From an uncultured Clostridia bacterium (GTDB taxonomy: Bacteria; Bacillota; Clostridia; Oscillospirales; JAAYOS01), in contig CANQDU010000001.1 in the NCBI GenBank assembly GCA_947593925.1, positions 141,188 to 205,187 of the forward strand: a DNA stretch of 64,000 bases. The letters are read 5' to 3'. Position numbers and translations under genes: made by a program. How positions within the stretch are numbered: the first letter of the stretch is position 1; each line of letters begins with the position of its first letter. A model generated the notes under the pieces. The model saw only the letters and a list, made by a program, of their open reading frames with translations, searched no databases and was not told the origin of the DNA. Of the stretch, positions 1 to 64,000 are shown one piece after another.

Positions 1-1152
1 GATATGAACGACCGCCAGCTCCGCTACATAGTTGACGGCATGGGCGGCAAGGCGCACGGCGTCGTGCGTGAGGACGGGTTCCAGATAACCGTCGCCACCG
101 AGGTCATGGCGCTCTTCTGCCTTGCCACCTCGCTTGACGACCTCAAGGCGCGCTGCGCGCGCATCGTCATAGGCGAGACATACTCCGGCGAGCGCGTGAC
201 GGCGGGCGACCTCCACGCCGAGGGCGCAATGGCGGCGCTTCTGCGGGACGCGCTCTCCCCGAACCTCGTCCAAACGCTCGAGCACACCCCCGCCATCGTC
301 CACGGCGGACCGTTCGCGAACATCGCGCACGGCTGCAACAGCGTCAGCGCGACGAAGCTCGCCCTCAAGCTCGGCGAGTACTGCGTCACGGAGGCCGGCT
401 TCGGCGCCGACCTCGGCGCGGAGAAGTTCCTTGACATCAAGTGCCGCATGGCGGGTCTCCGGCCGGACGCGTGCGTGATAGTCGCCACCATCCGCGCGAT
501 GAAGCACCACGGCGGCGGAGACGACCTCGCGGCGCTCGAGGCGGGCTTTGCAAACCTCGAGCGGCACATCCGCAACATCCGCGAGGTGTACAATCTCAGC
601 GCGGCGGTCGCGATAAACCGCTTCACCACCGACACCGACGAGGAAGTCGCGCTCGTTCAGCGCCTCTGCGAGAACATCGGCGCGAAGGCTGTTCCCGTAA
701 CGATATGGGCGGACGGCGGCGCGGGCGGCACGGAGCTTGCAAAGGAGGTCGTCCGTCTCTGCGAGGAAGGCAAGAGCGACCTCACCTACTGCTACCCGGA
801 CGAGATGAAGCTGAAGGACAAGATACGCGCCGTCGTGAAGCGCGTGTACCGCGGCAAGGGCGTGACGTTCGCCGCGCCGGCGTCCCGCGAGCTGAACCGC
901 CTCCAGAAGGAGGGCTACGGGAACCTCCCGGTCTGCATCGCAAAGACGCAGTATTCCTTCTCGGACAATCCGAAGCTGCTCGCCGCCCCGGAGGACTTCG
1001 AGGTGACGATACGCGACGTGCGCCTCAGCGCCGGCGCGGGCTTCGTCGTCGCGTATGCCGGCGACATCATGACGATGCCGGGTCTCCCGCCCGTCCCCGC
1101 CGCCGAGAGCATCGACCTCGACGAGGACGGAAATATCGTAGGACTATTTTAA
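1..1152 (+). CDS. fhs: Formate--tetrahydrofolate ligase, C-terminal part (5' end outside window)
   Basis: The reading frame is open from base 1. The translation ([13 protein letters not shown]...[14 protein letters not shown]...AKTQYSFSD) matches the conserved FTHFS family sequence. Confidence 0.9.
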
Positions 1153-1156
1153 GATT

Positions 1157-1417
1157 TCGCTGCAAATCGCGGGCGCGGATTTCATCCGCGCCCTTACCAA
1201 TTTGCAGCGAGAGTTCACTTGGAATTGCACAGGTGCAATTCCAAGTGAAGCTGTCGGATAGGGCGAAGCCCTACCGACAGCGGACGCCGTTCTTCGTTCC
1301 TCGCGGGCTCTGCCCGCTCGAAACGCGAACGGCGATAGGAGTTTTTTCCGACGTACACGCCGTCGGAAAAAACATTCAACTCATTTCGCCGCTAAAGCGG
1401 CGAAACTCTGCGAGGCT
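1157..1417 (+). repeat. Mosaic hairpin composite R1 (modules A-B-C-D-Eshort), starting 4 nt after the fhs stop codon
   Basis: It contains module A 1157-1210, B 1214-1249, C 1251-1280, D 1285-1334, a hairpin at 1342-1372, and the E tail hairpin plus AAACTCTGCGAGGCT at 1383-1417. Each module recurs elsewhere in the window. Confidence 0.8.
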
Positions 1418-1424
1418 GAAATAA

Positions 1425-1452
1425 CGGACGGTGCGATTTGTCGCACCGTCCG
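1425..1452. terminator. Stem-loop between convergent genes (likely bidirectional terminator)
   Basis: A 12-bp perfect stem (cggacggtgcga/tcgcaccgtccg) with loop tttg lies between the fhs end and the end of the minus-strand lipoprotein gene. Confidence 0.55.
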
Positions 1453-1488
1453 CTATTTGTTATGGCGCTTGCGGAGCGTCAGAGTGCG

Positions 1489-2586
1489 TTACTCGGGTGT
1501 CTCCGCAAAGTTCAGATACAGGTAGAGAGTGTAGGTCTCGCCCGAGCCGTCCTCGTTCTCGGCAAAGGTCATCGAGAGGCGGTAGTTCCCACCACTGTCC
1601 CAGTTTTGGAGACCTATGGAGCTTATCGGAATAAGCCGAGGCGCGGGCTCGCCGTTTGATTCGGCGATACGCGTCCATTGCAGATACTGACCGGTTGGCG
1701 GAAAATCGCTGGTAATGCCGTCCTCGACCGTCCGGTACGCGCCGTTTTCCTCCCGTTCGAGCTTCATCGTGTCGGCCTGCAAATATCGGGTATCCCCGTC
1801 CGCATAGAGCAGCAGGTCAAGAGCGGCAAGGGAGCCGTTGTCTCCGCTGCGGTCAGTAAGAGTGTACGCCGCGACGCCTATCGGGTCGTCCCCGTACTGC
1901 GGTATGTCGAACTCGAAGGTTATCTCCTCCTCCGCCTCGCCGTTGGAGCCTCCGAACGCCGTTACATCCTCGCCGTTTAACGGCTCGAAGGGGATGGTGT
2001 CCTCGGTCCACAGCGGCACATACTCCCGCGCTACGACGCGGGCGCGGTAGTGCCCCGGAAGATAGTCATCAAGTTCTACTGCCAGCACCTGCTCGTTCCA
2101 CTCCGTCTCGTATGGATGCACGAATGAGCCGTAAACTAGCGGCGGAGTGTCAAACGCATATCCGATAAGCGTCCTAGTCCTCGGAGAAGCGTTGGAAACG
2201 CTGCCGCAGGCGGCCCAGCTGTCGCCGTCCTGCCGCTCAACGGTGCCGACTATTACGGAACCGCTGTCTCCCCGGACAAGCTCTCCGTCCTCCCAGAGGT
2301 TGTCGCCGAGCGAGTAATATTTGCCGTCGCCGGTCCGTATCTCCAGTTCGACGCTTATTCCGGGAGAGAGATTCAGGTATTTGCCGCTGAGGCCGGTTAC
2401 CGTCACCTCGAACTGTCCCTCGCTCCCCGAGGTGAACGTCTCGGGCACGGTGAACGTGAGGAGGTCCGGCGCGTCCGGCACTCCGCTCTCATCGCCCGGC
2501 GAACAAGATGAGAACATGAGCCCGACGGCAACCGAAAGAGCCAACAGCGCCGAGAAACATCTTTTTGCCGTGTTATTTGCTTTCAT
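1489..2586 (-). CDS. Predicted secreted lipoprotein of unknown function (paralog of 33429..34415)
   Basis: An internal Met at 2586 starts MKANNTAKRCFSALLALSVAVGLMFSSC, which reads as a signal peptide with a lipobox-like FSSC. The C-terminus (YRLSMTFAENEDGSGETYTLYLYLNF) resembles that of ORF 33429..34415. Confidence 0.65.
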   Translation of the reverse strand: MKANNTAKRCFSALLALSVAVGLMFSSCSPGDESGVPDAPDLLTFTVPETFTSGSEGQFEVTVTGLSGKYLNLSPGISVELEIRTGDGKYYSLGDNLWEDGELVRGDSGSVIVGTVERQDGDSWAACGSVSNASPRTRTLIGYAFDTPPLVYGSFVHPYETEWNEQVLAVELDDYLPGHYRARVVAREYVPLWTEDTIPFEPLNGEDVTAFGGSNGEAEEEITFEFDIPQYGDDPIGVAAYTLTDRSGDNGSLAALDLLLYADGDTRYLQADTMKLEREENGAYRTVEDGITSDFPPTGQYLQWTRIAESNGEPAPRLIPISSIGLQNWDSGGNYRLSMTFAENEDGSGETYTLYLYLNFAETPE

Positions 2587-2683
2587 TTTTACTGCCTCCT
2601 TTTTCCGGCTTTCGCCGTTTTCACCCGTATATGTCCGCACACCGCAAAATGAGGACAGCTTTTTCAAAAAATTTTTGGTAGAC

Positions 2684-2724
2684 AAAAAACAGTCTTTTCG
2701 GCTAACGCCGAAAAGACTGTTTTT
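2684..2724. terminator. Bidirectional rho-independent terminator
   Basis: A 13-bp stem (cagtcttttcggc/gccgaaaagactg) is flanked by an A-run and a T-run, downstream of the NUDIX gene. Confidence 0.6.
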
Positions 2725-2774
2725 CACATATCCCGTATATACCGGCGGAGCTTCCCGCCCGCGCCGACTGCCGC

Positions 2775-3221
2775 TCACAGCAGCGTCGGAGTCCACTTGT
2801 CTCCGTCGCGCTCGTAGATGAACTCGCTCACGCCGTCGTCCTCGAACGCGCGGAGCTGTACGTCGAGCTCCGGCACCTGCTCCATCGAGGCTATCTCGTC
2901 CTTCGTCGCCCAGAACATCCTGCCCTCCGAGGAGGAGCGCAGTTCGCCCGAAAACTCGCTTGTCTCAAAGTAGACCACTATGTAGCGGGCGTCCTCCTTC
3001 GTCTGAAACTGCTTTATCGCGCGGAGGTGGACGCTTCCTATCGTGAGACCCGTCTCCTCGTACACCTCGCGCCGCGCGGCGCGGACAAAGCTCTCCTCCC
3101 GCTCGACGTGTCCGCCGGGGAGGCTCACTCCGTGCCAGCCCGGATCGACCCGGTCCTGAAAGAGAATTTTGTCCCCGTCGCGCACGAGGACGAGCACCGT
3201 AAATATTGCGCTTTCCGGCAT
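2775..3221 (-). CDS. NUDIX hydrolase
   Basis: The Nudix box GGHVEREESFVRAARREVYEETGL is present. Confidence 0.85.
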   Translation of the reverse strand: MPESAIFTVLVLVRDGDKILFQDRVDPGWHGVSLPGGHVEREESFVRAARREVYEETGLTIGSVHLRAIKQFQTKEDARYIVVYFETSEFSGELRSSSEGRMFWATKDEIASMEQVPELDVQLRAFEDDGVSEFIYERDGDKWTPTLL

Positions 3222-3224
3222 GGT

Positions 3225-3980
3225 TCAACCCTCCAAAAAATGTTCGAGCAGAAGCATGGCTATGAAGCCGAGCACCTGCGCGCAGACCGCAAGATGAGAT
3301 TCGCCGTGCGAGTGCACGGACGGTATCATCTCTCCGCAGACGACGCAGAGCATCGTCCCGCCCGCAAACGCCAGCGCAAACGGGAGTATCGCCGCCGCGA
3401 GGCTTACCGCCGAGTAGCCTATGAGCACACCCACGACCTCCACAAGCCCGGTAAGCAGCGCCACGACAAAGCTCTGCCCCGTACTCATGCCGGCGGCGAG
3501 CATCGAGGCTACGAGCAGCATCCCGACCGGGATGTTGTGAAGCGCTATGCTCCCCGCGACCGCGAAGGCCGCCGCCGTGCCGCCTCCGAAGCCCACGCCC
3601 GCCGCTATTCCCTCCGGCAGGTTGTGGACGGCTATCGCGAGGACAAACAGCACCGCGCGGTCGAGCGCGCGCCCACGCTCCCCCTCGGCATTCTCAACGC
3701 CGGTGAAGCGCCGCAGATGCGGCGCGGCGTGGTCAAGCAGCGTGATAAACAGAGTTCCCGCGAGTATGCCCGCAACGGTCACCCATATCCCGTTCTTCCC
3801 TCCGGCCTCGACCGAGGGCATGATGAGTCCGATCACCGCCGCCGCGAGCATCACCCCGCCCGCGAACGCCATTACGGCATCCCCGAGCTTCTGCGAGGGC
3901 TTGCGTATAAAGAAGCCTGCCGCCGCGCCGACGACCGTCGCTCCGCCTATGCCGAGCGCGCTCAAAAGTACGATAATCAA
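3225..3980 (-). CDS. ZIP family metal (zinc) transporter
   Basis: It is a multi-pass membrane protein carrying the HNLPEGIA and HNIPVG motifs typical of ZupT/ZIP. Its stop codon lies 3 nt before the NUDIX start. Confidence 0.8.
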   Translation of the reverse strand: MIIVLLSALGIGGATVVGAAAGFFIRKPSQKLGDAVMAFAGGVMLAAAVIGLIMPSVEAGGKNGIWVTVAGILAGTLFITLLDHAAPHLRRFTGVENAEGERGRALDRAVLFVLAIAVHNLPEGIAAGVGFGGGTAAAFAVAGSIALHNIPVGMLLVASMLAAGMSTGQSFVVALLTGLVEVVGVLIGYSAVSLAAAILPFALAFAGGTMLCVVCGEMIPSVHSHGESHLAVCAQVLGFIAMLLLEHFLEG

Positions 3981-4050
3981 GATGTCCCTCCAAACAAAAA
4001 CGAAAAGCGGACGACGCGCGTCATCCGCTTGAAGCGTGTATATCCGGCCG

Positions 4051-4839
4051 TTACAGCATCTTCACGGTATAGTAGACCGCGAGTATGAGCAGATATGCGA
4101 CCATAACAAAGACGAGGTAATACGCCACGGTCGCGCCGAAGATAAATCCGGCAAGAAGGCACGCCGCCGTCACGCCCGCAGTTATGTAGCTGAGAAGGTA
4201 CTTCGTCGTCTTGGGCATGACTTCAAAGGTCCTCGAACCCACCTTGACCGTTCCGTTGTTCTTTTCCACGAGCTTCACGGCGCAGGCGTATGCGGCGAGC
4301 AGTACGAACGCGGCTATGAGGCCGGCTATGGCGAGGTTGAAACGGAAGAACCGTCCCACCACGAACCCGTCCGCTATAGAGCGGCTGAGATACCACAGCA
4401 GAACCGCGCCGCAAGCGCAAACGAGCGACATAAGGAAGAAGTCGTGCGGATAGAGCAGGTAGACGAGTATCAGCGCGCTTGCCACCGGCACGAAAACATA
4501 CATCATCTTCACGCCGCTCGTAGTAAGCGCCGCACAGCAGAACGCGCACACCGCGACTATCGCACAGCCGAGCGCGACGTTCTTTCCGCTGATGACCTTA
4601 TACTCGCGCTTTTCCCCGAATCTCTCCCAGAGAATGCCCGCGACCGTTCCCGCGGCAAAGACCGCCGCCAGAACATACAGCACCTTCCGGATGACAAACA
4701 TCGTCTCGACTCTGGAATACAGTCGGTACGCGCCCATCAGCCCCAGTATCAGCACAAACGCCAGAGTAAACACCGCTAGCACGCGATTTGTGAGGTAATC
4801 CTCCCGGCGCTGCGCCGCCTTTTTATTTTCCGCTGCCAT
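4051..4839 (-). CDS. Integral membrane protein, unknown function
   Basis: The 262-aa ORF has several hydrophobic helices and coding-like composition. I recognise no family. Confidence 0.55.
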   Translation of the reverse strand: MAAENKKAAQRREDYLTNRVLAVFTLAFVLILGLMGAYRLYSRVETMFVIRKVLYVLAAVFAAGTVAGILWERFGEKREYKVISGKNVALGCAIVAVCAFCCAALTTSGVKMMYVFVPVASALILVYLLYPHDFFLMSLVCACGAVLLWYLSRSIADGFVVGRFFRFNLAIAGLIAAFVLLAAYACAVKLVEKNNGTVKVGSRTFEVMPKTTKYLLSYITAGVTAACLLAGFIFGATVAYYLVFVMVAYLLILAVYYTVKML

Positions 4840-4985
4840 CTCTATCCTCCCGAACCTGTCTCAAAAGGCGAATCTTCCCGCCTACTTTGATTATTGTATC
4901 AAATTTTACTTCCGAGGTCAAGCATTATCGGGAAATTGCGAAAAAACGCGAATTTCCGTTCCCGTGAAGCTTCACATCGCGGGTC

Positions 4986-5381
4986 TTACTCCCGCCGTTC
5001 CAGCTCGAAGGCGTTGGGAAGCAGCTCTTCCCGTCCGAGCTCCCGCCACCCGTTCTCGGGCGAAGCGCAGAGGACGCGGATGTCCGGCGCGAGCTCGAAG
5101 ATGAACTGGCGGCAGATCCCGCAGGGCGTGCAGAACCCGCCCTCGCTCGCGGCGACGGCGAGGCGCACAAACTCCCGCTTCCCCGCGGCTATCGCCGCGC
5201 CGAAAGCCATTCGCTCGGCGCAGACCGTCGCGCCGTAGCTGCCGCATTCGACGTTGCAGCCGACGAAAACCGTTCCGTCCGCGCACTCGAGCGCCGCACC
5301 GACACGGAAGCCCGAGTACGGCGCGTATGCGTTATCCCTCACGCGCCGCGCCTCCGCGACAAGCTCTTTATCAGTCATCAA
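4986..5381 (-). CDS. cdd: Cytidine deaminase
   Basis: The zinc-binding motifs CAER and PCGICRQ are present, and the 131-aa size fits homotetrameric CDA. Confidence 0.85.
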   Translation of the reverse strand: MMTDKELVAEARRVRDNAYAPYSGFRVGAALECADGTVFVGCNVECGSYGATVCAERMAFGAAIAAGKREFVRLAVAASEGGFCTPCGICRQFIFELAPDIRVLCASPENGWRELGREELLPNAFELERRE

Positions 5382-6306
5382 AGCCTACCCTCTCCGCCAC
5401 GATGTAGTACGGACGTCCGCGCGCCTCGTCGAGCACCCGCGAGAGGTACTGGCCGATGATGCCGAGCATCAGCATCACGAGTCCGAGCGCCGCGAGAATT
5501 ATTCCGCCGATATAGTAGAGCGCGTTCACCGCCGTCCAGACGCCCGCGAGGTGCAGTATAAGCGTCACGAGCAGGTAGACGCAGCTCATAAACAGCGTAA
5601 AGATCCCGAGCCCCGTCGCGAACGCGAGCGGCCTGTAGGAGAAGGACGCGATACCGTCGCCCGCGAGGCGGAGCATCTTCTTGAGGGTGTACTTCGTCTC
5701 GCCGACCGTCCGCTCCTCGCGGACATACTCGACCGCCGCCTGCTTAAATCCCACCCAGCTCACAAGCCCTCGGATGTAGCGGTTGTGCTCGGGCAGGGAG
5801 TTCATCACGTCGCAGACCTGCCGGCTGAGCAGGCGGAAGTCGCCGGTGTCTACCGGGATATCGACCGTCGTGAGACTGTCGAGCACGCGGTAGAAGACCT
5901 TCGCCGTGAGCAGCTTGAACGCGGTCTCGCCCTTGCGCTTGCCGCGCTTGCCGTAGACGACGTCGTACCCCTCGCGCCACTTTTCTATCATCACGGGTAT
6001 GACCTCGGGCGGATCCTGAAGATCGGCGTCTATGACGACGACGGCGTCCCCGCGCGACTCCGCCATTCCCGCGCTTATCGCGCACTGATGGCCGAAGTTC
6101 CGCGAGAAGCTTATCAGCTTCGAGCGCGGGTCTCGCGCGCATATACCGCGCAGCAGCTCCGGAGAACTGTCCCGGCTGCCGTCGTTGACAAATATCAGCT
6201 CGTAGTCCTCTCCGGTCCCATCCATGGTTTCCTTGAGGCGGTCGTGGCTCCATTCGATGAGCCCCTCCTCGTTGAAGACCGGCACGACTATGGATATAAG
6301 CGACAT
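5371..6306 (-). CDS. Family 2 glycosyltransferase (polyprenol-phosphate glycosyltransferase-like, C-terminal TM helices)
   Basis: The N-terminus IVVPVFNEE...FVNDGSRD...IDADLQDP is a GT2 signature, followed by two C-terminal TM segments as in the GtrB/ArnC-like group. Confidence 0.8.
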   Translation of the reverse strand: MSLISIVVPVFNEEGLIEWSHDRLKETMDGTGEDYELIFVNDGSRDSSPELLRGICARDPRSKLISFSRNFGHQCAISAGMAESRGDAVVVIDADLQDPPEVIPVMIEKWREGYDVVYGKRGKRKGETAFKLLTAKVFYRVLDSLTTVDIPVDTGDFRLLSRQVCDVMNSLPEHNRYIRGLVSWVGFKQAAVEYVREERTVGETKYTLKKMLRLAGDGIASFSYRPLAFATGLGIFTLFMSCVYLLVTLILHLAGVWTAVNALYYIGGIILAALGLVMLMLGIIGQYLSRVLDEARGRPYYIVAERVGFDD

Positions 6307-6375
6307 TTCAGCATCCTCCCAACTTTTTCTTAGACGCGGCGGCGCGGAAAAAGTTCCGCGCGCCGGAAGATTTTC

Positions 6376-7293
6376 TCAGGCGCGGACGTGCCGCCCTCTC
6401 CGGCAGGCCAGTCCCCACACGAGCAGCGCCGCTATCGCGGCAAACACCGCCGTCATCGGTACCAGCGCCAGACGCTCGAGCGACGTGAGCTCCGCCGCTT
6501 CGGTCTCCGCGCCCGCAGAAAGCAGGAGCGCGAGCGCCGAGAGGCCGTTGTAGCCTATGTGCATCGCTATCGACGCACCCGCGCCGCACCACACGAAAAC
6601 GAGGCCGAGCAGCAGTCCCGTAGGCAGGACGTAGAGCATCTGCAGCGGCTCCATGTGTACGAGCGCGAACACCGCTCCGGTGATGAGCACCGCCGCCCAC
6701 GCGGGGTACGCTCTGCGGAGCGAGCGCATCGGCATACAGCGGAAGGCTATCTCCTCCGTCACCGGCACGAGCAGCGCGACACAGAATATCATCAGCGGCG
6801 ACGTGTCGGAAAGCGCTTCCCCTACCCCCTCGTTGTAGCTGTCAAGCATCTCCTGCGGTATCGGCAGAAGCTCCATAAGGAAGCTCGTCACGAGGTTCAT
6901 CGCGACGCCGAGGAACAGCGCCATTATGATTGCGAGTATGTCCGGCCGGCCAAACCCCATGTCGCGGAATATTTTTCCGTGGCAGAGCTTCACCACGACG
7001 AGAGCGCTCACTATGGTGAGCGCGCAGTACACCGTCATGATGACCGGCAACATCTCGCTCATGCTCTCCGCCGCCTGCTCCTGCACGGCGCCCACGTCCC
7101 CGCCGTTTACAAGCGCGAGCGAGAACGTCTGCGCAAACATCACGACAAACGTTACCGCTACCTCCGCGACAAGGTACACCGCCGGGAATATCAGCGCGAG
7201 CAGCAGTGCGATCATCTTGCTCGGACGCTTCGGCGCGGGCGGCTCCATGCCGCCGTAATACCGAATGTTTTCGCCGTAACCACGTCCATCCAT
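6376..7293 (-). CDS. CPBP family intramembrane glutamic endopeptidase (CAAX protease/Abi)
   Basis: The EEIAFR and FALVH motifs sit in a polytopic membrane protein. The start codon is uncertain. Confidence 0.75.
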   Translation of the reverse strand: MDGRGYGENIRYYGGMEPPAPKRPSKMIALLLALIFPAVYLVAEVAVTFVVMFAQTFSLALVNGGDVGAVQEQAAESMSEMLPVIMTVYCALTIVSALVVVKLCHGKIFRDMGFGRPDILAIIMALFLGVAMNLVTSFLMELLPIPQEMLDSYNEGVGEALSDTSPLMIFCVALLVPVTEEIAFRCMPMRSLRRAYPAWAAVLITGAVFALVHMEPLQMLYVLPTGLLLGLVFVWCGAGASIAMHIGYNGLSALALLLSAGAETEAAELTSLERLALVPMTAVFAAIAALLVWGLACRRGRHVRA

Positions 7294-7316
7294 ATCGGTT
7301 TCCCCTCCCGCAAAAT

Positions 7317-9323
7317 TTATTCAAGCCCGTAATAGCTCGCAGCGCGCGCCACGTCCGCGCGGAACGTATCCGCCGGAAGGACGGCCGCGCATCCCGCCTC
7401 TCCGCTCGACGCCCAGACTATCCCCACAAGCTCCCCGTCCCGGGAGTACGCGCCCGAGCCGGAGGCTCCCGGAGCGAGCGGTATATCCGTCAGCACCGAA
7501 TCGCCCGCGTACCCCTCGAGCGTCACACTGCCGGAGTGCGCCGCGCCGTCGGAGCCGTCGTAAATGACTATTCTTCCGTCGATCGCGGGCGCGGCGGCCG
7601 AGAGCCGCGCGGCGCGGTTCATGCTCGCCGCCACCTTCAGTATGGCGTAGTCGTGCTCCCCGGATACGCAGTACACCTCCGCCGGGACGCTTCTCCCGCC
7701 CGGAAGCGTGACCGCTATCGCGAGCGCGTCCCGCGCGACGTGCGCGTTCGTCACGATGAGCCCGCCCCTGTGGACGGCTACTCCGCAGGCGGAGCCGACG
7801 CCGTTCTTCAGCGTCACTCTTATCGAGACGCTCTCGCCCGCGAACTTCTCGAGCGCGTCCGGCGTAAGCTCGAACGCCGCCCCGCTTCCGCGTATGGCGA
7901 CAAGGCGCTCGTTTGCAATATATTCCACGTCCGCGCCGAGCGCGGTCATGACAAAGCGGAGCGGCACGAGCGTCCGCGAGGACACTATTTCCGCCGGGAC
8001 ATCCAGCGCCGCCGCCCGGCCGTTCACGGCGGCGGCGGTGCTGCCGATAGTCACCGAGACGCTTCTGCCGCCAAGCGCGGCGAAAGCGGTCTTTGTCACG
8101 CCGTTCCACGACACATCCGCACCGAGCCCTTCGAATATCGCCCGCATCGGCACGAGCAGACGTCCCGAGCGGTTCACCGGCTCGACGTCGAACGTGAGCT
8201 TCTTCCCGTCGAGCAGGACGCGGTACGTCCCGGAGGAGCGCTGCGGAAGCTCGTAGGAGCCGCTTCCCACCCGCATGAACGTGTCATAGTCGAGGCGGTC
8301 TGTCCCGCTGCCGAGCTGACAGCAGACGTTCGAACCCGCCGCCCAGCGCTCGCCGTTAGTCTTGACGGCGGTGATAAAGCTGCCGCCTATCGCGCAGGAC
8401 GCGACGTCGTGCAGAGCCTCGCTCGGCGCGGCCACGCTCCCGGCTCCTATGCCGAGCTCGCCGGCGTTCCCGGTCCCCCATGTGTAGAGCGTGCCGGACG
8501 TGCTCACGGCGGCGAAGCGCCCGCTGTTTGCCGTGACGGACGCCATTCCGGAGCGCAGCAGAACGGCGCGTCCGTCGCGGTAGAGGTACAGCCCTCCCGC
8601 GCGAGTGATGTACAGTATCTCGCTCGATGTGGCGGCGGCCGTCGTGACGCCGTGCGCTATCGTCGTCTCCTTCGCGCGTCCGTTCCCGACGCCGCCGGGA
8701 ACGGCGCTTCCGAGGGCGGAGAGCTCCCCGTCCCGCAGCAGCAGAGTCGTGGCGCCGCCGCAGAACACCGCGTCAACGCCCTCCGCCACGGCCCGCGGGG
8801 CGCTCCCGAGCCGTCTTCCGTCCGGATACTCCCAGGAGGCGTTGCCCCATGCGTAGAGGACGCCGTCCTCCGTGAGGGCATACGCGCGGTTCAGCGCGGC
8901 GGCGGTCTGCTTCACTCCGCCCATGACGAACACCGGCGAGCTCGACTGTTCACTCTTTCCGTTACCGAGCTGACCCTGTTCGCCGTTGCCCCATGCGTAC
9001 AGATCGCCGGAGGCGGTCACGGCGTAGGAGCTCCACTGTCCGGCGGCGATGCCCGCCGTGCCGCGCATAACAAGGCGAGGCTCGGCATACGAGACGTTCG
9101 TCCCGATGCCGAGCTGACCGTAGCGGTTGTCGCCCCACGCATATACCTCGCCCGAGCCGCGAAGCTCGAGCGTGTGATATCGTCCCGCGGCAAGGACGCC
9201 GGGCGCGTCCTCCGCAAGCGCGGCGGCGGAAATCTCCGCCGCCGCCGTGTTTACGGTAAGAAGCGGCAGGAGAAGCGCGAGCGCCGCAAGCGCCGCCGAA
9301 AGGCGGCGAAACGCCGTGCGCAT
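7317..9323 (-). CDS. Secreted multidomain protein: RCC1-like repeats + copper-amine-oxidase-N-like (stalk) domain + trypsin-like serine peptidase domain
   Basis: A signal peptide (MRTAFRRLSAALAALALLLPLL) is followed by repeated YAWG(xN)xxGQLG motifs. Next come LVPMRAIFEGLGADVSW...LVPLRFVMTALGADVEY, then TNAHV...DYAILKV...GASGSG. Confidence 0.75.
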   Translation of the reverse strand: MRTAFRRLSAALAALALLLPLLTVNTAAAEISAAALAEDAPGVLAAGRYHTLELRGSGEVYAWGDNRYGQLGIGTNVSYAEPRLVMRGTAGIAAGQWSSYAVTASGDLYAWGNGEQGQLGNGKSEQSSSPVFVMGGVKQTAAALNRAYALTEDGVLYAWGNASWEYPDGRRLGSAPRAVAEGVDAVFCGGATTLLLRDGELSALGSAVPGGVGNGRAKETTIAHGVTTAAATSSEILYITRAGGLYLYRDGRAVLLRSGMASVTANSGRFAAVSTSGTLYTWGTGNAGELGIGAGSVAAPSEALHDVASCAIGGSFITAVKTNGERWAAGSNVCCQLGSGTDRLDYDTFMRVGSGSYELPQRSSGTYRVLLDGKKLTFDVEPVNRSGRLLVPMRAIFEGLGADVSWNGVTKTAFAALGGRSVSVTIGSTAAAVNGRAAALDVPAEIVSSRTLVPLRFVMTALGADVEYIANERLVAIRGSGAAFELTPDALEKFAGESVSIRVTLKNGVGSACGVAVHRGGLIVTNAHVARDALAIAVTLPGGRSVPAEVYCVSGEHDYAILKVAASMNRAARLSAAAPAIDGRIVIYDGSDGAAHSGSVTLEGYAGDSVLTDIPLAPGASGSGAYSRDGELVGIVWASSGEAGCAAVLPADTFRADVARAASYYGLE

Positions 9324-9404
9324 GGTCTCACCTCCGCTTGAAATATGCCCCCGTTAGCTCCGAGCCTCACGGCCGTGCCGCATCCGAGGGGGCTTCACGC
9401 CATC

Positions 9405-10733
9405 TTACAGGCGCTTTGCAAGCTCCGCGCCGAGCTCTTCGTAGCCCGGCTTGCCGAGCAGAGCGAACATGTTCTTCTTGTACGCCTCGACGCCCGGCTG
9501 GTTGAACGGGTTTACGCCGAGGGTGTAGCCCGAGATGCCGCAGGCAAGCTCGAAGAAGTACACGAGCTCGCCGTAGTTGTGCTCGTCGAGCTTATCCATC
9601 GTGACGAGGATGTTCGGCACGCCGCCGTCAACGTGCGCGAGCGCGACGCCGCGCCGCGCCTGCTCGTTGACGTAGTGCAGGTCGCGTCCGGCGATGTAGT
9701 TCAGGCCGTCCACGTTCTCCTCGGTCGCCTCTATCGTGACGTTTCCGTTCGGGTGCTCCATCTTTACGACGGTCTCGAAGATGTTTCTCATACCCTCCTG
9801 GATGTACTGGCCCATCGAGTGAAGGTCGGCCGTGAAGTCGCAGCTTGCCGGGAATATGCCCTTGCCGTCCTTGCCCTCGCTCTCGCCGTAGAGCTGCTTC
9901 CACCACTCCGCCATGAAGCGGAATGCGGGCTCGTAGCAGGCAAGGATCTCGGTGGTCTTGCCCGCGCGGTAGAGCGCGTTGCGCGCGGCGGCGTACTGCC
10001 AGACCGGGTTCGAGAAGGACTTCTCGGAGAACTCCGCCATGGCGCTGTACGCGCCCTTCATGACGGCGTCGATATCTATCCCGGCAGCGGCCATCGGCAG
10101 CAGGCCGACGGCGGAGAGGACGGAGAAGCGTCCGCCGATGTTGTCCGGCACGACGAAGGTCTCATATCCCTCGACGGTGGCGAGGTTCTTCAGGGCGCCC
10201 TTCGCGGCGTCGGTCGTGGCGTAGATGCGGCTCTTTGCGCCCTCCTTGCCGTACTTCTTCTCTATGAGCGCCTTGAAGATGCGGAAGGCGATGGCGGGCT
10301 CGGTGGTCGTGCCCGACTTCGAGATGACGTTTATCGAGAAGTCGCGGTCGCCGATGAGCTCCACTATTTCCTCCGTCGCGGCGGCGGAGATGTTGTTGCC
10401 GGCAAAGAAGATGTCCGGCGTGTTCTTCTTCTTGAGGTTGTAGTTCGGGCTCTTGAGGAACTCTATCGCGGCGCGCGCGCCGAGGTAGCTTCCGCCGATG
10501 CCGATGACGACGAGCGCCTGTGAGTCGCTCTTTATCTTCTCGGCGGCCTTCTTTATGCGCGCGAACTCCTCGCGGTCGTAGTTCTCGGGCAGACGGAGCC
10601 AGCCGAGGAAGTCGCTCCCCGCGCCGGTGCCGGCTTCGAGGGTCTCGTGCGCGGCCTTCAGCTCCGCCGAGAGCGCCTCGATCTTCTCCTTGCTCACAAA
10701 CGGGAACACGTTGGATATGTCGGTCCTTATCAT
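9405..10733 (-). CDS. pgi: Glucose-6-phosphate isomerase
   Basis: The protein matches the Firmicutes-type PGI family ([29 protein letters not shown]). The start is set at MIRTDISN (10733) rather than the longest ORF. Confidence 0.9.
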
Positions 10734-10840
10734 GTTTTTGTCCTCCCCTGAAAGTCGATCGCGAAGCTGCGTTTTCCGAACCAACGGCCGCCCGGCTCCC
10801 CCGGGCATCCGCCCGCAATCGCTTTATTTTCGGTAATATT

Positions 10841-10869
10841 ATTGTAGCCCAAATCGTGCCAAATTGCAA
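10841..10869 (-). promoter_or_regulatory. Candidate sigma-A promoter of pgi
   Basis: On the minus strand TTGCAA (10864-10869) and TACAAT (10841-10846) are separated by 17 nt. Confidence 0.45.
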
Positions 10870-10942
10870 CATCAAAATCGCCCTTACGGGCTTTCGCAGC
10901 AAATCGCGCTCGCTACGCTGCCCAACCGGCGCGAAGCGCCGC

Positions 10943-11080
10943 CCGCGCCTGTTCGCGCGGTTAAAGTTGATTGCCGCAGGCAAACAACTTTGCGCAGGGG
11001 CAATTCATTTGCCCCGAGCATTTTAATCGGTAGGGTTCCCACGCGGTCGATGACCGCGTGGGACAAGCGAGCGGAGCGGC
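10943..11080 (-). repeat. Four-hairpin module F, copy 1 (part of composite R2, 10870..11121)
   Basis: It is homologous to 25887..26025 and 57975..58112, with hairpins at 10943-10960, 10964-10990, ~10997-11015 and 11037-11063. Confidence 0.8.
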
Positions 11081-11121
11081 AAAACGCCGCCATTCCCTGC
11101 CGCAGAACGTCTTTCAGAGAA

Positions 11122-11418
11122 TCATAAAAACCAGATTATCGCCAGTATCAGCTCCGCGAGCGTCAGCGCCCACACCGACGCCATGAGGTACCCCTTGCGT
11201 ATCTTGTGGTGCGCGGCGTAGAAGCCGATGAGCACCCCGGCGCCGCCGAGCGTCGCGGCAAAGAACACGAACCTCCGCTCGGGCACGCGGCGCTCGTGCC
11301 GTATCGCCGCGCGCTTGTCAAGGAGCGTCACCGTGAGCGCCACGATGTTCCATATCACGACGGCGACGGCGAACGCCGCGGCCGCCGGAACGCTTGTCGA
11401 AAGAAAGCTCTCCGGCAT
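11122..11418 (-). CDS. DUF1294-like small membrane protein
   Basis: The 98-aa protein has TM helices, and the motif LDKRAAIRHERRVPE resembles the DUF1294 family. Confidence 0.65.
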   Translation of the reverse strand: MPESFLSTSVPAAAAFAVAVVIWNIVALTVTLLDKRAAIRHERRVPERRFVFFAATLGGAGVLIGFYAAHHKIRKGYLMASVWALTLAELILAIIWFL

Positions 11419-11421
11419 ACG

Positions 11422-12711
11422 CTACACCGTGCGCCCGCGCGCGGGCAGGACATGTCCCTCGAGCGCGCCGTCCTCGCGGACGGCGGTTATCTTCACCGGG
11501 AGTATCCTTCCGTGCTCGCCGTGCGCCGCGACCTCGATGTAGTTCTCGCTGTGACCGCGCTCCCCGCCGCGCTCGAACAGGACCTCGAGCGTCCGTCCGA
11601 CCTGCCGCTCCAGGTACGCGCGGCGGCATATCCGGGCGCACTCCGCCGCCTCCTGCGCGCGGCGCGCCTTCACGCCGTTCGTTATCCTCCCCGGCATCCG
11701 CGCCGCCGCCGTGCCCTCCCGCACGGAGTACGGGAAGACGTGCACCGCCGCAAACTCTATCCCCCGGAGGAAGGCGAGCGTCTCCTCGTGCTCCTCCTTG
11801 GTCTCGCCGGGAAATCCCGTGATTAGGTCGGTCGTAAGAGCCGGGTCGAAGAAGCGGCTCCGCAGCTCCTCCGCAACTGCCGCAAATCCGTCCGGCGTGT
11901 ACTTGCGTCCCATCCGCCGCAGCACGCCCGCGCTGCCGCTCTGGAGCGACAGGTGGAAGTGCGGGCAGAGGTTCGGTATCTCCGCAATCCGCCGCACCGT
12001 CTCGCGGTCGAGGCGGCTCGGTTCGAGCGAGCCGAGGCGTATCCGCGCGGGACCCGCCGCGCGCGCGGCGGTCTCTACAAGCGACGCGAAGTCCGCGCCG
12101 ATGTCCTCTCCGTAGCTTGAAACCTCTATGCCGGTGACGACTATCTCGCGGTACCCCTCCTCCGCGAGGCGCGCGGCTTCGCGCGCGACGTCCTCGAGCG
12201 GAAGCGAGCGCACCGGTCCGCGCAGATAGGGTATTATGCAGTATGTGCAGTAGTTGCCGCATCCGTCCTGCACTTTGAGGTAAGCGCGCGAGTGTCCGTC
12301 GAACGCGCCCGCCGGGAGCTGTTCTATCTCGCGGCGCGCGCGGGGATCGCCGACCGTGCCGGCGGCGCGGCCGTCTCCCGCCGCAAGGCTCTCGATATAC
12401 TCCACCACCGCGCGCCGCTCCCCCGCGCCGCCGACGTAGTCCGCGCCGAGGGCGCGCGCCGCCTCCTCGTCCGCCTGGGCGGCGCACCCGCAGACGACTA
12501 TCTTTGCCGAGGGGTTCAGCTTCTTCGCGTGCCGCACCGCCTGACGGCTCTTGCGGGCGCTCTCCCCCGTGACGGCGCAGGTGTTTATGACGACAACGTC
12601 CGCCTCCTCCGGCGGCGCGGTGACGTGCCCCGCCGCGAGAAGGAGGTTTTCCATCGCCTGAGTCTCATATTGATTTACTTTGCATCCGAGCGTGACGAAA
12701 GCTGCTCTCAT
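11422..12711 (-). CDS. mtaB: tRNA (t6A37) methylthiotransferase MtaB (radical SAM)
   Basis: The N-terminus TLGCKVNQYE, the radical-SAM CxxxCxxC motif (CGNYCTYC) and a TRAM-like C-terminus are present. The start is at MRAAFVTLGC (12711). Confidence 0.85.
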   Translation of the reverse strand: MRAAFVTLGCKVNQYETQAMENLLLAAGHVTAPPEEADVVVINTCAVTGESARKSRQAVRHAKKLNPSAKIVVCGCAAQADEEAARALGADYVGGAGERRAVVEYIESLAAGDGRAAGTVGDPRARREIEQLPAGAFDGHSRAYLKVQDGCGNYCTYCIIPYLRGPVRSLPLEDVAREAARLAEEGYREIVVTGIEVSSYGEDIGADFASLVETAARAAGPARIRLGSLEPSRLDRETVRRIAEIPNLCPHFHLSLQSGSAGVLRRMGRKYTPDGFAAVAEELRSRFFDPALTTDLITGFPGETKEEHEETLAFLRGIEFAAVHVFPYSVREGTAAARMPGRITNGVKARRAQEAAECARICRRAYLERQVGRTLEVLFERGGERGHSENYIEVAAHGEHGRILPVKITAVREDGALEGHVLPARGRTV

Positions 12712-12938
12712 CGTACCGTCTCCCGTGCGGTCGCATGTCCTCCTTCGTTGCGAAAAGCCAGAAAAGCACAATATCAACGCCGAAAAGTTTGTGCGAAAGT
12801 GCGATTGCAAATTCGTTTCGCCGCCGATATAATATGTGGTGTGAAGGGGAAGTGACAAAACGACGCCTGTTTTTCTTTATCTGCTTCTGATTATATCATT
12901 TCGGAGCGGCGTCTTCAACACGAAAGGAGGATTTTCGC

Positions 12939-13178
12939 ATGACGGTCTTTACGGTTCTTCTGAGTTCCATAAACGATGTCAAAAGATTCGTCTCGGCGGC
13001 TAACTCTCTGCCCTGCGATATCGACGTCATTTCCGGGCGTTACGTTATCGACGCGAAGTCGATAATGGGTATGTTCAGTTTGGATCTCTCAAAGGCTGTG
13101 CGCGTCGAGCTGCACGGCACCGAGTCGGACGCGAAGCAGTTCCGCGGCATGATAGCCTCGAACGTCGTCGAGGGCTGA
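12939..13178 (+). CDS. HPr-fold protein lacking the His15 phosphorylation site (Crh-like)
   Basis: IDAKSIMGMFSLDL matches the HPr Ser46 region (KSIMG). The His15 region reads SSINDVKRF with no His. Confidence 0.65.
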   Translation: MTVFTVLLSSINDVKRFVSAANSLPCDIDVISGRYVIDAKSIMGMFSLDLSKAVRVELHGTESDAKQFRGMIASNVVEG

Positions 13179-13228
13179 GAGACGGGCTCCGCCCGCGCTT
13201 CTTTTAGCAAAAGCGAATAATTTTTCGG

Positions 13229-13270
13229 AAGCTCCACATCTTATTACCGGATGCGGAGCTTTTATTTTTT
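13229..13270 (+). terminator. Rho-independent terminator after the HPr-like gene
   Basis: An imperfect stem (aagctccacatc/gatgcggagctt) is followed by a T-run. Confidence 0.5.
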
Positions 13271-13313
13271 ACGGAAGAAACGCGGGCACTGCCCGCCGAA
13301 AGGACGGAACAAG

Positions 13314-14462
13314 ATGAAGAAAACTGCGACCCTGCTCGTTTTGGCCCTGCTCGCGGGTCTGCTCCCGCTCTCGGGCGCGAGCGCGGAGGTGCCCGCCGCG
13401 CCGACGGTCTCCGCCGCGGCGGCGTGTCTGATGGAACGGGACACCGGGCGCGTTCTCTACGAGCAGAACGCGCACGAGGCGATGCCTCCCGCGTCGGTGA
13501 CAAAGGTGATGAGCCTCCTCCTGATATGCGAGGCGCTGAACGACGGCCGCCTCACTCTTGACGGCACGGTGACCTGCTCGGAGCACGCAGCGTCGATGGG
13601 CGGCAGCCAGATCTACCTCGAGCCGGGCGAGGAGATGTCGGTCGAGGACATGCTGAAGTCGGTCGTGATGGGTTCCGCGAACGACGCCGTCGTCGCGCTC
13701 GCGGAGGCCGTCGCGGGCAGCGAGGATAGCTTCGTCGCGATGATGAACGCCCGCTCGAAGGAGCTCGGCATGAACGACTCGACTTGGAAGAACGCCTGCG
13801 GCCTCGACGTCGAGGGGCACGTCACGAGCGCCTACGACATAGCGGTCATGAGCCGCGCGCTGCTTCTCGAGTATCCCGAAATCAAGAAGTACACGACGAC
13901 ATGGATGGACAGCGTGCGCGGCGGCGAGTTTCAGCTTGCCAACACCAACAAGCTCGTCCGAAGCTACTCCGGCATAACCGGCCTCAAGACCGGCTACACC
14001 TCCACCGCCGGCCACTGCCTCTCCGCGACGGCGGAGCGGGACGGCATGGAGCTGATCTGCGCCGTTCTGAAGGGGCCGAGCTCGTCGGAACGGTTCGAGG
14101 CGGCGCGTCAGCTCCTTGACTACGGGTTTGCGAACTACGCCGTCGCCGACCTCACCGACGGCGCTGGCGCGATAGCGCCGGTGCCGGTCGAGATGGGCCG
14201 CGCGGACACGGTCGCCGCCGCGCCGGAGGGCGGCGGCAGGGTGCTCGTCGAGCGCGGCGAGCTCAGCTCGGTGACGCACGAGGTCTCCGTCGTCGAGTCC
14301 ATCCCCGCGCCGGTGTCGGTCGGGGACGCGCTCGGCGAGGTGATAGTCCGCGCCGGCGACCGCGAGCTCGCGCGGATACCGATAGTCGCGACCGAGTCCG
14401 TGGCGCGGCTCACCTTCGGGGACGTGTATACTGATCTGCTGAGAAAGCTGTTCTTTGAATAA
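13314..14462 (+). CDS. D-alanyl-D-alanine carboxypeptidase (serine-type, PBP5/S11 family)
   Basis: A signal peptide (MKKTATLLVLALLAG) and the SVTK (SxxK), SAN(D) and KTG motifs are present. Confidence 0.85.
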   Translation: MKKTATLLVLALLAGLLPLSGASAEVPAAPTVSAAAACLMERDTGRVLYEQNAHEAMPPASVTKVMSLLLICEALNDGRLTLDGTVTCSEHAASMGGSQIYLEPGEEMSVEDMLKSVVMGSANDAVVALAEAVAGSEDSFVAMMNARSKELGMNDSTWKNACGLDVEGHVTSAYDIAVMSRALLLEYPEIKKYTTTWMDSVRGGEFQLANTNKLVRSYSGITGLKTGYTSTAGHCLSATAERDGMELICAVLKGPSSSERFEAARQLLDYGFANYAVADLTDGAGAIAPVPVEMGRADTVAAAPEGGGRVLVERGELSSVTHEVSVVESIPAPVSVGDALGEVIVRAGDRELARIPIVATESVARLTFGDVYTDLLRKLFFE

Positions 14463-14469
14463 TCGCGTT

Positions 14470-14514
14470 CGCGGGGAATAAGGAGCGGGCAAAGCCCGCT
14501 CCTTATTCCCCGCG
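14470..14514 (+). repeat. Stop-proximal long hairpin (first module of composite R3), 8 nt after the dacB-like stop
   Basis: The sequence is cgcggggaataaggagcgggc-aaa-gcccgctccttattccccgcg. It is homologous to 38739..38787, with a compensatory mid-stem. Confidence 0.75.
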
Positions 14515-14517
14515 AGA

Positions 14518-14600
14518 CCGTCGGACAGGGCGAAGCCCTGCCGACGGCCAGCGCCGTTCTTCGCTCCTCGCGGCTTTGCCGCTTCGAAGCGCGAACGGCG
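14518..14600 (+). repeat. Modules C and D of composite R3
   Basis: C (14518-14547, ccgtcggacagggcgaagccctgccgacgg) and D (14552-14600) parallel 1251-1280 and 1285-1334. Confidence 0.75.
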
Positions 14601-14778
14601 AGAGGTGTAAATTTCGCCGTTCGGTTCGTACAATGTTGGGACGTCGGCGCGAAGCGCCGAGGTCAGATGCGCCCGGTAGAAAGTTCCGGTGCGTAGCAAG
14701 TCGAAGGGCGCATTCACGCCGCCGCCGAAAATAATTTGAACTTATTTCGCCGCTAACGCGGCGAAACTCTGCGAGGCT
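14601..14778 (+). repeat. Module E, long form, copy 2
   Basis: It runs from gagaggtgtaaatttcgcc to atttcgccgctaacgcggcgaaactctgcgaggct and is homologous to the reverse complement of 25677..25853. Confidence 0.8.
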
Positions 14779-14843
14779 TTTGAAAAGCCCGAGGGAGCCG
14801 CTAAACGCGGCTCCCTCGGGTTTGCTTTATTTTGTGCGAATGT

Positions 14844-15515
14844 TTACTTCGCGCCGTACTCGGCGAGGTAGGCCTCCATCTTCGCGCGGGTGGCGTCGTC
14901 GATGTAGACCTTTCCGTCCACCTCGCGGTTATGCAGGCTCTCTATCACGTCGTACACCGTCGCTATCGGGCAGACCTTCAGGCCGAACTCGTCCTCGAGC
15001 TCGTCGAGAGCGGCGCGGACGCCCTGTCCGCGTTCGCGGCGGTCGATAGAGACTATCAGCGCCGCGAGCTTCACGTCCGCCGCCGATTTCAGTATCTCCG
15101 CGCTCTCGCGGACGGCGGTGCCGGCGGTGACGACGTCCTCCACTATCACTATGCGGTCGCCGTCCTTCGGCTTGTATCCGACAAGGCTGCCGCCCTCGCC
15201 GTGGTCCTTGGCCTCCTTGCGGTTGAAGAAGTACGGCTTATCGACGCCGTAGAGCCGCCACAGCGACGCGGCGGCGGCCGAGGCGAGCGGTATCCCCTTG
15301 TACGCGGGGCCGAACAGCGCGTCGAAGTCGGTCCCGAAGTCCTCCATTATCGTGCGGGCGTAGAGGTCGCCGAGCGCGGCGAGCTCCGCGCCGGTGCGGA
15401 AGTTGCCGGTGTTGACGAAGTACGGCGTCTTCCGTCCGCTCTTTGTGACGAAGTCGCCGAAGGTGAGCACGCCGGAGCGCACCATCAGTTCTATAAGCTC
15501 GCTTTTTCTGCTCAT
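14844..15515 (-). CDS. pyrE: Orotate phosphoribosyltransferase
   Basis: FGDFVTKSGRKTPYFVN and VIVEDVVTAGTA (PRPP-binding loop) are present. The start is at MSRKSELIE (15515). Confidence 0.9.
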   Translation of the reverse strand: MSRKSELIELMVRSGVLTFGDFVTKSGRKTPYFVNTGNFRTGAELAALGDLYARTIMEDFGTDFDALFGPAYKGIPLASAAAASLWRLYGVDKPYFFNRKEAKDHGEGGSLVGYKPKDGDRIVIVEDVVTAGTAVRESAEILKSAADVKLAALIVSIDRRERGQGVRAALDELEDEFGLKVCPIATVYDVIESLHNREVDGKVYIDDATRAKMEAYLAEYGAK

Positions 15516-15603
15516 GTCTGTCCTCCGAAAAGAATTCTCCGGACTAGGATACCACATTCCGGCGCATGATGCAAGAGAGAAAGTTTCAAACAGTCTACCG
15601 ACC

Positions 15604-15695
15604 GTTTGGGAATTGCGCCTGCGCAGTTCCAAGTGAACTTTTCGCTGCAAATTGGTAAGGGCGCGGATAAAATCCGCGCCCGCGATTTGCAGCGA
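15604..15695 (-). repeat. Composite R4: modules A (15642-15695) and B (15604-15637), inverted, starting 6 nt after the stop of the minus-strand gene 15702..16112
   Basis: The reverse complement of 15642-15695 equals 1157-1210 except for one loop base. Confidence 0.85.
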
Positions 15696-15701
15696 AATTA
15701 T

Positions 15702-16112
15702 TTAGAAATACTTGCTTATCCCCTCGCTGACATTGTCGAGCGGGGCGCTTATCATGACGGTGAACTGCACGCCGTTCTCGGTGCGGAACTTCTCGAGCCA
15801 GTCGAGGAACTCCGCGCAGTGCTCGGGGTCGCTGTCTCCCGCGACCTTATAGAGGCTGTCGATAAAGACGTGGGTGGTGTCGTAATTTCCGGCATACAGC
15901 CCGGAGATGAAGCCCTTGAGCGCCTCGTAGCTGTTCACGGGATAGTGAGTTATATCAACAAGACGAGCCTTATAGTTTACATCGTATGTCAGGCGCTTGC
16001 CGCGCTCAATGCAGATAACCGTGCCCTTTTCGGTCAGAAGAGCCTCGTTGACGATGCTTACGACCTTCTGAGTCTTGCCCGAGCCCTTCGGCCCCATTAT
16101 GACTTTGATCAA
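15702..16112 (-). CDS. Small P-loop NTPase, unknown function
   Basis: It has Walker A GPKGSGKT and a Walker-B-like HVFIDS in a 136-aa protein. Confidence 0.6.
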   Translation of the reverse strand: MIKVIMGPKGSGKTQKVVSIVNEALLTEKGTVICIERGKRLTYDVNYKARLVDITHYPVNSYEALKGFISGLYAGNYDTTHVFIDSLYKVAGDSDPEHCAEFLDWLEKFRTENGVQFTVMISAPLDNVSEGISKYF

Positions 16113-16268
16113 ATGTAATACCCCCTAAGAATATGTTGGGTTCCTGCTGACTGTATTTTATCATAAAAGCAGAGCGAATTCAAGCCGTCCGAATATGAAA
16201 TTTGTACTACTGCCGCGGGCGGGCGGCGAACGGCGGAAAACCTCCGGGAAAACCGTGCGTCCCGCGCG

Positions 16269-17537
16269 TCACTCGGCGGCGTTCGCGGCCTCCTTCAGCC
16301 GCGCCATCGCGTCGAGGAATATTTCGTCCTGCGGCGCGTACTCCTCCGCCGTCGGGAACTGCGCCGCGACAGCGAGCCGTCCCCCGTTTATGAGCATCCC
16401 GACCGCTATCCGCGCCGTGGCGGACAGTCTCGGCAGGAAGTGCGCGCCCGTCGCGCGGAAGCGCTCTCCGCCCGGCTCCACCGCGCCGAGGTCGGTGACG
16501 TTGAACGCCCTGTCCGCCATGATGCCGAACATGTCCCGCGCCTGCGCTGCCATGAGGTCGCCGTAGCCGCCGAACGCGGAATACCAGCTCGCGTCGATAA
16601 GCGTCGGTTCGAGGGAGCGCATGAACGCCGCCTGGTTGTCCTCCTCCCCGGAGGCGAAGCGCTCGCGTATGGCCTTCGCTATCTGTCCGGCGCAGGGTCC
16701 GAGCTCGAGCGAATTTGCGAGGTCATAGCCGAACACCGCGTACTTCTCGAAGTCCGCCATGCCCTTCTCGTCCCCGCGGACGCCGCGCGCGTAGCCCGCG
16801 TTCCCGCTGTCCTCCTGTGAAAGCACCAGCGCCGCCGCGACGAGCGCGCCGAGGTGCGCGTCGTTCTCCTTTGCCATGGTGTCGAGCCGCGCGGTCTCCT
16901 CGCGCGTGAAGACGTACTCCTCCGTCGCCGCGCCGCGCTGCCAGTAACTCTCGCAGAGCAGAAGGTAGTCGTCGTAGTTCATCGGCTTGCCGTACTGCGT
17001 CCAGCGCTTGTTCATCATCTTGCTCATGGTGCGGGTCATCATCGGCAGCTTCACTGCCTTCGGCTCGTCGGGCGCGCGGTAGCGGAGCGGCTCCCCGAGC
17101 GACCCGCTCTCGTTCAGCTCCGCGAGGACGTCATGCGCTATCTCCGCAAGGCAGCTCGCGTCGCCCGCTATCCTGTGAAGCGAGATGACGAGGACCGTCT
17201 TCTCCTCCCCCTCGATAAGTCCGAAGCGCACGAGCTCGCCCTGCTCGGTCTCGAACGGAGACTGCTCCACGTCCGAAGCGACGATGCGCCAGTCGCTCTC
17301 GTCCTCGAGCTCGGCGGCGTAGACCGTGTAGCCCGGCTCGGGCGTAGTCATAAAGTACGCCGCGCCGCCCGCCGACTGCACCGCCTTACATCCGAGCAGC
17401 GGATGGTGCTCCACCGCCGCGCGTATCGCGCGCTCGAGCGCCGCCGTCGGCGGCGCGGGCTCGATGTCCACGGCGAGCGTATTCATCGGCGCGGGGTCGT
17501 GCAGGAATTGTCGTAAGTCAATTATATCTGCTTTCAT
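16269..17537 (-). CDS. Condensation-domain-like acyltransferase (HxxxD superfamily), stand-alone
   Basis: SLHRIAGDASCL resembles the HHxxxDG catalytic motif. The protein is ~420 aa, with the start chosen at MKADIIDL (17537). Confidence 0.5.
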   Translation of the reverse strand: MKADIIDLRQFLHDPAPMNTLAVDIEPAPPTAALERAIRAAVEHHPLLGCKAVQSAGGAAYFMTTPEPGYTVYAAELEDESDWRIVASDVEQSPFETEQGELVRFGLIEGEEKTVLVISLHRIAGDASCLAEIAHDVLAELNESGSLGEPLRYRAPDEPKAVKLPMMTRTMSKMMNKRWTQYGKPMNYDDYLLLCESYWQRGAATEEYVFTREETARLDTMAKENDAHLGALVAAALVLSQEDSGNAGYARGVRGDEKGMADFEKYAVFGYDLANSLELGPCAGQIAKAIRERFASGEEDNQAAFMRSLEPTLIDASWYSAFGGYGDLMAAQARDMFGIMADRAFNVTDLGAVEPGGERFRATGAHFLPRLSATARIAVGMLINGGRLAVAAQFPTAEEYAPQDEIFLDAMARLKEAANAAE

Positions 17538-17602
17538 GTCTTCCCTCCCCGGAGATCCGGCCGCTCCCGAGCGGCCGGAAATCAATCCGATTTTCTGAAG
17601 TT

Positions 17603-17636
17603 TGTGATTGATTATATCACAGAGATAAGGTATAAT
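17603..17636 (+). promoter_or_regulatory. Candidate galM promoter with overlapping 19-bp palindrome
   Basis: TTGATT (17608-13) and TATAAT (17631-36) are separated by 17 nt. The palindrome TGTGAT-N7-ATCACA spans 17603-17621. Confidence 0.45.
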
Positions 17637-17676
17637 CAAGGCGTAAGAGCGAACCGATTATCCGGAGGGATCAGAA

Positions 17677-18684
17677 ATGAATACTATGATTTGGGGAGAG
17701 ACCGAGTTCGGCACGGCGCATGTTTATACCCTCACTGCGGGAAAGAGCACGGCGCGCGTGAGCGACTTCGGCGCGACGCTCATCGAGTGGAAATATGACG
17801 GTGTGAGCCTCGTGCTCGGCTCGGACGAGCTCGGGTTCTATCTCGGCAAGTGCGGCTCGATGGGTGCTTCGATAGGCCGCTTTGCAAACCGCATCGCGGC
17901 GGGAAAATTCACCCTCGACGGCAGGGAGTACACTCTCAACTGCAACGAGGGGAAAAACCACCTCCACGGCGGCTTCAAGGGCTTTGAGAAGCGGCTGTGG
18001 ACGGCGCATCCCGAGGGAGACAGCGCCGTCACCTTCACCTACGTCTCGCCGGACGGCGAGGAGAACTATCCCGCGACGCTCACCGTCTCGGTGCGCTACG
18101 AGCTCGGCGAGGACGGCGCTCTCTCGCTCTGCTACCATGCCTCGAGCGACGGCGCTACCATTCTCAATCTCACAAACCACAGCTACTTCAACCTCGGCTG
18201 TGAGCGCGACATTCTCGGCTGCAAGGTCACTATCCCCGCAGACCGCTTCGTCGAGACCGGCGAGGGTTCGATACCCACCGGAAAGCTCGCGGACGTGACC
18301 GGCACTGTGATGGACCTGCGCGGCGGCGTCGTCATGGGCGACAGGATGGCGGACGAATACCTCGTCCCCACCGGCGGCTACGACCACTGCTTCGTACTCG
18401 GTGACGAGCGCACCGAGTCTCTGCACCTCGCGGCGAAGGTCGAGGCGCCGAACGGCGTCACGCTCGAGTGCCTCACCGACCAGCCGAGCGTCCAGCTCTA
18501 CTGCGGCTGTCAGCTTGACGGCTCGCTGAAGGCTCGCGGCCGGAGCTTCGGAAGGTACTCCGCGCTCTGTCTCGAGACGCAGGTCTTCCCCGACTCGCCA
18601 AATCACGAGGGCTTCACGAACTGCGTCCTCCGCCCGGGCGAGACCTTCGAGACAAGGACCGTTTACAGGGTACATAAAGCCTGA
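17677..18684 (+). CDS. galM: Aldose 1-epimerase (galactose mutarotase)
   Basis: GRFANRIA...F.LDG..Y.L..N.G.NHLHGG is the family signature. Confidence 0.85.
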   Translation: MNTMIWGETEFGTAHVYTLTAGKSTARVSDFGATLIEWKYDGVSLVLGSDELGFYLGKCGSMGASIGRFANRIAAGKFTLDGREYTLNCNEGKNHLHGGFKGFEKRLWTAHPEGDSAVTFTYVSPDGEENYPATLTVSVRYELGEDGALSLCYHASSDGATILNLTNHSYFNLGCERDILGCKVTIPADRFVETGEGSIPTGKLADVTGTVMDLRGGVVMGDRMADEYLVPTGGYDHCFVLGDERTESLHLAAKVEAPNGVTLECLTDQPSVQLYCGCQLDGSLKARGRSFGRYSALCLETQVFPDSPNHEGFTNCVLRPGETFETRTVYRVHKA

Positions 18685-18725
18685 ACCGTTCCGCGTCACG
18701 GCGGCGCACAAATTCCGTAATAATA

Positions 18726-18755
18726 AAACCTCCGGCTCTCGCCGGAGGTTTTTCT
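18726..18755. terminator. Bidirectional terminator between galM and the radC-like gene
   Basis: The hairpin aaacctccggc...gccggaggttttt is flanked by A- and T-runs. Confidence 0.6.
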
Positions 18756-18756
18756 C

Positions 18757-19668
18757 TTATTCGGGCAGATCCTCGTAGAGGCGATTTATCTCGCGGCTCA
18801 TCGCGTACGACGCTATCTGCGGCTCCCTTGAAAGCAGCCCCATTATGTCGCCCTCCGTCCCCGCCGCGCGAGGGCGGTCGGAATAGCTTCTGGAGCCGAC
18901 GTTGTGCCCGAAGTGCAGAACGGGCCGTCCCTCCAGCTCGCTCCGCTCGATATACTTCCCCGTCGGGTTCAGCCGCCGCCTGTACGATGAGGTCTCGCCT
19001 CCGTGAAGCACTATGTAGTCGCAGAACTCCGCCCCGACGGCGGCGAGCGCCCGCGATATCAGAGCTATGCTCTCGCTTTCCGCGCCCTCCCGCACGGGGC
19101 TCTCCTCCGAGTCGTCCCGAAAGGCGAGGATGACCCTCCTCGCGTCCATACGCACGGCCGCCGAGATCATATCGACGGCGGAGAAGTCACTCTCCATCGG
19201 ACGGACGTCTATCAGACGGCTCACGCCGTCCAGTCCGAGTAGCGCCGCGTCGGTCTTAGGCTGCGCCGCGAAGTATCCTCTCACTATCCGCTCCGCCGTC
19301 TCCGGGTCTGTGACGCTCTCGTGCGCGCGCGTGCGCGACCGCTCGCAAGCCTCCGCCGCTCTTCCGAAGTCAAGCAGAAACTCCGCCGCGCGCTCGCCTA
19401 TCCCGTCCACCTGCATGAGCTCGCTCTTCTCCGCATGCATCACGCCGTAGACCGTTTTAAACCTGTCTATGAGCATGTGGCCGAGGACGTTGGTGTCCTT
19501 CCGCGCTATCGGCGTCCAGAGCACGGTCTCCAAGAGCTCGTGCGGCGCGAGCGCCGACGCCATGCCACGGAGTATCTTCTCCCGCATCCTCGCCCTGTGC
19601 TTTGAATGGCTTATCCCCTCGTAACGTCCGACCGCTTCGGACGCTCCCTCGGCATTTCCCTTCCGCAT
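18757..19668 (-). CDS. RadC-like protein with degenerate (metal-ligand-less) JAB domain and C-terminal extension
   Basis: The N-terminus HSKHRARMREKIL...ELLETVL...GIGERAA matches the RadC HhH region. Where RadC has HNHPSG, this protein reads AFRDDSEE. Confidence 0.6.
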   Translation of the reverse strand: MRKGNAEGASEAVGRYEGISHSKHRARMREKILRGMASALAPHELLETVLWTPIARKDTNVLGHMLIDRFKTVYGVMHAEKSELMQVDGIGERAAEFLLDFGRAAEACERSRTRAHESVTDPETAERIVRGYFAAQPKTDAALLGLDGVSRLIDVRPMESDFSAVDMISAAVRMDARRVILAFRDDSEESPVREGAESESIALISRALAAVGAEFCDYIVLHGGETSSYRRRLNPTGKYIERSELEGRPVLHFGHNVGSRSYSDRPRAAGTEGDIMGLLSREPQIASYAMSREINRLYEDLPE

Positions 19669-20421
19669 CTATTTCACCTCTCCGTCCTGCCCGCTTACGA
19701 GCTTTCCGCCGCGCAGGCTGAAGCTCCGCCACAGCTCGACCGGGCCCGGCCCGTCCAGCATCCCGCTTTCGTACATGGATACATAGTCGCCGTCGTACAC
19801 AACGATATGGTCAAGCAGCTCCTTGCCGAGGCACAGGAGAAGCCATCCGAGCATCTTCGTCGCGGTGAGGTCTGCGGCGGACGGCAGTGCGGCGCTCGAG
19901 GGATGGTTGTGCGCGAGCACGACGCCCCGCACGTCATCCCGAAGCGCGGCGTCCACTATGGCGTGGATGTTTGCGCGGACGTTTCTCTCGTCTCCCGCCG
20001 AGACGATGAACCTGCCGAGCACGCGATCCTTCGCGTCGCAGGTGACGACCACCACCTTCTCGACCGGCTCGTTCCGGTACAGATCCATGAGCGCGAGGCC
20101 GACATACTCCGAGGTCGGAAGCTGCCGTCCCCGCACTATCTTGGGATTTGCCGGGCGCGCGCCGTGTCCGAGCGCTATCCTCCGCCTGTCCTCGGCAAAC
20201 TGCCTTCCCGTGCGGAGGGCGAGATGCGCCGCCTCGCGTGTTCTCTTGCCGTAGTCGCCCGTGCTCACCGCCTTCACCGCTTCGTAGAGGCCGCCGCAGT
20301 CCGCAAGCAGCCGTCTTGCCTCCTCCGCCGCGTTCTCCGTGCCGCCGCAGTTCAGCAGAAATTCGAGTATCTCCGCCTCACCCGCGTCCCGCGGGAGTCT
20401 CGGTGTAGGCATAGCTCTCAT
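19669..20421 (-). CDS. radC: RadC family JAB-domain protein (intact HNHPS motif)
   Basis: LAHNHPSSAALPSAADLTAT is the JAB/MPN+ motif. The start is uncertain (20412, 20421 or 20472). The stop abuts the start of the next gene (19668/19669). Confidence 0.7.
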   Translation of the reverse strand: MRAMPTPRLPRDAGEAEILEFLLNCGGTENAAEEARRLLADCGGLYEAVKAVSTGDYGKRTREAAHLALRTGRQFAEDRRRIALGHGARPANPKIVRGRQLPTSEYVGLALMDLYRNEPVEKVVVVTCDAKDRVLGRFIVSAGDERNVRANIHAIVDAALRDDVRGVVLAHNHPSSAALPSAADLTATKMLGWLLLCLGKELLDHIVVYDGDYVSMYESGMLDGPGPVELWRSFSLRGGKLVSGQDGEVK

Positions 20422-20475
20422 TCCTTTCCCGTAACGTCTTTGCGGCCGCGAAAACGCGGCCGTGCAATTCAAATA

Positions 20476-21132
20476 TCAATCGGCTGTCGCCGCCGCGACC
20501 GCCGCGCCGAGCACCTCCGAGGCGCCCGCGGCGCGGAGCGCTCGCGCGCACTCGCGCATAGTCGCGCCGGTGGTGACTACGTCGTCTATAAGAAGCACTC
20601 GCTTCCCCGCGACAAGCTCCGGCTCCGTCGCTCTGTACGCGCCGCGCACGTTTTCCCTTCGTTCCTCCGGGCCGAGTGAGGAGTTCGGGTCGGTGTGGCG
20701 CGTCTTTTCAAGCGTCGATACGGCGACGGTGCCGAGGCGCTCCGCCGCCGCTTCCGCCAGCAGCATCGCCTGGTCGTAGCCGCGCTCGCGACGGCGCTCG
20801 CGGCTCACCGGCGCCCACGTCACGACGTCGTACCGTCCCGCAAACCTGCGCCGCACCTCGTCCGCGGCAAACGCCGCGAGCGGTCTCGCGAAGTCGGCTC
20901 TGTCCCTGAATTTGAAGCGGAGTATCGCCCGCCGCACGTTTCCGGAATAGACGAGCGGCGCGCACACCTCTCCGAGCGCGCCGCTCGGCGGCCGAAGGTT
21001 CTCGTTATACTCTATCGAGCGGCGGCAGGCGCGGCAGACGCGCCCCTCGCGCTCGTTCTTCTCAAGCACTCTGCCGCAGAACACGCACTTCGGCGGAAAG
21101 AGCAGAGCGCCAAGCGCACGCAATATTCCCAT
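20476..21132 (-). CDS. comFC: ComF family protein (ComFC, PRTase fold with N-terminal zinc ribbon)
   Basis: CVFCG...CRAC is followed by the PRPP loop LLIDDVVTTGAT. Confidence 0.8.
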   Translation of the reverse strand: MGILRALGALLFPPKCVFCGRVLEKNEREGRVCRACRRSIEYNENLRPPSGALGEVCAPLVYSGNVRRAILRFKFRDRADFARPLAAFAADEVRRRFAGRYDVVTWAPVSRERRRERGYDQAMLLAEAAAERLGTVAVSTLEKTRHTDPNSSLGPEERRENVRGAYRATEPELVAGKRVLLIDDVVTTGATMRECARALRAAGASEVLGAAVAAATAD

Positions 21133-21146
21133 CTTCGCCTCCGCAG

Positions 21147-23390
21147 TCAGAGCATTCTCGCGCGGAGGCCGCTGTAACGGCGGCGGCGGCGGTTGTTCCG
21201 CACCATCGTCTCGACGGCGGCCTCGCTCCCGACTATCACGAGGAGCTTCTGCGCGCGGGTTATCGCGGTATAGAAGACCGGCCTTGTCATCAGCCTCGGC
21301 GGAGCGTCGCTCGCGACGAGCACCACCGCCGGATACTCGCTGCCCTGCGACTTGTGCACCGTCACCGCGTACGCCGGCTCGAGCTGCTCCATCAGCTCGA
21401 ACGGATAGACGACTATGCGGTCGTCGTATCGGACGGTCGTAGTCTCAGCGCGGGTGTCTATATCGACGATGATCCCGACGTCGCCGTTGAACACGCCCAT
21501 GCCGTTTTCCGCCGAGTCCGTGCTCCTCCACTGGAGGTCGTAGTTGTTCTGTATGTGCATCACCCTGTCGCCCGTGCGGAAGGTGAAATCGCCGCTCCGG
21601 CGCTCCGCCTTGCCCTCGGCGGGAGGGTTCAGCGCCGCCTGGAGCAGGCGGTTAAGCTCCGCCGTTCCTGCGGGGCCGCGCCGCGTGGGCGAGAGCACCT
21701 GTATCTGCGCGGGGTCAAAGCCCATATTCGTCGGGAGCCTCCGCGCGCAGAGATCGACGACGGTCTCCGCCGTGCGCACAGCGTCGGCGCGCCGGACAAA
21801 GAACAGGTCGCCGCTCTTGTGCCTCAGCTCGGGAACTTCCCCGCGGTTGACGGCGTGCGCGGCGAGGACTATGTTCGAGCTGCGCGCCTGCCGGAATATC
21901 TCGGTGAGGCGCACGGTCTTTATCGTTCCGCAGGAGAGCAGGTCGCCGAGCACGCTCCCCGGTCCGACGCTCGGAAGCTGGTCCGGGTCGCCCACAAGTA
22001 TGAGACGCGCCTCGGGACGGAGCGCGTCCAGAAGCGCCGAAAAGAGCGCGAGATCGACCATCGAGCACTCGTCGAGCACGACGACGTCCGCCGCGAGCGG
22101 ATTTTCCGCGTCGTGGACAAAGCTGAAGCCCGCCTCGCCGGAGGAGAAGTCCACCTCGAGCAGGCGGTGGACGGTCATCGCGTCCCTGCCGGTGAGCTCG
22201 GAGAGGCGCTTCGCCGCGCGCCCCGTGGGGCTCGCAAGCCTCGTCTCGAGCCCCATCCTGTCAAACACCGAGAGCATGCCGCGCACCGAGGTTGACTTTC
22301 CGGTGCCGGGTCCGCCGGTGAGGAGCATCACCCGCTCGCTCGCGGCGACACGTATCGCCTCGCGCTGGAGCGGCGCGTAGTCCACGCCCTCCCGCTCGCT
22401 TATGCTCTCAATCATCTCTTCGAGGTGCGCCGGCGGGTCGGGCGGCGTCATTGCCATGAGGCGGAGACGGCTCGCGACGTCTGTCTCCGCGCGGTGGAGC
22501 CGCGCGAGGTAGACGGCGTCCTCGTCCCCTATCTTCTCGCACACCGCCGCGCCGGTCTCGCACAGCCTGTCTATGGCGTCGCCGGCGAGCTCCGGGGAGA
22601 CGCGGAGCATCTCCCCCGTCGCGGCGGCGAGCTTGTCCGCGGGGATATAGACGTGGCCGTTCCGCGAATTGTACTCGAGCTCGTAGAGCACGCCCGCCTC
22701 TATACGCATCGGCGAGTCCTCCGCGAACCCGAGGTCGAGCGCCATGCCGTCCGCCCGCGCGAACTCCACCCCGACCTCCTCGTGGGAAAGTATGTAGGGG
22801 TTCTGCTTTATCAGATCCTCCGCGAGGCTGCCGTACCAGCGGTAAAGCCGCAAGGCGACCTCCGGGTCTATACCGTAGCCGAGGAGCTGCTCCATCAGGC
22901 GGCGGATGCCGGTCTGACGGCGGAAGCTCTCCGCGAGCCGCTCCGCCTTCGCCTTGTTCATGCCGGGCAGCTCCGCGACGAGCTCCGGCGAGCTCTCGAG
23001 CACGTCGAACACGTCTCTGCCGAACTTCTCCACGAGGCGCTGCGCCGTCGCGGCTCCGATGCCGGGGAGGTTCCCGCTCGCAAGGTAGCGCACGATGGAC
23101 GCGGTGTCGGCGGGAAGCGTCCGTTCGGCGCGCTCCGCCTTGAACTGGTCGCCGTAGGAGGCGTGGTGCGTCCAGCTTCCCTCGAGCCAGACGTTCTCCC
23201 CCGCACAGATATACGGGAGCGTACCCACGACGGTGACGAGGTCGTCCCCGCCGTCCACCGCGAGGCGGAACACGGCGTAGCCGTTCTTTTCGTTGTGGAA
23301 TATCACGCTCTCGACAGAGCCGGAAAGCTCGTTCTGCGAGTGAAGCTCCTCCGCGTCCAGCTTTGCGAGCTCCTGCTCAAAGTCGTCCAT
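21147..23390 (-). CDS. recD2: SF1B ATP-dependent DNA helicase RecD2
   Basis: It is 747 aa with an HhH region, Walker A GGPGTGKS, VLDECSMVD, and a C-terminal SH3-like region plus TVHKSQGSE. Confidence 0.85.
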   Translation of the reverse strand: MDDFEQELAKLDAEELHSQNELSGSVESVIFHNEKNGYAVFRLAVDGGDDLVTVVGTLPYICAGENVWLEGSWTHHASYGDQFKAERAERTLPADTASIVRYLASGNLPGIGAATAQRLVEKFGRDVFDVLESSPELVAELPGMNKAKAERLAESFRRQTGIRRLMEQLLGYGIDPEVALRLYRWYGSLAEDLIKQNPYILSHEEVGVEFARADGMALDLGFAEDSPMRIEAGVLYELEYNSRNGHVYIPADKLAAATGEMLRVSPELAGDAIDRLCETGAAVCEKIGDEDAVYLARLHRAETDVASRLRLMAMTPPDPPAHLEEMIESISEREGVDYAPLQREAIRVAASERVMLLTGGPGTGKSTSVRGMLSVFDRMGLETRLASPTGRAAKRLSELTGRDAMTVHRLLEVDFSSGEAGFSFVHDAENPLAADVVVLDECSMVDLALFSALLDALRPEARLILVGDPDQLPSVGPGSVLGDLLSCGTIKTVRLTEIFRQARSSNIVLAAHAVNRGEVPELRHKSGDLFFVRRADAVRTAETVVDLCARRLPTNMGFDPAQIQVLSPTRRGPAGTAELNRLLQAALNPPAEGKAERRSGDFTFRTGDRVMHIQNNYDLQWRSTDSAENGMGVFNGDVGIIVDIDTRAETTTVRYDDRIVVYPFELMEQLEPAYAVTVHKSQGSEYPAVVLVASDAPPRLMTRPVFYTAITRAQKLLVIVGSEAAVETMVRNNRRRRRYSGLRARML

Positions 23391-23703
23391 CTTCTCCCCC
23401 CGTATATCCCGATTTGTCGAGCGGAACGCCCTCTCTCAGCGCGCACACCTCCGCGCGCCGCCGTGCGTCCGCGTCGAGGCCGCGGTCAACGAGCCTGACG
23501 TTCGCTCCGCACCGCGCGGCGAGCTCCGCCGCCGCGTGAAGCGTCCGCTCGAGCTCCGGCGCGTCTCCCCGCGCCGATACCGTGACCTCGACCGAGACCT
23601 GTTCGCCGCCTATACGCATCCTCACTCCGAACAGTCCGTAATAGAAAAGCATCAGCAGGCCGAGCGCCGCCGCGCCCGCTATCACATACTCGTACCACTC
23701 CAT
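23377..23703 (-). CDS. Small membrane-anchored protein, unknown function
   Basis: MEWYEYVIAGAAALGLLMLFYYGLF forms one TM helix. The stop overlaps the recD2 start by 14 nt. Confidence 0.4.
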   Translation of the reverse strand: MEWYEYVIAGAAALGLLMLFYYGLFGVRMRIGGEQVSVEVTVSARGDAPELERTLHAAAELAARCGANVRLVDRGLDADARRRAEVCALREGVPLDKSGYTGGEDGRL

Positions 23704-23808
23704 CTCCGCGCACCTCCGCCCATACAGCCGCCGCCCACCGGAAGTTTCCGCGGGTTCGGCTCCCGTCAGCCGTATCACAGTTTATGAGCGAAAGCGCCGC
23801 TTTGACAT

Positions 23809-24276
23809 TCAGCCGAATATCGCCGCCGCGCCGTAGGTCATGGCGCTCACGGCAAACGCCGCGACGACCACCCCGAGCGCTATGGCGGGCATGGCCTTCT
23901 TCAGGCGCATATCCATCACCGCCGCGACGAGCGCGCCGGTCCACGCGCCCGTCCCGGGCAGCGGCACCGCCACGAGCAGAAACAGCCCGAACCACATCAT
24001 CCTGTGCGAAAGCACCTTGTTCGCGCCGCGCTCCGCCTTCTTTTCGAGGCGGTAGATGAGGCTCCCGAAGCGTCCCTTATCCTTCAGCCACGCGAAAATC
24101 TTCCTTATGAACAGGATGATGAGCGGCGCGGGCAGCAGGTTCCCCACGACCGACACTCCCATCACCTGCCACCACGGCAGACCGAAGGCGAAGCCGTAGG
24201 GTATCGCGCCGCGCAGCTCGACAAGCGGCAGCATGGATATGCCGAACGTCGCGAGCAGGTGAATAAGTTCCGTCAT
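23809..24276 (-). CDS. Small multidrug-export-like membrane protein (COG2426 family)
   Basis: LPLVELRGAIPYG...PLPGTGAWTGAL is typical of this family. Confidence 0.65.
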   Translation of the reverse strand: MTELIHLLATFGISMLPLVELRGAIPYGFAFGLPWWQVMGVSVVGNLLPAPLIILFIRKIFAWLKDKGRFGSLIYRLEKKAERGANKVLSHRMMWFGLFLLVAVPLPGTGAWTGALVAAVMDMRLKKAMPAIALGVVVAAFAVSAMTYGAAAIFG

Positions 24277-24362
24277 CGTGTCCTCCGAGATTTTCGGTAT
24301 CCGCGCCGGTGTGCGCCGCGCCGGACGTTCTTACTCCGTCCGCGCGGCCGCCGCCGTCTGTT

Positions 24363-24953
24363 TCACATCTTGAATATTATGCCGACCGCCGCGCCGGCCG
24401 CGATAAGAGCTATCGGATGGAGCTTCTTCCATATCTTCGAGGCGGCGAACGCCGCGGCAAACAGCACGAGCGCCACCGGCCGGAACATCGCAAGGAAGCC
24501 GCCAAAGCTCCACCCCGCCGAGAGGGCGGAGAGATCTATCACCGACGTTGAGAGCACCGTCCAGCCCGCCGCCGCTATCATCGCGGTGACGGCGGGGCGT
24601 ATCGTGTAGAAGACTCCGTCAACAAACCGGTTTTCCGCGAACTTCTTCAGCACCTTCGACACGAGGATTATCACGACCATGGACGGAAATACGAGCGCAA
24701 GCGTCGCGAGTATCGCGCCGGGGACTCCGGCGGCGTTGTAGCCCGCGTAGGTCGCTATGTTCACGCCTATCGGCCCCGGCGTAGACTCGCCTATCGCTAT
24801 CATGTCCGGTACTATCGCCGCGTCGAGCCAGCTGTAACGCGCCGCTATGTCGTATATGAACGGAATGGTTGCCAGTCCTCCGCCTATGGCGAAAAGCCCG
24901 GCCTTGAAGAACTCCCACATGAGCATCAGGAGCGTGAAGAGGTACTCAACCAT
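24363..24953 (-). CDS. chrA: Chromate transporter family protein (short ChrA, second half-pair)
   Basis: GGGLATIPF...PGPIGVN is a CHR signature. Confidence 0.8.
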   Translation of the reverse strand: MVEYLFTLLMLMWEFFKAGLFAIGGGLATIPFIYDIAARYSWLDAAIVPDMIAIGESTPGPIGVNIATYAGYNAAGVPGAILATLALVFPSMVVIILVSKVLKKFAENRFVDGVFYTIRPAVTAMIAAAGWTVLSTSVIDLSALSAGWSFGGFLAMFRPVALVLFAAAFAASKIWKKLHPIALIAAGAAVGIIFKM

Positions 24954-25506
24954 TCTCCGCGCCTCCGTTTCCGCGCCCGCGTGCGAGCGTGAGCACGGCG
25001 CCGATGAGCGCCGCGCCGACGACTATGATTATCGGGCTTACCGTAGTCAGCACCGAGAGCGCGAGCGCGGCGGCAAATATCAGTATACCTATCCAGTCCT
25101 TCACGCCGCTCTTCCAGAACTTTATCACAGCGTTCAGGATGAGCGCGCAGACGACGGCGCGTATGCCCGCGAGCGCGTGCGCGACGTATTCGTTGCCGAT
25201 AAAGCCGGAGATGAGCGCCGCTATGACCGTTATTATGATTATCGACGGAGTTATGACGCCGAGGGTCGTAAATATCGCGCCCGGTATCCCGCGCCGCTTG
25301 TAGCCGATGAAGGTCGCGACGTTCACGGCGATAACGCCGGGGGTACACTGTCCCACCGCGAAGTAGTCCATCAGCTCGCTCTCGGTCGTCCAGCCGTAGC
25401 GCTCCACGACCTCGCGCTGAAGCATCGGCAGCATAGCGTAGCCTCCCCCGAAGGTGAAGGCTCCTATCCGCGCGAACGCGAGGAACATTTTTATCAGCTC
25501 TCTCAA
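24946..25506 (-). CDS. chrA: Chromate transporter family protein (short ChrA, first half-pair)
   Basis: FGGGYAMLPML...QCTPGVIAVN is present. It overlaps the downstream partner by 8 nt. Confidence 0.8.
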   Translation of the reverse strand: MRELIKMFLAFARIGAFTFGGGYAMLPMLQREVVERYGWTTESELMDYFAVGQCTPGVIAVNVATFIGYKRRGIPGAIFTTLGVITPSIIIITVIAALISGFIGNEYVAHALAGIRAVVCALILNAVIKFWKSGVKDWIGILIFAAALALSVLTTVSPIIIVVGAALIGAVLTLARGRGNGGAENG

Positions 25507-25593
25507 CCGCAGGCCCCTCCGTTCCGATTTTGTATGTCATTCCCTGTTAGTATACCACGTTTTGACCTTCCTCGCAACACGAGTTTTTCGCAG

Positions 25594-25627
25594 CGCAAAA
25601 GGACAGGCGCAAAAGCGCCTGCCCTTT
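25594..25627 (-). terminator. Rho-independent terminator closing composite R5 (oad operon 3' end)
   Basis: The minus strand reads aaagggcaggcgc-tttt-gcgcctgtccttt followed by T residues. Confidence 0.55.
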
Positions 25628-25676
25628 CTAGCATGAAATCTCGCTGGTCTCGCCCGTTCACGCAATTTTTCGCGCC

Positions 25677-25853
25677 AGCCTCGCAGAGTTTCGCTGCTTC
25701 AGCGGCAAAATAAAGTTCGATCTGTTTTTTTCCGACGACAATGCGCCCGCCAACATATACCGTGCTTAACATTCTACCGGGCGCATCAGACCTCGGCGCT
25801 TCGCGCCGAGGTCCCAACATTGTACGAACCATAGGGCGAAATTTACACCTCTC
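25677..25853 (-). repeat. Module E, long form, copy 3 (inverted)
   Basis: Its reverse complement aligns with 14601..14778, including gagaggtgtaaat, gggacCtcggcgcgaagcgccgaggtc, gatgcgccc...gggcgcatt and the tail aaactctgcgaggct. Confidence 0.8.
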
Positions 25854-25886
25854 GCGTAGCGCGCGTCGAAGGCGGCGAAGCCGTTT

Positions 25887-26025
25887 CCGCGCCGGTTCGC
25901 GCGGTTAAAGTTGCTTGCCTATGGCAAGCAACTTTGCGCAGGCGGAATTCACTTCCGCCGAGCATTTCAATCAAAAGGGCTCCCACGCGGTCACTGACCG
26001 CGTGGGAATTGCGAAGCGGAGCGCC
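25887..26025 (-). repeat. Four-hairpin module F, copy 2
   Basis: It is homologous to 10943..11080 and 57975..58112. Stems are at 25887-25904, 25908-25934, ~25941-25959 and 25981-26007. Confidence 0.8.
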
Positions 26026-26026
26026 C

Positions 26027-26110
26027 GCCGCCGGCAGGACTTTGTCCTGTCCGGCGGCTTCGCGGAAAATTGAAGGGGGCAGACAAAGTCTGCCCCCTCG
26101 ATTTTCCGCG
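26027..26110 (-). repeat. Module C copy (26027-26058) plus stop-proximal nested hairpin (26061-26110), starting 6 nt after the oadB stop
   Basis: The nested hairpin is cgcggaaaat..agggggcagac-aaa-gtctgccccct..attttccgcg. The inner stem recurs at 58322-58349. Confidence 0.75.
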
Positions 26111-26116
26111 AAAGTT

Positions 26117-27301
26117 TTACGCGCCCAGCGCCTGCATCGCGGCGAGCAGGAAGCCCGCGGCGACGGCGGAGCCGATAACGCCCGCGACGTTCGGACCCAT
26201 GGCGTGCATGAGCAGGAAGTTCGAGGGATTTGCCTTCTGACCCTCGACCTGCGACACGCGCGCCGCCATCGGGACGGCGGACACGCCGGCCGAGCCGATA
26301 AGCGGGTTGATCTTGCCGTGAGTGAGCCAGCACATGAGCTTGCCGAGCAGCAGGCCGCCGACGGTCGAGAAGCAGAACGCCAGCAGTCCGAGCGCTATGA
26401 TGCAGAGCGTGCGGACCTGGAGGAAGTTCGAGCCGACAGTCGTTGCGCCGACCGAGATGCTGAGGAATATCGTGACGATGTTCATCAGCGCGTTCTGCGC
26501 GGTGTCGCTGAGACGGTCAGTGACGCCGCACTCCTTGAGCAGGTTGCCGAGCATCAGCATACCGAGCAGCGGAGCCACGGACGGCAGAAGCAGCACGGTG
26601 AAGATGGTCACGACTATCGGGAAAATTATCTTCTCGCGCTTGGTGACGGTGCGGAGCTGCTCCATCTTTATCTCGCGCTCCTTCTTCGTCGTCAGCAGCC
26701 GCATGAGCGGAGGCTGAATGAGCGGTATCAGCGCCATGTAGCTGTACGCCGCTATCGCTATCGGGCCGAGAAGGTCGGGCGCGAGCTTGTTTGTGAGCCA
26801 GATGGCGGTCGGGCCGTCCGCGCCGCCGATGATGCCTATCGAGGCCGCCTCGTTGCCGAAGAAGCCGAGCAGCAGGGCGAGCATGAACGCGCAGTAGACG
26901 CCGAGCTGTGCCGCCGCGCCGAGGAAGAGCGACTTCGGGTTGGAGAGCAGCGGGCCGAAGTCGGTCATCGCGCCGACGCCGAGGAATATCAGCGACGGAT
27001 AGATGCCGGTCTTGACGCCGATGTAGAGTATGTCGAGCAGGCCGCCCTCATGCAGCACCTTGGAGTAGCTGATGTTCTCCGGCGCACCCGCCCACAGCTC
27101 CGGGTGATACACACCCGCACCGGGGAGGTTCGTGAGCAGCGTTCCGAACGCTATGCCGACAAGCAGCAGCGGCTCGAATTTCTTGACGATGCCCAGGTAG
27201 AGAAGAACGCACGCGACGATTATCATCACGAGGTTCTGCCAGTTTCCGCCCGCCTGGTAGAAACCGGATGTCTCCCAGACTCTCTGAATTACTTCTAACA
27301 T
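26117..27301 (-). CDS. oadB: Sodium ion-translocating decarboxylase, beta subunit
   Basis: The polytopic protein shows strong OadB/GcdB/MmdB family similarity (GIAFGTLLTNLPG, IIGGADGPT, SAGVSAVPMAARV). Confidence 0.9.
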   Translation of the reverse strand: MLEVIQRVWETSGFYQAGGNWQNLVMIIVACVLLYLGIVKKFEPLLLVGIAFGTLLTNLPGAGVYHPELWAGAPENISYSKVLHEGGLLDILYIGVKTGIYPSLIFLGVGAMTDFGPLLSNPKSLFLGAAAQLGVYCAFMLALLLGFFGNEAASIGIIGGADGPTAIWLTNKLAPDLLGPIAIAAYSYMALIPLIQPPLMRLLTTKKEREIKMEQLRTVTKREKIIFPIVVTIFTVLLLPSVAPLLGMLMLGNLLKECGVTDRLSDTAQNALMNIVTIFLSISVGATTVGSNFLQVRTLCIIALGLLAFCFSTVGGLLLGKLMCWLTHGKINPLIGSAGVSAVPMAARVSQVEGQKANPSNFLLMHAMGPNVAGVIGSAVAAGFLLAAMQALGA

Positions 27302-27330
27302 TGTGGTTAGTCCTCCCTTTCTTGTCCTCC

Positions 27331-27726
27331 TTAGCCGAGAACAACAAGCGGAGCGCCGGTATCGACGGTGCTTCCCTGGGCGGCGACTATCTGGGTAACG
27401 GTACCGTCATGCGGAGCGACGATCTCGTTTTCCATCTTCATGGCCTCGAGTATGACGAGGATCTGACCGGCCTTGACGGCCTCGCCCTGCTTGACCTTTA
27501 TCGAAAGGACGGTGCCGGGCATCGGAGCGGTGACCTGCTCGCCGGGGCCTACCGGAGCGGCGGGGGCGGGAGCCGGAGCGGCCGCAGGAGCGGGCGCGGC
27601 GGCAGGGGCGGGCGCGGCGGGGGCCGCGACTACGGGAGCGGCGTACTGACCGACTACGACGGCCTCGCCCTTCTCCACTTCTACCTCGTAGGTGGTGCCG
27701 TTAAGAGTGACCTTGTACTTTTTCAT
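27331..27726 (-). CDS. Biotin carboxyl carrier subunit (biotinyl domain)
   Basis: A Pro/Ala linker precedes the biotinylation motif EAMKMENEI. Confidence 0.85.
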
Positions 27727-27749
27727 GATAAAAACCTTCCTTCCTTATA

Positions 27750-28247
27750 TTAGACACGCTTTATCGAATTGAAGAAGAGCTCGTCGGGCTCGCAGCCCAT
27801 CTCATCCGCGACGATCGCCATTATCATGGCGGCGCTCTTTTCGTCAACGTCCGTAAGCTCCGTACCGTCAACGATCCTTCCGCCTTCCGGCACGCGCTTG
27901 ATGGAGTTTATGCGGAGCTCCTCCGGCTCGCAGCCCATTTCGTCCGCCACGGTCGCGATAAGCATCGCGGCGGTCTTTGCGGGCATACGGAGCGCGGGAG
28001 CCGGCTTCTTCGCGGCGGGAGCCGCGGGTGCGGCGGCGGCCGGTGCGGGGGCCGGAGCCGCCGGAGCGGGCGCGGCCTTGGGAGCCGACGCCTTCTCGCT
28101 TATCGCGCCCATTATCTTGATGACTATCATCAGCGCGAACAGCGCGGCAAAGACTATCGCTATACCGAGCAGGGCGTAGCCGAGGCCGGTGCCGAGGCCG
28201 AGCTCTATGCCGGTCGTGCCGGCTTCATGAAAGAATTTACCCAGCAT
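27750..28247 (-). CDS. OadG-family small subunit with duplicated C-terminal motif
   Basis: An N-terminal TM helix (ALLGIAIVFAALFALMIVI) and an Ala/Pro linker are followed by two copies of A(M)xIAxVADEMGCEPxELxxNSIKRV. Confidence 0.6.
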   Translation of the reverse strand: MLGKFFHEAGTTGIELGLGTGLGYALLGIAIVFAALFALMIVIKIMGAISEKASAPKAAPAPAAPAPAPAAAAPAAPAAKKPAPALRMPAKTAAMLIATVADEMGCEPEELRINSIKRVPEGGRIVDGTELTDVDEKSAAMIMAIVADEMGCEPDELFFNSIKRV

Positions 28248-28259
28248 TTATCTCACCTC

Positions 28260-29639
28260 TTATATCTCGGTGATGGTGAACTTCGCGGTGTTGTCCTCGC
28301 GCTCCTTGCGCTTCTTGAGGAACTTCTCTGCCTGAGCCGGGAAGGCGATGTAGCTGAGAACGTCCTCCTCGCTCTTCGCGAGGTCGCCTATCTCCTTCTT
28401 CGCGTCCGGAATGCCGGGCTTGAGCGTGTCGGCATAGCGGCCGGTTATCGGCTTCTCGTCGCCGAGGATTTTCTTGACGACCTCCGGGTCCATCGGGCCG
28501 GGAGCGATGCCGTACTCGCCGCGGACGTAGGAGGTTATCTCCTTGGAGACGTTCTTGTAGCGCTCGCCCGCGAGGACGTTCGAAACAGCCTGAACGCCGA
28601 CCATCTGGCTCATCGGGGTGACGAGCGGCGGATAGCCGAGGTCCTTGCGGACGCGCGGAGTCTCCGCAAGAACTTCGTCGATGCGGTCCATGGCGTTCTG
28701 CGCCTTGAGCTGTGCGACGAGGTTGGAGAGCATGCCGCCGGGGATCTGATAGTTCAGCGCGTCGGTCTTGGTCTCCATGACGAACGGGTCGAGCAGGCCG
28801 CTCTGGAGATACTCGTTCTTAATCGGCTTGAAGTAGTCGTTTATCTCCTTGAGGCAGTCGTCCTTGAGGTCTATCTCATAGCCAAGCTGACGCAGGGCGT
28901 AGACCATGGACTCGGTCGCGGGCTGGCTCGTGCCGCCGGAGAGGCAGCTTATCGAGGTGTCGATGATGTCCGCGCCCGCCTCGACGGCCTTGACAAGCGT
29001 CATCGGGCCGAGGCCGGTGGTGGAATGGGTGTGCAGATCGACCGGCAGGTCGCCGACGGTCTCCTTGATGGCCTTAACGAGGTCGTATGCCTCCTTCGGC
29101 CCCATGATGCCCGCCATGTCCTTGATGCAGATGGAGTCCGCGCCCATCTCCTTCATCTGCTTTGTCATCTTGGCGTACGCCTCGAGGGTGTGCACCGGGG
29201 ATGTGGTGTAGCTGATGGCCACCTGTGCCTCGCCGCCGGCCTTGTGCGTCTCGTTGATGCAGAGCTCGACGTTGCGCAGGTCGTTGAGCGCGTCGAATAT
29301 GCGGATGATGTCGATACCGTTATCGACGGACTTGTGGACGAATGCCTTCACGACGTCGTCCGGATAGTGCTTGTAGCCGAGCAGGTTCTGTCCGCGCAGC
29401 AGCATCTGGAGCTTCGTGTGCTTGACGGCGGAACGGATCTTGCGGAGGCGCTCCCACGGGTCCTCGTCGAGGTAGCGAAGGCAGCTGTCAAACGTCGCGC
29501 CGCCCCAGCACTCGAGCGAATAGTAACCCGCCTTGTCCATCGTCTCGAGGATGCCTTTGAATTTTTCGTAGGGCATTCTCGTCGCCAGCAGAGACTGCTG
29601 AGCGTCACGAAGGACGGTTTCCGTGAATTGTACTTTCAT
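28260..29639 (-). CDS. oadA: Oxaloacetate decarboxylase alpha subunit / carboxyltransferase (5S-type, no fused biotin domain)
   Basis: TETVLRDAQQSL and the HMGL-like TIM barrel with HTHSTTG are present, along with a PYC_OADA C-terminal region. Confidence 0.9.
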   Translation of the reverse strand: MKVQFTETVLRDAQQSLLATRMPYEKFKGILETMDKAGYYSLECWGGATFDSCLRYLDEDPWERLRKIRSAVKHTKLQMLLRGQNLLGYKHYPDDVVKAFVHKSVDNGIDIIRIFDALNDLRNVELCINETHKAGGEAQVAISYTTSPVHTLEAYAKMTKQMKEMGADSICIKDMAGIMGPKEAYDLVKAIKETVGDLPVDLHTHSTTGLGPMTLVKAVEAGADIIDTSISCLSGGTSQPATESMVYALRQLGYEIDLKDDCLKEINDYFKPIKNEYLQSGLLDPFVMETKTDALNYQIPGGMLSNLVAQLKAQNAMDRIDEVLAETPRVRKDLGYPPLVTPMSQMVGVQAVSNVLAGERYKNVSKEITSYVRGEYGIAPGPMDPEVVKKILGDEKPITGRYADTLKPGIPDAKKEIGDLAKSEEDVLSYIAFPAQAEKFLKKRKEREDNTAKFTITEI

Positions 29640-29927
29640 AACAAACCTCCTGTATGAGAATTTCGGTCGGCGCGAACGGCAGTCCGACCGTCATTCCCGC
29701 CCATTTTGAACTCTCTGGAATAATCTTACCGCAGTCGCCCGCCAAAAGCAAGCCAAAAAACGGGATTTTGGCAAAATTTTTTCAAAGTGATTGACTTCCG
29801 CCCCTGTTTGAGATACGCTTAGAGCAGATTGCACAAGAAGCCTTTCAAACGCGAAGATCCTCTTCTCGGGCGCCGGGGCTCTGTAAAAATTGAAAGAAAC
29901 ATATTCGTTATTTGCAGGAGGTGCGAA

Positions 29928-31454
29928 ATGGCGTATTTTCTCGGAATAGACGTTGGAACGAGCGGCCTCAAGAGCGTCCTCACGGACGAGCGCGGGCGGG
30001 TCGCGGCGGCTAAGACCGTCGAATACCCCCTCTACCAGCCGAAAAACGGCTGGGCGGAGCAGGACCCGGAGGACTGGGTGTCGGCCGCGGCGCAGTCGAT
30101 ACGCGGCGTGCTGGAGGTCTCCGGCGTGCCGGCGGAGGACGTGGTCTCGGTAGGTCTCACCGGGCAGATGCACGGGCTTGTCCTGCTTGACGGGCATGAC
30201 CGCGTGCTCCGCCGCGCCATTCTCTGGTGCGACGGACGCAGCGCCGCCGAGTGCGGCGAGATAACCGAGCGCGCCGGCGGCAGGAAGCGCCTCATAGAGC
30301 TCTGCGCGAACCCCGCCATCGCGGGATTTACCGCGTCGAAGGCGCTCTGGGTAAGGAACAACGAGCCTGAAATATGGTCTCGGGCGGTGCGGATGCTCCT
30401 CCCGAAGGACTATCTCCGCCTCCGTCTCTGCGGCGTGTACGCCTCCGACGTGAGCGACGCATCCGGCATGCAGCTCTTTGACGTCGCGCACAGGCGGTGG
30501 TCGGACGAGCTCTGCCGCGCGCTCGACATACCGATGTCGATGCTCCCCGAGGTCTACGAGAGCCCGGAGGTCTGCGGCAAAATAACCGCCGAGGCGGCGG
30601 CGCTCACCGGCCTCAAAGTGGGGACGCCGGTAGTCGCGGGCGCGGGCGACAACGCCGCCTCCGCTGTCGGGATGGGCGTCGTGCACGACGGAGACGCATT
30701 CGTGTCGATAGGCAGCTCGGGCGTCGTCTTCGCGCACACGAGCGAGCCGCGCTTCGACGCGGACGGCCGTGCGCACACCTTCTGCTGCGCCGTACCGGGA
30801 AAGTGGCACATGATGGGCGTCACCCAGGGCGCGGGACTCTCGCTCAAGTGGTTCCGGGACACGCTCGCGGGCGACCTGCGCGCCCGCGCGGAGCGCGAGG
30901 GTCGGAACGTCTACGCCGTAATAGACGAGGAGGCGGAGCGGAGCCCGATAGGCTCGAACCGCCTCGTGTTCCTCCCCTACCTCATGGGCGAGCGGACGCC
31001 GCACCTAGACCCCTCGGCGCGCGGGGTGTTCTTTGGCCTCAGCGCCTCGCACACGCTCGGCGACCTCGCGCGGGCGGTGATGGAGGGAGTCACCTTCTCG
31101 CTCCGCGACTGCCTCGAGGTGCTCGGCGACGCGGGCGTCCGCCCCACCTCGCTCATAGCCTGCGGAGGCGGCGGCACGAGCGCGCTCTGGCGCGACATGC
31201 TCTGCTCCGCGCTTGAGACGCCGATAGACCTCTCGCCCTCCGCGGCGGAGGGCGCGGCGTTCGGCGCGGCTGTCCTCGCCGCGGCGGAGAGCTTCGGCTC
31301 GGTCGAAAGCGCCTGCGCCGCTATGACCTCGCGCGAGCGCGCGTGCGCGCCCGACGCACAAAAGTCCGCGGCGTATCGTCCTGTTTACGGTATTTACCGC
31401 TCCCTCTACCCCGTTCTCAGGGAAAATTATACAAATCTTGAGTCCATCGGCTGA
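29928..31454 (+). CDS. xylB: Xylulokinase (FGGY family)
   Basis: FLGIDVGTSGLKSV and GAGDNAASAVG are present. An AGGAGG RBS precedes the ATG at 29928. Confidence 0.85.
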   Translation: MAYFLGIDVGTSGLKSVLTDERGRVAAAKTVEYPLYQPKNGWAEQDPEDWVSAAAQSIRGVLEVSGVPAEDVVSVGLTGQMHGLVLLDGHDRVLRRAILWCDGRSAAECGEITERAGGRKRLIELCANPAIAGFTASKALWVRNNEPEIWSRAVRMLLPKDYLRLRLCGVYASDVSDASGMQLFDVAHRRWSDELCRALDIPMSMLPEVYESPEVCGKITAEAAALTGLKVGTPVVAGAGDNAASAVGMGVVHDGDAFVSIGSSGVVFAHTSEPRFDADGRAHTFCCAVPGKWHMMGVTQGAGLSLKWFRDTLAGDLRARAEREGRNVYAVIDEEAERSPIGSNRLVFLPYLMGERTPHLDPSARGVFFGLSASHTLGDLARAVMEGVTFSLRDCLEVLGDAGVRPTSLIACGGGGTSALWRDMLCSALETPIDLSPSAAEGAAFGAAVLAAAESFGSVESACAAMTSRERACAPDAQKSAAYRPVYGIYRSLYPVLRENYTNLESIG

Positions 31455-31471
31455 TTTTTCCGGCTTCGGTA

Positions 31472-31500
31472 TTGAAAAAAACGCCGCTCCACAATATAAT
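31472..31500 (+). promoter_or_regulatory. Candidate sigma-A promoter of the transketolase genes
   Basis: TTGAAA (31472-77) and TATAAT (31495-500) are separated by 17 nt. Confidence 0.5.
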
Positions 31501-31563
31501 GGTATAGCGTAAAGACACAGGCTTTGACCACAGTCATGTGTTTTGACCGGGAGGCTGATATAT

Positions 31564-32418
31564 ATGGATCCTGTCGAAAAGCGGCGGCTCGAGGCGACGG
31601 CCTGCCGCATCCGCATCGGAATAATCGAAGGCGTGTACAGCGCGAAGAGCGGTCACCCGGGGGGGAGTCTCTCGGCGGCGGACCTGCTCGCGTACCTCTA
31701 TTTCAAGGAGATGAACGTCCGCCCGGAGGAGCCGGACTGGCCGGACCGCGACCGTTTCGTTCTCTCGAAGGGTCACGCCGCGCCCGCGCTCTACGCGGCG
31801 CTCGCCGAGCGCGGATACTTCCCCCCGGAGGAGCTGAAGACGCTCCGCCACATCGGCAGTCATCTTCAGGGCCACCCGAACATGCGCCTCACGCCCGGCG
31901 TGGATATGTCCACCGGCAGTCTCGGACAGGGCGTCTCGGCGGCGGTCGGCATGGCCATAGCCGGGAAGCTCGGAAAGAAGGACTACCGCGTCTACGCTCT
32001 CTGCGGAGACGGCGAGAGTCAGGAGGGCGAGGTCTGGGAGGCGCTGATGAGCGCCGCGCACTACTCGCTTGATAACTTCGCCGTTGCGATAGACTGCAAC
32101 GGTCTCCAGATAGACGGGCGCGTGTCGGAGGTCATGAGCCTCGACCCGCTCGCGGAGAAGCTCGAGGCGTTCGGCTTCTTCACTCAGACGGTGGACGGTC
32201 ACGACTTTGACGCGCTCGAGAGCGCATACGGCCGCGCGAGGCTCGAGAAGGGACGTCCGAGCGCGATAATTCTCAAGACCGTGAAGGGCAAGGGCGTCAG
32301 CTTCATGGAGGACAAGGCCGGCTGGCACGGCAAGGGTCCCAACGCCGAGGAGTACGGGCTCGCGATGGGCGAGCTTCGGACAAGGCTCGGCGAACTCGTC
32401 GGAGGTGAGGAGAAATGA
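31564..32418 (+). CDS. Transketolase, N-terminal subunit
   Basis: SGHPGGSLS and LSKGHAAPALY are the TPP-binding half. A GGGAGG RBS lies 9 nt upstream of the ATG at 31564. Confidence 0.9.
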   Translation: MDPVEKRRLEATACRIRIGIIEGVYSAKSGHPGGSLSAADLLAYLYFKEMNVRPEEPDWPDRDRFVLSKGHAAPALYAALAERGYFPPEELKTLRHIGSHLQGHPNMRLTPGVDMSTGSLGQGVSAAVGMAIAGKLGKKDYRVYALCGDGESQEGEVWEALMSAAHYSLDNFAVAIDCNGLQIDGRVSEVMSLDPLAEKLEAFGFFTQTVDGHDFDALESAYGRARLEKGRPSAIILKTVKGKGVSFMEDKAGWHGKGPNAEEYGLAMGELRTRLGELVGGEEK

Positions 32419-33356
32419 GCGAAATAAAAGCCGCCACCCGCGACGGGTTCGGACGTGAGCTCGCGGCTCTCGGCCGCGAGCACCCCGACATAGTCGCGCT
32501 GAACGCCGACCTCTCCGAGACGACGCGCACCGGCTACTTCCAGAAGGAGTTCCCGGATCGGTTCTTCAACTGCGGCATAGCCGAGGCGAACATGATGGGC
32601 ATAGCGGCGGGGCTCGCGTCCTGCGGATACGTCCCGTTCGTATCGAGCTTTGCGATGTTTGCGGCGGGGCGCGCGTTCGAGCAGGTCAGGAACTCGATAG
32701 GCTACCCGCACCTCAACGTCAAGATAGGCGCGAGCCACGCCGGAATAAGCGTCGGCGAGGACGGCGCGAGCCACCAGTGCTGTGAGGACATCGCGCTCAT
32801 GCGCACCATTCCCGGCATGACGATACTCTGCCCCGCGGACGAGCCGGAGGCCCGCGCCGCGACCCGCGCCGCGTACCACCGCGAAGGGCCGGTCTATCTG
32901 CGGGTGAGCCGGTTCGCGACGCCGGTGATAAGCGACCACTCGGCAAAGTTTGAGATAGGCAAGGGCGTCCTGCTCCGTCCGGGCAGCGACGTCGCGATAA
33001 TCGCCTGCGGGATAATGGTGCCGGAGGCGCTGGATGCGGCGAAGGCGCTCGCGGCGGAAGGCATCTCCGCCCGCGTGATAAACATGCACACGGTAAAGCC
33101 GCTCGACCGAGACATAGTCGCCGCCGCCGCGCGCGAGTGCCGTGCGATAGTCACGGCGGAGGAGCACAGCGTCATCGGCGGCCTCGGCGAGGCGGTCTGC
33201 TCGTTCGTCTCCGAGAACTGCCCCGTGCCGGTGAGGCGCGTCGGCGTGAACGACGAGTTCGGAATGTCCGGCCCCGCCGCCGACCTGCTGAAGCACTTCG
33301 GTCTCTCTGCGGAGAATATAGCCGCCGCCGCGCGGAGCCTCGTAAAAAACAAATAA
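32415..33356 (+). CDS. Transketolase, C-terminal subunit
   Basis: It is the pyrimidine-binding and C-terminal half (FNCGIAEANMMG, SHAGISVGEDGASHQ). It overlaps the N-terminal subunit gene by 4 nt. Confidence 0.9.
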   Translation: MSEIKAATRDGFGRELAALGREHPDIVALNADLSETTRTGYFQKEFPDRFFNCGIAEANMMGIAAGLASCGYVPFVSSFAMFAAGRAFEQVRNSIGYPHLNVKIGASHAGISVGEDGASHQCCEDIALMRTIPGMTILCPADEPEARAATRAAYHREGPVYLRVSRFATPVISDHSAKFEIGKGVLLRPGSDVAIIACGIMVPEALDAAKALAAEGISARVINMHTVKPLDRDIVAAAARECRAIVTAEEHSVIGGLGEAVCSFVSENCPVPVRRVGVNDEFGMSGPAADLLKHFGLSAENIAAAARSLVKNK

Positions 33357-33365
33357 AGCTACAGC

Positions 33366-33398
33366 AAAACAGCGGAGCCAAGCGGCTCCGCTGTTTTT
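33366..33398. terminator. Bidirectional terminator
   Basis: A 10-bp stem (cagcggagcc/ggctccgctg) is flanked by AAAA and TTTTT. Confidence 0.65.
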
Positions 33399-33428
33399 AT
33401 GCAGTTGCGCACCCACTCGGGCGCACGG

Positions 33429-34415
33429 TCAGTATGTGAATTGCAGATTCACCGTGAGGTGGAACCTCTCTCCCGTTCCGTCGTCGTTCTCGCAGAACTC
33501 CAGCGTGAGGCGGTACGGGTACTCGGTCTCCATGGTCTTGCCGATCTCGCGCTCAAATGTCACCTGACAAAAATACTTATTCCCGCTTGTCCAAACATCG
33601 CTGACGTACCGGCTTCCGGCCGTTTCCTCCGTCCTGAACACGCGGTCGCTCACGTCCTGCCACTCGCCGTCCTTCTGCATCTCGAGGGTGGTCTTTGCGC
33701 GGTCGAGGCAGATACCCGTGCCGTCGTTGCTTCGCAGGACGAAGTCCATCGCGGCAACATTGCTAGGATCGTACAACAGGCAGGTCGAGATCACGTCAAA
33801 CCGCTTCTCCGTCGCCTCGGGAACGGTAAGCGTAAACGTGATGTGGTACAACTCGTCGCCGGTGGTGTAATGATAATACTCCATGGTCTCCGACTCCCGG
33901 AAGTACAGCGTACAGCGGTAAGTTCCCGGGTCGCTTACGGGTATGCCGAATAAAGTCCACACACTTTCCCCCGCTCCCATGCCCGCATAAGGCGGCTCGC
34001 CGAACATCAGCAGGCTCGTAAAGTCGACCGCAAGCTCGTCGTTGTACTCGACCCACTCGCCGTCCTCAAGGCGCTCTACATGGCTCTTGGGATAGCTGTC
34101 CTCATCACCAACCGCTCTTCCGTTCTTGTAGAGCGCCGATGTGAAGGCTATATCCTTCGACGCCGCGAGTCTCACCCCCGCCTCGTCGTACATCGCATAT
34201 TGCATCCGGTCCCACACGATGCTCTCCGCCCGGAGGATGTCGACGTCCCCCTCGCAGTCCGTTATCTGCGTTTCGGGACGGCTGAAGGTGTACACGTCGC
34301 GCACCATTCCGAACTCGGGGTTCGGGTCACGCGCCCGAAGCACGAGCGCCTCCGCCACAGCAAGCGCGGCAAATACCAATATCGTCGCCGCCGCAAAAAG
34401 TATCTTCTTTTTCAT
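33429..34415 (-). CDS. Secreted protein of unknown function (paralog of 1489..2586)
   Basis: A signal peptide (MKKKILFAAATILVFAALAV) is present. The motifs LE..DGEW..V, PGTYRCTLYF and the C-terminal YRLTLEFCENDDGTGERFHLTVNLQF are shared with the paralog. Confidence 0.6.
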   Translation of the reverse strand: MKKKILFAAATILVFAALAVAEALVLRARDPNPEFGMVRDVYTFSRPETQITDCEGDVDILRAESIVWDRMQYAMYDEAGVRLAASKDIAFTSALYKNGRAVGDEDSYPKSHVERLEDGEWVEYNDELAVDFTSLLMFGEPPYAGMGAGESVWTLFGIPVSDPGTYRCTLYFRESETMEYYHYTTGDELYHITFTLTVPEATEKRFDVISTCLLYDPSNVAAMDFVLRSNDGTGICLDRAKTTLEMQKDGEWQDVSDRVFRTEETAGSRYVSDVWTSGNKYFCQVTFEREIGKTMETEYPYRLTLEFCENDDGTGERFHLTVNLQFTY

Positions 34416-34525
34416 TCCGATTACCTCCTTCTACCGGCGTTTCCGGTGTTCTGCCTGTATATGTCCGAAGGAGGCGTTTTGAGGACAAAAATTTTTCAAA
34501 ATTCTAAAAAATTTTTTCGCGGCGG

Positions 34526-34553
34526 AGCGGCGGGCGCAGATGCGCCCGCCGCT
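34526..34553 (-). terminator. Possible spo0A terminator hairpin
   Basis: The stem is agcggcgggcgca/tgcgcccgccgct. On the minus strand the T-run lies a few nt away. Confidence 0.4.
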
Positions 34554-34617
34554 GTCCGTCGCAGATGCCCGCGCGGCGCTACGCACGCGCCGCGCTCACG
34601 CGGTCTTCCGCGAGTCT

Positions 34618-35358
34618 CTACCTCACCGCTCCGCGCTGTAGGCGGAGCCGGTCGGCGATTATCGCTATGAACTCGGAGTTTGTCGGCTTGCCCTTGACGC
34701 TCGAAACGGTGTAGCCGAAGTATTTCTGCAATACCTCGAGGTCGCCTCTGTCCCACGCGACTTCGATCGCGTGGCGAATAGCGCGCTCGACGCGGCTCGG
34801 CGTCGTGCCGAAGCGGCTAGCGACCGCCGGGTAAAGCTGCTTTGTGACGGCGTTGATGTACTCCGGCGTCTCCGCCGAGAGAATTATCGCCTCGCGTATG
34901 TAGCCGTAGCCCTTGATGTGCGCGGGAACGCCTATCTCGTGCATTATCTCAGTGACGCGGCTCTCGAGGCTCGCGCTCTTTGCCGCCGCGCTCCGCCCAA
35001 GCACCTGTTCCGCCGCCGCCTGCATGGTCGAGGCGCGGAAGGGCTTCGCCACGAAGTACTCCGCGCCGGCGTCGTAGGCGAGCAGCGCCGTGTCCTCGCG
35101 GACGAAGTTCCCCACGGCTATCATCCTCGGCGCGTCCTCACGTCCGCGCAGCTCGCGCATGAGGCAGAGCCCGTCCAATTCGGGAAGTATCATCTCGGTC
35201 ACGAGCAGGCGCGGGTTCTTCTCCTCGACGAGGTTCAGCGCCTCCTCTCCGCTCGCGGCGCAGCCCACCACGTCGATACCCGCGCTTTTCAGCGCCTCGG
35301 TTATCGTCTCGCGCGAGGTCTCGCTCGCATCCGCCACTATCGCAGTTCTTCCGTTCAT
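34618..35358 (-). CDS. spo0A: Stage 0 sporulation protein A (Spo0A) with atypical receiver domain
   Basis: The C-terminal domain is diagnostic ([47 protein letters not shown]). The receiver reads VADAS and [13 protein letters not shown] instead of VADDN and LVLDIIMPHLDG. Confidence 0.85.
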
Positions 35359-35388
35359 ACAAAAACCTCCATTCTGATTTCTCTGATT

Positions 35389-35395
35389 TTCGACA
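35389..35395 (-). promoter_or_regulatory. Consensus 0A-box (TGTCGAA) upstream of spo0A
   Basis: The plus strand reads TTCGACA, which is TGTCGAA on the spo0A strand, 31-37 nt upstream of the ATG. Confidence 0.35.
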
Positions 35396-35683
35396 CTTTT
35401 CTAGCGTATATTTGCCGTATCCTTTGTCTTTTGCGCCGGAACGTGCCGTAAATTGCTAATCAAACGATACCACAGTTTTTGCCGGTGCGCAAGATATTTT
35501 TATAAAATTCTCCTGATTTTTTAACGACGATTTTTCTCATTACGTCTAAAAATTATGTAAACTCTGAACTTTTTCTCGACATTTCTTGTTTTCTCGACCG
35601 GTTTCCCTCCCGCGCGGCGGAGGCGGCAAATGCCTCCCGAAGCGTCCTCCGCGAGAAAAACTTGACTTCCGTGCGGCAAACTC

Positions 35684-35713
35684 TTGACAGAACGGGGCTT
35701 TTTGGCGTATAAT
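35684..35713 (+). promoter_or_regulatory. Candidate sigma-A promoter of the rpmH operon
   Basis: TTGACA (35684-89) and TATAAT (35708-13) are separated by 18 nt. Confidence 0.55.
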
Positions 35714-35797
35714 TCATAATGCGTCGCTCTGCCGGGGCATCGGGCCCACGAGCGGACATTCCGGAGGACGCAGGAACTTGAAGGAGGTGTCCCGAAG

Positions 35798-35932
35798 ATG
35801 AAACGTACCTATCAGCCCAAGAAGCGTCAGCGTTCCCGCGAGCACGGCTTCCGCAAGCGCATGGCTACCGCCAACGGCCGCAAGGTTCTCGCCAGCCGCC
35901 GCGCGAAGGGTCGCGCGCGTCTCACGCACTAA
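35798..35932 (+). CDS. rpmH: 50S ribosomal protein L34
   Basis: It is not in the ORF track (44 aa). The translation is [44 protein letters not shown], with an AAGGAGG RBS at 35781-87. Confidence 0.92.
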
Positions 35933-35935
35933 AGC

Positions 35936-36310
35936 TTGCTTCATACCGAATCGTTAAAGGAAAATCACGAGTTCCGAAGGCTGTACTACCGGGGCAAGTG
36001 CGCGTCCGGACGCGCGATGGCGGTGTACTGCCTCAAAAACAGATGCGGCTGCAACCGTCTCGGCCTCACGGTCGGGGCGAAGCTCGGCTGCGCCGTCGAG
36101 CGCAACCGTGTCCGCCGCAGACTGCGCGAGTGTTACCGCGCCGTCGAGCCCGAACTGAAGCTCGGGTATGACGTCGTCATCGTAGCGCGGAGCCGCGCCG
36201 TCGGTCTGGAATTCGGAAAGCTCGGGGCGGAGCTTTCCCGCGCGTTTGCCTCGCTCGGGCTTTTTCGCGCGCCGCAAAACGGCAAAGTCGATGAAGAAGG
36301 TCATGCTTAA
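35936..36310 (+). CDS. rnpA: Ribonuclease P protein component
   Basis: [11 protein letters not shown]...[24 protein letters not shown] is the RnpA signature. A TTG start lies 3 nt after the rpmH stop. Confidence 0.8.
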
Positions 36311-36500
36311 AGCCATTTCCTTTTACAGGAAATATATCTCGCCCATGAAGCCGCCCTGCTGCCGGTTCATCCCGACCTGCTCTCAGTACGCTATGGAGGC
36401 GATCGAGAAATACGGAGCGCTGAAGGGCGGCTGGCTTGCTTTGCGCCGGATACTGAAGTGCCACCCCTTCCACAAGGGCGGCTACGACCCGGTTCCGTAA
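36291..36500 (+). CDS. yidD: Membrane protein insertion efficiency factor YidD
   Basis: [31 protein letters not shown] is present. The start is at the ATG at 36291 and overlaps the rnpA end. Confidence 0.85.
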
Positions 36501-36572
36501 CGCGTGACCGCGCGGACCCTATCGGAAGGGCCGCAAACCACGGGGAGAGATCCCCCCTACGGAGGTTTAACC

Positions 36573-37661
36573 GTGTGGACATCAATTCTTAACGGGCTAG
36601 GCTGGTGTCTGCTCAAGCTGTGCCAGCTTGTGGACAACTACGGCCTTGCCATCATACTCTTTACCATCCTGTCGAAGGTAATACTTCTCCCCTTCGCCAT
36701 GAAGAGCAAGAAGGGTATGATGAAAATGACCGCCTTCACCCCGAAGATGAAGGCGCTCGAGGAGAAGTACAAAAACGACAAGGACCGCTACAACGTCGAG
36801 ATACAGAAGCTCTACAAGGAGGAGAAGGTCAACCCCATGGGCGGCTGCCTGTGGACGCTGCTCCCCTTCCCGATACTGATAGCGCTGTACGGCGTGCTCC
36901 GTCTGCCGCTCACGCACATGTTCTACCTCAGCGCGGGCGAGGTCAGCACGCTCTCGAGCTTCCTTTCCGGCATCGGCGCTGCGTTCGACCCCGCGACGGT
37001 CGCCGCAAACCAGCTCCCTCTTGTCGATGCGATAAACGCGAATTTCGACAAGGTCCAGCAGTTCCTGCCCGACATAGCGGCAAAGCTCTCGAACATCAAC
37101 CTCGATTTCTTCGGCATCAGCCTTGCCACGGTACCGAACTGGCAGTACCTCAACGTCTACTGGTTCCTGCCGATACTCTCCGCCGCCGCTTCGTGGTTCT
37201 CGAGCTTCATCCTCCAGAGGATGCAGGGAGTCCAACAGCAGCAGCAACAGCAGGGCTCGATGAAGTTCATGGTCTGGATGGGCCCCATCATCTCGCTTAT
37301 GATAGGCTACAGCTGGCCCTCCGCCATGAGTATCTACTGGATAGCAAACTCGCTCATCTCCACGCTTCAGGAGGCGCTGCTCACCCTCTACTACCGCAAG
37401 AAGCTGAACCTCAAGAGCCCCAAGCAGCTCCGTGAGGAAGAGGAGGCCGCCAAGGCCGAGGCAAAGCGCCGCGCCGAAGAGCGCGCGGAGCGGCTCGAGC
37501 GTCTCCGCACCGAGGGACCTCAGCAGCAGAACCGTTCCAACATGTCGTCCAAGAAGTACCGTCAGCTCAAGGCACAGCAGCAGCACAAGACCGAAAAACC
37601 GGCGCTGCGCGGCCCGGAGCTCACGGACGACAAGCCGGACGACGATGAAGAAAAGGAGTAA
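36573..37661 (+). CDS. yidC: YidC/Oxa1 family membrane protein insertase with long charged C-terminal tail
   Basis: NYGLAIILFTILSKVILLPF...KVNPMGGCL is present. A GTG start at 36573 lies 8 nt after GGAGG. Confidence 0.8.
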   Translation: MWTSILNGLGWCLLKLCQLVDNYGLAIILFTILSKVILLPFAMKSKKGMMKMTAFTPKMKALEEKYKNDKDRYNVEIQKLYKEEKVNPMGGCLWTLLPFPILIALYGVLRLPLTHMFYLSAGEVSTLSSFLSGIGAAFDPATVAANQLPLVDAINANFDKVQQFLPDIAAKLSNINLDFFGISLATVPNWQYLNVYWFLPILSAAASWFSSFILQRMQGVQQQQQQQGSMKFMVWMGPIISLMIGYSWPSAMSIYWIANSLISTLQEALLTLYYRKKLNLKSPKQLREEEEAAKAEAKRRAEERAERLERLRTEGPQQQNRSNMSSKKYRQLKAQQQHKTEKPALRGPELTDDKPDDDEEKE

Positions 37662-37668
37662 ACAGAGA

Positions 37669-38736
37669 ATGACAAGATCAGTCGAAGCCACCGGAAAAAC
37701 TATCGAAGACGCGATAGAAAGCGCATATTCGATGCTCGGGGTCTCGCGCGACGAGGCGGATGTCACGATAGAGGTCGTCGCGCGGCCGAAGAGCGGCTTT
37801 CTCGGCATAGGCGCGTCGCCCGCAAAGGTGCGCGCCACGTATGATGACGGCGTCGAGGAAGCTCCCGCCGTACCGTCGCCCGCGCCGGAGCTCCGCACCG
37901 AGCCCGCAAAGTCGGAGCCGAAGCCTCAGCCGCAGCGCCGTCCGCGCGAGCCGAAGCCCGAGGCAAAGCAGGAGCGCGAGCCGAAACCGGAGCGCGAGCC
38001 GAAGCCGCACCGCGAACCGAAGCCAGAGCAGCCCCGCCGCGAGCAGCGTCCCGCGCAGGAGCATCAGGCGTCCGCTCCCGCGCAGGAGCACGCCGAGCAC
38101 GAGGAGAAGATACCGAACGTCTCCATGGAGGAGCTCGAGGCTCGACGCGCGCGCGCCGAGGAGTTCCTGAAGGGACTGCTCGAGCGTATGGGCGCGGAGG
38201 CAAACGTCACCTCCGAGATACGCGAGGAGAACAAGAGCATCGCGATAAATCTCGACGGAGAGAACGTCGGCATGCTGATAGGCCGCCGCGGAGAGACTCT
38301 CGGCGCCATACAGCACATCACCGGCTACATGGCAAACAAGGGCTCGAGCGAGCGCGTCCGCGTCGTCGTCGATGCGGAGGGCTACCGCTCCAAGCGCGAG
38401 GACGCGCTTCGCGGGCTTGCGCACCGCACCGCGATGAAGGCCGTCCGTATGCGCCGCAACATCACTCTCGAGCCGATGAACGCCTACGAGCGTCACGTCA
38501 TACACACCGCCCTCCAGGAGTGGCGGGACGTCAGCACCTTCTCGACCGGCGCGGAACCGCGCCGCGCGGTCGTCGTCGCCTACACCCCCGGCGGCGGCAA
38601 GGGCGAAAAGCGCGAGAGGAACGACCGCCGTGACGACCGCGACCGCCGCGATCGCCGCGACCGTCCGCGCCGCGACTCTGCGCCCGCGCAGCCGCGTCCG
38701 AAGAGCGAACCCCTGCCCGAGCAGGTCTGGGAGTAA
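37669..38736 (+). CDS. jag: Jag/KhpB-type RNA-binding protein (Jag_N + KH + R3H) with low-complexity insert
   Basis: The N-terminus GKTIEDAIESA..LGV, GRRGETLGAIQHI (KH) and EPMNAYERHVIHTAL (R3H) are present. An EPKP-rich repeat is inserted after Jag_N. Confidence 0.8.
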   Translation: MTRSVEATGKTIEDAIESAYSMLGVSRDEADVTIEVVARPKSGFLGIGASPAKVRATYDDGVEEAPAVPSPAPELRTEPAKSEPKPQPQRRPREPKPEAKQEREPKPEREPKPHREPKPEQPRREQRPAQEHQASAPAQEHAEHEEKIPNVSMEELEARRARAEEFLKGLLERMGAEANVTSEIREENKSIAINLDGENVGMLIGRRGETLGAIQHITGYMANKGSSERVRVVVDAEGYRSKREDALRGLAHRTAMKAVRMRRNITLEPMNAYERHVIHTALQEWRDVSTFSTGAEPRRAVVVAYTPGGGKGEKRERNDRRDDRDRRDRRDRPRRDSAPAQPRPKSEPLPEQVWE

Positions 38737-38738
38737 TT

Positions 38739-38787
38739 CTCACGGGGAACAGTTCGCGGGTAAAGCCCGCGAACTGTTCCCCGTGAG
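38739..38787 (+). repeat. Stop-proximal long hairpin (first module of composite R6), 3 nt after the jag stop
   Basis: The sequence is ctcacggggaacagttcgcggg-taaa-gcccgcgaactgttccccgtgag. Confidence 0.75.
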
Positions 38788-39105
38788 GCCGCCGGACAGA
38801 GCGGAGCTCTGCCGGCGGCAACGCTACGCTACGCGCCGAGTTTTCCGCCTTCGGCGGAAAATCGACGCACGCTCCGCGAGAGGTGTAAATTTCGCCGTAC
38901 ACGCCGCCGAAATTTACGGATTTGAATTTATTTCGCGCCAAAGGTGCGAAACTCTGCGAGGCTTGATTGCACTGTCCGCGCCGGTTCGCGCGGTGCGGCT
39001 TTGCCACTCGAAGCGCACTGCATACTGCACTATGTCGGGGAGTTGGCGCGCAGTTCACGGGCTTATCGAACAGCCGAAGCGGAGCCCCGTGCGGGCTTCG
39101 CTTTT
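38788..39105 (+). repeat. Remainder of composite R6 (module C 38788-38819, D-like, E short 38878-38963, partial F-type hairpin, terminal hairpin)
   Basis: The shared strings gccgccggacag..ctgccggcggc, gagaggtgtaaatttcgcc, atttcgcgccaaaggtgcgaaactctgcgaggct and ccgcgccggttcgcgcgg are all present. Confidence 0.7.
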
Positions 39106-39134
39106 CACATTCTTTATTTTGGGAGGAACAAAAA

Positions 39135-39959
39135 ATGGCACTTGTCAACATGAACTTTCAGAGTCAGTACCTCGGCGTCAACCACGAGATAAGCGTGATC
39201 CTGCCCGACCGCCCGTGGCAGACGGACGCGAAGGACTTCTACACCTCCGGCAAAAAGTACCCCGTCCTCTACCTGCTTCACGGAACCTTCGGCGACCACA
39301 CCGACTGGATACGCAAGTCGAACATCGAGCTCTACGCCTGTGAAAACGACCTCATCGTCGTCATGCCGAGCGGCCTCAACGCCAACTACTCCAACTGGCC
39401 GACCTTCGCCCTCGGCTACGACATGTACTCCTATCTCACCGAGGAGCTTATGCCGATGATAGAGAACTGGTTCCCCGCAAGCAATAAGCGCGAGGACACC
39501 TTCATCGCCGGTCTCTCGATGGGCGGCGGCGGAGCGATACTCTACGCCGCGCAGCACCCCGAGAAGTTCGGCGGCTGCGCCGTCCTCTCCTCCGCGCCGA
39601 GAAATATCGAGAAGTACCGCGAGATAGACATAACGACGCTTGACAAGCGCACGCAGAACGCCATAGCGAACGCCGGCGGTCTCGACGAATACATCAACTC
39701 GGTCTCGAACAGCTGGCGCGCCGTCACCGAGCTCGCGGGCACCGGCAAGCTGCCGAAGCTCTACTTCGCGTGCGGGCTTGACGATATGCTCCTGCCCGTC
39801 TACACGACCTTCAAGGAGCACGCTCTGAAGATAGGCCTCGACGCGAAGTTCGAGGAATTCGAGGGCTACAAGCACGAGTGGCGGTTCTGGGATCTCACGA
39901 TACAGCGCGCGCTCGCGTACTTCGGGTTCTCCTCCCGCGACTGCGGCAATCCGTTCTGA
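39135..39959 (+). CDS. Esterase family alpha/beta hydrolase (esterase D / tributyrin esterase-like)
   Basis: PVLYLLHG...DW and GLSMGGGGA (GxSxG) are present. A GGGAGG RBS is at 39121. Confidence 0.75.
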   Translation: MALVNMNFQSQYLGVNHEISVILPDRPWQTDAKDFYTSGKKYPVLYLLHGTFGDHTDWIRKSNIELYACENDLIVVMPSGLNANYSNWPTFALGYDMYSYLTEELMPMIENWFPASNKREDTFIAGLSMGGGGAILYAAQHPEKFGGCAVLSSAPRNIEKYREIDITTLDKRTQNAIANAGGLDEYINSVSNSWRAVTELAGTGKLPKLYFACGLDDMLLPVYTTFKEHALKIGLDAKFEEFEGYKHEWRFWDLTIQRALAYFGFSSRDCGNPF

Positions 39960-40127
39960 TTTTACCGCCGCGCAAGGCGTTTCGGGCGCATTTCGCCATC
40001 CCAGCCGAACCATGGACAATTCTTCGACCGTCAGCGATTTGTGCCCGAGCTTCGGGCACAAATCTTTTTTGTCCGCGTTTTTTTAGTTTTTTGATTATCA
40101 TATATAAGCATTGAGAGGTGTTCGCCC

Positions 40128-41138
40128 ATGAAAAAATCTACAGGCAAGCTGCTAATGATAACCGGCGCGGTGATAGGCGCGTCCGCCGTCGCGGCGGCGA
40201 CGTCGTTTGCCGCGACGAAATATCTTATGAAGGTCGCGCTCGACCGCGAGGCGCCGAAGGCGCCGAAGGGCGCCGACCGTCTTATCGCCGGCAGTATGGA
40301 GGACAACGCCTTCCTCGCCGCGCTCACAAGCGCGGGGGAACGCCTCCGCGCGCGGGAGCACGAGACCGTCGAGATAACCGCGCACGACGGCACTCTGCTC
40401 GTCGGCCACTGGATGCCCTGTGCCTTCCCCAAGCGCATATTGATAGCCATGCACGGCTGGCGCTCCTCGTGGTACCACGACTTCGGCACCATGGCCGACT
40501 TCTGGCGGGAGAACGGGTGCAGCGTCCTCTACGCGGAGGAGCGCGGTCAGGGCGGCAGCGGCGGCGACTACATGGGCTTCGGCCTCACCGAGCGCTACGA
40601 CTGTCTCGACTGGGTGAACTGGGTAAACGGCCGCTTCGGCACGGAACTCCCGATATACCTCTGCGGCGTGTCGATGGGCGCGGCGGCCGTGCTGATGGCG
40701 GCGGGTCTCGATCTGCCGGCCAATGTCCACGGCATCGGCGCGGACTGCGGCTTCACCTCGCCGGACGCGATATGGCGCCACATCGCAAACGACAACCTGC
40801 ACATCTCCTTCGGTCTGCGTGGGAAGATAGCGGACGAGATCTGCCGCCGCATGATCGACTACGGCTCCGGCGACTACTCGACCACGGAGGCTCTGAAGCA
40901 CACGACCGTCCCGGTGCTGCTGATACACGGTACCGACGACACGTTCGTCCCCGTCGAGATGACCTACGAGAACTACAAGGCGTGCGCTTCCCCGAAGAAG
41001 CTCTTCATCGTCCCCGGCGCGGACCACGGCATGAGCCACTTCGTCGATCCCGAGGGCTACGAGGCGGCGACAAAGGACTTCTGGCGCGAGTTTGACGGCT
41101 ACACCCGCCCCGTCCGCACGGAGGACACGGAGGAATAG
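40128..41138 (+). CDS. Membrane-anchored alpha/beta hydrolase
   Basis: An N-terminal TM helix, HGW, GVSMGAAA (GxSxG) and HGTDD...GADH are present. Confidence 0.75.
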   Translation: MKKSTGKLLMITGAVIGASAVAAATSFAATKYLMKVALDREAPKAPKGADRLIAGSMEDNAFLAALTSAGERLRAREHETVEITAHDGTLLVGHWMPCAFPKRILIAMHGWRSSWYHDFGTMADFWRENGCSVLYAEERGQGGSGGDYMGFGLTERYDCLDWVNWVNGRFGTELPIYLCGVSMGAAAVLMAAGLDLPANVHGIGADCGFTSPDAIWRHIANDNLHISFGLRGKIADEICRRMIDYGSGDYSTTEALKHTTVPVLLIHGTDDTFVPVEMTYENYKACASPKKLFIVPGADHGMSHFVDPEGYEAATKDFWREFDGYTRPVRTEDTEE

Positions 41139-41139
41139 T

Positions 41140-41976
41140 ATGGCAGGAAAGACGATGAACATACTCGTCACGCTTGACGAGAACTACATCCCCCGCCTCA
41201 ATGTGATGCTCTTCACACTCCTCCGCTCCAACCCGGAATATTCGTTCGACGTCTACCTCCTCCACTCCGGCATACGCGAGAGCGCGCTCCGCTCCACCGT
41301 GGAAGTGCTCGGCGGAGCGGGACGTCTCATCCCCACCGAGGCGAGCGGCCTCGCCCTCGAGGACGCGCCGACCACCTCGCGCTATCCCAAGGAGATATAC
41401 TTCCGCATCTTCGCCGCGCGCTTCCTGCCGGACACGCTCGACCGCGTGCTCTACCTCGACCCCGACCTCGTCGTCGCGGGGTCGCTCGCGGAGCTGTACA
41501 ACATGCCGATGGAGAACTACTTCTTCGCGGCGGCGAGCCACACCGGCAATCTGCTCCGGAGGATGAACACGCTCCGCCTCGACATGGACGAGGAGAGCCC
41601 CTACATAAACTCCGGCGTGATGCTGATGAACCTCGCGCTCCTGCGCCGCGAGCAGAACTACGAGGACGTGTTTGACTTCATCGAGCGGCACAAGAGCATC
41701 CTCGTGCTGCCCGACCAGGACATCATCAGCGGCCTCTACGGAAGCCGCATATACTCGCTCGACCCCTTCCGCTACAACATGACCGAGCGGCTGTTCCTTC
41801 TGCACGCGCCGTTTGAGCGCGGCCTCGACCTCGACTGGGTGCGGAAAAACTCGCTCATCATCCACTACTGCGGCCGCAACAAGCCTTGGAAGGAGAACTA
41901 CTTCGGCGAGCTCGACGTGTTCTACCGCGAGGCGGAGGATCTTCTCCGCACGGAGCACCCGGCGGCGCTCGGGTAG
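41140..41976 (+). CDS. Family 8 glycosyltransferase
   Basis: NILVTLDENY, YLDPDLVV (DxD) and INSGVMLMNL..R are present. The start lies 1 nt after the previous stop. Confidence 0.8.
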   Translation: MAGKTMNILVTLDENYIPRLNVMLFTLLRSNPEYSFDVYLLHSGIRESALRSTVEVLGGAGRLIPTEASGLALEDAPTTSRYPKEIYFRIFAARFLPDTLDRVLYLDPDLVVAGSLAELYNMPMENYFFAAASHTGNLLRRMNTLRLDMDEESPYINSGVMLMNLALLRREQNYEDVFDFIERHKSILVLPDQDIISGLYGSRIYSLDPFRYNMTERLFLLHAPFERGLDLDWVRKNSLIIHYCGRNKPWKENYFGELDVFYREAEDLLRTEHPAALG

Positions 41977-42023
41977 CCGCTTCTTGCGTCGCGTCCCGAC
42001 GGGCTGCCGGTTTTCCGGGACAG

Positions 42024-42055
42024 AAAAAATTCGCCGCTTTCGCGGCGAATTTTTT
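42024..42055. terminator. Bidirectional rho-independent terminator
   Basis: The sequence is aaaaaattcgccgc-tttc-gcggcgaatttttt. Confidence 0.7.
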
Positions 42056-42061
42056 GCCTTC

Positions 42062-42574
42062 TCAAACCGTTTTGTCGTAGGCGACGCGCGGACTTCCCGA
42101 ATAGTAGCATATCCCGCACTCGCGAAAGCCGTTCTTCTCGAGGATGTGGCGCATACGCGCGTTTTGCAGGCCGGTGTCTATCCTGAAAGCGTGTACGCCG
42201 CGCCCGCGGCAAACTTCCTCCACAAGGCGCAGCGCGTCGGAGGCGAGCCCCGTCCCACGGAACCTCGCGGAGACGGCCATGCGGTGTACCACGGCGTACC
42301 GCCCTTGCGTGTGCCACTCCCCCTCGAGCGCGTCGTAAGCGGGCTCGCCGTCAAATGAGAGACAGAGATACCCCGCGAGGGCTCCGTCCGCCGTGAGCGC
42401 GTATCCGTGCCCGGACGCTATGTCCGAACGCACCGAGTCAATGTTCGGGGTGTCGTCCGTCCACTGGACGAAGCCCTGCGCGCGCTGGAACGCGCGCCCG
42501 TCGTCGATTATAGCGGCGTACTCCGCCGCCCTCTCCGCCTCCGCCGGTACGAGGCGGATATCGCCCGCGCTCAT
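42062..42574 (-). CDS. GNAT family N-acetyltransferase
   Basis: An RFRGTGLASDAL (Q/RxxGxG/A-like) acetyl-CoA loop is present. Confidence 0.8.
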   Translation of the reverse strand: MSAGDIRLVPAEAERAAEYAAIIDDGRAFQRAQGFVQWTDDTPNIDSVRSDIASGHGYALTADGALAGYLCLSFDGEPAYDALEGEWHTQGRYAVVHRMAVSARFRGTGLASDALRLVEEVCRGRGVHAFRIDTGLQNARMRHILEKNGFRECGICYYSGSPRVAYDKTV

Positions 42575-43119
42575 TCGAGCGCGAGCGTCATCACGGTCTC
42601 GCCCGTGAGCTTCTTTATCTCGAACTTCTCCCCGTCGTAGACGGCGTAGCTGCCGTAGTCGCAGTCCTTCGGCACCGAGGTCGAGCCGGGGTTGACGAGA
42701 TAGCCGCCGTTTTCGAGCTTCTTTGCCGCCTTGACGTGGGTGTGGCCGTGCAGGAGCACGTCGCCCGCCTTCATCGGCGGAAGATACATTTCGTTGAAGA
42801 TGTGCCCGTGCGTGAGGAAGAGCGTCCGCTTCGGCTCGGAGATCATCGTGAACCCGCCTATGAGCGGGAACTCAAGCACCATCTGGTCTATCTCCGCGTC
42901 GCAGTTGCCGCGGACGCAGATGATATCCTCCTTCATGGCGTTCAGCATCCGCGCGACCTCCATCGGGCCGTGACCCTCGGGAAGCGGGTTCCTCGGGCCG
43001 TGATAGAGAATGTCGCCGAGCAGGACGAGCTTATCCGCCTTCTCCTCCCGGTACCTTATCACGAGCTCACGGCAGCGGTCGGCGGAGCCGTGTATGTCAG
43101 AACCTATGACGAGCTTCAT
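42571..43119 (-). CDS. YfcE-type metallophosphoesterase (phosphodiesterase)
   Basis: The SDIHGS, GDILYHGPRN, GNCD and THGH motifs are present. Confidence 0.8.
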   Translation of the reverse strand: MKLVIGSDIHGSADRCRELVIRYREEKADKLVLLGDILYHGPRNPLPEGHGPMEVARMLNAMKEDIICVRGNCDAEIDQMVLEFPLIGGFTMISEPKRTLFLTHGHIFNEMYLPPMKAGDVLLHGHTHVKAAKKLENGGYLVNPGSTSVPKDCDYGSYAVYDGEKFEIKKLTGETVMTLALE

Positions 43120-43146
43120 AAAAACACACCTTTCAGCGTATATTTG

Positions 43147-44133
43147 TCATTTTTCGCGGGTAAAGACGCGAACTGTCGCTTTTTTCCCGCCGACGAGAGT
43201 GTCCGCGCGCCGCAACATCTTCCATCCCTCCGGCATCAGCGCCTCGAGGTCGAGGTCCCGCGCCGTGAGCACCGCCATCCGCCCGGAGGACTTCAGCACG
43301 CGGGAAGCCTCTCCGAGCGCGTCGTGGTAGAGCTCCGCGAGCGACGCCGCGTCGGTCTCCCGGAACAGTCCCCACGGCGGGTCGGTGAGTACGAGATCGA
43401 CCGAGCCGTCCTCAAACGGGAGACGCCGCGCGTCCCCGCAGACGACCTTCGCGCCGGCCACGGAGGAAAACCGTCTCTCGAGAAACGGTATGAGCGCGCG
43501 TTCGCGCTCCACGCAGAGCGGGCGCACCCCGCGCGCCGTCCTGCATGCGGCGAGCGGCAGAGCGCCGTGCCCCGCGAACGGGTCGAGCACCACGTCGCCG
43601 CTTTTTACGCCCGCAAACTCCGCCGCCATCGCCGCAAGCGACGGGCGGAGCTCGCCCTTCTCCGGCTTCGGCGCGCGCGGGTCGCCGAGAAGCAGTCCGA
43701 AGAAGCCGCCTCCCTCGCTCCTGAGAGCGTACCAGAACTCGACGTCCGCGCCGAGACGGTCGGGACGCAGGCCGGTCGAGCGCGCTATGCCGCGCTCCGC
43801 CGCGTCGAGAAGATACCTCGGGACGCCCTCGAAGCGGTTCGCCCTCGAAAACCTCACGCGGAAGCTCCGCGCGCGGACGCCCTTCGGCAGCGGCGGCGCG
43901 CCGGACGCGCGCACCATCCTTTCAAATGTCGGAAAGCCCTCAAACTCCCGAAAGAGCACAAAGACCCCGGAGAGACAGGGCGCGCCCGCTACCCTTCCGA
44001 CGGGTGCGGCGGAGCCGAAGCGAATAAGCCCCTCCGACACGCTGACGTGTTCCGCCGGCGCGCCGGTCTCACGCGCGACGGCGCGCGCGGCTATGCTCTC
44101 AAACCCGGGTGAAAAAGTCGCCGCAAAGCGCAC
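43147..44133 (-). CDS. THUMP-domain class I SAM-dependent RNA methyltransferase
   Basis: VLDPFAGHGALPL (SAM motif I) and LTDPPWG (motif IV, N-methylase) are present. Confidence 0.75.
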   Translation of the reverse strand: MRFAATFSPGFESIAARAVARETGAPAEHVSVSEGLIRFGSAAPVGRVAGAPCLSGVFVLFREFEGFPTFERMVRASGAPPLPKGVRARSFRVRFSRANRFEGVPRYLLDAAERGIARSTGLRPDRLGADVEFWYALRSEGGGFFGLLLGDPRAPKPEKGELRPSLAAMAAEFAGVKSGDVVLDPFAGHGALPLAACRTARGVRPLCVERERALIPFLERRFSSVAGAKVVCGDARRLPFEDGSVDLVLTDPPWGLFRETDAASLAELYHDALGEASRVLKSSGRMAVLTARDLDLEALMPEGWKMLRRADTLVGGKKATVRVFTREK

Positions 44134-44318
44134 CGCGCTCCCCCCTTCTCCGCGTATACTGCCATTTTAGCCCATAGTCCGAAAAAATGCAAGAAGTACC
44201 TGCGTTTTATCCGATTTTTCTTGGCGTCCGGCGTCGGGATAAAGTATAATTTTAATAGATGAATTTCATTCTCAGCGAATGGCAAACACACTATCCTTTT
44301 CCAAGGAGCGGATATACG

Positions 44319-45602
44319 ATGATGACCGCAAACGAACTCCTGCGCGCGCTTGAGAGCGGCTCGCTTGACGGGACTCTCGCCGCCGCGCAGACCGCCCACG
44401 GCAGCTTCTCCGCACCGAGCGGGCGCGCCGCCGCGCTCACCCGGCTGTTTATCGAGTCCTACGGCGGCGACCGCGAGGTCTCGCTTATCAGCGTCCCCGG
44501 GCGCACCGAGCTCGGCGGCAACCACACCGACCATCAGCGCGGGCGCGTGCTCGCGGCGAGCGTGGATATGGACATCCTCGCCGTCGTCTCGCCGTCCGAG
44601 GAGCCGCTCGTGCGTCTCAGGTCGGTAGGCTTCAGCCGCGAGGACCGCGTCTCGCTCGACGACCTCACGCCGAAAGCCGAGGAGGAGAGCCACTCCCCCT
44701 CGCTCATACGCGGTATAGCCAGATGGTTTTCCGACCGCGGGCTCCCCGTGCGCGGCTTTGACGCATACACGCAGAGCGAGGTCCCGCCGGGAAGCGGGCT
44801 CAGCTCGTCCGCGGCGTTCGAGGTCGCTGTCGGCGCGGCGTTCCGTGCCGTCGGCGGAGCGGACATAGACAACGTAGAGCTCGCGAAGGCCGGTCAGTAC
44901 GCCGAGAACGTGTTCTTCGGCAAGCCCTGCGGACTTCTTGACCAGACCGCCTGCGCGCACGGCGGCGTCGTCGCGATGGACTTCATAGACCCCTCCTCGC
45001 CCGAGATAGCCGGTGCGGAGCTTGACCTTGCGCGGCTCGGCTACGCGCTCTGCATCACTCTCACCGGCGGACACCACGCCGACCTCACCGACGACTACGC
45101 CGCCGTTCCCGCCGAGATGAAAGCGGTCGCGGCGGAGTTCGGCGCGGACGCGCTCCGCTCGGTGGACGAGGCGGAGTTCTACGCGCGGCTCGGTGAGCTC
45201 CGCGAGAAGCTCGGCGACCGTCCCCTGCTCCGCGCGATACACTTCTTCGGCGAGAACGCGCGCGTGAGCGACCTCGCCCGCGCGCTTCACGGCGGCGACT
45301 TTGACGAGTACCTCCGTCTCGTGCGCGAGAGCGGAAGGAGCTCGTGGGAGCTGCTCCAGAACGTATTCAGTCCCACCGCGCCGGGTGAACAGGGCGTGTC
45401 CCTCGCGCTCGCGTTGAGCGAGAAGGTGCTTGCGGGCAAGGGCGCGTGCCGCGTCCACGGCGGCGGCTTTGCCGGGACCATACAGGCGTACGTCCCGCTT
45501 GACAAGGTGGCGGAGTACAGCGCCGCGATGGCCTCCGTATTCGGAGAGGGCGCGTGCCGCGTGCTTTCGATACGCGCGAAGGGCGCGTGCGTCATAGCCT
45601 GA
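44319..45602 (+). CDS. galK: Galactokinase family protein (GHMP kinase)
   Basis: PGRTELGGNHTDH and PPGSGLSSSAA (GHMP motif) are present. An AAGGAG RBS is at 44303. Confidence 0.8.
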   Translation: MMTANELLRALESGSLDGTLAAAQTAHGSFSAPSGRAAALTRLFIESYGGDREVSLISVPGRTELGGNHTDHQRGRVLAASVDMDILAVVSPSEEPLVRLRSVGFSREDRVSLDDLTPKAEEESHSPSLIRGIARWFSDRGLPVRGFDAYTQSEVPPGSGLSSSAAFEVAVGAAFRAVGGADIDNVELAKAGQYAENVFFGKPCGLLDQTACAHGGVVAMDFIDPSSPEIAGAELDLARLGYALCITLTGGHHADLTDDYAAVPAEMKAVAAEFGADALRSVDEAEFYARLGELREKLGDRPLLRAIHFFGENARVSDLARALHGGDFDEYLRLVRESGRSSWELLQNVFSPTAPGEQGVSLALALSEKVLAGKGACRVHGGGFAGTIQAYVPLDKVAEYSAAMASVFGEGACRVLSIRAKGACVIA

Positions 45603-45666
45603 GCATAAAACGGCGGCGCGGCTCGGTCCCGCCGCGAGAAATAAGTTTGAGAGGAGAGCTTGTATT

Positions 45667-46677
45667 ATGGCAAAAATTCTCGTCACCGGAGGCATGGGCT
45701 ACATCGGCAGTCACACCGTAGTGGAGCTCATCGGAAAGGGATATGAGGCCGTCATCGTTGACAACCTCTCGAATTCCAACGTCTCGGCGCTCGACAACAT
45801 AGAAAAGATAACCGGCGTCCGCCCCGCCTTCTACGAGAACGACATACGCGACCGCGCGGCGCTCGAGAAGATCTTCTCCGAGCACAAGATAGACGCGGTC
45901 ATACACTTCGCGGGTCTCAAGGCTGTCGCCGAGAGTCCGAAAAAGCCGATAGAATACTACCACAACAACATCGCGGGCACGCTCGTGCTCTGCGACGTTA
46001 TGCGGAGCTTCGGCTGCAAAAAGCTCGTCTTCAGCTCCTCCGCGACGGTGTACGGAATGACGAACGTCCCGCCCTTCACCGAGGACATGCCCACCTCCGC
46101 CACGAACCCCTACGGCTGGACGAAGGTCATGCTCGAGCGCATTCTTGAGGATATCTGCCACTCCGACCCCGAGTGGAAAGTGCTCTCGCTCCGCTACTTC
46201 AATCCGATAGGCGCGCATGAGAGCGGCCTGCTCGGCGAGGAGCCGAACGGCATTCCGAACAATCTCTTCCCCTACGTCGTCCGCGTGGCGAGCGGGAAGT
46301 TTGACCACCTCCGCGTCACCGGCGCGGACTATCCCACGCCGGACGGCACCGGAGTGCGCGACTACATACACGTCGTTGACCTCGCGCGCGGCCACATCGC
46401 GGCGCTCGCGCGCCTCGAGGAGCAGGAGGGCTATGACAAGATAAACCTCGGCACCGGCAAGGGTTCGAGCGTGCTTGACGTCCTGCACGCTCTGGAGCGC
46501 GCCGTCGGTCGCGAGATACCCTACAAGATATACCCGCGTCGCGAGGGAGACATCGCCGAGTGCTATGCCGACGTCTCGCGGGCAAAGGAGCTGCTCGGCT
46601 GGACGGCGGAGTACGACCTCGACCGGATGTGCGTAGACGGCTGGAACTACATCGTCCGCTCCGGCGAGGGCAAATAA
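45667..46677 (+). CDS. galE: UDP-glucose 4-epimerase
   Basis: ILVTGGMGYIGSH, SSSATVYG and YGWTK (YxxxK) are present. Confidence 0.9.
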   Translation: MAKILVTGGMGYIGSHTVVELIGKGYEAVIVDNLSNSNVSALDNIEKITGVRPAFYENDIRDRAALEKIFSEHKIDAVIHFAGLKAVAESPKKPIEYYHNNIAGTLVLCDVMRSFGCKKLVFSSSATVYGMTNVPPFTEDMPTSATNPYGWTKVMLERILEDICHSDPEWKVLSLRYFNPIGAHESGLLGEEPNGIPNNLFPYVVRVASGKFDHLRVTGADYPTPDGTGVRDYIHVVDLARGHIAALARLEEQEGYDKINLGTGKGSSVLDVLHALERAVGREIPYKIYPRREGDIAECYADVSRAKELLGWTAEYDLDRMCVDGWNYIVRSGEGK

Positions 46678-46800
46678 CGGACGGCGACGCGGAATATCTT
46701 CCGCTTTGAAATGTCGGCTCTCCGGTGCGGCTTGGGAGGGAACGCGCCGGAGATCTCCGACATTCCCCGACATAGATATATAAAACACAGAAAAACATTT

Positions 46801-46833
46801 ACCCGTGCCGGGATACGGCACGGGTCATTTTTT
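46801..46833 (+). terminator. Rho-independent terminator after galE
   Basis: The hairpin acccgtgccg-ggata-cggcacgggt is followed by a T-run. Confidence 0.65.
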
Positions 46834-46888
46834 GTAATGCGGTTCTTCCTATTCGGCCGTTGGAAGCAGCAGCCGCTTCGATATACTT

Positions 46889-47146
46889 TCAGCCCTTCAG
46901 GCCGTTCGCCTGGCGCTCCATGTTCTCCACCACGACATCGTATATCTCTCCGAGCGAGGCGCAGTACTCGAGCACCTCCCACGGCCTGTTCGTGTGGAAG
47001 TGTATCTTTATGAGCTCGTCGTCGCCGACGACGAGCAGACTGTCGCCCTCGAAGTGCGCGATTATGTACTCGTTTATCGCGTCCTCGTCGAGACCCGTGC
47101 CCTCGATGAGAAGCTGTGTGTCGAATTTGAACTCCAGCATATCCAT
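46889..47146 (-). CDS. Stand-alone FakA/YloV C-terminal-domain-like small protein
   Basis: EGDSLLVVGDDELIKIHFHTNRPWEVLEY...GEIYDVVVENMERQ resembles the C-terminal module of DAK2-fusion (YloV/FakA) proteins. The start is at 47146 with an upstream AAGGAAG. Confidence 0.45.
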   Translation of the reverse strand: MDMLEFKFDTQLLIEGTGLDEDAINEYIIAHFEGDSLLVVGDDELIKIHFHTNRPWEVLEYCASLGEIYDVVVENMERQANGLKG

Positions 47147-47290
47147 ACTTCCTTTCCCGGACGGCAAAACGCCGCCGTATCGTTTGCAGTTATTGTACCA
47201 CAACCGAGCGTCCGTGTCTACCTTGCGTATGCTCACCCACGCAGTCCACACCCGCATAGCACCTTTCCCGTGAAAAATTCAAAAATCCGA

Positions 47291-47319
47291 TTGACAATTC
47301 TCTCCGCTTCGGATATAAT
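47291..47319 (+). promoter_or_regulatory. Consensus sigma-A promoter of tRNA-Thr
   Basis: Perfect TTGACA (47291-96) and perfect TATAAT (47314-19) hexamers are separated by 17 nt. The promoter lies about 20 nt upstream of the tRNA. Confidence 0.7.
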
Positions 47320-47338
47320 ATGTTTTGTCGTTTGGCAT

Positions 47339-47414
47339 GCTGGTATAGCTCAGCCGGTAGAGCAGCTGATTCGTAATCAGCAGGTCGTGTGTTCGAGTCA
47401 CATTACCAGCTCCA
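47339..47414 (+). tRNA. tRNA-Thr (anticodon CGU), CCA encoded
   Basis: It was folded by hand. The elements are acceptor GCTGGTA/TACCAGC, D arm GCTC/GAGC, anticodon arm GCTGA-TTCGTAA-TCAGC, T arm GTGTG-TTCGAGT-CACAT, discriminator T and CCA. Confidence 0.9.
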
Positions 47415-47442
47415 CGTCGTCGCGGAAGCGGCTATAGTTCCT

Positions 47443-47475
47443 CAAAGGGCAGACGCTAAAGGCGCCTGCCCTTTG
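47443..47475 (+). terminator. Hairpin after tRNA-Thr
   Basis: The stem is caaagggcag...ctgccctttg, with no strong T-run. Confidence 0.45.
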
Positions 47476-47504
47476 ACTCACTTGACCGCTTCGCTCCTCC
47501 TTTC

Positions 47505-47544
47505 AAAACGCGACTCGCTTCGCCGGACTCGCGTTTTGTTTTTT
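47505..47544 (+). terminator. Terminator-like hairpin T1 in non-coding stretch
   Basis: The stem aaaacgcga...tcgcgtttt is followed by GTTTTTT. Confidence 0.5.
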
Positions 47545-47575
47545 CATAGTAATTTGAGCCGCCTGTCCATTTCGG

Positions 47576-47609
47576 AGAGCCCGAAGTCGTTAAGACTTCG
47601 GGCTCTTTT
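47576..47609 (+). terminator. Terminator-like hairpin T2
   Basis: The hairpin agagcccgaagtc-gttaa-gacttcgggctct is followed by TTT. Confidence 0.55.
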
Positions 47610-47727
47610 CTACTCTCGCAACACTTTCGGAGTTTTGCTCCGTGAACCGCCGTTCCGCCTGAAAGCCTTCATTAGCACGAAAATGTAATCCGTTTTGCTA
47701 ATGATATTTGCTTACCGAAAGAGCATC

Positions 47728-47762
47728 CGAAGGTCATGCGCTTGCATGACCTTCGTTTTTTT
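47728..47762 (+). terminator. Terminator-like hairpin T3
   Basis: The hairpin cgaaggtcatgc-gctt-gcatgaccttcg is followed by TTTTTTT. Confidence 0.6.
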
Positions 47763-47864
47763 GCACGCCGCGTCAATAACGCAACACTTTTCGGAAATAT
47801 GACGTGGCGCTCCGCGCCGTCCCCGTGCTAACATAAAATCAGAACGAAAGAAGGAGGCAACATC

Positions 47865-48338
47865 ATGGAAGAACTGACCGTATCGGTTCGGCAGGGACGG
47901 GAGTCCGTCACCGAGAACTGCTACAAGGCGCTCGGCTGGCAGGTGATAAGCCGTAGCAAAGAGAGCGACACATCGCCCTTTACGAGAACCGTATTTATTC
48001 GCGAGGAACCGGAGCCCGACGGCGCCGCAGAGAAGCGGGCGCGGTGCGAGGCTGTGCTCGCGGAGATCGAGGAAATCGACAGGAGGGTCGAGCGGTACTA
48101 TCTGGAGCGCGTGGTGCTCGTCGGTCTGGCGGGCGCGGTCTGCATAGGGCTGAGCTTCCTGTTTCTGCATCTCGGATGGCACGTCGTCTTTACGCTGTCG
48201 CTGCTGCTCGGACTCTTTTTGTGCTCTATAACACTTGCGCTTCGGCCGCCATTCACGCGGATGGGACTTAGAAAGCTCGGCGTGGACGTCCCCGCGCTGG
48301 AATCGAAGCTTACCGCCATACTTGAGGAGGAGAATTGA
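47865..48338 (+). CDS. Small membrane protein, unknown function
   Basis: It is 157 aa with two C-terminal TM helices. A GAAGGAGG RBS lies upstream, and it overlaps the transporter gene. Confidence 0.55.
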   Translation: MEELTVSVRQGRESVTENCYKALGWQVISRSKESDTSPFTRTVFIREEPEPDGAAEKRARCEAVLAEIEEIDRRVERYYLERVVLVGLAGAVCIGLSFLFLHLGWHVVFTLSLLLGLFLCSITLALRPPFTRMGLRKLGVDVPALESKLTAILEEEN

Positions 48339-48340
48339 AA

Positions 48341-49744
48341 ATGAAAAACGGACTTCTCTCCTCAAAGATATTTGACAGCCGCGCGCCCGCCGAAAAGGTG
48401 ACCCGCCGCGAAAAGATACTCGGCCACTTTATGGGCCCCATCGCCGTGATGGTGATGAACTCCATTCTCAGCAGCTACTTGAACGTCTACTACACCGACG
48501 TTCTGAAGATAGGCGGCATCTGGGGCGGTATGTTCATAAGCGCGTTCCCGATAGTCGCGAAGGTGCTCGACGTACTTACCTTCGTCTTCATGGGTATGGT
48601 GGTGGACCGCACGAAGTCCCGGCAGGGCAAGGCGCGCCCGTGGATACTCTTTTCAGCGCCGCTGATGGTCGTCTGCCTCGTGCTGCTCTTCGCCGTGCCG
48701 ACCGGCAACGACAACCTCACCGCCATCTGGATATTCGTGAGCTACACGCTTTTCTACGCCGTGGCCTTCACGATGTACAGCACGGCACACACGCTGCTCG
48801 TCCCCCTCGCGACAAACGATCCCGTGGAGCGGCAGCAGCTCTCCACCGTCGCAAACACGCCGGGCATGGCGGCGGGCAGCTTTGTGGCAATTATCTTCCC
48901 CTGCCTGCTGGTGCCGTTCATGGGCGTCGTAGGCGGACGGTGGATAGCCGTGGCGGTGGCGCTGGCCATAGTCTCTCTGCCTCTCATACTGCTGGAGTTC
49001 TTCTTCACGCGCGAGCGCGTCACGCAGAGCGACGCCGGCTCCGACGAAAAGGTAAGCCTCTCCGCACAGCTCCGCTGCTGCGTGAAGAGCCGCAGCTGGG
49101 TGGTGCTGATGCTCTACCTTGTCGTGATAAACCTTGTAAATTCGCTTTTCAGCGCGGGCACGTTCTACTACTGCAACTGGGTGCTCGGCAGCTATAACGA
49201 CGGCTATACTCAGGCGCTCTTTTACGCTTTGGGACAGGCGCCGCTCGAAATAGGTCTGCTTCTCTGCAATCCGCTTGCACGGAAGCTCGGAAAGCGGAAC
49301 TCCATGCTGCTCGGCATGATACTCTCCACCCTCGGCGCGGCGCTCTGCCTTCTGAATCCCCGGAGCCTCCCGGTGGTGCTCGCGGGACAGTTCATCCGCT
49401 CGCTCGGACTCATTCCCGGCACTTACATGATCTCAAGCATGCTCGGGGACGCTCTCGACGACGTGGAGCGCGTCAGCGGCAAGCGCTGTGACGGGTTCTC
49501 CTCCTCGGTGCTCAACTGCATCGTCACCATCATGGGCGGCGTCGCGCTGTGCATCTTCAACTTCGGCATCTCCCACCTCGGTTATCGGGCGCCGACCGCT
49601 GACGTCATCCCGGTGCAGAACGGTACGATCCAGACGTTCATCATCTTCTGCGTCATCGGCGTGCAGCTCGTCGCCTATCCGCTTATTGCGGTCATCACGC
49701 GGTTCATGCGTCCCGACCGCCGTCCGGCGGAGAACGGCAAATAG
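48341..49744 (+). CDS. MFS transporter, glycoside-pentoside-hexuronide (GPH) cation symporter-like
   Basis: It has about 12 TM helices and the motif DR.KSRQGKARPW typical of the GPH/MelB family. The ATG at 48341 lies 10 nt after GAGGAGG. Confidence 0.75.
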   Translation: MKNGLLSSKIFDSRAPAEKVTRREKILGHFMGPIAVMVMNSILSSYLNVYYTDVLKIGGIWGGMFISAFPIVAKVLDVLTFVFMGMVVDRTKSRQGKARPWILFSAPLMVVCLVLLFAVPTGNDNLTAIWIFVSYTLFYAVAFTMYSTAHTLLVPLATNDPVERQQLSTVANTPGMAAGSFVAIIFPCLLVPFMGVVGGRWIAVAVALAIVSLPLILLEFFFTRERVTQSDAGSDEKVSLSAQLRCCVKSRSWVVLMLYLVVINLVNSLFSAGTFYYCNWVLGSYNDGYTQALFYALGQAPLEIGLLLCNPLARKLGKRNSMLLGMILSTLGAALCLLNPRSLPVVLAGQFIRSLGLIPGTYMISSMLGDALDDVERVSGKRCDGFSSSVLNCIVTIMGGVALCIFNFGISHLGYRAPTADVIPVQNGTIQTFIIFCVIGVQLVAYPLIAVITRFMRPDRRPAENGK

Positions 49745-49865
49745 AGAGAACCGGCCCGCGCGGCTTTCGATCCGCGCGAGCCGATTTTTTGCGAAATTCC
49801 GGAAACGTAAACAAAACTTTAACATTTCGGTGTTATGATAAAGAAAAACAGACGGAGGTCTCTCA

Positions 49866-50537
49866 ATGCTTCGGATATTGGTCGTGGAGGACGATAAGGA
49901 TCTGAACCGCACGGTCTGCGCCTTTCTGAGCGGCGGCGGCTATGAGACGACGGGGTGTCTTTCCGCAGGCGACGCCTACGACGCCATGTACGGCAGCACC
50001 TTCGACCTCATTATCTCCGACATCATGATGCCCGGCACGGACGGCTACGAGTTTGCAAAGACGGTGCGCTCGCTCGACGAGAATATACCCATCCTCTTTA
50101 TGACCGCGCGGGACGACTTCGCCTCCAAGCAGCGCGGCTACCGCATCGGCATCGACGACTACATGGTAAAGCCCGTCGACCTCGACGAGCTGCTCCTGCG
50201 GATAGGCGCGCTCCTGCGGCGGGCAAAGATAGCCGCCTCCCACAGGCTGGAGATCGGAAAGCTCAAGCTCGATATGGACGGGCGCGCGGCGGTCTATGAC
50301 GGCGAGGAAATTCCCCTGACTGCGCGGGAGTTCAACATCCTCTATAAGCTCTTGAGTTACCCCGGCAAGACCTTCACCCGCACCCAGCTCATGGACGAGT
50401 TCTGGGACGTGGATACCGAGACCGCGCCGAGGGCCGTCGACGTCTACATAACAAAGCTGCGCGGGAAGTTTGAGAAATGCACGGAATTTGAAATAAAGAC
50501 CGTTCACGGTCTCGGCTACAAGGCGGTGATACTGTGA
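49866..50537 (+). CDS. OmpR/PhoB-family response regulator
   Basis: The receiver has EDD...D(ISDIMMPGTDG)...KP, followed by a winged-helix domain ending LGYK. Confidence 0.9.
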   Translation: MLRILVVEDDKDLNRTVCAFLSGGGYETTGCLSAGDAYDAMYGSTFDLIISDIMMPGTDGYEFAKTVRSLDENIPILFMTARDDFASKQRGYRIGIDDYMVKPVDLDELLLRIGALLRRAKIAASHRLEIGKLKLDMDGRAAVYDGEEIPLTAREFNILYKLLSYPGKTFTRTQLMDEFWDVDTETAPRAVDVYITKLRGKFEKCTEFEIKTVHGLGYKAVIL

Positions 50538-51631
50538 GAACCGATTCAAAATTCAGACGGTTTCTGTTCTCCTTGAGAAGCTACGCCGCCTTTTTCCTGC
50601 TGATGTCCTTTGTGATAACCTGCTGTATGCTGCTGTTTCTCTCCATGCTGTCCGGCTCGATGGAGATAACCTACACCGAGCGCGGGATACGCTTTGCGGC
50701 CGTGGCGACCTTCGTAAACGTCATCTTTCTCAGTCTGCTCTGTACCGTCATCGACGCCGTGCGCCGTCGTCTCTTTGTCGAGCGCCCCGTGCGGCGCATC
50801 GTAGAGGGCGCGGAGAAGATCATGCGCGGCGACTTCACCGCGCGGATCGAACCGTTCCACAGCATAGACAGCGGGGACGGGTTCGACGTCATCATCGACT
50901 GCTTCAACCGCATGGCGGAGGAGCTCTCCGGCGTCGAGACCTTGCGGACGGATTTCATTGCCAATGTCTCCCACGAGCTGAAAACACCGCTCGCCGTCAT
51001 ACAGAACTACGGGACGATGCTCCAAAGTCCCGACCTCTCGGAAGCACAGCGGACGGACTACGCGAAGGCTGTCACCGAACAGTCCCACCGCCTCGCCGAC
51101 CTCATCACGAACATCCTGAAGCTGAACCGTCTGGAAAACCAACGGATTTATCCCGCGGCGAAGCGGTACGACCTCGGCGAGCAGCTCGCCGAGTGTCTTT
51201 TGGGGTTTGAAAGCACATGGGAGAAAAAGGGCATCGAAATCGAAACCGACCTCGAGGAAGATGTTTTCGTTGAGTCGGACGACGAGCTGCTTTCTCTCGT
51301 CTGGAACAATCTGTTCTCGAACGCCCTGAAATTTACGGAGCCGGGCGGCACGGTGTCGGTGACGCTGAAAACCGAGGGAGCTTCGGCGGTGGTCAAAGTC
51401 GCGGACACCGGCTGCGGCATCTCGCCCGAGACCGGCAAGCACATCTTCGAGAAGTTCTATCAAGGCGACACATCCCACGCCGCACAGGGCAACGGTCTCG
51501 GCCTCGCGCTGGTGAAGCGGGTAGTGGACATCGTCGGCGGCGAGATCACCGTCGAGAGCGAGGTCGGGAAAGGAAGCACCTTTACCGTAAAGATAAGGAG
51601 GGCGGATGGAGAAGTTCAAAAGAATACTTAA
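50534..51631 (+). CDS. Sensor histidine kinase (2 TM, HAMP-like, HisKA, HATPase_c)
   Basis: The H-box FIANVSHELKTPL, N-box and G-boxes DTGCGI...GLGLALV are present. It overlaps the regulator gene by 4 nt. Confidence 0.85.
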   Translation: MRTDSKFRRFLFSLRSYAAFFLLMSFVITCCMLLFLSMLSGSMEITYTERGIRFAAVATFVNVIFLSLLCTVIDAVRRRLFVERPVRRIVEGAEKIMRGDFTARIEPFHSIDSGDGFDVIIDCFNRMAEELSGVETLRTDFIANVSHELKTPLAVIQNYGTMLQSPDLSEAQRTDYAKAVTEQSHRLADLITNILKLNRLENQRIYPAAKRYDLGEQLAECLLGFESTWEKKGIEIETDLEEDVFVESDDELLSLVWNNLFSNALKFTEPGGTVSVTLKTEGASAVVKVADTGCGISPETGKHIFEKFYQGDTSHAAQGNGLGLALVKRVVDIVGGEITVESEVGKGSTFTVKIRRADGEVQKNT

Positions 51632-52520
51632 AAAGATATTCTGCCTGCCGCCGCTCCCGACGGTCCTCGCGGCGCTTTTCGGCTTTGGATTGATGATCGC
51701 CGTGTTTGCGCTCAATATACAAAACCCGGTCGTGCAAAACGCCTCCTATCTCGCCTCCGCATACGCGCTCGGCGTCACCGTCGCGGGTATTGTACATATC
51801 TTTACTGAGGCGGGCGGCGTCGGAAAGTTTGTCACCGATCACCCGCTGACGAAGAAATTACGCTCCACCACGCTCGGGGAAAATCTGATGACCGACGTGC
51901 GCTTCCGGAGCCGGGTCGCGCTCTGCGTGGGGCTCGCGATGAACCTCGGCTATATCGCGCTGAAGCTGGTATCGGGCATAGTGTACCGCTCCGAATGGTT
52001 TGTCGCGCTCGCGGTCTACTACATTCTGCTTGCCGTGATGCGCTTTCTGCTCGTGCGGAGGATGAACGTGCGGGATACGCTTCTCGAATGGCGGCGTTAC
52101 CGGCTCTGCGGAATAATGCTCCTCTTCATGAATCAGGCGCTTGTCGGCATCGTCGTCTTTATGGCGCACCGGAACAAGGGCTTTGAATATCCCGGATTTC
52201 TCATCTACGCGATGGCCGCCTACTCCTTCTACGCCGTCACCGTTTCCGTTATCAATATCGTGAAGACGCGGCGGCAGAAGAGTCCGATACTTTCGGCGGC
52301 GAGAGCCATCAACCTCGTTAGTGCACTGGTGTCCATCCTGTCGCTCGAGACCGCGATGCTCGCGCAGTTCGGCGGGGGCGACGATCCGCTGTTCCGCCGC
52401 GTCATGACCGGCGCGACAGGCGGCGCAGTCTGCACCATAGTTATAGCCATGGCTGTCTATATGATCTGGCGGGCAAACAGAAATATGAAAAAGCTCAGAA
52501 TTAACAATTCTCAAACATAA
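51606..52520 (+). CDS. Polytopic membrane protein, unknown function, overlapping the kinase gene end
   Basis: It is 304 aa with 6-7 hydrophobic helices and overlaps the kinase stop by 26 nt. Confidence 0.55.
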   Translation: MEKFKRILKKIFCLPPLPTVLAALFGFGLMIAVFALNIQNPVVQNASYLASAYALGVTVAGIVHIFTEAGGVGKFVTDHPLTKKLRSTTLGENLMTDVRFRSRVALCVGLAMNLGYIALKLVSGIVYRSEWFVALAVYYILLAVMRFLLVRRMNVRDTLLEWRRYRLCGIMLLFMNQALVGIVVFMAHRNKGFEYPGFLIYAMAAYSFYAVTVSVINIVKTRRQKSPILSAARAINLVSALVSILSLETAMLAQFGGGDDPLFRRVMTGATGGAVCTIVIAMAVYMIWRANRNMKKLRINNSQT

Positions 52521-52585
52521 CCCCAACGCTTCGCAAACATTTGACCGCTATAATGTATTCAGAAAACCGAAAGGAGCAAAAAATC

Positions 52586-52969
52586 ATGGAAGCAAATAAC
52601 GAGACCTTCACCTACACCTATTCCGCAAAGGAACAGGAAGAAATCAAAAAAATTCGGGGCAAATATACCCCGCCGACGAAGGCGGAGACCTCGATGGAGC
52701 AGCTTCGCCGCTTAGACGCGAGCGCCACGAAGGGAGCGGCCGTCACGTCGATCGCCGTCGGGATCGTCAGCGCTCTGCTGCTCGGCGTCGGGATGTGCTG
52801 CACGATGCTTGCCGGCTGGGAGGTATTCTTCGTCCCCGGCATCGTTGTCGGCGTCATCGGCATCGCGGGCACAGCCGCGGCGTATCCGCTCTACCTCCGC
52901 ATGGTAAAGCGCAAGAGGGAAAAGCTTGCGCCGGAGATAATGCGGCTCTCGGATGAACTGATGAAGTAA
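52586..52969 (+). CDS. Small membrane protein, unknown function
   Basis: An AAGGAG RBS at 52571 precedes MEANNETF. Two TM helices are present. Confidence 0.5.
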   Translation: MEANNETFTYTYSAKEQEEIKKIRGKYTPPTKAETSMEQLRRLDASATKGAAVTSIAVGIVSALLLGVGMCCTMLAGWEVFFVPGIVVGVIGIAGTAAAYPLYLRMVKRKREKLAPEIMRLSDELMK

Positions 52970-52970
52970 C

Positions 52971-53016
52971 AAAAACCCCGTCCGGCGCGCAAGACGCGCG
53001 TCGGACGGGGATTTTG
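52971..53016. terminator. Bidirectional terminator
   Basis: The stem ccccgtccggcgcgc...cgcgcgtcggacgggg has an A-run on the left and ATTTT on the right. Confidence 0.65.
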
Positions 53017-53039
53017 CATCCTCGGAAGAAGGCCTTCCG

Positions 53040-53945
53040 TTACCAGACAAGCTCCGCGAGCATCACCACAAGCGGCATCGTCACGACCGAGAGTATCGTG
53101 CTGAGGCAGACGGTGCGCGCGGCGTAGGGATAGTCCGCGCCCACGCGCCCCGCGTAGACCGCGACGTTCGCGCCTATCGGCGCGGACGCGGCTATCAGCA
53201 CCGCGAGCCGCATATTCCCCGCCGGGAACAGCGAGAGCACGAGCAGCGTCAGCACAGGTATGACGGCGAGCCGCACCGCGCTCACGGCGTAGAGGTGCCA
53301 GTCCCGGAAGATCTCCGAGAGCTTGCCCTCCGCGAGATACGCGCCGAGCACGAGCATTGCCACCGGCGCGTTCAGCGCCGCTATGCCGTCGAGACAGTCG
53401 GAAATGATCTTCGGCTCCGGCACCCGCGCGAAGAAGAACACAAGCCCCAAAAGGAACGCGATAACGAGCGGGCTCGTGAATATCGACTTTGGGGAGCAGG
53501 CTTTCGGGTTCCCCGTCAGCACCGCCTGTCCGTAGGTCCACTGGAGGACGTTCAGTATCGCTATGAGCGCGGTGATGGAAAACACCCACTCGCCTCCGAG
53601 CACCGCCGTTATCAGCGGTATGCCCATAAATCCGGCGTTTGAGAACGCCGCGCCGAAGTTGTCAATAGGACGGCGGCGGTATATGACGGCGGACACCGCC
53701 ATCGAGAGCCCCAGCGCCGCGACCGCCGCGAGCAGCGACCAGAGGAAGGTCGTCGTATTCTCCGGCGTCCGCGCCACCCACATGGATTTCAGGATGACGC
53801 ACGGGATTATGAGATAGAGCATCACCGAGGCCAGCGCCTTGCTGCCCTCCTTGGACACCGTCTTTGTCTTGAACAGTACAAATCCGACCGCTATGTAGAT
53901 AAACATTATCACAAGCTGTCGGAAGATTATCATGGCGTTCTGCAT
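53040..53945 (-). CDS. AEC (auxin efflux carrier) family transporter
   Basis: It has about 10 TM helices, and the family-like N-terminus MIIFRQLVIMFIYIAVGF... Confidence 0.75.
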   Translation of the reverse strand: MQNAMIIFRQLVIMFIYIAVGFVLFKTKTVSKEGSKALASVMLYLIIPCVILKSMWVARTPENTTTFLWSLLAAVAALGLSMAVSAVIYRRRPIDNFGAAFSNAGFMGIPLITAVLGGEWVFSITALIAILNVLQWTYGQAVLTGNPKACSPKSIFTSPLVIAFLLGLVFFFARVPEPKIISDCLDGIAALNAPVAMLVLGAYLAEGKLSEIFRDWHLYAVSAVRLAVIPVLTLLVLSLFPAGNMRLAVLIAASAPIGANVAVYAGRVGADYPYAARTVCLSTILSVVTMPLVVMLAELVW

Positions 53946-54017
53946 ACATTCCTCCTGCTTTCTCGGGTCTCTGCGGCGGAGCGCGTCGGCTGCCGGCGGC
54001 GTCCGCCCGTGCGGACG

Positions 54018-54680
54018 CTACTCCGTCCGCTCCCACGGACTCTCCGCCATCTCCGCGCCGAGCGCGAACGCCTTCTCCTTCTCCACGGGGAAGACGGTCT
54101 CGCGGCGGAGCTTCTTTGCCTCCGGGTCGAACATCGTCCAGTCGTAACGGCTGTAGTCGCTTACCTGGAGAGTGTTGCCCGAGATCATCACCTTCGTCTC
54201 GCCGACAAAGCTGTCAAGCGAGCCCTTGTACCTCGCTATCATATCGGCGTAGCCGCCCTTCGCGTAACTCTCCTCGGGCGCGTTGCTCGTCATGATAAAG
54301 AGCACCGGTATCCTGTGCCCGTTACAGTTCGGGCGCTCTCTGTTGTATGTGAGCGAGCGGAATATCAGCCGCTCGAAGAGCGCACGGAAGCCCGCGGTCA
54401 CGTCGCCGAGGTAGTTCGGCGTACCGACGATGAGACCGTCCGCGTGGCTTATCTTCTCGAGCACCGGCTGAAGGCCGTCCCGGCAGACGCACTCGCCCAT
54501 ATGCTCCGGCAGCTTACACCCGAAGCAGGACACGCATCCGGTGAACTTCTCGAGCCTGTACAGGTCGATGACCTCGACCTCCGCACCCGCGCTCTCCGCG
54601 CCGCGCGCGGCCTCGCGGACGAGTATGGACGTGTTCCAGCCGGTGCGCGGGCTCGCGTTTACGGCAACGATGTGTTTCAT
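54018..54680 (-). CDS. Flavodoxin-like fold NAD(P)H-dependent FMN reductase / iron-sulfur flavoprotein-like
   Basis: The N-terminus reads MKHIVAVNASPRTGWNTS, and a Cys cluster CVSCFGC is present. The start is at 54680 with a GGAGG RBS. Confidence 0.7.
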   Translation of the reverse strand: MKHIVAVNASPRTGWNTSILVREAARGAESAGAEVEVIDLYRLEKFTGCVSCFGCKLPEHMGECVCRDGLQPVLEKISHADGLIVGTPNYLGDVTAGFRALFERLIFRSLTYNRERPNCNGHRIPVLFIMTSNAPEESYAKGGYADMIARYKGSLDSFVGETKVMISGNTLQVSDYSRYDWTMFDPEAKKLRRETVFPVEKEKAFALGAEMAESPWERTE

Positions 54681-54884
54681 GCAAAGCACCTCCGAGTATA
54701 TTGTTGAAGGTCGGTTCGTTCGTGACAGCGCGGCCGGCTCCGAGTTTATCGGTTGCATCGCTCTATTTTGCGTCGCATATATGCCTCGAAGCCCGGCAAA
54801 CGCCGCTGCGGCGCGCATACATATTCCACCAATATACCGAATTATATAACGAGCGCAAGGATGTGTCAAGACCGCGCCATATCA

Positions 54885-55765
54885 GCAGGCGGAGCCCGCA
54901 ACCCTCCAGCGGGGAAGCCCCCGCGAGCATTCGCGGGGCGAGCCCCGCGTCCCTAGGTAGAGCGGAGCTCTACCGACACATTGCGGGGGCACTGCCCCCG
55001 CACCCCCGGCGGGGCTGTGCCGCCCCGCACCCCTGCATTACTTTTTGCTCGCGCAAAAAGTAATCAAAAAGCGCGCTTAAGGGAGAGGGCTTTGCCCTCT
55101 CCCTTAAAAATCCCTCTCCCAATACAGACACACAACCGCAACCCACATAACAGGACAAACTCCGTATCAAACAAATCCGTCATCCGACCGGGTGAGTTTC
55201 TGGGGATACAATATCCGACTTTCCCACTATATCGACGACATCGAACAGTTCCTGCGTAGTAGAAATAAAAGTCCGGTCCTACGCTCACACTATAAGCGTA
55301 ATGCAGATGCTATCCCGAGAAAACGAAACTTTCGGTTCTAGTGGAAAGTATGAGCGTAGACGCTTGTACTAAGCTGCGGACGGGCGTCCCGCGTAGCAGA
55401 GATTTTCCGGTTAAGGAAAGAGGGGTACAAAGGGGAGAAAACCGTTGGTTTTCTCCCCTTTGTGTGCTTTTTGGTTACTTTTTGCACAAGCAAAAAGTAA
55501 CGCAGGGCGCGGGGGCGCCGCCCCCGCAAAGTGCCGGTGAGGCTCTGCCTCACTCAGGGACGCGGGGCCCGCCCCGCGAATGCTCGCGGGGCTTCCCCGC
55601 TGGATGGGTGTGGGCTTTGCCCACTTAGGGACGCTGGGCCGCCCCCGCGAATGCTCGCGGGGCTTCCCCGCTCGATGGGAGTGGGCTTTGCCCGCTTTGG
55701 TGCGGGGCTTTCCCGCTATTCGGGCGCGGGTGCTTGCCCCGCAAATCTGCGGGCTCCGCCCGCAG
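54885..55765. repeat. ~880-bp non-coding element: long imperfect inverted arms built of GC-rich hairpin modules around a lower-GC core
   Basis: The left arm (54885-~55125) is the reverse complement of parts of the right arm (~55414-55765). For example, 54906-54954 matches 55556-55603 and 55627-55675 in inverted orientation. The ends are gcaggcggagcccgc and gcgggctccgcccgc. Confidence 0.75.
55556..55697 (+). repeat. Tandem duplication of a 71-nt module inside the right arm
   Basis: 55556-55626 and 55627-55697 are about 90 percent identical by eye. Confidence 0.75.
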
Positions 55766-55768
55766 ATA

Positions 55769-55797
55769 TTGACAATCCTTCGCCGATGCTCTACAAT
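55769..55797 (+). promoter_or_regulatory. Candidate sigma-A promoter of the MATE gene
   Basis: TTGACA (55769-74) and TACAAT (55792-97) are separated by 17 nt. Confidence 0.55.
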
Positions 55798-55864
55798 AGT
55801 GAGGCGTAAGCGTTTTCCCGCGCGGCGGGACGGACGAAATATCGGCGCGAAAAGGGACATTGTG

Positions 55865-57280
55865 ATGGACAGAACGATAAATTCGGCGTTTCCGTGGAGA
55901 GACTTTTTGAAGCGGCTCGCCGTGATAGCTATACCGGTGGCGCTCCAGAACCTGCTGACGACTACCGCGAGCATGGTGGACACGATGATGGTCGCCCCGC
56001 TCGGCGAGACGACGGTCGGCGCGCTCGGACTGTGCGCGCAGTTCTCCTCGCTGATGTTCTCCTGCTACTGGGGCTTTGTCGGCGGAGGTAGCCTTTTCTT
56101 CTCTCAGTACTGGGGCTCGAAGGAGGACGACGGCATCGAGCGCTCCTACGGCATGACGTGGGTGTGCATGATGACGGTCGCCGTCGTTTTCGGATGCCTT
56201 GCGATGTTTGCGCCGGGCGCGGTCATGCGCCTCTATACCGACAAGACGGCGATACAGCAGATAGGCGTGCAGTACCTTCAGATAGTCGGCGCGGCGTACA
56301 TAATGCAGGTGTTCTCGATGGCGATGAGCAGTCTGCTCCGCTCCACCGAGCGGGTGCGGATACCGCTCGTCGCATCTATCGCGTCGGTCGCGACGAATAT
56401 CCTCCTCAACTGGGTGTTCATCTACGGAAAGCTCGGGCTTCCCGCCATGGGTATACGCGGCGCCGCGCTCGCGACTACATGCGCCGCCGCCGTGAACGTG
56501 CTTGCAATATATCTTATGGCGCGCGGCGTGAGGTACCCGTACCTCTTTCACATTCGCGGACACTTCCGCTGGACGCGCGCGCACCTGAAAAACTACCTCA
56601 TAAAGTGCTTCCCGATAATCTGCAACGAGCTCCTCATCGGCGTCGGGAACATGCTGATAAACATAACGCTGGGACGTCAGCCCGAGCCGGTGATAGCCGC
56701 GATAGCGGTGTTCCGAACGCTCGAGGGACTGATAATCGGCTTCTTTGCGGGATTTTCGAGCGCCGCTTCGATACTCGTCGGCACCTGCGTCGGCGCTGGC
56801 GAGCTGAAGACGGCGTATGAGCGCGCAAAGCGGCTCGTGTACCTGTGCAGCGGGATAATATTCTGCGCCGGGCTCGTGCTCCTGCTTATCCACAAGCCGA
56901 TACTCACCGGGATGGGACTTTCCGGAGAGTCGTACACGGCGGGCTTCCGCTTCCTTCTCATATACGTCGTGGTGTCGCTCATAAGGATGGGAAACTGGAT
57001 ACAGAACGACACCTACCGCGCCTCCGGCGACTCGGTCTACGGCACGACGCTCGAGATAGTATTCATGTATGTGCTCGTGCTCCCCTGCGTATTGCTTTCG
57101 GGGTTCGTGTTCAAGCTCCCGTACTGGCTCATATTCATCTTCTGTTACATAGACGAACCGATACGCTACCTGCTCATGCAGATACACCTCTACTCCGGCA
57201 AGTGGATAAAGCCGGTAACAGACGTCGGCCGCGCCGCGCTCCCGGCCTTCCGCGAGCAGATGCGGAGAAAAAAGGCATGA
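55865..57280 (+). CDS. MATE family efflux transporter
   Basis: The N-terminus reads LAVIAIPVALQNLLTTTASMVDTMMV, and 12 TM helices are present. The start is at the ATG at 55865. Confidence 0.85.
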   Translation: MDRTINSAFPWRDFLKRLAVIAIPVALQNLLTTTASMVDTMMVAPLGETTVGALGLCAQFSSLMFSCYWGFVGGGSLFFSQYWGSKEDDGIERSYGMTWVCMMTVAVVFGCLAMFAPGAVMRLYTDKTAIQQIGVQYLQIVGAAYIMQVFSMAMSSLLRSTERVRIPLVASIASVATNILLNWVFIYGKLGLPAMGIRGAALATTCAAAVNVLAIYLMARGVRYPYLFHIRGHFRWTRAHLKNYLIKCFPIICNELLIGVGNMLINITLGRQPEPVIAAIAVFRTLEGLIIGFFAGFSSAASILVGTCVGAGELKTAYERAKRLVYLCSGIIFCAGLVLLLIHKPILTGMGLSGESYTAGFRFLLIYVVVSLIRMGNWIQNDTYRASGDSVYGTTLEIVFMYVLVLPCVLLSGFVFKLPYWLIFIFCYIDEPIRYLLMQIHLYSGKWIKPVTDVGRAALPAFREQMRRKKA

Positions 57281-57379
57281 CGCGCGCAAAAGTTTTTCTT
57301 ACATTCCGGCCCTGAAATATGTTATAATCGGTATAAAGACGGATGAAAGAAGCTTTGCGCTGCGGAAAGGTGAGTTTTG

Positions 57380-57883
57380 ATGTATCTGGTAGGAGAAACG
57401 GTGGTCTACGGGCTCATGGGAGTATGCGTAGTCGAGGCCGTAGGCGAGCTTGATATGCAGGGCGCGGACAAGGGCAGGAGCTACTACACCCTCGCGCCTC
57501 TACACCGGGACGGGAAGATATTTGCCCCGGTGGATACGTCGGTCGCCATGCGCCGCGCCATGACGCGGGAACAGGCGATGGAGCTCATTCGCAGCATGCC
57601 CGCCATAGAGCGCGACACCTACGAAAGCAACAATCCGCGCATGCTCGACGAGCATTACAGGACGTATCTGAAAAGCGGGGACTGCGTGGATCTCGTGCGG
57701 GTCGTGCGGACGGTCTACGCCAAGAGCCGCCTCGCCGCCGAGAAGGGACGCCGCCTCGGTCAGGTGGACGAACGGAGCATGAAGCGCGCGGAGGAGATGC
57801 TGTATGACGAGCTCGCCTTTGCCCTCGACATGCGCCCGGACGAGGTGAAGGACTTCATCTGCGTGACGCTGGGAGACAAATAA
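57380..57883 (+). CDS. CarD/CdnL-family transcriptional regulator-like protein
   Basis: A CarD_TRCF-like N-terminus (GETVVYGLMGVCVVEAV...YYTL) is followed by a helical C-terminus. Confidence 0.75.
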   Translation: MYLVGETVVYGLMGVCVVEAVGELDMQGADKGRSYYTLAPLHRDGKIFAPVDTSVAMRRAMTREQAMELIRSMPAIERDTYESNNPRMLDEHYRTYLKSGDCVDLVRVVRTVYAKSRLAAEKGRRLGQVDERSMKRAEEMLYDELAFALDMRPDEVKDFICVTLGDK

Positions 57884-57887
57884 AACT

Positions 57888-57941
57888 TCGCTGCAAATCG
57901 CGGGCGCGGATTTCATCCGCGCCCTTACCAATTTGCAGCGA
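57888..57941 (+). repeat. Module A, copy 3, starting 4 nt after the carD-like stop
   Basis: It is identical to 1157-1210 over 54 nt. Confidence 0.9.
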
Positions 57942-57942
57942 A

Positions 57943-57974
57943 GCCGCCGGACAAGGCGTAGCCTTGCCGGCGGC
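57943..57974 (+). repeat. Module C copy
   Basis: The sequence is gccgccggacaaggcgtagccttgccggcggc. Confidence 0.7.
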
Positions 57975-58112
57975 AGCGCTCCGCTACGCATTCCCACGCG
58001 GTCGGCGACCGCGTGGGAGCCCTTCCGATTAAAATGCTCGCCCCGAATGAATCGGGGCTCCGCGAAGTTGCTTGCCTGTGGCAAGCAACTTCAACCGCGC
58101 GAACCGGCGCGG
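57975..58112 (+). repeat. Four-hairpin module F, copy 3
   Basis: It is colinear with the reverse complements of 10943..11080 and 25887..26025. Confidence 0.8.
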
Positions 58113-58149
58113 AGTGCGGCTCCGCCGTCTTCGACGCACGCTCCGCACA

Positions 58150-58302
58150 GTACACAGTCGGGACGTCGGCGCGAAGCGCCGACGTCTGATGCGCCCGGAA
58201 GAAGGTCGGATGAGGTATTGGTTCGAGGGCGCATTGTACACGCCGTCGGAAAAAATGAATTTAACTCTATTTCGCGCCCTTGGCGCGAAACTCTGCGAGG
58301 CT
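58150..58302 (+). repeat. Module E, copy 5
   Basis: gggacgtcggcgcgaagcgccgacgtc, gatgcgccc..gggcgcatt and atttcgcgcccttggcgcgaaactctgcgaggct are present. Confidence 0.8.
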
Positions 58303-58321
58303 TAGAAGCGGTTATAAAATT

Positions 58322-58349
58322 AAGGGGGCAGACTTTCGTCTGCCCCCTT
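58322..58349. terminator. Hairpin closing composite R8 (between the convergent carD-like gene and proC)
   Basis: The sequence is aagggggcagac-tttc-gtctgccccctt. Confidence 0.5.
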
Positions 58350-58364
58350 CTGTGCACTGTGACA

Positions 58365-59201
58365 TCACTTGCCCGCTATCTCGAGCGTTCTTTCGTAGGC
58401 GGCGATGACCGCCTCCATGGCGGCGGAGCGGAACCCGCCCGCCTCGAGCGCGCGGACGCCCTGTATCGTCGTGCCGGCGGGCGAGGTGACGGCGTCCTTG
58501 AGAGCTCCCGGGTGCTTCCCGCTCTCGAGCACCATCCGCGCGGCGCCCTCGACCGCGCCCGCCGCGAACGCCACGGCCTTGTCGCGCGGCAGTCCGCACG
58601 CGACGCCGCCGTCCGCGAGCGCCTCGACGAACATGTACACGAACGCCGGTCCGCAGCCGGAGACAGCCGCGGCGGCGTCGATGAGGTTTTCGGGTATCCG
58701 TTCGAGCAGTCCCGCGGGACGGAGCAGTGCCTCAAAACCCGCAAGCGTCTCTTCGTCCGCGCCGAGCGAGCATATCTGCACCACCCCCGCGCCGATGGCG
58801 GCGGGAGTGTTCGGCATTATGCGGATGACGGGGCAGTCCGTGCCGGCGAGCTCGCGTATTCGCTCGCAGGAGACGCCCGCCGCCATCGTGACGAGGGTGT
58901 ATCCGTCCGTACGCCCGCGCAGGATCGGCGCGATCTCGCCAAACAACCCCTCGAGCATCTGCGGCTTCACGCCGAGGAAGATGAGGCCGCACTCGCGGGC
59001 GGCTTCGGCGTTCGAGACGGCGCGCGCGTCCGCGCCGTCACGACGAAGCTCCTCCGCAAGACGCTCCGCCTTTGAGGCGGTGCGGTTGGAGAGCAGGAAG
59101 CGGACGCCCGCCGCCACGTCCGACTTCGCCGCCGCGTGCGCGAGGGCGGAGCCCATGTTCCCCGTCCCGATAAATCCTATCGTACCAAACTTTTTCGGCA
59201 T
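58365..59201 (-). CDS. proC: Pyrroline-5-carboxylate reductase
   Basis: IGFIGTGNMGSA (NADP-binding) and the family C-terminus GGFRSAAMEAV are present. Confidence 0.9.
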   Translation of the reverse strand: MPKKFGTIGFIGTGNMGSALAHAAAKSDVAAGVRFLLSNRTASKAERLAEELRRDGADARAVSNAEAARECGLIFLGVKPQMLEGLFGEIAPILRGRTDGYTLVTMAAGVSCERIRELAGTDCPVIRIMPNTPAAIGAGVVQICSLGADEETLAGFEALLRPAGLLERIPENLIDAAAAVSGCGPAFVYMFVEALADGGVACGLPRDKAVAFAAGAVEGAARMVLESGKHPGALKDAVTSPAGTTIQGVRALEAGGFRSAAMEAVIAAYERTLEIAGK

Positions 59202-59252
59202 ATCTGTCTCCTTAGCTCCGCCGGCGCGCTGTCTGCGCGCCGGCGGTATACG

Positions 59253-61019
59253 TTATTTTCTCAAGAGCTTGTAGAATTTGAACTCGCCGGGGGCGATGCC
59301 TAGCCGGAAGACCCGCTCGAGCGGCTCGGGCCGGAAGGTCGCCGAGTCGCCGACGCGGACGGGCTGGGGGTTTTTGTGATGCGGCTCGGTAAAGCGCGCG
59401 CCGGTCTCCATATCCTCAAAGCCGATGCAGTCCTCGTCTATCAGGGTGAGCTCTATCGGCGTGGAGTAGGCGTGGTAGTTGTAGACGGCAAAGACGTCGT
59501 TATCGTACTCGAAGATGCTCGCCTTCGGGTCCGCTCCGAGGTAGACCTTCCCTCCGCGCGCGAACACCTTCGCGATGAAATCCCACACCTCGCGGGGCAG
59601 ACGGTAGAGGTCGCCGAAGCCGTCCGGGACGTTCAGGATGTTCAGTATGCCGTCGCCGTAGTAGTCCTGGGTGAGGACGGGCGTGGCGTAGTCGTCCACG
59701 CAGAGGAGGACATCCGCCCACGTCGCGTTCGTTTTGAAGGTCAGCACCTCGAAGGTCGCGGGCTTCTCCGCGCCGTACACGTTCCCGTTATGTATGTTGA
59801 AGTAGTTCATGAGGTACTTCGTACCGGAGACGCGCCGCCCGGTGGGACGTACCGACGTCATGTCGCGTATGCCCTTCTCCCACGTCGCCCGGACAAAGCC
59901 GGTGGTGACGACGGCGCGGCCGCCGTCCGCGACGTACCTTTTGAGCTTCGTCATGACCTCCGGGTCGTGCGCCGCGTTTTCCGCGAGGAACAGGACGCGC
60001 GCGCTTTCGTCAAACTCCGGCTTCGGCTCGAAGGGTACGCCGCACATTCCGATGTAGTTCATCAGCTGGTCCTCGCCGTCCGAGTCGTAGAGCTCGTAGG
60101 CGGAGACGCCGACGGGACTTCCCACCCGGTCGAGCAGAGCGTCCACGCGCCGCAGGTCGGTGCCGAGCGGCGGGAGACTGTCGCCCCGCGTCACCGAGGC
60201 GAAGTTGAAAAGCATCAGCTCGCGCGCCTTTGCAAAGAGCGTGAGGTTTGCCTGTTCGAGCCACATGTTCTTCGCGCCGGAGGCTCCGCCGAGGTCGATC
60301 CAGCCGCCGCCGTTCCTGCCGGGCGCGACGTTCGAGAGATAGCGGACGAGGCTGTAGCTGAGGTAGCGCTGGAGGTGCTGATCGTTGAAGCCGGGCGCGC
60401 GCGACTCGGTGCCGGTGTATATCATGTCGAAGATGTCCTTCTGCTTTGCCGGATTGTAGCCGCAGGTCTGATAGCTCTCGTACCAGTTCGGGTACTTTAT
60501 GATGAAGTTGCAGTTCGGGTTGACCTCCTTCGCCGCCGCGACCGCCTCCCGCGAGAATTCCTCCATCTGCGCTAGCTTGAATTCCTCCCATGTCCGCTCG
60601 CCCTTCGCCTCTATGCAGAGCTTGCAGCGGCAGGAGGTGAAGAAAAAGTCGTCAAGAATTATCTCGTCAAACATCCCCGCCGTATAGCGGACGATCTCGA
60701 GGAACCGCTCACGATGCCTCGGGTCGGAGAAGCAGAATGTGTCAAAGATTGCGGGCTTCGGACGGTCGCCGATGCTCACCGTCGCGGTGATGCCGCCGGA
60801 GACCTCGAACCCGTTCTTCAGAAAGAGCTCCTTTACGGCAAGCATCTTCTCCTTCGGAATGTCGGTGAGACCCCGGTGCGTCTCGAGATACACCTTGTCC
60901 ATGGCGGTGTACCGCTTGCAGTAGTCGATGTCTCGCTGTATCTGTTCGAGCGTGGCGTTTTCGAGGTAGTAGGCAAAAACGTAACCGCAAAGTCTGAAAT
61001 TCCTATATTTTTCCATCAA
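59253..61019 (-). CDS. Hypothetical protein, possibly glycoside-hydrolase-like TIM barrel (GHL-type) with C-terminal domain
   Basis: The ORF is 588 aa with clean coding statistics. DDFFFTSCRCKLC is reminiscent of the CxCxxC segment in hypothetical glycosyl-hydrolase-like families. This assignment is weak. Confidence 0.4.
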   Translation of the reverse strand: MMEKYRNFRLCGYVFAYYLENATLEQIQRDIDYCKRYTAMDKVYLETHRGLTDIPKEKMLAVKELFLKNGFEVSGGITATVSIGDRPKPAIFDTFCFSDPRHRERFLEIVRYTAGMFDEIILDDFFFTSCRCKLCIEAKGERTWEEFKLAQMEEFSREAVAAAKEVNPNCNFIIKYPNWYESYQTCGYNPAKQKDIFDMIYTGTESRAPGFNDQHLQRYLSYSLVRYLSNVAPGRNGGGWIDLGGASGAKNMWLEQANLTLFAKARELMLFNFASVTRGDSLPPLGTDLRRVDALLDRVGSPVGVSAYELYDSDGEDQLMNYIGMCGVPFEPKPEFDESARVLFLAENAAHDPEVMTKLKRYVADGGRAVVTTGFVRATWEKGIRDMTSVRPTGRRVSGTKYLMNYFNIHNGNVYGAEKPATFEVLTFKTNATWADVLLCVDDYATPVLTQDYYGDGILNILNVPDGFGDLYRLPREVWDFIAKVFARGGKVYLGADPKASIFEYDNDVFAVYNYHAYSTPIELTLIDEDCIGFEDMETGARFTEPHHKNPQPVRVGDSATFRPEPLERVFRLGIAPGEFKFYKLLRK

Positions 61020-61225
61020 ATTTCCCTCCCTGTGCAGTATTTCGGCGTTATACGCTTAACGATATTATATATCGCAAGAGAAGCTCTTGCAATATCCTTT
61101 TCCGAGAAACGGAAAGGTCCGGCGCGCTCGGACGGATGCGCGCGCCGCCGAAGCCTCCGAATACGGCGCTGCCCGGCGGATGTCCGCCGGGCAGCAATGA
61201 TTTTGACTTAACTTTTGCCGCGCGC

Positions 61226-64000
61226 TCACTCGACTATGAGCGAGACGAGACGTTCGAGGATGGTAGCGACCTCGGCGCGGGTGGCGTATCCGCGAGGATC
61301 AAGCGCGCCGCCGCTGCCGTTGATGATGCCGGAGCCGACCGCCCACCGCATCGCCTCTGCGGCGTAGGACGAGACCTTGCCGCTGTCGCTGAAGCCGCCG
61401 AGGTCGGCGGGCGTGCCGCCGTCCACGCCGAACTTCCCGGCGTAGCGGTAGATCATCAGGGCGAGATCTTCGCGGGTGACGCTGTCCGACGGACGGAAGT
61501 CGCCGCCCGAATAGCCGTTGATTATGCCGGCACCGCTCGCCCACGCGATGCCGTCCGAGTACCACTTGTCGGAGGCGACGTCCTTAAAGGCGGTGTCGCC
61601 GGTGGACTTGGTCTCGTTTTCAAGCCTCCAGAGAACGGTGGCGACCATCGCGCGGTCGGTGTTTGCCGTCGGGGAGAACTTACCGCCGCCGGTGCCGCCG
61701 AAGAGCTCGCGGGAGGATGCAAATCCGACCGCGCTCTCGTACCATGCGCCGCTCGCAACGTCCGAGAAGGTCTTGGTGGCATTCACGAGCTTCACCGTGC
61801 AGGAGCCGTCAAGGAGCGCCTTCACGGAAGCGCCGTCCGCTACGGACTTCCTTATCACGGTCTCGGCGCCGTCCTCGCCGACTATGACCGCTACGGTCTT
61901 GCCGCCCGCGGGCAGAGCGACCGAGAGGCCGCCGTCTATCTTATCAAGAGTTTTGGAACCGGTCGCCGCCTCGAAGCGGACACCGTCCCCGGACTTCGTG
62001 ACCGTCAGGGCGAGGCCGCCGTCCTTGGAGAGAGCGGCGAGCGCCTCGGCGCTGACGGAGACGTCCGCAAGCCCGGTGCTGAGCTTCAGGTCGAGTCCCG
62101 CGTCGGCGACCTTTGCGGTGTTCTCGGGAGTGATGGACAGGCTCACCTTGTCCGCGCTGCCGTCTATCTTGGGCGCTACGACGAGGCTCGCCGCGCCGGA
62201 CGCGCCGGCGTCGGCTATGCCTCCGAGCAGTACGTCCTCGGAAACGGAGACGCTTGCGGCTCCGCCGGCATCGACCGTGGCGTCGGGAGTGATGGTGACG
62301 CTCGTCGGGGCGGACGGGGTGAATACCGTGCCGCCTGCCGTGCCGCCGCCGAGACCGCCGAGACCGCCGGCAGCTCCGCCGCCGAAGCCTCCGAATCCGC
62401 CGGACGCGCCGCCGGCGCTTCCGCCCGCGGGAGCGCCGCTTCCGCCGGCCGTACCGCCGGTGCTTCCGCCCGTGCTGCCGCCGGTCGAGGGCTCTGTGCT
62501 CGGCTGGGTGGAGGGCTCAGCGGAGGGCTGGGTCGAGGGCTCGACAGAGGGTTCGGTGGAAGGATCTGTCGAGGGTTCGACGGGCTTTGCCGTCACCGCG
62601 ACGGGCGCACTGCCGGCGACCGTCGTATAGTTGGAACTGTTCGGAGTAAAGGTCCAGTTGTAGTACGCGGTCTTGACGCTCTTGGAGAGCACAACCTCCG
62701 TCGGATCGTCCACTCCGCCGACCTTGTCCCATGCGACCGTGCCGCTGACCGGCTCGCCCTTCGCACCGGTGGCGGTCACAGTAAGCTTCGACTGACTGAG
62801 GGTGTCGCCCTCGTCCACTCCGCTCGCGGTCACCTTAACGGTGGGTGTGGCGGGCGCGATGACAAGGGTGGTATTCATAGAGTTGGTTGTGTAGTTCGAG
62901 AGTTTGGAAGCGTCCGCCGTGACCTTTACCTTGTAGGTTCCGACATTCACGGGCGCGGAAGTGTTGTAGCTGCTGCCGCCGTCGGAGCTGTATTCGACAT
63001 TCACAGTTGCGCCGCAATCAGAGACACCTTCGATGGTGTGAGGATTGCCGTCATAGGTGACGCTCGTCTCGCCGGATATGGCGAGGTCTGCGGGCATGGT
63101 ATCGACTCCGGATATCAAAACATATCCGTGGACTTCGGTGTAGTTCTTCGAGGACGGCTTGAATACGTACTCGAGGCTCTGCTCCTCCGAAGTAATCAGT
63201 TTGTTTTTCGACGCGGCGGTGAGCTCGACCGTGCCGGGAACCGGCTCGCCGTTGTACGGGTTGCGGTAGGTGGCCTGTATTGACTTTTCGATAGTGGAGG
63301 CGAGCTGGCCGATCTTACCCTTCGGCGCGACGACGTCCACCTTCTGCGGTACGGCAGGGAGAACCTCGATGTCGCCGTCCACCCGATAGATTTGGTAGTT
63401 CCCGGCGCTGCCCGTTGCGTTGATACCGTAAGTGTCCACAGGCGCCGTGGGCGATGTACCGTTGCTTGCAAGGACTATCTGGATGCTGTCTGCCGCATCT
63501 ATCTTTGTGGAACCGATGTCATTCGGGCTGGGAACTGCGGAGACCTTCGCAAAGTCGGCGCTGACGATGTTCATGCTCTGACCGTAGAACTTGTGGAGTT
63601 CTTGCAGCTGAACGATGATTTGCCTCGGGAAGATCTCGCTGTATACCGTGACAGACTCGGGAAGGACGTACTTATCCGTGTTGTTGCCGGTGATCACGGT
63701 GCCCTTTTTGAAGGTTATCGTCACGGCCTTGTTCTTTCCGACATTGCCGTCTTCAAATGTTGCCACGAGGCAGTCCTTGCCGATGAGATCGCCGCACTTC
63801 AGGTTAATATTGTCACCGGAGAGGCCGTTGTAAACAGCAAAGCTCATTATCTGTCCGGTGGAAGTTCCGTTTGAATAGGGACGGGAATAGACCTCAATGG
63901 CAAACGTCAGCTCGCGCTTCTTTATGGTGTACACCGTCGAGGCCGCTGCGCCGGTGTAGCCGTGCCTCGGCTGAATGGAGGCGCGCACGTCGTATTCGCC
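61226..64000 (-). CDS. Large cell-surface protein: MBG/YDG-type repeats, Pro/Ser/Thr and Gly-rich linkers, three C-terminal SLH domains (N-terminus outside window)
   Basis: The frame is open to base 64000. The SLH triplet (FSDVASGAWYESAV..., FKDVASDKWYSDGI..., FSDSGKVSSYAAEAM...) lies at about 61241-61768. Confidence 0.8.
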   Translation of the reverse strand, partial: GEYDVRASIQPRHGYTGAAASTVYTIKKRELTFAIEVYSRPYSNGTSTGQIMSFAVYNGLSGDNINLKCGDLIGKDCLVATFEDGNVGKNKAVTITFKKGTVITGNNTDKYVLPESVTVYSEIFPRQIIVQLQELHKFYGQSMNIVSADFAKVSAVPSPNDIGSTKIDAADSIQIVLASNGTSPTAPVDTYGINATGSAGNYQIYRVDGDIEVLPAVPQKVDVVAPKGKIGQLASTIEKSIQATYRNPYNGEPVPGTVELTAASKNKLITSEEQSLEYVFKPSSKNYTEVHGYVLISGVDTMPADLAISGETSVTYDGNPHTIEGVSDCGATVNVEYSSDGGSSYNTSAPVNVGTYKVKVTADASKLSNYTTNSMNTTLVIAPATPTVKVTASGVDEGDTLSQSKLTVTATGAKGEPVSGTVAWDKVGGVDDPTEVVLSKSVKTAYYNWTFTPNSSNYTTVAGSAPVAVTAKPVEPSTDPSTEPSVEPSTQPSAEPSTQPSTEPSTGGSTGGSTGGTAGGSGAPAGGSAGGASGGFGGFGGGAAGGLGGLGGGTAGGTVFTPSAPTSVTITPDATVDAGGAASVSVSEDVLLGGIADAGASGAASLVVAPKIDGSADKVSLSITPENTAKVADAGLDLKLSTGLADVSVSAEALAALSKDGGLALTVTKSGDGVRFEAATGSKTLDKIDGGLSVALPAGGKTVAVIVGEDGAETVIRKSVADGASVKALLDGSCTVKLVNATKTFSDVASGAWYESAVGFASSRELFGGTGGGKFSPTANTDRAMVATVLWRLENETKSTGDTAFKDVASDKWYSDGIAWASGAGIINGYSGGDFRPSDSVTREDLALMIYRYAGKFGVDGGTPADLGGFSDSGKVSSYAAEAMRWAVGSGIINGSGGALDPRGYATRAEVATILERLVSLIVE
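62330..62587 (-). repeat. Coding low-complexity tandem repeats (EPST units, then GGS/GGA/GGF/GGL units)
   Basis: The translation reads PVEPSTDPSTEPSVEPSTQPSAEPSTQPSTEPSTGGSTGGSTGGTAGG...GGFGGFGGGAAGGLGGLGGG. Confidence 0.8.

Follow-up and report, generated by a model that had tools for sequence, protein, structure and literature searches.

A Conserved Spo0A with Glutamate at the Phospho-Acceptor Position in a Lineage of Uncultured Clostridia

Introduction

Can Spo0A, the textbook example of a developmental switch gated by a phosphorelay, lose its phospho-acceptor aspartate and still be maintained as a functional protein? This question is raised by a spo0A-type gene found in a 64,000-nucleotide stretch of DNA from an uncultured Clostridia bacterium (contig CANQDU010000001.1 of assembly GCA_947593925.1), referred to here as the window. 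In a preliminary description of the window, the receiver domain of the encoded protein was aligned by eye to those of Bacillus subtilis and C. difficile Spo0A, and several of its catalytic residues were reported to be replaced, including the acceptor Asp by Glu. Two readings were put forward on this basis, namely that the protein may act independently of phosphorylation or be constitutively semi-active, or that it represents a diverged paralog accompanying a canonical copy elsewhere in the genome.

Receivers without the acceptor aspartate are an established class, in which Glu is the commonest replacement, typically alongside loss of the second pocket acid but retention of the first and of the Lys. 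Many of these regulators show activity or form dimers when unphosphorylated (PMC4395418; PMC12632262). The S6 Table of PMC4395418 (2015) counts 7 aspartate-less receivers among 391 proteins of the Response_reg~Spo0A_C architecture; neither the text of that work nor the 2025 review PMC12632262 with its supplements discusses aspartate-less Spo0A, and literature searches retrieved no study of a natural non-Asp Spo0A beyond this count.

Results

The Open Reading Frame Encodes an Intact Spo0A

The 246-residue open reading frame starts with an ATG, eight bases downstream of a GGAGG ribosome-binding site. The NCBIfam model TIGR02875 (spore_0_A) scores the protein at 253.3 bits, above its equivalog cutoff of 200, and both expected domains are recognised by Pfam, with Response_reg (PF00072) matching residues 7–116 (5.2e-19; 68.9 bits against a cutoff of 30.2) and Spo0A_C (PF08769) matching residues 135–238 over model positions 1–104 of 104 (4.5e-45). 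phmmer aligns the DNA-binding domain (DBD) over its whole length with those of the Spo0A crystal structures 1lq1 (2.9e-42) and 1fc3 (3.9e-42), and the recognition helix, through which DNA is contacted, is identical to that of canonical Spo0A. An AlphaFold2 model of the protein (pLDDT 87.9) contains five strands and five helices in the receiver, and Foldseek superposes this model on 1qmp with a TM score of 0.87 and on 1lq1 with a TM score of 0.90 and an rmsd of 1.4. The canonical DNA-binding domain noted in the preliminary description is thus borne out by profile, pairwise and structural comparison alike, and the reading frame is an intact, full-length Spo0A of the TIGR02875/PF08769 family. The positions of its parts are collected in Table 1.

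Table 1. Coordinates of the spo0A-type gene, its functional positions and its surroundings in the window.
Feature	Position	Strand	Evidence
spo0A-type gene, 246 aa, aspartate-less receiver	34618..35358	-	TIGR02875 253 bits, cutoff 200
Receiver (pseudo-receiver) domain, residues 1–122	34993..35358	-	PF00072 5.2e-19; (beta-alpha)5 fold in AlphaFold2 model; dN/dS 0.01–0.05 (close pairs)
D10 and A11 codons: first pocket Asp kept, second is Ala (family norm)	35326..35331	-	Alignment, codon comparison
Codon 55 GAG (Glu), phospho-acceptor position	35194..35196	-	phmmer, MAFFT, codon comparison
Codon 83 GGG (Gly), conserved Thr/Ser position	35110..35112	-	MAFFT; codon synonymously variable in clade
Codon 105 AAG, conserved pocket Lys, kept	35044..35046	-	MAFFT, codon comparison
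Spo0A_C DNA-binding and transactivation domain, residues 130–243	34630..34971	-	PF08769 4.5e-45, full model; Foldseek TM 0.90; dN/dS at most 0.13
5' region: RBS GGAGG, sigma-A-like promoter, 0A-box-like motifs	35359..35600	-	Sequence inspection, clade comparison
rpmH, leading the divergent rpmH-rnpA-yidD-yidC-jag operon; found beside the gene across the clade	35798..35932	+	Clade synteny

Two Receiver Residues Set the Protein Apart from Its Relatives

The catalytic positions were located in a MAFFT alignment of the window protein with B. subtilis Spo0A, E. coli CheY and the 120 nearest homologues, the few source-named members of which are annotated as Oscillospiraceae. The five positions that are D, D, D, T/S and K in canonical receivers read D10, A11, E55, G83 and K105. 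The phmmer alignment to the receiver of Geobacillus stearothermophilus Spo0A (1dz3/1qmp) is independent of the B. subtilis and CheY sequences in this set, and it pairs the segment containing E55 with ILLLDIIMPHLDGL and IAVGNF with IMLTAF. In the AlphaFold2 model, E55 ends beta3 (residues 51–55), G83 ends beta4 (78–83) and K105 lies just past beta5 (101–104). The by-eye assignment of Asp56 to Glu is therefore upheld by HMM, MAFFT and AlphaFold2 alike, the HMM alignment that had been suggested as a check placing Glu, and not Asp, at the acceptor position. The replacement of Thr84 by Gly is likewise recovered by phmmer, MAFFT and AlphaFold2, and the conserved Lys of the AKPF motif is found in place by MAFFT and AlphaFold2.

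The homologues put these residues into perspective. The acceptor Asp is kept in 109 of the 120 and the Lys in all of them, while Ser stands at the Thr/Ser position in 114, the exceptions being five members of the clade described below (Gly) and one Ala. The second pocket position, on the other hand, is acidic in 0 of 120 (A 98, S 14, T 3, G 2, V 1, P 1, gap 1). The Ala of VADAS does occupy the place of the second pocket Asp, as had been stated, but it is nothing special to this protein; being the family norm, it provides no evidence of degeneration, and the earlier wording of a degenerate acidic pocket was too strong. The Glu two residues past this position (E13) is nearly invariant among the homologues. 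D10, K105, the Pro at D+4 and the Gly at D+8 are all retained in the window protein. Hence, the clade-specific changes are Glu55 and Gly83 only, Ala11 being the norm of the subfamily.

The Substitutions Are Shared and Constrained within a Clade

Glu55 and Gly83 are common to five protein clusters (P0001–P0005) with 70–99% identity, outside of which the next Spo0A matches are canonical and reach at most 57%. When GTDB species representatives were scanned for receiver patterns specific to the clade, four MAGs with the same residues and 70–99% identity emerged (CANRJS01, GCA_947631015.1; CANRIN01; CAZBNJ01; CAMNWZ01); their labels comprise two rabbit-gut ("Lapin") uncultured Clostridia, one uncultured Oscillospiraceae and one further uncultured Clostridia. 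Only one further clade locus was found by scanning JGI metagenomes. The survey of relatives that had been recommended thus finds Glu and Gly in every clade member encountered.

The identical window protein is present on 13 contigs, and the reading frame is intact in 13 of 13 and in all relatives. Codon 55 is GAG in six of six independent clade genes, and codon 83 varies synonymously across the clade (GGG, GGA, GGC), which, together with the recurrence on 13 contigs, effectively rules out a sequencing error. A relaxed, decaying receiver has also been considered and rejected: the receiver-to-DBD identity ratio inside the clade is typical of canonical pairs, and dN/dS (Nei-Gojobori) is low, with values of 0.047 for the receiver and 0 for the DBD between the window gene and L010, 0.014 and 0.03 between L011 and L012, and 0.27–0.44 and 0.08–0.13 for deep pairs, which are saturated. 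The two substitutions are fixed and under selection in the clade, and not a one-off.

Acceptor Loss Has Occurred in Other Spo0A Lineages

A search over 1.84 billion cluster representatives at 50% identity yielded 106 sequences with a complete receiver among the best 150 matches. Eighteen of these 106 lack Asp at the acceptor position (12 Glu, 2 Asn, 2 Gly, 1 Ser, 1 Tyr), a proportion of 17% that is not a genome frequency, because representatives over-weight divergent sequences. The 120 nearest homologues include two further non-Asp groups, each nested among Asp-type sequences in a neighbour-joining (NJ) tree: clade B (P0011, P0039, P0042), with a Glu acceptor and the Ser kept, and clade C (P0105, P0112, P0114), with Asn. 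The Asn-type P0105 and the canonical, Asp-type P0007 have the same flanking NUDIX (69%), DUF2812 (51%) and PadR (77%) genes, and because of this match clade C is regarded as an orthologous replacement. A clade B spo0A lies 1.5 kb from spoVAC and spoVAD, which means that sporulation genes persist in that organism at least. A fourth lineage is represented by L014, an Eubacteriales MAG (CAUGMN01) with a Glu acceptor (VVITELILPELDG). Loss of the acceptor is therefore recurrent in Spo0A, comprising the window clade and three further Glu or Asn lineages.

The window clade differs from the others in several respects. While the other non-Asp lineages mostly keep Ser/Thr, the window clade has Gly; clades B and C show ordinary branch lengths, in contrast to the long stem of the window clade; and clade C sits at the canonical locus and clade B near spoVAC/spoVAD, whereas the window gene lies beside rpmH.

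Genomic Context and Promoter Region

In every case, including the 84% and 70% relatives, the clade gene is located divergently upstream of rpmH-rnpA-yidD-yidC-jag. Within the window, spo0A is flanked by rpmH and by the gene of a 328-aa protein that lacks annotation and has a hydrophobic N-terminus. This arrangement differs from the spo0A neighbourhoods of relatives such as P0007, where spoIVB is found about 4 kb upstream. No cognate histidine kinase lies beside spo0A, the sole kinase of the window (50534–51631) having an OmpR-type regulator of its own as partner; for Spo0A, it is normal to be an orphan. No gene specific to sporulation was recognised in the window and about 17 kb of flanking sequence (about 82 kb together). 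The cumulative GC skew has no clear minimum at the rpmH locus, and no oriC is claimed.

The 5' region carries a sigma-A-like promoter conserved in the clade (TTGCG(C/T), 17 nt, TATCGT or TAATAT), and rpmH is preceded by a perfect promoter (TTGACA-18-TATAAT, 35684–35713). Two 0A-box-like motifs are also present in the 5' region, TGTCGAA at 35389–35395 and TGTCGAG at 35575–35581. The first of the two, 30 nt ahead of the ATG, is not retained in the 70% relatives, and such motifs are not significantly enriched in the window (TGTCGAA, 10 against 7.9 +/- 2.8 expected; TGTCGAR, 25 against 19.1 +/- 4.2 expected). Autoregulation of spo0A through these putative 0A boxes is only a lead.

Ortholog or Paralog

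The number of spo0A copies was addressed by tblastn, using B. subtilis Spo0A as the query for the window and the DBD of the window protein for all fetched loci. One copy was found per locus, and no second spo0A in the window or its flanks of about 17 kb (about 82 kb in all). P0006 and P0007, checked as possible copies of the same MAG, do not come from the same MAG.

It could be argued that the window protein is a diverged paralog and that a canonical, phosphorylatable Spo0A is encoded elsewhere in the genome, the window copy modulating its action, for instance through competition for 0A boxes, through mixed dimers or through a separate regulon. The NJ tree is compatible with this proposal, since it shows the clade as the sister group of the other 109 homologues, with a stem of 0.124 compared with a median branch length of 0.02. 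The stem is long in both domains, the DBD of the clade being 79% identical to canonical relatives as compared with 89.5% among those relatives, and a neofunctionalised paralog would look alike. The locus, unlike that of canonical relatives, points in the same direction, and of 118 Spo0A-positive genomes, 11, all of them Clostridiales, are recorded as carrying spo0A paralogs; the same survey found a single spo0A in the other 107, or roughly 90%, which weighs against a paralog (bioRxiv 10.1101/2022.02.25.481979).

Further evidence against it comes from the remaining genes. The deep position of the clade is mirrored by the formate-tetrahydrofolate ligase (FTHFS) of the window, whose matches descend from 99–100 through about 90 and 77 to at most 68% identity outside the clade, as those of Spo0A descend from 99 through 84 and 70 to at most 57%; among the few named FTHFS matches are one Christensenellaceae MAG and one Oscillospiraceae MAG. 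The likeness of the two ladders implies that the organism itself belongs to an isolated lineage, and the long branch can reflect this isolation. The divergence of Spo0A is also in step with that of syntenic housekeeping genes, since the relatives with 84% and 70% Spo0A identity show 72 and 67% for YidC, 74 and 69% for GalK, 80 and 72% for RnpA, and 82 and 79% for GalE. The argument that the long branch proves a paralog is weakened by both observations. In addition, the conserved place of the clade gene beside rpmH speaks for vertical inheritance, the acceptor has been lost at the orthologous locus in another lineage, as seen above for clade C, and the tblastn searches revealed one copy only in the about 82 kb around the gene. 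Altogether, the indirect evidence leans towards a vertically inherited ortholog over a paralog. That the window Spo0A is the sole ortholog appears somewhat better supported than the contrary, and a diverged paralog is rather unlikely.

Constraint Has Shifted within the Receiver

To place the conservation of individual receiver elements on a common scale, the clade was compared with 1,833 canonical pairs at equal receiver divergence (47–58%). Helix alpha1 is only 21–29% identical within the clade, of which it is the least conserved element, against 51 +/- 10 in canonical pairs (rank 0.00), and beta4 is 25–38% identical against 62 +/- 14 (rank 0.00). The opposite is observed for alpha4, with 75–83% against 42 +/- 13 (rank at least 0.98), and for beta5, with 100% against 60 +/- 13 (rank 1.00), in a statistic that draws on two or three effectively independent clade sequences. 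In response regulators, kinases and phosphotransferases dock mainly on alpha1, and alpha4-beta5(-alpha5) is the usual output and dimerisation face. The pattern would fit a loss of partner docking together with a stronger use of the output face, although it is suggestive only.

Discussion

A Pseudo-Receiver Probably Regulated without Phosphotransfer

The most coherent account of these data is that the clade possesses a functional, vertically inherited Spo0A with a pseudo-receiver that is probably regulated without phosphotransfer. As the acceptor Asp is replaced by Glu, phosphorylation very probably cannot switch the window Spo0A on. The Spo0A_C domain, for its part, is intact, unchanged and strongly constrained, and it should still mediate binding to 0A boxes and contact with RNA polymerase, as in other Spo0A proteins. 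The receiver keeps its fold under purifying selection but lacks, besides the acceptor, the phosphoryl-sensing Thr/Ser and the metal-binding second Asp, and, judging from its residues, it would accept no phosphoryl group at the canonical site from a kinase or phosphorelay. Its activity would then be set by other means, most likely by the amount of protein and by a phosphorylation-independent contact through alpha4-beta5, either self-association or the binding of a partner protein, a proposal that draws indirect support from the shift of constraint described above.

The role of Glu55 in this scheme is probably a limited one. It may add negative charge, but with Gly83 where the Thr partner would be, it probably does not work as a classical phosphomimic, since in the usual model the Glu of a phosphomimic engages the conserved Thr and Lys (PMC12632262). 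Furthermore, according to Green et al. 1991 (cited in PMC4395418), an Asp-to-Glu change alone does not suffice for the activation of Spo0A. Accordingly, of the earlier suggestion of a phosphorylation-independent or semi-active Spo0A, the first half has gained from the loss of the canonical acceptor chemistry (E55, G83 and A11), and the half that relied on Glu as a partial phosphomimic has lost ground.

A different kind of phosphorylation control, acting on Glu55 itself or on a neighbouring hydroxyl such as that of Thr54, is very unlikely. CheY D57N is phosphorylated on Ser56, and in the window protein Thr54 directly precedes Glu55, with D10, K105, the Pro at D+4 and the Gly at D+8 kept around them; however, Thr54 is replaced by Val in the 70% relatives (VVELV), the second metal-binding Asp and the Thr/Ser are both missing, and the docking helix alpha1 is the element that the clade conserves least. 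As for Glu55, phosphorylation of Glu is possible in principle, but the authors who raise it know no example from bacterial signalling (PMC4395418). That the gene has lost its function and is decaying, or is an artefact of assembly or sequencing, as the sporulation-specific genes not seen nearby might suggest, is effectively refuted by a reading frame intact in 13 contigs and all relatives, by dN/dS values far below 1 in both domains and by a DNA-contact helix that is the same as in canonical Spo0A.

Relation to Known Systems

The window protein shares its two-domain architecture, recognition helix and orphan status with the canonical Spo0A of B. subtilis and G. stearothermophilus (1qmp, 1dz3, 1lq1, 1fc3). 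It differs from them by Glu in place of the acceptor Asp, Gly in place of Thr/Ser and Ala in place of the second Asp, as well as by a gene that lies beside rpmH and is not linked to spoIVB, and by a receiver in which constraint has moved off alpha1/beta4 and onto alpha4-beta5. Transcription factors with aspartate-less or pseudo-receivers, such as ChxR, HP1043, GlnR and RamR, resemble it in being recognised by PF00072 without the catalytic residues, and ChxR of Chlamydia trachomatis also has a natural Glu at the acceptor position; unlike regulators of the ChxR type, the window protein has a Spo0A_C output domain, and not one of the OmpR or NarL type. Glu at the acceptor is likewise found in the engineered phosphomimic NtrC D54E, and the constitutive Spo0A alleles (sad67) share with the window protein the idea of Spo0A activity without a phosphorelay, although sad67 acts through a deletion in the receiver and is not a point mimic. 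In contrast to engineered Asp-to-Glu mimics, the change in the window protein arose naturally and long ago, and the Thr/Ser partner has been lost along with it. The window Spo0A is therefore an uncharacterised addition to the known class of aspartate-less receivers, and not a new kind of system. Under the strict definition of PMC12632262, all 120 nearest homologues would count as pseudo-receivers, as they are without the second pocket Asp, even though the acceptor Asp, Ser and Lys are present in most of them, so this definition may need nuance.

Implications for Sporulation Control

A broader reading can be offered tentatively, as a possibility somewhat short of even: the only Spo0A of an isolated lineage of gut Clostridia would be blind to phosphorylation, with no kinase or phosphorelay input, and it would be one case of a recurrent trend in which the acceptor Asp, too, is lost time and again from clostridial Spo0A proteins already without the second Asp (at least four lineages; 17% of 50%-identity representatives, not of genomes). 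If this were true, the master switch for sporulation, or for whatever regulon it now serves, would run without a kinase or phosphorelay. A conserved Spo0A of this kind raises the questions of how entry into sporulation is timed without kinases and of what Spo0A does after sporulation has been lost. It would also follow that the presence of spo0A in a MAG need not mean a phosphorylation-gated sporulation decision. In MAG surveys, the presence of spo0A is the first criterion for sporulation potential (PMC11536998); acceptor-less Spo0A proteins make up a sizeable minority of the divergent clusters sampled here, and such surveys should flag these variants.

Genomic Context of spo0A

The spo0A gene, which encodes Glu instead of Asp at the phospho-acceptor position, lies in the slot divergent from rpmH (window 35359-35932 covers the 5′ region of spo0A through rpmH), a common site of dnaA. 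The dnaA gene is absent from the annotated genes of the window, and GC skew gave no clear replication-origin signal there. The TGTCGAA box nearest spo0A is not present in the clade members whose Spo0A is 70% identical to that of the window, and counts of 0A boxes in the window were not above chance. At the rnpA site, the gene caller has placed in several assemblies a 116-aa ORF on the opposite strand (e.g., L001 9055-9405) that has no Pfam match; a plus-strand ORF of the window (35936-36310) shares 70-80% identity with the region annotated as Ribonuclease_P in relatives.

The 328-aa product of the gene downstream of spo0A has no Pfam match; in the 70% relatives, an unannotated 346-aa ORF is similarly placed, and tblastn of the window protein against three loci (L012, L024, and L029) gave no match at E <= 1e-8. 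The sole histidine kinase of the window has an OmpR-type regulator of its own, with which it is translationally coupled, so it does not qualify as a candidate orphan kinase acting on Spo0A.

One of the large surface proteins carries SLH domains and spans at least 920 aa within the window, with a 1342-aa gene called at the corresponding place in L032; in a second, RCC1 repeats occur together with Cu_amine_oxidN1 and trypsin-like domains. These proteins suggest an S-layer-bearing envelope in this lineage.

Coordinates of features in the window and in related loci
Feature	Source	Positions	Strand	Remarks
Promoter 5′ of rpmH	window	35684-35713	+	perfect TTGACA-18-TATAAT; kept across the clade
Consensus 0A box	window	35389-35395	-	TGTCGAA; 30 nt upstream of spo0A start codon
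0A-box-like motif	window	35575-35581	-	TGTCGAG; farther upstream of spo0A
Codon for second metal-binding Asp position of Spo0A	window	35326-35328		
328-aa protein gene	window	33429-34415	-	directly downstream of spo0A; hydrophobic N-terminus
Histidine kinase and OmpR-type regulator	window	49866-51631	+	kinase domains HAMP-HisKA-HATPase_c
Large cell-surface protein	window	61226-63988	-	
Large cell-surface protein	window	7317-9323	-	
Large cell-surface protein	L005	13079-17128		
Spo0A with non-Asp acceptor	L025	2703-3458		clade B
Spo0A with non-Asp acceptor	L028	2028-2795		clade C
Spo0A with non-Asp acceptor	L014	7000-7806		

Acceptor and Pocket Residues across Spo0A

Three more independent lineages (L025, L028, and L014) carry Glu or Asn at the Spo0A acceptor. 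The L025 gene lies 1.5 kb away from spoVAC and spoVAD, and that of L028 occupies the same locus as a canonical ortholog found in L022. More broadly, the acceptor Asp is absent in 18 of the 106 representatives of 50%-identity clusters with complete receivers among the best 150 matches. The highest-scoring representatives (P0121-P0124, 394-454 aa) matched the Spo0A_C region of the query in 3-4 separate stretches, and appear to have tandem Spo0A_C domains.

Among the 120 nearest homologues (P0001-P0120), the few source-named members of which are Oscillospiraceae, the acceptor Asp is retained in 109. No member is acidic at the position of the second metal-binding Asp, where Ala or Ser predominates. 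A near-invariant Glu two residues downstream might stand in for the missing Asp. Under the strict definition of PMC12632262, the entire Spo0A subfamily represented by these homologues would consist of pseudo-receivers.

Follow-up and report, generated by a model that had tools for sequence, protein, structure and literature searches.

A palindromic spacer between flavodoxin-like and MATE genes as a probable copy of a MITE-like foldback repeat family in rabbit-gut Clostridia

Bacterial MITEs, such as Correia/NEMIS of Neisseria, RUP of Streptococcus pneumoniae and Nezha of cyanobacteria, are dispersed non-coding intergenic elements of under ~1 kb with terminal inverted repeats of 10–40 bp. The REP, BIME and REPIN elements of Proteobacteria are mosaics of palindromes that prefer gene 3′ ends, leave no target-site duplication and can snap back into a hairpin, and REPs mostly occur dispersed as single units or as pairs. 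BOX elements of Streptococcus pneumoniae are assembled from boxA, a variable number of boxB modules and boxC, while invertons carry short exact repeats around the segment that they flip. In eukaryotes, foldback (FB) elements, for example those of Drosophila, have long inverted arms that are made of short tandem units in variable number and enclose a short non-coding middle. Long modular foldback repeats seem, to our knowledge, to be rarely described in bacteria, and a full-text search of the literature returned no description of an element like the one presented here.

The locus in question lies in a 64-kb window (the whole stretch of DNA that was analysed, 64,000 nt), in a gap of ~1.18 kb between a flavodoxin-like gene (54018–54680, minus strand) and a MATE gene (55865–57280, plus strand). 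Two arms composed of hairpin modules are mirrored in this gap around a non-coding core of ~320 nt, and together they constitute a large imperfect foldback of 891 bp (54879–55769) that has no strand of its own and is delimited by an inverted pair (I6) inside which further pairs (I1–I5) are nested. The outermost pair, at 54879–54900 and 55748–55769, spans 22 nt with 91% identity, its extreme bases being ATATCAGC on the left (54879) and GCAGATAT on the right (55769). Longer pairs found by the repeat finder comprise 94 nt (54912–55005 and 55505–55598) and 66 nt (55021–55086 and 55452–55517), each with 80% identity, and the right arm holds in addition a 71-nt tandem duplication (55536–55606 and 55607–55677). 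A unit of 50 nt at 54906–54954 recurs in inverted orientation at 55556–55603 and 55627–55675, both of these inverted units being parts of the tandem duplication. The gap, the arms, the 50-nt unit and the inner hairpins had all been listed in a sequence-only reading of this DNA, and each of them is present where that reading had placed it.

Read from left to right, the modules follow the order A B C D E F G, core, G′ F′ D′ C′ B′ X B″ X .. A′, and it is this mirrored order that identifies the structure as a true foldback rather than a mere row of self-complementary hairpins. The left outer arm (54885–55036) is an array of GC-rich hairpin modules (A, 54885–54899; B, 54906–54954; C, 54956–54974; D, 54982–55002; E, 55009–55028), of types that recur in the arms of all other copies described below. 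It is followed by the inner-arm hairpin F (55037–55064; ATTACTTTTTGC-TCGC-GCAAAAAGTAAT), which is nearly invariant family-wide and, taken with G, 96–99% identical between orthologous copies, and by hairpin G (55077–55107), which together with its T-run occupies 55066–55108 on the minus strand and whose stem is unvaried in 30 copies. On the other side of the core, hairpin G′ (55427–55463) and its T-run occupy 55425–55475 on the plus strand, and hairpin F′ (55474–55501; GTTACTTTTTGC-ACAA-GCAAAAAGTAAC) is invariant in nearly all of 29 aligned copies. F and F′ correspond to the ttactttttgc hairpins of the sequence-only reading and are both in place, while G and G′ are the GGGAGAGGG-type hairpins adjoining the core. 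The right outer arm (55505–55769), which includes the tandem duplication, contains D′ (55509–55527), C′ (55537–55553), B′ (55556–55603), X (55610–55624) and B″ (55627–55675), and further out X′ (55681–55695), two hairpins (55702–55716 and 55724–55742) and the terminal hairpin A′ (55745–55767). Arms, hairpins F and F′ and core carry no strand assignment. The core itself (55108–55426) has a lower G+C content of ~45% and falls into a variable left half (55108–55217), in which the copies show two or three alternative sequences and differ by an indel of 11 nt, and a right half (55218–55426) whose sequence is strongly conserved. When region 54870–55780 was folded as a single strand, a free energy of −535.7 kcal/mol was obtained versus −345.7 ± 7.1 kcal/mol for 20 dinucleotide shuffles (z = −26.7). 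The arm modules are absent elsewhere in the window, which contains no second copy of the element, and the distinct module repertoire that had been noted earlier is thus borne out; likewise, the arm–core unit is distinct from the other hairpin composites of the genome.

The only terminator-like sites of the region are the two hairpins bordering the core, G′ (55425–55465 in the terminator scan, plus strand) and G (55108–55076, minus strand); both carry T-runs and both face out of the core. A promoter scan detected no promoter-like site inside the element, and the two strong sites that it did detect, both of the sigma-70 consensus type, are situated just beyond the element ends. One, in front of the flavodoxin-like gene (54841–54869, minus strand; TTGACA-17-TATAAT), matches the consensus at 12 of 12 positions and is a host feature 10 nt outside the element. 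The other, in front of the MATE gene (55769–55797, plus strand; TTGACA-17-TACAAT), is a host feature abutting the right end, and the promoter proposed there from sequence alone holds up with 11 of 12 consensus positions. The domains of the called neighbouring genes are Flavodoxin_2, Mem_trans, HisKA/HATPase, Response_reg, MFS, MatE and CarD, and no recombinase domain is annotated among them.

Other copies were sought with a 23-mer, TACTACGCAGGAACTGTTCGATG (window 55261–55239), which is common to the window core, where it lies in the conserved right half (55239–55261), and to L004, a contig from a separate assembly. The search covered one genome per species and yielded 34 exact matches, spread over 30 or more contig regions and all located in two rabbit-gut MAGs named ‘uncultured Clostridia bacterium’, Lapin-022__bin13 and Lapin-004__bin9; some of these matches are halves of a single copy split across contigs, and contig ends are where many of the copies are located. 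We estimate roughly 18 or more separate copies for one MAG and 12 or more for the other, which puts each bin at about a dozen to twenty. Over ~600–750 nt the copies align to the window element with 84–91% identity, core and arms being covered, from window position 54884, 55009 or 55042 through to 55613 or 55763, and inverted arms are present in all complete copies. A profile of the F-to-F′ region recognized 36 copies, full or partial, in the fetched loci (246 kb), and only one in the window. Three contigs of the same strain (L001, L002 and L003, 100% identical) all stop within the arms, as is expected of a repeat, and a search for same-strain contigs that would cross the element returned none but contigs of this kind. 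No match to the whole element was returned by BLASTN in distant mode from PLSDB plasmids or GenBank phages, JGI metagenomes gave 0 matches for a 36-mer of the F′ hairpin and for a degenerate core 30-mer, and IMG/VR viral contigs gave 0 matches for specific patterns; with a general F-hairpin pattern, the viral contigs produced one unrelated match in an AT-rich phage. Within the data available, the family is, as judged from these searches, confined to the rabbit-gut Clostridia lineage.

The copies share a common plan, in which outer GC-rich hairpin arrays are followed by hairpins F and G, the core, and then G′ and F′. The arms are built from superunits, either D-C-B (~117 nt) or X-B (71 nt), that are repeated in tandem one to three times, and they end in a 15-nt hairpin of the form GYGGGC-NNN-GCCCRC with an RRA loop on the left and a TYY loop on the right. 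Copies range from about 670 to 1,125 nt in length at a nearly constant core length, arm length changing through duplication or loss of whole superunits. Hairpins G′, F′, F and G are almost invariant throughout the family, as is the core's right half, so that the best-conserved sequences are internal and not at the tips. Modules B, C, D and E were seen only beside a core in the 310 kb examined, which argues that arms and core form one unit. In two truncated copies (L018 and L019), nothing but the core's right half and the right arm remains; they are located directly 3′ of a lipoprotein gene and are conserved in both MAGs. Between orthologous copies, the cores are 88–93% and the F/G hairpins 95–99% identical, versus 82–83% for the 4-fold degenerate sites of flanking genes and 69% to 98% for other spacers. 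The excess over 4-fold sites points to constraint or else to conversion in the direction of the family consensus, and could mean that the element has a host-level function, or that it is homogenized, rather than being purely selfish. Paralogs have diverged to a similar degree as orthologs (mean identity 88.7% vs 87–94%), no pair of whole copies reaches 97% identity, and the copies bear no apparent sign of a very recent burst.

A polymorphism between filled and empty states was observed at one orthologous site. In the window, positions 33344–33421 form a 78-nt spacer between convergent genes, without strand and with an ordinary bidirectional terminator (33366–33397), which corresponds to the empty site of another family copy. 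The orthologous spacer in MAG Lapin-022__bin13 (L017) is filled by a 789-nt copy (2032–2820), and the flanks are 94–96% identical to window 28176–33343 and 33422–35452. The two states differ by replacement of the whole spacer and not by a clean insertion, target-site duplication is lacking, and the difference may represent either a gain or a loss. The searches for further copies and for empty sites that had been proposed for this locus were thus productive, and the search for target-site duplications was not: none was found at any copy, and a comparison of the sequences flanking about 15 copies brought out no consistent duplication, even if the fuzzy ends may hide a very short one. At one copy (L013) a possible direct pair ‘GAAAAT’ was noticed, which is probably due to chance. 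Distant relatives with a MATE protein ~80% identical were also considered as a source of empty sites, and were discarded as uninformative for the MATE locus, having other neighbours and short upstream spacers.

At the flavodoxin-like/MATE locus, the element has been found in both orientations, although between related lineages only. In L015, from Lapin-022__bin13, the inner ~800 bp (approximately window 54900–55698) are inverted between the same flavoprotein and MATE flanks. L004, in which the MATE protein is 97% identical, is 99.5% identical to L015, has the same inversion junction and carries the left part of the core with hairpins G and F near the MATE side, i.e. reversed. In both, the outermost hairpins and the two promoters have stayed in place despite the inversion of the core and inner arms: the flavodoxin-like promoter site has not moved in the inverted relative, and region 55770–55864 is 98–99% identical in L015 and in L040. 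The latter and L024, both from Lapin-004__bin9, have the orientation seen in the window. Orientation is kept in 6 of 7 orthologous pairs, the flavodoxin-like/MATE locus being the exception, and since the six other pairs have retained it, inversion looks like an occasional, arm-mediated event. A further apparent case of changed orientation between the MAGs (L027/L028) involves an extra 1.6 kb. The suggestion that the region is invertible is weakly supported: one related lineage has the inner part reversed, and the other pairs are constant in orientation. Alignments of the copies show, in addition, that paralogs exchange sequence: L011 and L015 are identical in the right half of the core and 93.6% identical overall, and a left-type F hairpin occurs on the right side in L022, L034 and L036.

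The placement of copies relative to genes is biased. Neighbours could be resolved for 20 copies, which lie between convergent genes in 11 cases, between tandem genes in six and between divergent genes in three. Where a gene faces the element with its 3′ end, the terminal hairpin usually starts 0–10 nt past the stop codon, so that no native terminator is left. Where it is a 5′ end that faces the element, the element halts just before a promoter-like sequence. As most copies begin within ~10 nt of the neighbour's stop codon and fill the spacer, the element would replace the native terminator region, and in our best-supported reading the family either tolerates the role of intergenic terminator regions or has assumed it, the outward-facing hairpins being candidates for this function.

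These observations also bear on what the element is. One explanation would make it a small-RNA or terminator/insulator module that exists in many copies and is maintained by the host, with spread being secondary; its core transcript would end at G or G′, starting perhaps from a −10-like hexamer (TATAGT, minus strand, 55294–55289), or the element would be the 3′-end/terminator region of its neighbours. The hexamer recurs in each of the 25 copies aligned, terminator-like hairpins with T-runs stand at both core ends, elements abut stop codons and take the place of the native terminator spacer, orthologous cores and F/G hairpins exceed 4-fold sites in conservation, and both MAGs have preserved even the truncated copies, which consist of the core's right half plus the right arm. 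In G′, RNAalifold detected two pairs that change in a compensatory manner, one from AU to GC (6 copies) and one from AU to UA (2 copies), which likewise fit such a module. However, these are the only two pairs with compensatory changes on the plus strand of the right half, there are none on the minus strand of the left half, and compensatory pairs outside G′ number 0–2. On either strand, the consensus fold of the right half has an energy that differs by no more than ~1 sd from that of column-shuffled controls and hence is no better than these, and mismatches in the arm stems are about as often of G-U as of A-C type (11 against 12), without strand bias. The −35 region is weak and variable, the standard scan gave no internal promoter, and the left half of the core tolerates the 11-nt indel and alternative sequences. 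Nor did the element resemble any known gene or RNA: no ORF is conserved across 25 copies, six-frame translations of core segments had nothing significant in Pfam, ARAGORN predicted no tRNA or tmRNA in the region, and Rfam 15 gave no match for the whole window at gathering score, while a search of 54000–56500 by E-value gave only two (E 0.64 and 0.74), both of them chance matches to hairpins. A structured non-coding RNA gene was rejected on these grounds, covariation being restricted to the terminator-like G′ and no Rfam family matching, and a host-kept module in the wider sense appears unlikely to us.

A different proposal is that we are dealing with a giant REPIN/BIME-like element, in which REP-type modules would be mobilized as single-stranded hairpin DNA by a RAYT or an IS200/IS605-type Y1 (HUH) transposase encoded at another place in the genome. 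The arms are indeed mosaics of 15–50-nt GC-rich imperfect palindromes variable in number and order, gene 3′ ends and convergent spacers are preferred, the whole element is able to snap back into one hairpin according to its fold, and there is neither a target-site duplication nor a well-defined tip, as in Y1 transposition. On the other hand, modules B, C, D and E are found neither as single units nor as plain doublets apart from the 320-nt core, the unit is ~10 times as long as a REPIN, and no RAYT or TnpA gene was noticed in a non-systematic inspection of ~310 kb, so that we regard this proposal as distinctly improbable. Still less credit can be given to a programmed, phase-variable switch of the MATE or flavoprotein gene, for which the occurrence of the inverted-repeat-flanked segment in both orientations among close relatives at the MATE locus would speak. 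The sequence-only reading had envisaged a regulatory region upstream of the MATE promoter, and this idea was not supported: neither gene has its consensus promoter within the inverted segment, both promoters are unaltered in the relative that carries the inversion, the segment itself lacks a strong promoter and is bounded by its outward-facing terminator-like hairpins, and no recombinase is annotated among the called neighbours. Because, in addition, 30 or more unrelated loci carry the same element, in most cases between convergent genes, it is unlikely that the palindrome in front of the MATE gene is a dedicated regulatory switch; the preserved orientation of six pairs out of seven points the same way, as do arms of 200–350 bp at ~80% identity, which are unlike inverton repeats. 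Finally, a locus-specific palindromic spacer without relatives, to which the lack of a second copy within the 64-kb window could have pointed, has practically no probability left, being refuted by the 34 exact matches of the core 23-mer, next to which stand 36 profile matches at other loci of the two related genomes; polymorphism among relatives adds to this, and the reduction of the element to such a spacer, which had been contemplated beforehand, falls away.

Taken together, we consider it probable that 54879–55769 is one copy of a lineage-specific, non-coding, non-autonomous, MITE-like foldback repeat family that fills intergenic spacers. The MITE or foldback character proposed from sequence alone is supported by the dispersed copies, the long inverted arms and the filled/empty polymorphism, and is weakened by the missing target-site duplication and by the fact that no autonomous parent was found. 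The element is probably mobile. It may have spread as a non-autonomous element moved in trans by an enzyme, either via a single-stranded snap-back intermediate or through recognition of the hairpin units as protein-binding arrays, both of which are suggested by the extreme self-complementarity. A transposase-bearing element with the same arms was not seen in the 310 kb examined, nor a longer version between the F/G hairpins in the fetched loci. Once inserted, copies might survive because they are transcriptionally self-contained, the two terminator-like hairpins facing out of the core. As to the copy in the window, which is flanked by two divergent promoters, both intact, it most probably does not act specifically on the flavoprotein and MATE genes, apart from setting their promoters ~0.9 kb further from each other and predisposing the site to cruciform formation and recombination. 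We refrain from filing the family with classical MITEs, because of the absence of a target-site duplication and of a parent element and because conservation is concentrated internally, which leaves room for a REPIN-like, Y1-mediated mechanism or for a host-maintained module.

One could go further than a MITE-like family and see in these elements a new kind of bacterial foldback, whose functional ends would be, instead of short terminal repeats, the long hairpin-superunit arrays together with the invariant F/G hairpins, and which would move as a single-stranded snap-back form or by way of a hairpin-binding enzyme. Such an element would insert into the spacer directly past stop codons and swap the native terminator for its own terminator pair, and its core would be under selection, which the higher conservation of orthologous cores relative to 4-fold sites suggests, possibly as a protein-binding platform or as an unstructured RNA with a host-level role. 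We put this forward tentatively, as a rather doubtful elaboration. Under the MITE-like reading preferred here, the family is of interest for its clear module grammar, its variable arms, its internal terminator-like pair and its gain or loss and inversion between close relatives. It explains why short-read assemblies of the rabbit-gut Clostridia lineage break at element sites, and these sites mark hotspots of inversion and rearrangement. If the elements truly take over terminator function, they would be an example of how a selfish repeat is absorbed into the normal 3′ ends of genes.

Compared with known systems, the family resembles bacterial MITEs in its size, its non-coding and dispersed nature, its intergenic location, its terminal inverted repeats, its fold into a long hairpin, its presence/absence variation and its effect of breaking short-read assemblies. 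In place of short terminal repeats, however, it possesses modular, length-variable arms of 200–350 bp, and unlike MITEs it is conserved internally, has no detected target-site duplication and has no parent insertion sequence among the sequences found. With REP/BIME/REPIN elements it has in common the mosaics of GC-rich imperfect palindromes at gene 3′ ends, the lack of target-site duplication and a unit reminiscent of hairpin doublets, but its modules are tied to a unique conserved core, its unit is an order of magnitude longer and its host belongs to the Clostridia. BOX elements are alike in being non-coding, multi-copy and modular with partly complementary ends; they differ in size, sequence and module grammar, and are devoid of a long unique core and of an internal terminator pair. 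The inverted-repeat-flanked segment present in both orientations recalls invertons, yet here no invertase gene is nearby, the segment has no promoter, the flanking genes have promoters of their own, the repeats are long and imperfect, and the element is multi-copy. FB elements belong to another domain of life and have no sequence relation to the family, so that the analogy is one of form only; their region between the arms, too, is prone to inversion and rearrangement.

Sequence exchange within and between copies of the foldback element is suggested by two patterns. In three copies (at loci L022, L034 and L036), the F hairpin of the right inner arm and its adjoining spacer are of the left-arm sequence type, with a GCGCGAGC loop and a GCGCGC spacer, and such left-type right arms suggest arm-to-arm conversion inside one element. 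Two copies from different loci of one MAG, L011 (1-545) and L015 (5688-6233), are 93.6% identical overall and have a right core half that is identical over ~260 nt, the differences lying outside that half, a distribution consistent with recombination or gene conversion among paralogous copies.

Truncated copies, reduced to the right core half plus the right arm, were found at L018 (3780-4160) and L019 (860-1245). They begin ~50 nt 3′ of the stop codon of a gene encoding a 325-aa lipoprotein-like product, and both rabbit-gut MAGs retain them at this orthologous position. A larger difference separates the MAGs at the orthologous flank gene of L027 (850-2511) and L028 (6812-6835), where the element directly adjoins the gene in one MAG and the other carries an extra 1.6 kb together with the element core in reverse orientation. 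The arrangement may reflect a rearrangement on a larger scale with the element as its anchor point, the end of L028 falling inside the element itself. At the site filled by a 789-nt copy in L017 (2032-2820) and occupied by a 78-nt spacer in the window (33344-33421), the gene facing the filled site in L017 apparently differs slightly in its C-terminus and stop codon from its orthologue in the window (L017 2821-2870 compared with window 33300-33345), as read by eye rather than by translation. The end of this gene may have been remodelled by the element or by its loss.

Upstream of the MATE gene in a relative with 80% identity in the MATE protein, the sequence (L006 1-970) is AT-rich and foreign-looking, and the contig end lies within this segment. 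Judged by eye, the segment may hold a fragment of the C-terminus of a tyrosine recombinase (integrase).

The window also harbors multi-hairpin composites distinct from the element, at 1171-1452, 14469-14820, 25789-26098 and 57902-58349, the last of which contains the end (57916) of the same-strain contig L003. Their hairpins, for example GGGCGCGGAT..ATCCGCGCCC, CCCACGCGGTC..GACCGCGTGGG and AGTTGCTTGCC..GGCAAGCAACT, each occur two to three times in the window in varying order and orientation. Two perfect hairpins, both very long (22-bp stems; 14469-14515 and 38739-38787), share the design ..GGGGAA....GCGGGC-AAA-GCCCGC....TTCCCC.., and their tips are similar to the terminal X hairpin of the element. 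The hairpin set of the four composites is unlike that of the element, and they form no foldback around a core.

Follow-up and report, generated by a model that had tools for sequence, protein, structure and literature searches.

Three copies of a four-hairpin module in the window

The window, the whole 64-kb stretch of DNA under study, contains three copies of a repeated unit that we call module F, verified at 57992-58112 (+), 25887-26007 (-) and 10943-11063 (-) and referred to below as the 58k, 26k and 11k copies. The 58k copy lies between two convergent genes, a CarD-like gene (57377-57883, +) and proC (58365-59201, -); the ProC protein of the window was found on metagenome contigs only. The 26k copy is located downstream of the OAD_beta (oxaloacetate-decarboxylase beta) gene (26117-27301, -), and the 11k copy between a DUF1294 gene (11122-11418, -) and pgi (9405-10808, -). 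These flanking genes were assigned by Pfam scans and a codon-usage gene finder, which agreed with each other and with the public gene calls. Around the copies, the intergenic regions consist wholly of further hairpin modules that are themselves repeats, with recurrences near 1150-1420, 14500-14780 and 38860-38965. One of them, D13, starts at the CarD stop codon at 57881, and the 26k copy is flanked by modules in the same order as those at 57881-57974.

We define the reading strand of module F as the strand that opens with TCCCACGCGGTC-NNN-GACCGCGTGGGA, which is the plus strand for the 58k copy and the minus strand for the 26k and 11k copies. The unit spans ~120 nt (about 121 nt in the window copies) and consists of four independent local hairpins (hp1 to hp4) with short conserved single-stranded linkers between them. 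In the window copies, hp1 has a 12-bp stem, the same in all three, and a 3-nt loop (ggc, agt or atc). A 21-nt linker, GCCCTTCCGATTRAAATGCTC, leads to hp2, which combines a 7-bp stem (GCCCCGA, GGCGGAA and GGGGCAA in the window copies, each with a perfect partner arm) with the loop RTGAA. The spacer TSCGC then precedes hp3 (13-bp stem, 3-nt loop), and AA separates hp3 from hp4 (CCGCGC-6 nt-GCGCGG). The features are as follows; bit scores are those of the R1 covariance model.

57881-57974, plus strand: neighbouring mosaic modules, a nested terminator-like hairpin (repeat D13, also at 1150-1210) followed by the hairpin GCCGCCGGACAAGGCGTAGCCTTGCCGGCGGC
57992-58112, plus strand: module F copy 1 (58k), 139.3 bits
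57992-58003/58007-58018, plus strand: copy 1 hp1
58019-58039, plus strand: copy 1 linker, GCCCTTCCGATTAAAATGCTC
58040-58046/58052-58058, plus strand: copy 1 hp2, loop ATGAA, with TCCGC after hp2
58064-58076/58080-58092, plus strand: copy 1 hp3
58095-58100/58107-58112, plus strand: copy 1 hp4
58113-58364, plus strand: further mosaic modules, D10-like and D16 (58150-58206), then D5/D2 (58236-58303)
58349-58322, minus strand: proC terminator, after the D5/D2 modules
25887-26007, minus strand: module F copy 2 (26k), 142.2 bits
26007-25996/25992-25981, minus strand: copy 2 hp1
25959-25953/25947-25941, minus strand: copy 2 hp2, stem GGCGGAA, loop GTGAA
25935-25923/25919-25907, minus strand: copy 2 hp3
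25904-25899/25892-25887, minus strand: copy 2 hp4
10943-11063, minus strand: module F copy 3 (11k), 130.7 bits
11063-11052/11048-11037, minus strand: copy 3 hp1
11015-11009/11003-10997, minus strand: copy 3 hp2, stem GGGGCAA
10991-10979/10975-10963, minus strand: copy 3 hp3, with one T·T mismatch
10960-10955/10948-10943, minus strand: copy 3 hp4

Pattern searches of the window recovered exactly these three places. The hp1 pattern gave 6 strand-symmetric matches versus 0.00 expected from shuffles, the hp3/hp4 junction pattern gave 3 versus 0.04, and folding z-scores of the copies range from -5.9 to -7.9 on either strand relative to shuffled sequence. The initial annotation had reported three copies with shared linkers and different yet complementary stems, and we found them where it placed them. 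Its third hairpin, which is hp2 on the reading strand, indeed changes its stem from copy to copy and keeps its loop, each stem being perfectly partnered. The strings that it quoted, TTAAAGTTG and GAGCATTT(T/C)AATC, are present as the reverse complement of the reading strand. The stretches that it delimited can be aligned across ~140 nt and include the unit, but their 5' 17 nt (CGCTCCGCT.CGCAATT) correspond to a frequent neighbouring module that is absent from some copies. Likewise, its fourth hairpin (hp1 on the reading strand) keeps its stem in the three window copies but has at least four stem alleles across the family.

Several neighbouring repeats deserve description. A nested terminator-like module, with the sequence TAA(A/G)A(C/T)TT(T)CGC..., opens exactly at the TAA of the upstream gene at 1150-1210, 57881-57941 and 26119-26060 (-), the stop codon and terminator being seemingly supplied or abutted by the repeat. 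The D2/D5 module (1366-1417, 14727-14778, 38912-38963 and 58251-58302) behaves like module F, with conserved flanks (ATTTCG...CGAAACTCTGCGAGGCT) and a stem that is variable yet complementary (GCCGC-TAAA-GCGGC, GCGCC-AAAG-GTGCG, GCGCC-CTT-GGCGC). Two tandem units of 71 nt at 55536-55677, which either directly precede a MatE ORF or overlap its start, contain CGCGAATGCTCGCGGGG, similar to the AAATGCTCG end of the module F linker. A G+C-rich tandem repeat with an 18-nt period (GCGGGCGCGGCGGCAGGG-like) occupies 27551-27633, inside a predicted minus-strand gene.

The spacers holding the window copies are either preceded by a terminator-like hairpin and followed by a promoter-like site, or enclosed by two convergent terminators, and are likely to be untranscribed. 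The hairpins of module F do not themselves resemble intrinsic terminators: a T run after the hairpin is absent from the consensus of all four, and the only one flagged as a terminator is hp1 of the 26k copy, owing to the variant CCCTTTTGAT.

Module F is abundant in three rabbit-gut species

An exact scan for the linker pattern, with one representative genome per species, yielded at least 93 further stretches, all of them within three species of rabbit-gut metagenome-assembled genomes (MAGs) recorded as 'uncultured Clostridia bacterium', a lineage of roughly 62% G+C. A regular expression recovered 104 distinct copies, and an nhmmer profile gave 179 matches in 0.75 Mb of loci picked for containing module F, with 118 full-length units, ~30 left halves and ~25 right halves. 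In some copies, a different module of ~85 nt stands in for hp2. Because half units and hp2-replaced copies exist, the module is itself a mosaic of smaller units. Extrapolation from these element-containing loci suggests that each genome carries many tens of copies, or a hundred and more. Rather than a singular structured RNA, module F is one unit type of a very abundant interspersed mosaic repeat. No module F match was found in the viral contigs, plasmids and phages searched, which gives no link to known mobile replicons.

Almost all full-length copies (112 of 118) lie outside predicted genes. With gene orientation taken from a simple in-house gene finder, checked against Pfam and public gene calls, 32 copies lie between convergent, 47 between co-directional and 9 between divergent genes, and 6 overlap predicted genes. 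Sense copies are weakly favoured in co-directional spacers (28 sense vs 19 antisense), and the hp1 side faces a gene 3' end in 68 cases vs 30 in which it faces a gene start. This last bias is real and is unexpected for a purely strand-blind DNA element. Near terminator-like hairpins (within 150 nt) of the rabbit genomes, the copies displayed no orientation preference (24, 29, 20 and 30 of 108), and the idea of terminator targeting, which came from the human-gut relatives described below, was dropped. Units within 400 nt of each other are on the same strand in 16 of 17 cases, forming head-to-tail arrays in which up to four units repeat every 118-126 or 145-148 nt.

Pairing is preserved while stems vary

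We aligned 90 rabbit-MAG copies with MAFFT, without regard to structure. Of the 3310 stem cells, 96.9% are standard pairs, versus 36-44% when the partners are slid by 1-3 columns. Both sides change in 23 of 38 pairs (479 cells), and none of 500 shuffles attained the observed pairing values. As paralogous copies might inherit both arms jointly, we compared the paired columns with those of adjacent hairpins. Paired variable columns, 8-28 nt apart, have a mean normalised mutual information (NMI) of 0.90, versus 0.034 (maximum, 0.16) for variable columns of adjacent hairpins within 25 nt; physical linkage therefore cannot account for the covariation. The double-sided covariation noted in the window proved highly significant in larger alignments, is also seen in 25 independent human-gut relatives (below), and is specific to pairing.

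These data demonstrate that the preserved property is the hairpin-forming potential. The further contention that selection acts on structure rather than on sequence gives only part of the picture, since the sequences of the linker (GATTRAAATGCTC) and of the hp2 loop RTGAA are conserved too, and far more so than the stems. This conservation implies sequence-specific recognition by a putative partner. The pairing itself may be produced by hairpin-templated correction or gene conversion, neither of which needs selection.

One association extends beyond the helices. At column 80 of alignment A2 (window positions 58060, 25939 and 10995), the G or C of T-S-CGC tracks the second base pair of hp2, with an NMI of 0.73 with columns 60 and 77, and tracks neither the closer stem columns nor hp3. 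A search by eye for a partner of this base that would explain its association with pair 60:77 found none.

Palindromic stem alleles reassort among copies

Each hairpin slot draws on a small repertoire of discrete stem alleles, all perfectly palindromic, which are combined almost at random. Hp2 has five main alleles (GGCGGAA, GCCCCGA, GGGGCAA, GGGGCGA and GCCGGAA), most of which differ by G-C/C-G flips; hp1 has 4 alleles, hp3 6 or more and hp4 2. The 111 copies typed carry 81 distinct combinations, and mutual information between hairpins barely exceeds the permutation null.

Comparison of sister genomes shows how fast these combinations change. The 26k copy and its orthologue at L045, whose flanking proteins are 98-99% identical, share hp1, the linker and hp4, and have different alleles at hp2 and hp3. 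Of the copies in 23 orthologous intergenic regions that we compared across genomes, some are identical and many differ in one to all hairpins, in the number of units (1 vs 2, 2 vs 3, 1 vs 4) or in presence. Cassette exchange is therefore rapid compared with the divergence between flanking genes. In several copies (e.g., L057, L068, L018 and L081), hp3 is chimeric, its 5' and 3' arms coming from two different alleles, which places break-points inside a hairpin. Mismatched arms are nevertheless rare, indicating that pairing is restored or selected. Taken together, these whole-stem swaps and chimeric arms show that the compensatory stem replacement described initially is mostly the swapping of ready-made palindromic cassettes among copies, an exchange among few pre-existing alleles and not stepwise compensatory mutation at each locus.

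Neither a clean single-unit insertion nor a target-site duplication was recovered, the orthologous differences consisting of multi-module blocks bounded by other repeats. Three pairs of loci considered as clean empty sites (L090/L032, L020/L062 and L063/L057) proved to be patchworks of modules or alignments in the wrong orientation, from which nothing could be learned about the target site. At L041, the site orthologous to window positions 14463-14843 holds an extra block of ~315 nt that includes an inverted F unit.

A subfamily (L047:3938-4053, L009:3127-3244, L022:1669-1791 and L063:7500-7621) has an hp1 that ends in GGGG instead of GGG. The 5' CCC of hp1 and the CCC that follows it lengthen as well (GGG-AG-CCC to GGGG-A-CCCC), a three-way change suggestive of an alternative pairing or of a GGGnnCCC site.

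Low-copy relatives occur in human-gut contigs

A search of metagenome contigs with a pattern made of the linker end, the hp2 loop and TSCGC returned 74 stretches, mostly from the human gut and with one copy each. The covariance model built from rabbit copies alone matched the human-gut relatives over the full length of the model (27-85 bits) and detected only two extra copies in 0.53 Mb. When 25 distinct human-gut sequences were fitted to this rabbit-built model, 92.2% of the cells paired, versus 42-46% with slid partners, and both sides changed in 29 of 37 pairs. Aligned directly, the relatives have invariant unpaired bases and an additional, fifth hairpin. The whole architecture is kept across species of 47-64% G+C. 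Hence the family is old and usually low-copy, and its expansion in the rabbit gut is lineage-specific.

In six contexts the relatives follow tRNA operons (Lys in two lineages, Leu-CAG, Leu-TAG, Cys and Arg-CCG), always on the tRNA strand and 50-80 nt past the last tRNA (206 nt in one case). There they sit behind a terminator-type hairpin and are often bracketed by two; in some species, a terminator hairpin fills the hp1 slot. Conservation across species next to tRNA operons looks like that of a functional element more than that of junk. Orthologues contain a few G·U pairs on the tRNA-sense strand, e.g. in hp3 of L138 vs L113. The commonest human-gut species has a single locus, the upstream side of which varies through an inserted integrase island or DDE insertion sequence.

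Two further features of these contigs were recorded. The terminator hairpins behind different tRNA operons (L107, L138, L113 and L097), which begin 50-75 nt past the 3' end of the tRNA, have the flanks AAAAAGAAAG...CTTTCTTTTT in common and different, complementary inner stems (GACACGAC, ACATCTGC and GCACGCC), i.e. a constant frame with an exchangeable stem. In the L102 and L130 contig groups (L102:1836-2121 and L130:4937-5222), the F-like element separates tandem paralogous small genes, lying between near-identical short coding-like copies on the opposite strand.

Module F resembles, and differs from, known interspersed repeats

In its behaviour, module F comes closest to the REP/BIME/REPIN elements of Proteobacteria, which are associated with RAYTs, and to pneumococcal BOX elements. 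The former are also short G+C-rich extragenic palindromes in many copies, joined into mosaics by conserved linker motifs, found mainly at gene 3' ends, with several stem families per genome and rapid gain and loss between relatives (PMC3116915, PMC6006769). Module F shares no sequence similarity with them and is hosted by a Clostridia lineage. Its units combine four distinct hairpins in constant order and are repeated head-to-tail, whereas REPs form inverted doublets, and the stems that occupy a given slot behave as interchangeable alleles. No RAYT was found in the 1.28 Mb of fetched DNA, and no GTAG-type guide was apparent; the conserved flanks are ATT before hp1 and GCTC before hp2.

Among Firmicutes, the BOX elements of S. 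pneumoniae and S. suis (boxA-boxB(n)-boxC) are likewise modular interspersed repeats with variable tandem internal modules and extensive predicted stem-loops, intergenic, clustered with other repeat families and with no autonomous partner firmly identified (PMC3049150). Their boxA and boxC terminal inverted repeats pair together, whereas the hairpins of module F are local and independent; judged by this architecture, the two would not be homologous. BOX elements are also reported to be largely static between strains (PMC3049150), whereas module F differs where flanking genes are 97-99% identical. Module F also lacks the terminal inverted repeats of a MITE: its ends (TCCCA... and ...GGCGCGG) are not complementary, and all of the predicted pairing is local to the four hairpins.

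Neisserial NIME/Correia elements and bcr1 of the Bacillus cereus group are mosaic intergenic repeats as well, and bcr1 is reported to preserve a fold of the RNA type, its copies differing by compensatory changes. Unlike module F, in which neither feature was seen, Correia and bcr1 carry terminal inverted repeats and target duplications.

Scanning the window and 39 loci with Rfam 15 at the gathering thresholds detected only tRNAs and one ZMP-ZTP riboswitch, the latter in a rabbit-MAG locus and unrelated to module F (L013:489-566, 51.5 bits). The only near-threshold model was RF01700 (Collinsella-1), a multi-hairpin motif from gut metagenomes that, like module F, is a series of hairpins from gut bacteria; it scored 27.4 bits (E ~2e-5; gathering score, 35) on the reverse strand at 57903-58092. 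We rejected this identity: the match is sub-threshold and hairpin-to-hairpin, with almost no shared sequence and a 33-nt insertion. None of 19 further loci matched this model at threshold, and scanning two regions by E-value, one of them a human-gut relative, returned only sub-threshold Collinsella-1 and weak hairpin-shaped noise. Readings of module F as a tRNA-like element, a T-loop, an IHF site or attC were dropped, as the matching motifs are lacking.

Origin and maintenance of module F

We consider it probable that module F is one unit type of a new family of hairpin-forming, interspersed mosaic palindromic repeats of the REP/BIME/BOX kind. Ectopic gene conversion or template switching, breaking within the conserved linkers, would exchange short tracts between copies, and arrays would grow and shrink by unequal recombination or slippage. 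Mismatched arms would be removed by selection or re-symmetrised by hairpin-templated repair, so that the element would be maintained as a hairpin-forming structure, in DNA that is single-stranded during replication or repair, in read-through RNA, or in both. Its location at the 3' ends of genes and its scarcity in divergent spacers would fit a tolerated, largely selfish element, with possible secondary effects on transcripts such as 3'-end stabilisation or read-through control.

Other explanations have to be weighed against this one. Chance resemblance or an assembly artefact can practically be dismissed: the source is a metagenome assembly, but the same element occurs in independent assemblies from different samples and hosts, and the pattern matches far exceed the shuffled expectation, which already refutes chance. 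Module F might instead be a structured RNA, either a small RNA gene family or a cis-acting 3'-UTR or trailer element (a stabiliser, a processing or a read-through signal), its hairpins being selected as RNA and its conserved linker and RTGAA loop serving as protein- or RNA-binding sites. The strong covariation tied to structure, seen both inside the genome family and between species, the conserved unpaired nucleotides, the tRNA-strand position of the human-gut relatives directly behind six tRNA operons, often between two terminator hairpins, the hp1 side turned to gene 3' ends (68 vs 30) and a few G·U pairs on the tRNA-sense strand of orthologues (e.g., in hp3 of L138 vs L113) are all consistent with this. 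Helix-supporting covariation of the kind expected of structured RNAs in general is indeed present, but the strand-specific signals (G·U over A·C, an own promoter or terminator, consistent orientation) are not. Mismatches in helices 1-3 comprise 24 G·T or T·G and 25 A·C or C·A, so that neither strand has the wobble tolerance expected of a selected RNA. The sense excess in co-directional spacers is only 28 vs 19, and no convincing promoter was found on either strand of the window copies or of the human-gut relatives; for lack of an acceptable one, an sRNA gene on the reverse strand was also discarded. Moreover, the window copies lie past terminator-like hairpins, copies in the rabbit genomes are not preferentially oriented with respect to nearby terminators, an RNA gene would be unusual in having over 100 copies whose stems are freely shuffled, and no Rfam family matches at threshold. 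A structured RNA thus appears rather unlikely. The initial annotation left the choice between RNA and single-stranded DNA undecided, and nothing in the mismatch or sense/antisense counts favours RNA over DNA; judged from sequence features, the placement, mismatches and arrays would be better accounted for by an interspersed DNA repeat, tolerated at the ends of genes, than by a transcribed RNA gene.

That module F is a non-autonomous mobile element, carried in single-stranded form by an enzyme acting in trans, is quite unlikely in our view. The enzyme would be a single-copy HUH/Y1 transposase (RAYT, IS200/IS605 type) or an RNA- or structure-guided recombinase that recognises the hairpins together with the conserved single-stranded linker, the stems being free to vary since shape alone matters. 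TnpA(IS200) and TnpA(REP) recognise hairpins with conserved flanking single-stranded bases (PMC6006769, PMC3116915), an arrangement that module F resembles; the strand-symmetric mismatch spectrum, the differences in copy presence and number between sister genomes and the massive lineage-specific expansion compared with low-copy relatives would also suit mobility. However, no transposase, target-site duplication or clean empty site was found in the fetched loci, nor any clean insertion with defined ends or a conserved target, and all-against-all clustering of their 607 predicted proteins revealed no multi-copy protein family. A tblastn search of the 1.28 Mb of fetched DNA with an approximate IS200 TnpA query gave no match, so that neither a Y1 transposase nor a repeated protein gene was seen there; both are weak tests, RAYTs being single-copy. 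Close neighbours are head-to-tail (16 of 17), unlike the inverted doublets typical of REPINs, and no GTAG-like conserved 5' tetranucleotide was apparent. It is also possible, if somewhat improbable, that the conserved core (linker, hp2 with RTGAA, TSCGC, hp3, AC and hp4) is a functional and so far undescribed structured element of gut Clostridia that underwent a SINE- or REP-like expansion in the rabbit lineage. It would then be a tRNA-operon-trailer RNA or a single-stranded-DNA recognition site, present in one or few copies per genome behind tRNA operons, with the stems acting as exchangeable, 'address-free' scaffolds that present invariant single-stranded bases to a putative partner. If so, the combinatorial stems would reflect a dedicated structure-guided recombination or copying process, and not ordinary gene conversion.

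Significance

Module F constitutes a well-defined and statistically supported repeat family for gut bacteria known from metagenomes only, in which such elements are uncatalogued. It provides an unusually clean case in which helices are held by pairing-specific association while adjacent helices recombine freely, and which lets structural constraint be told apart from physical linkage. Repeats of this kind interrupt assemblies, mislead gene callers when the G+C content is high and pass for structured RNAs when genomes are screened for covariation; recognising them should reduce the number of false RNA-gene calls. The low-copy relatives linked to tRNA operons keep alive the reading of a functional element turned repetitive in one lineage, and those of the human gut offer a testable route to the original function of the family and to the trigger of its expansion.
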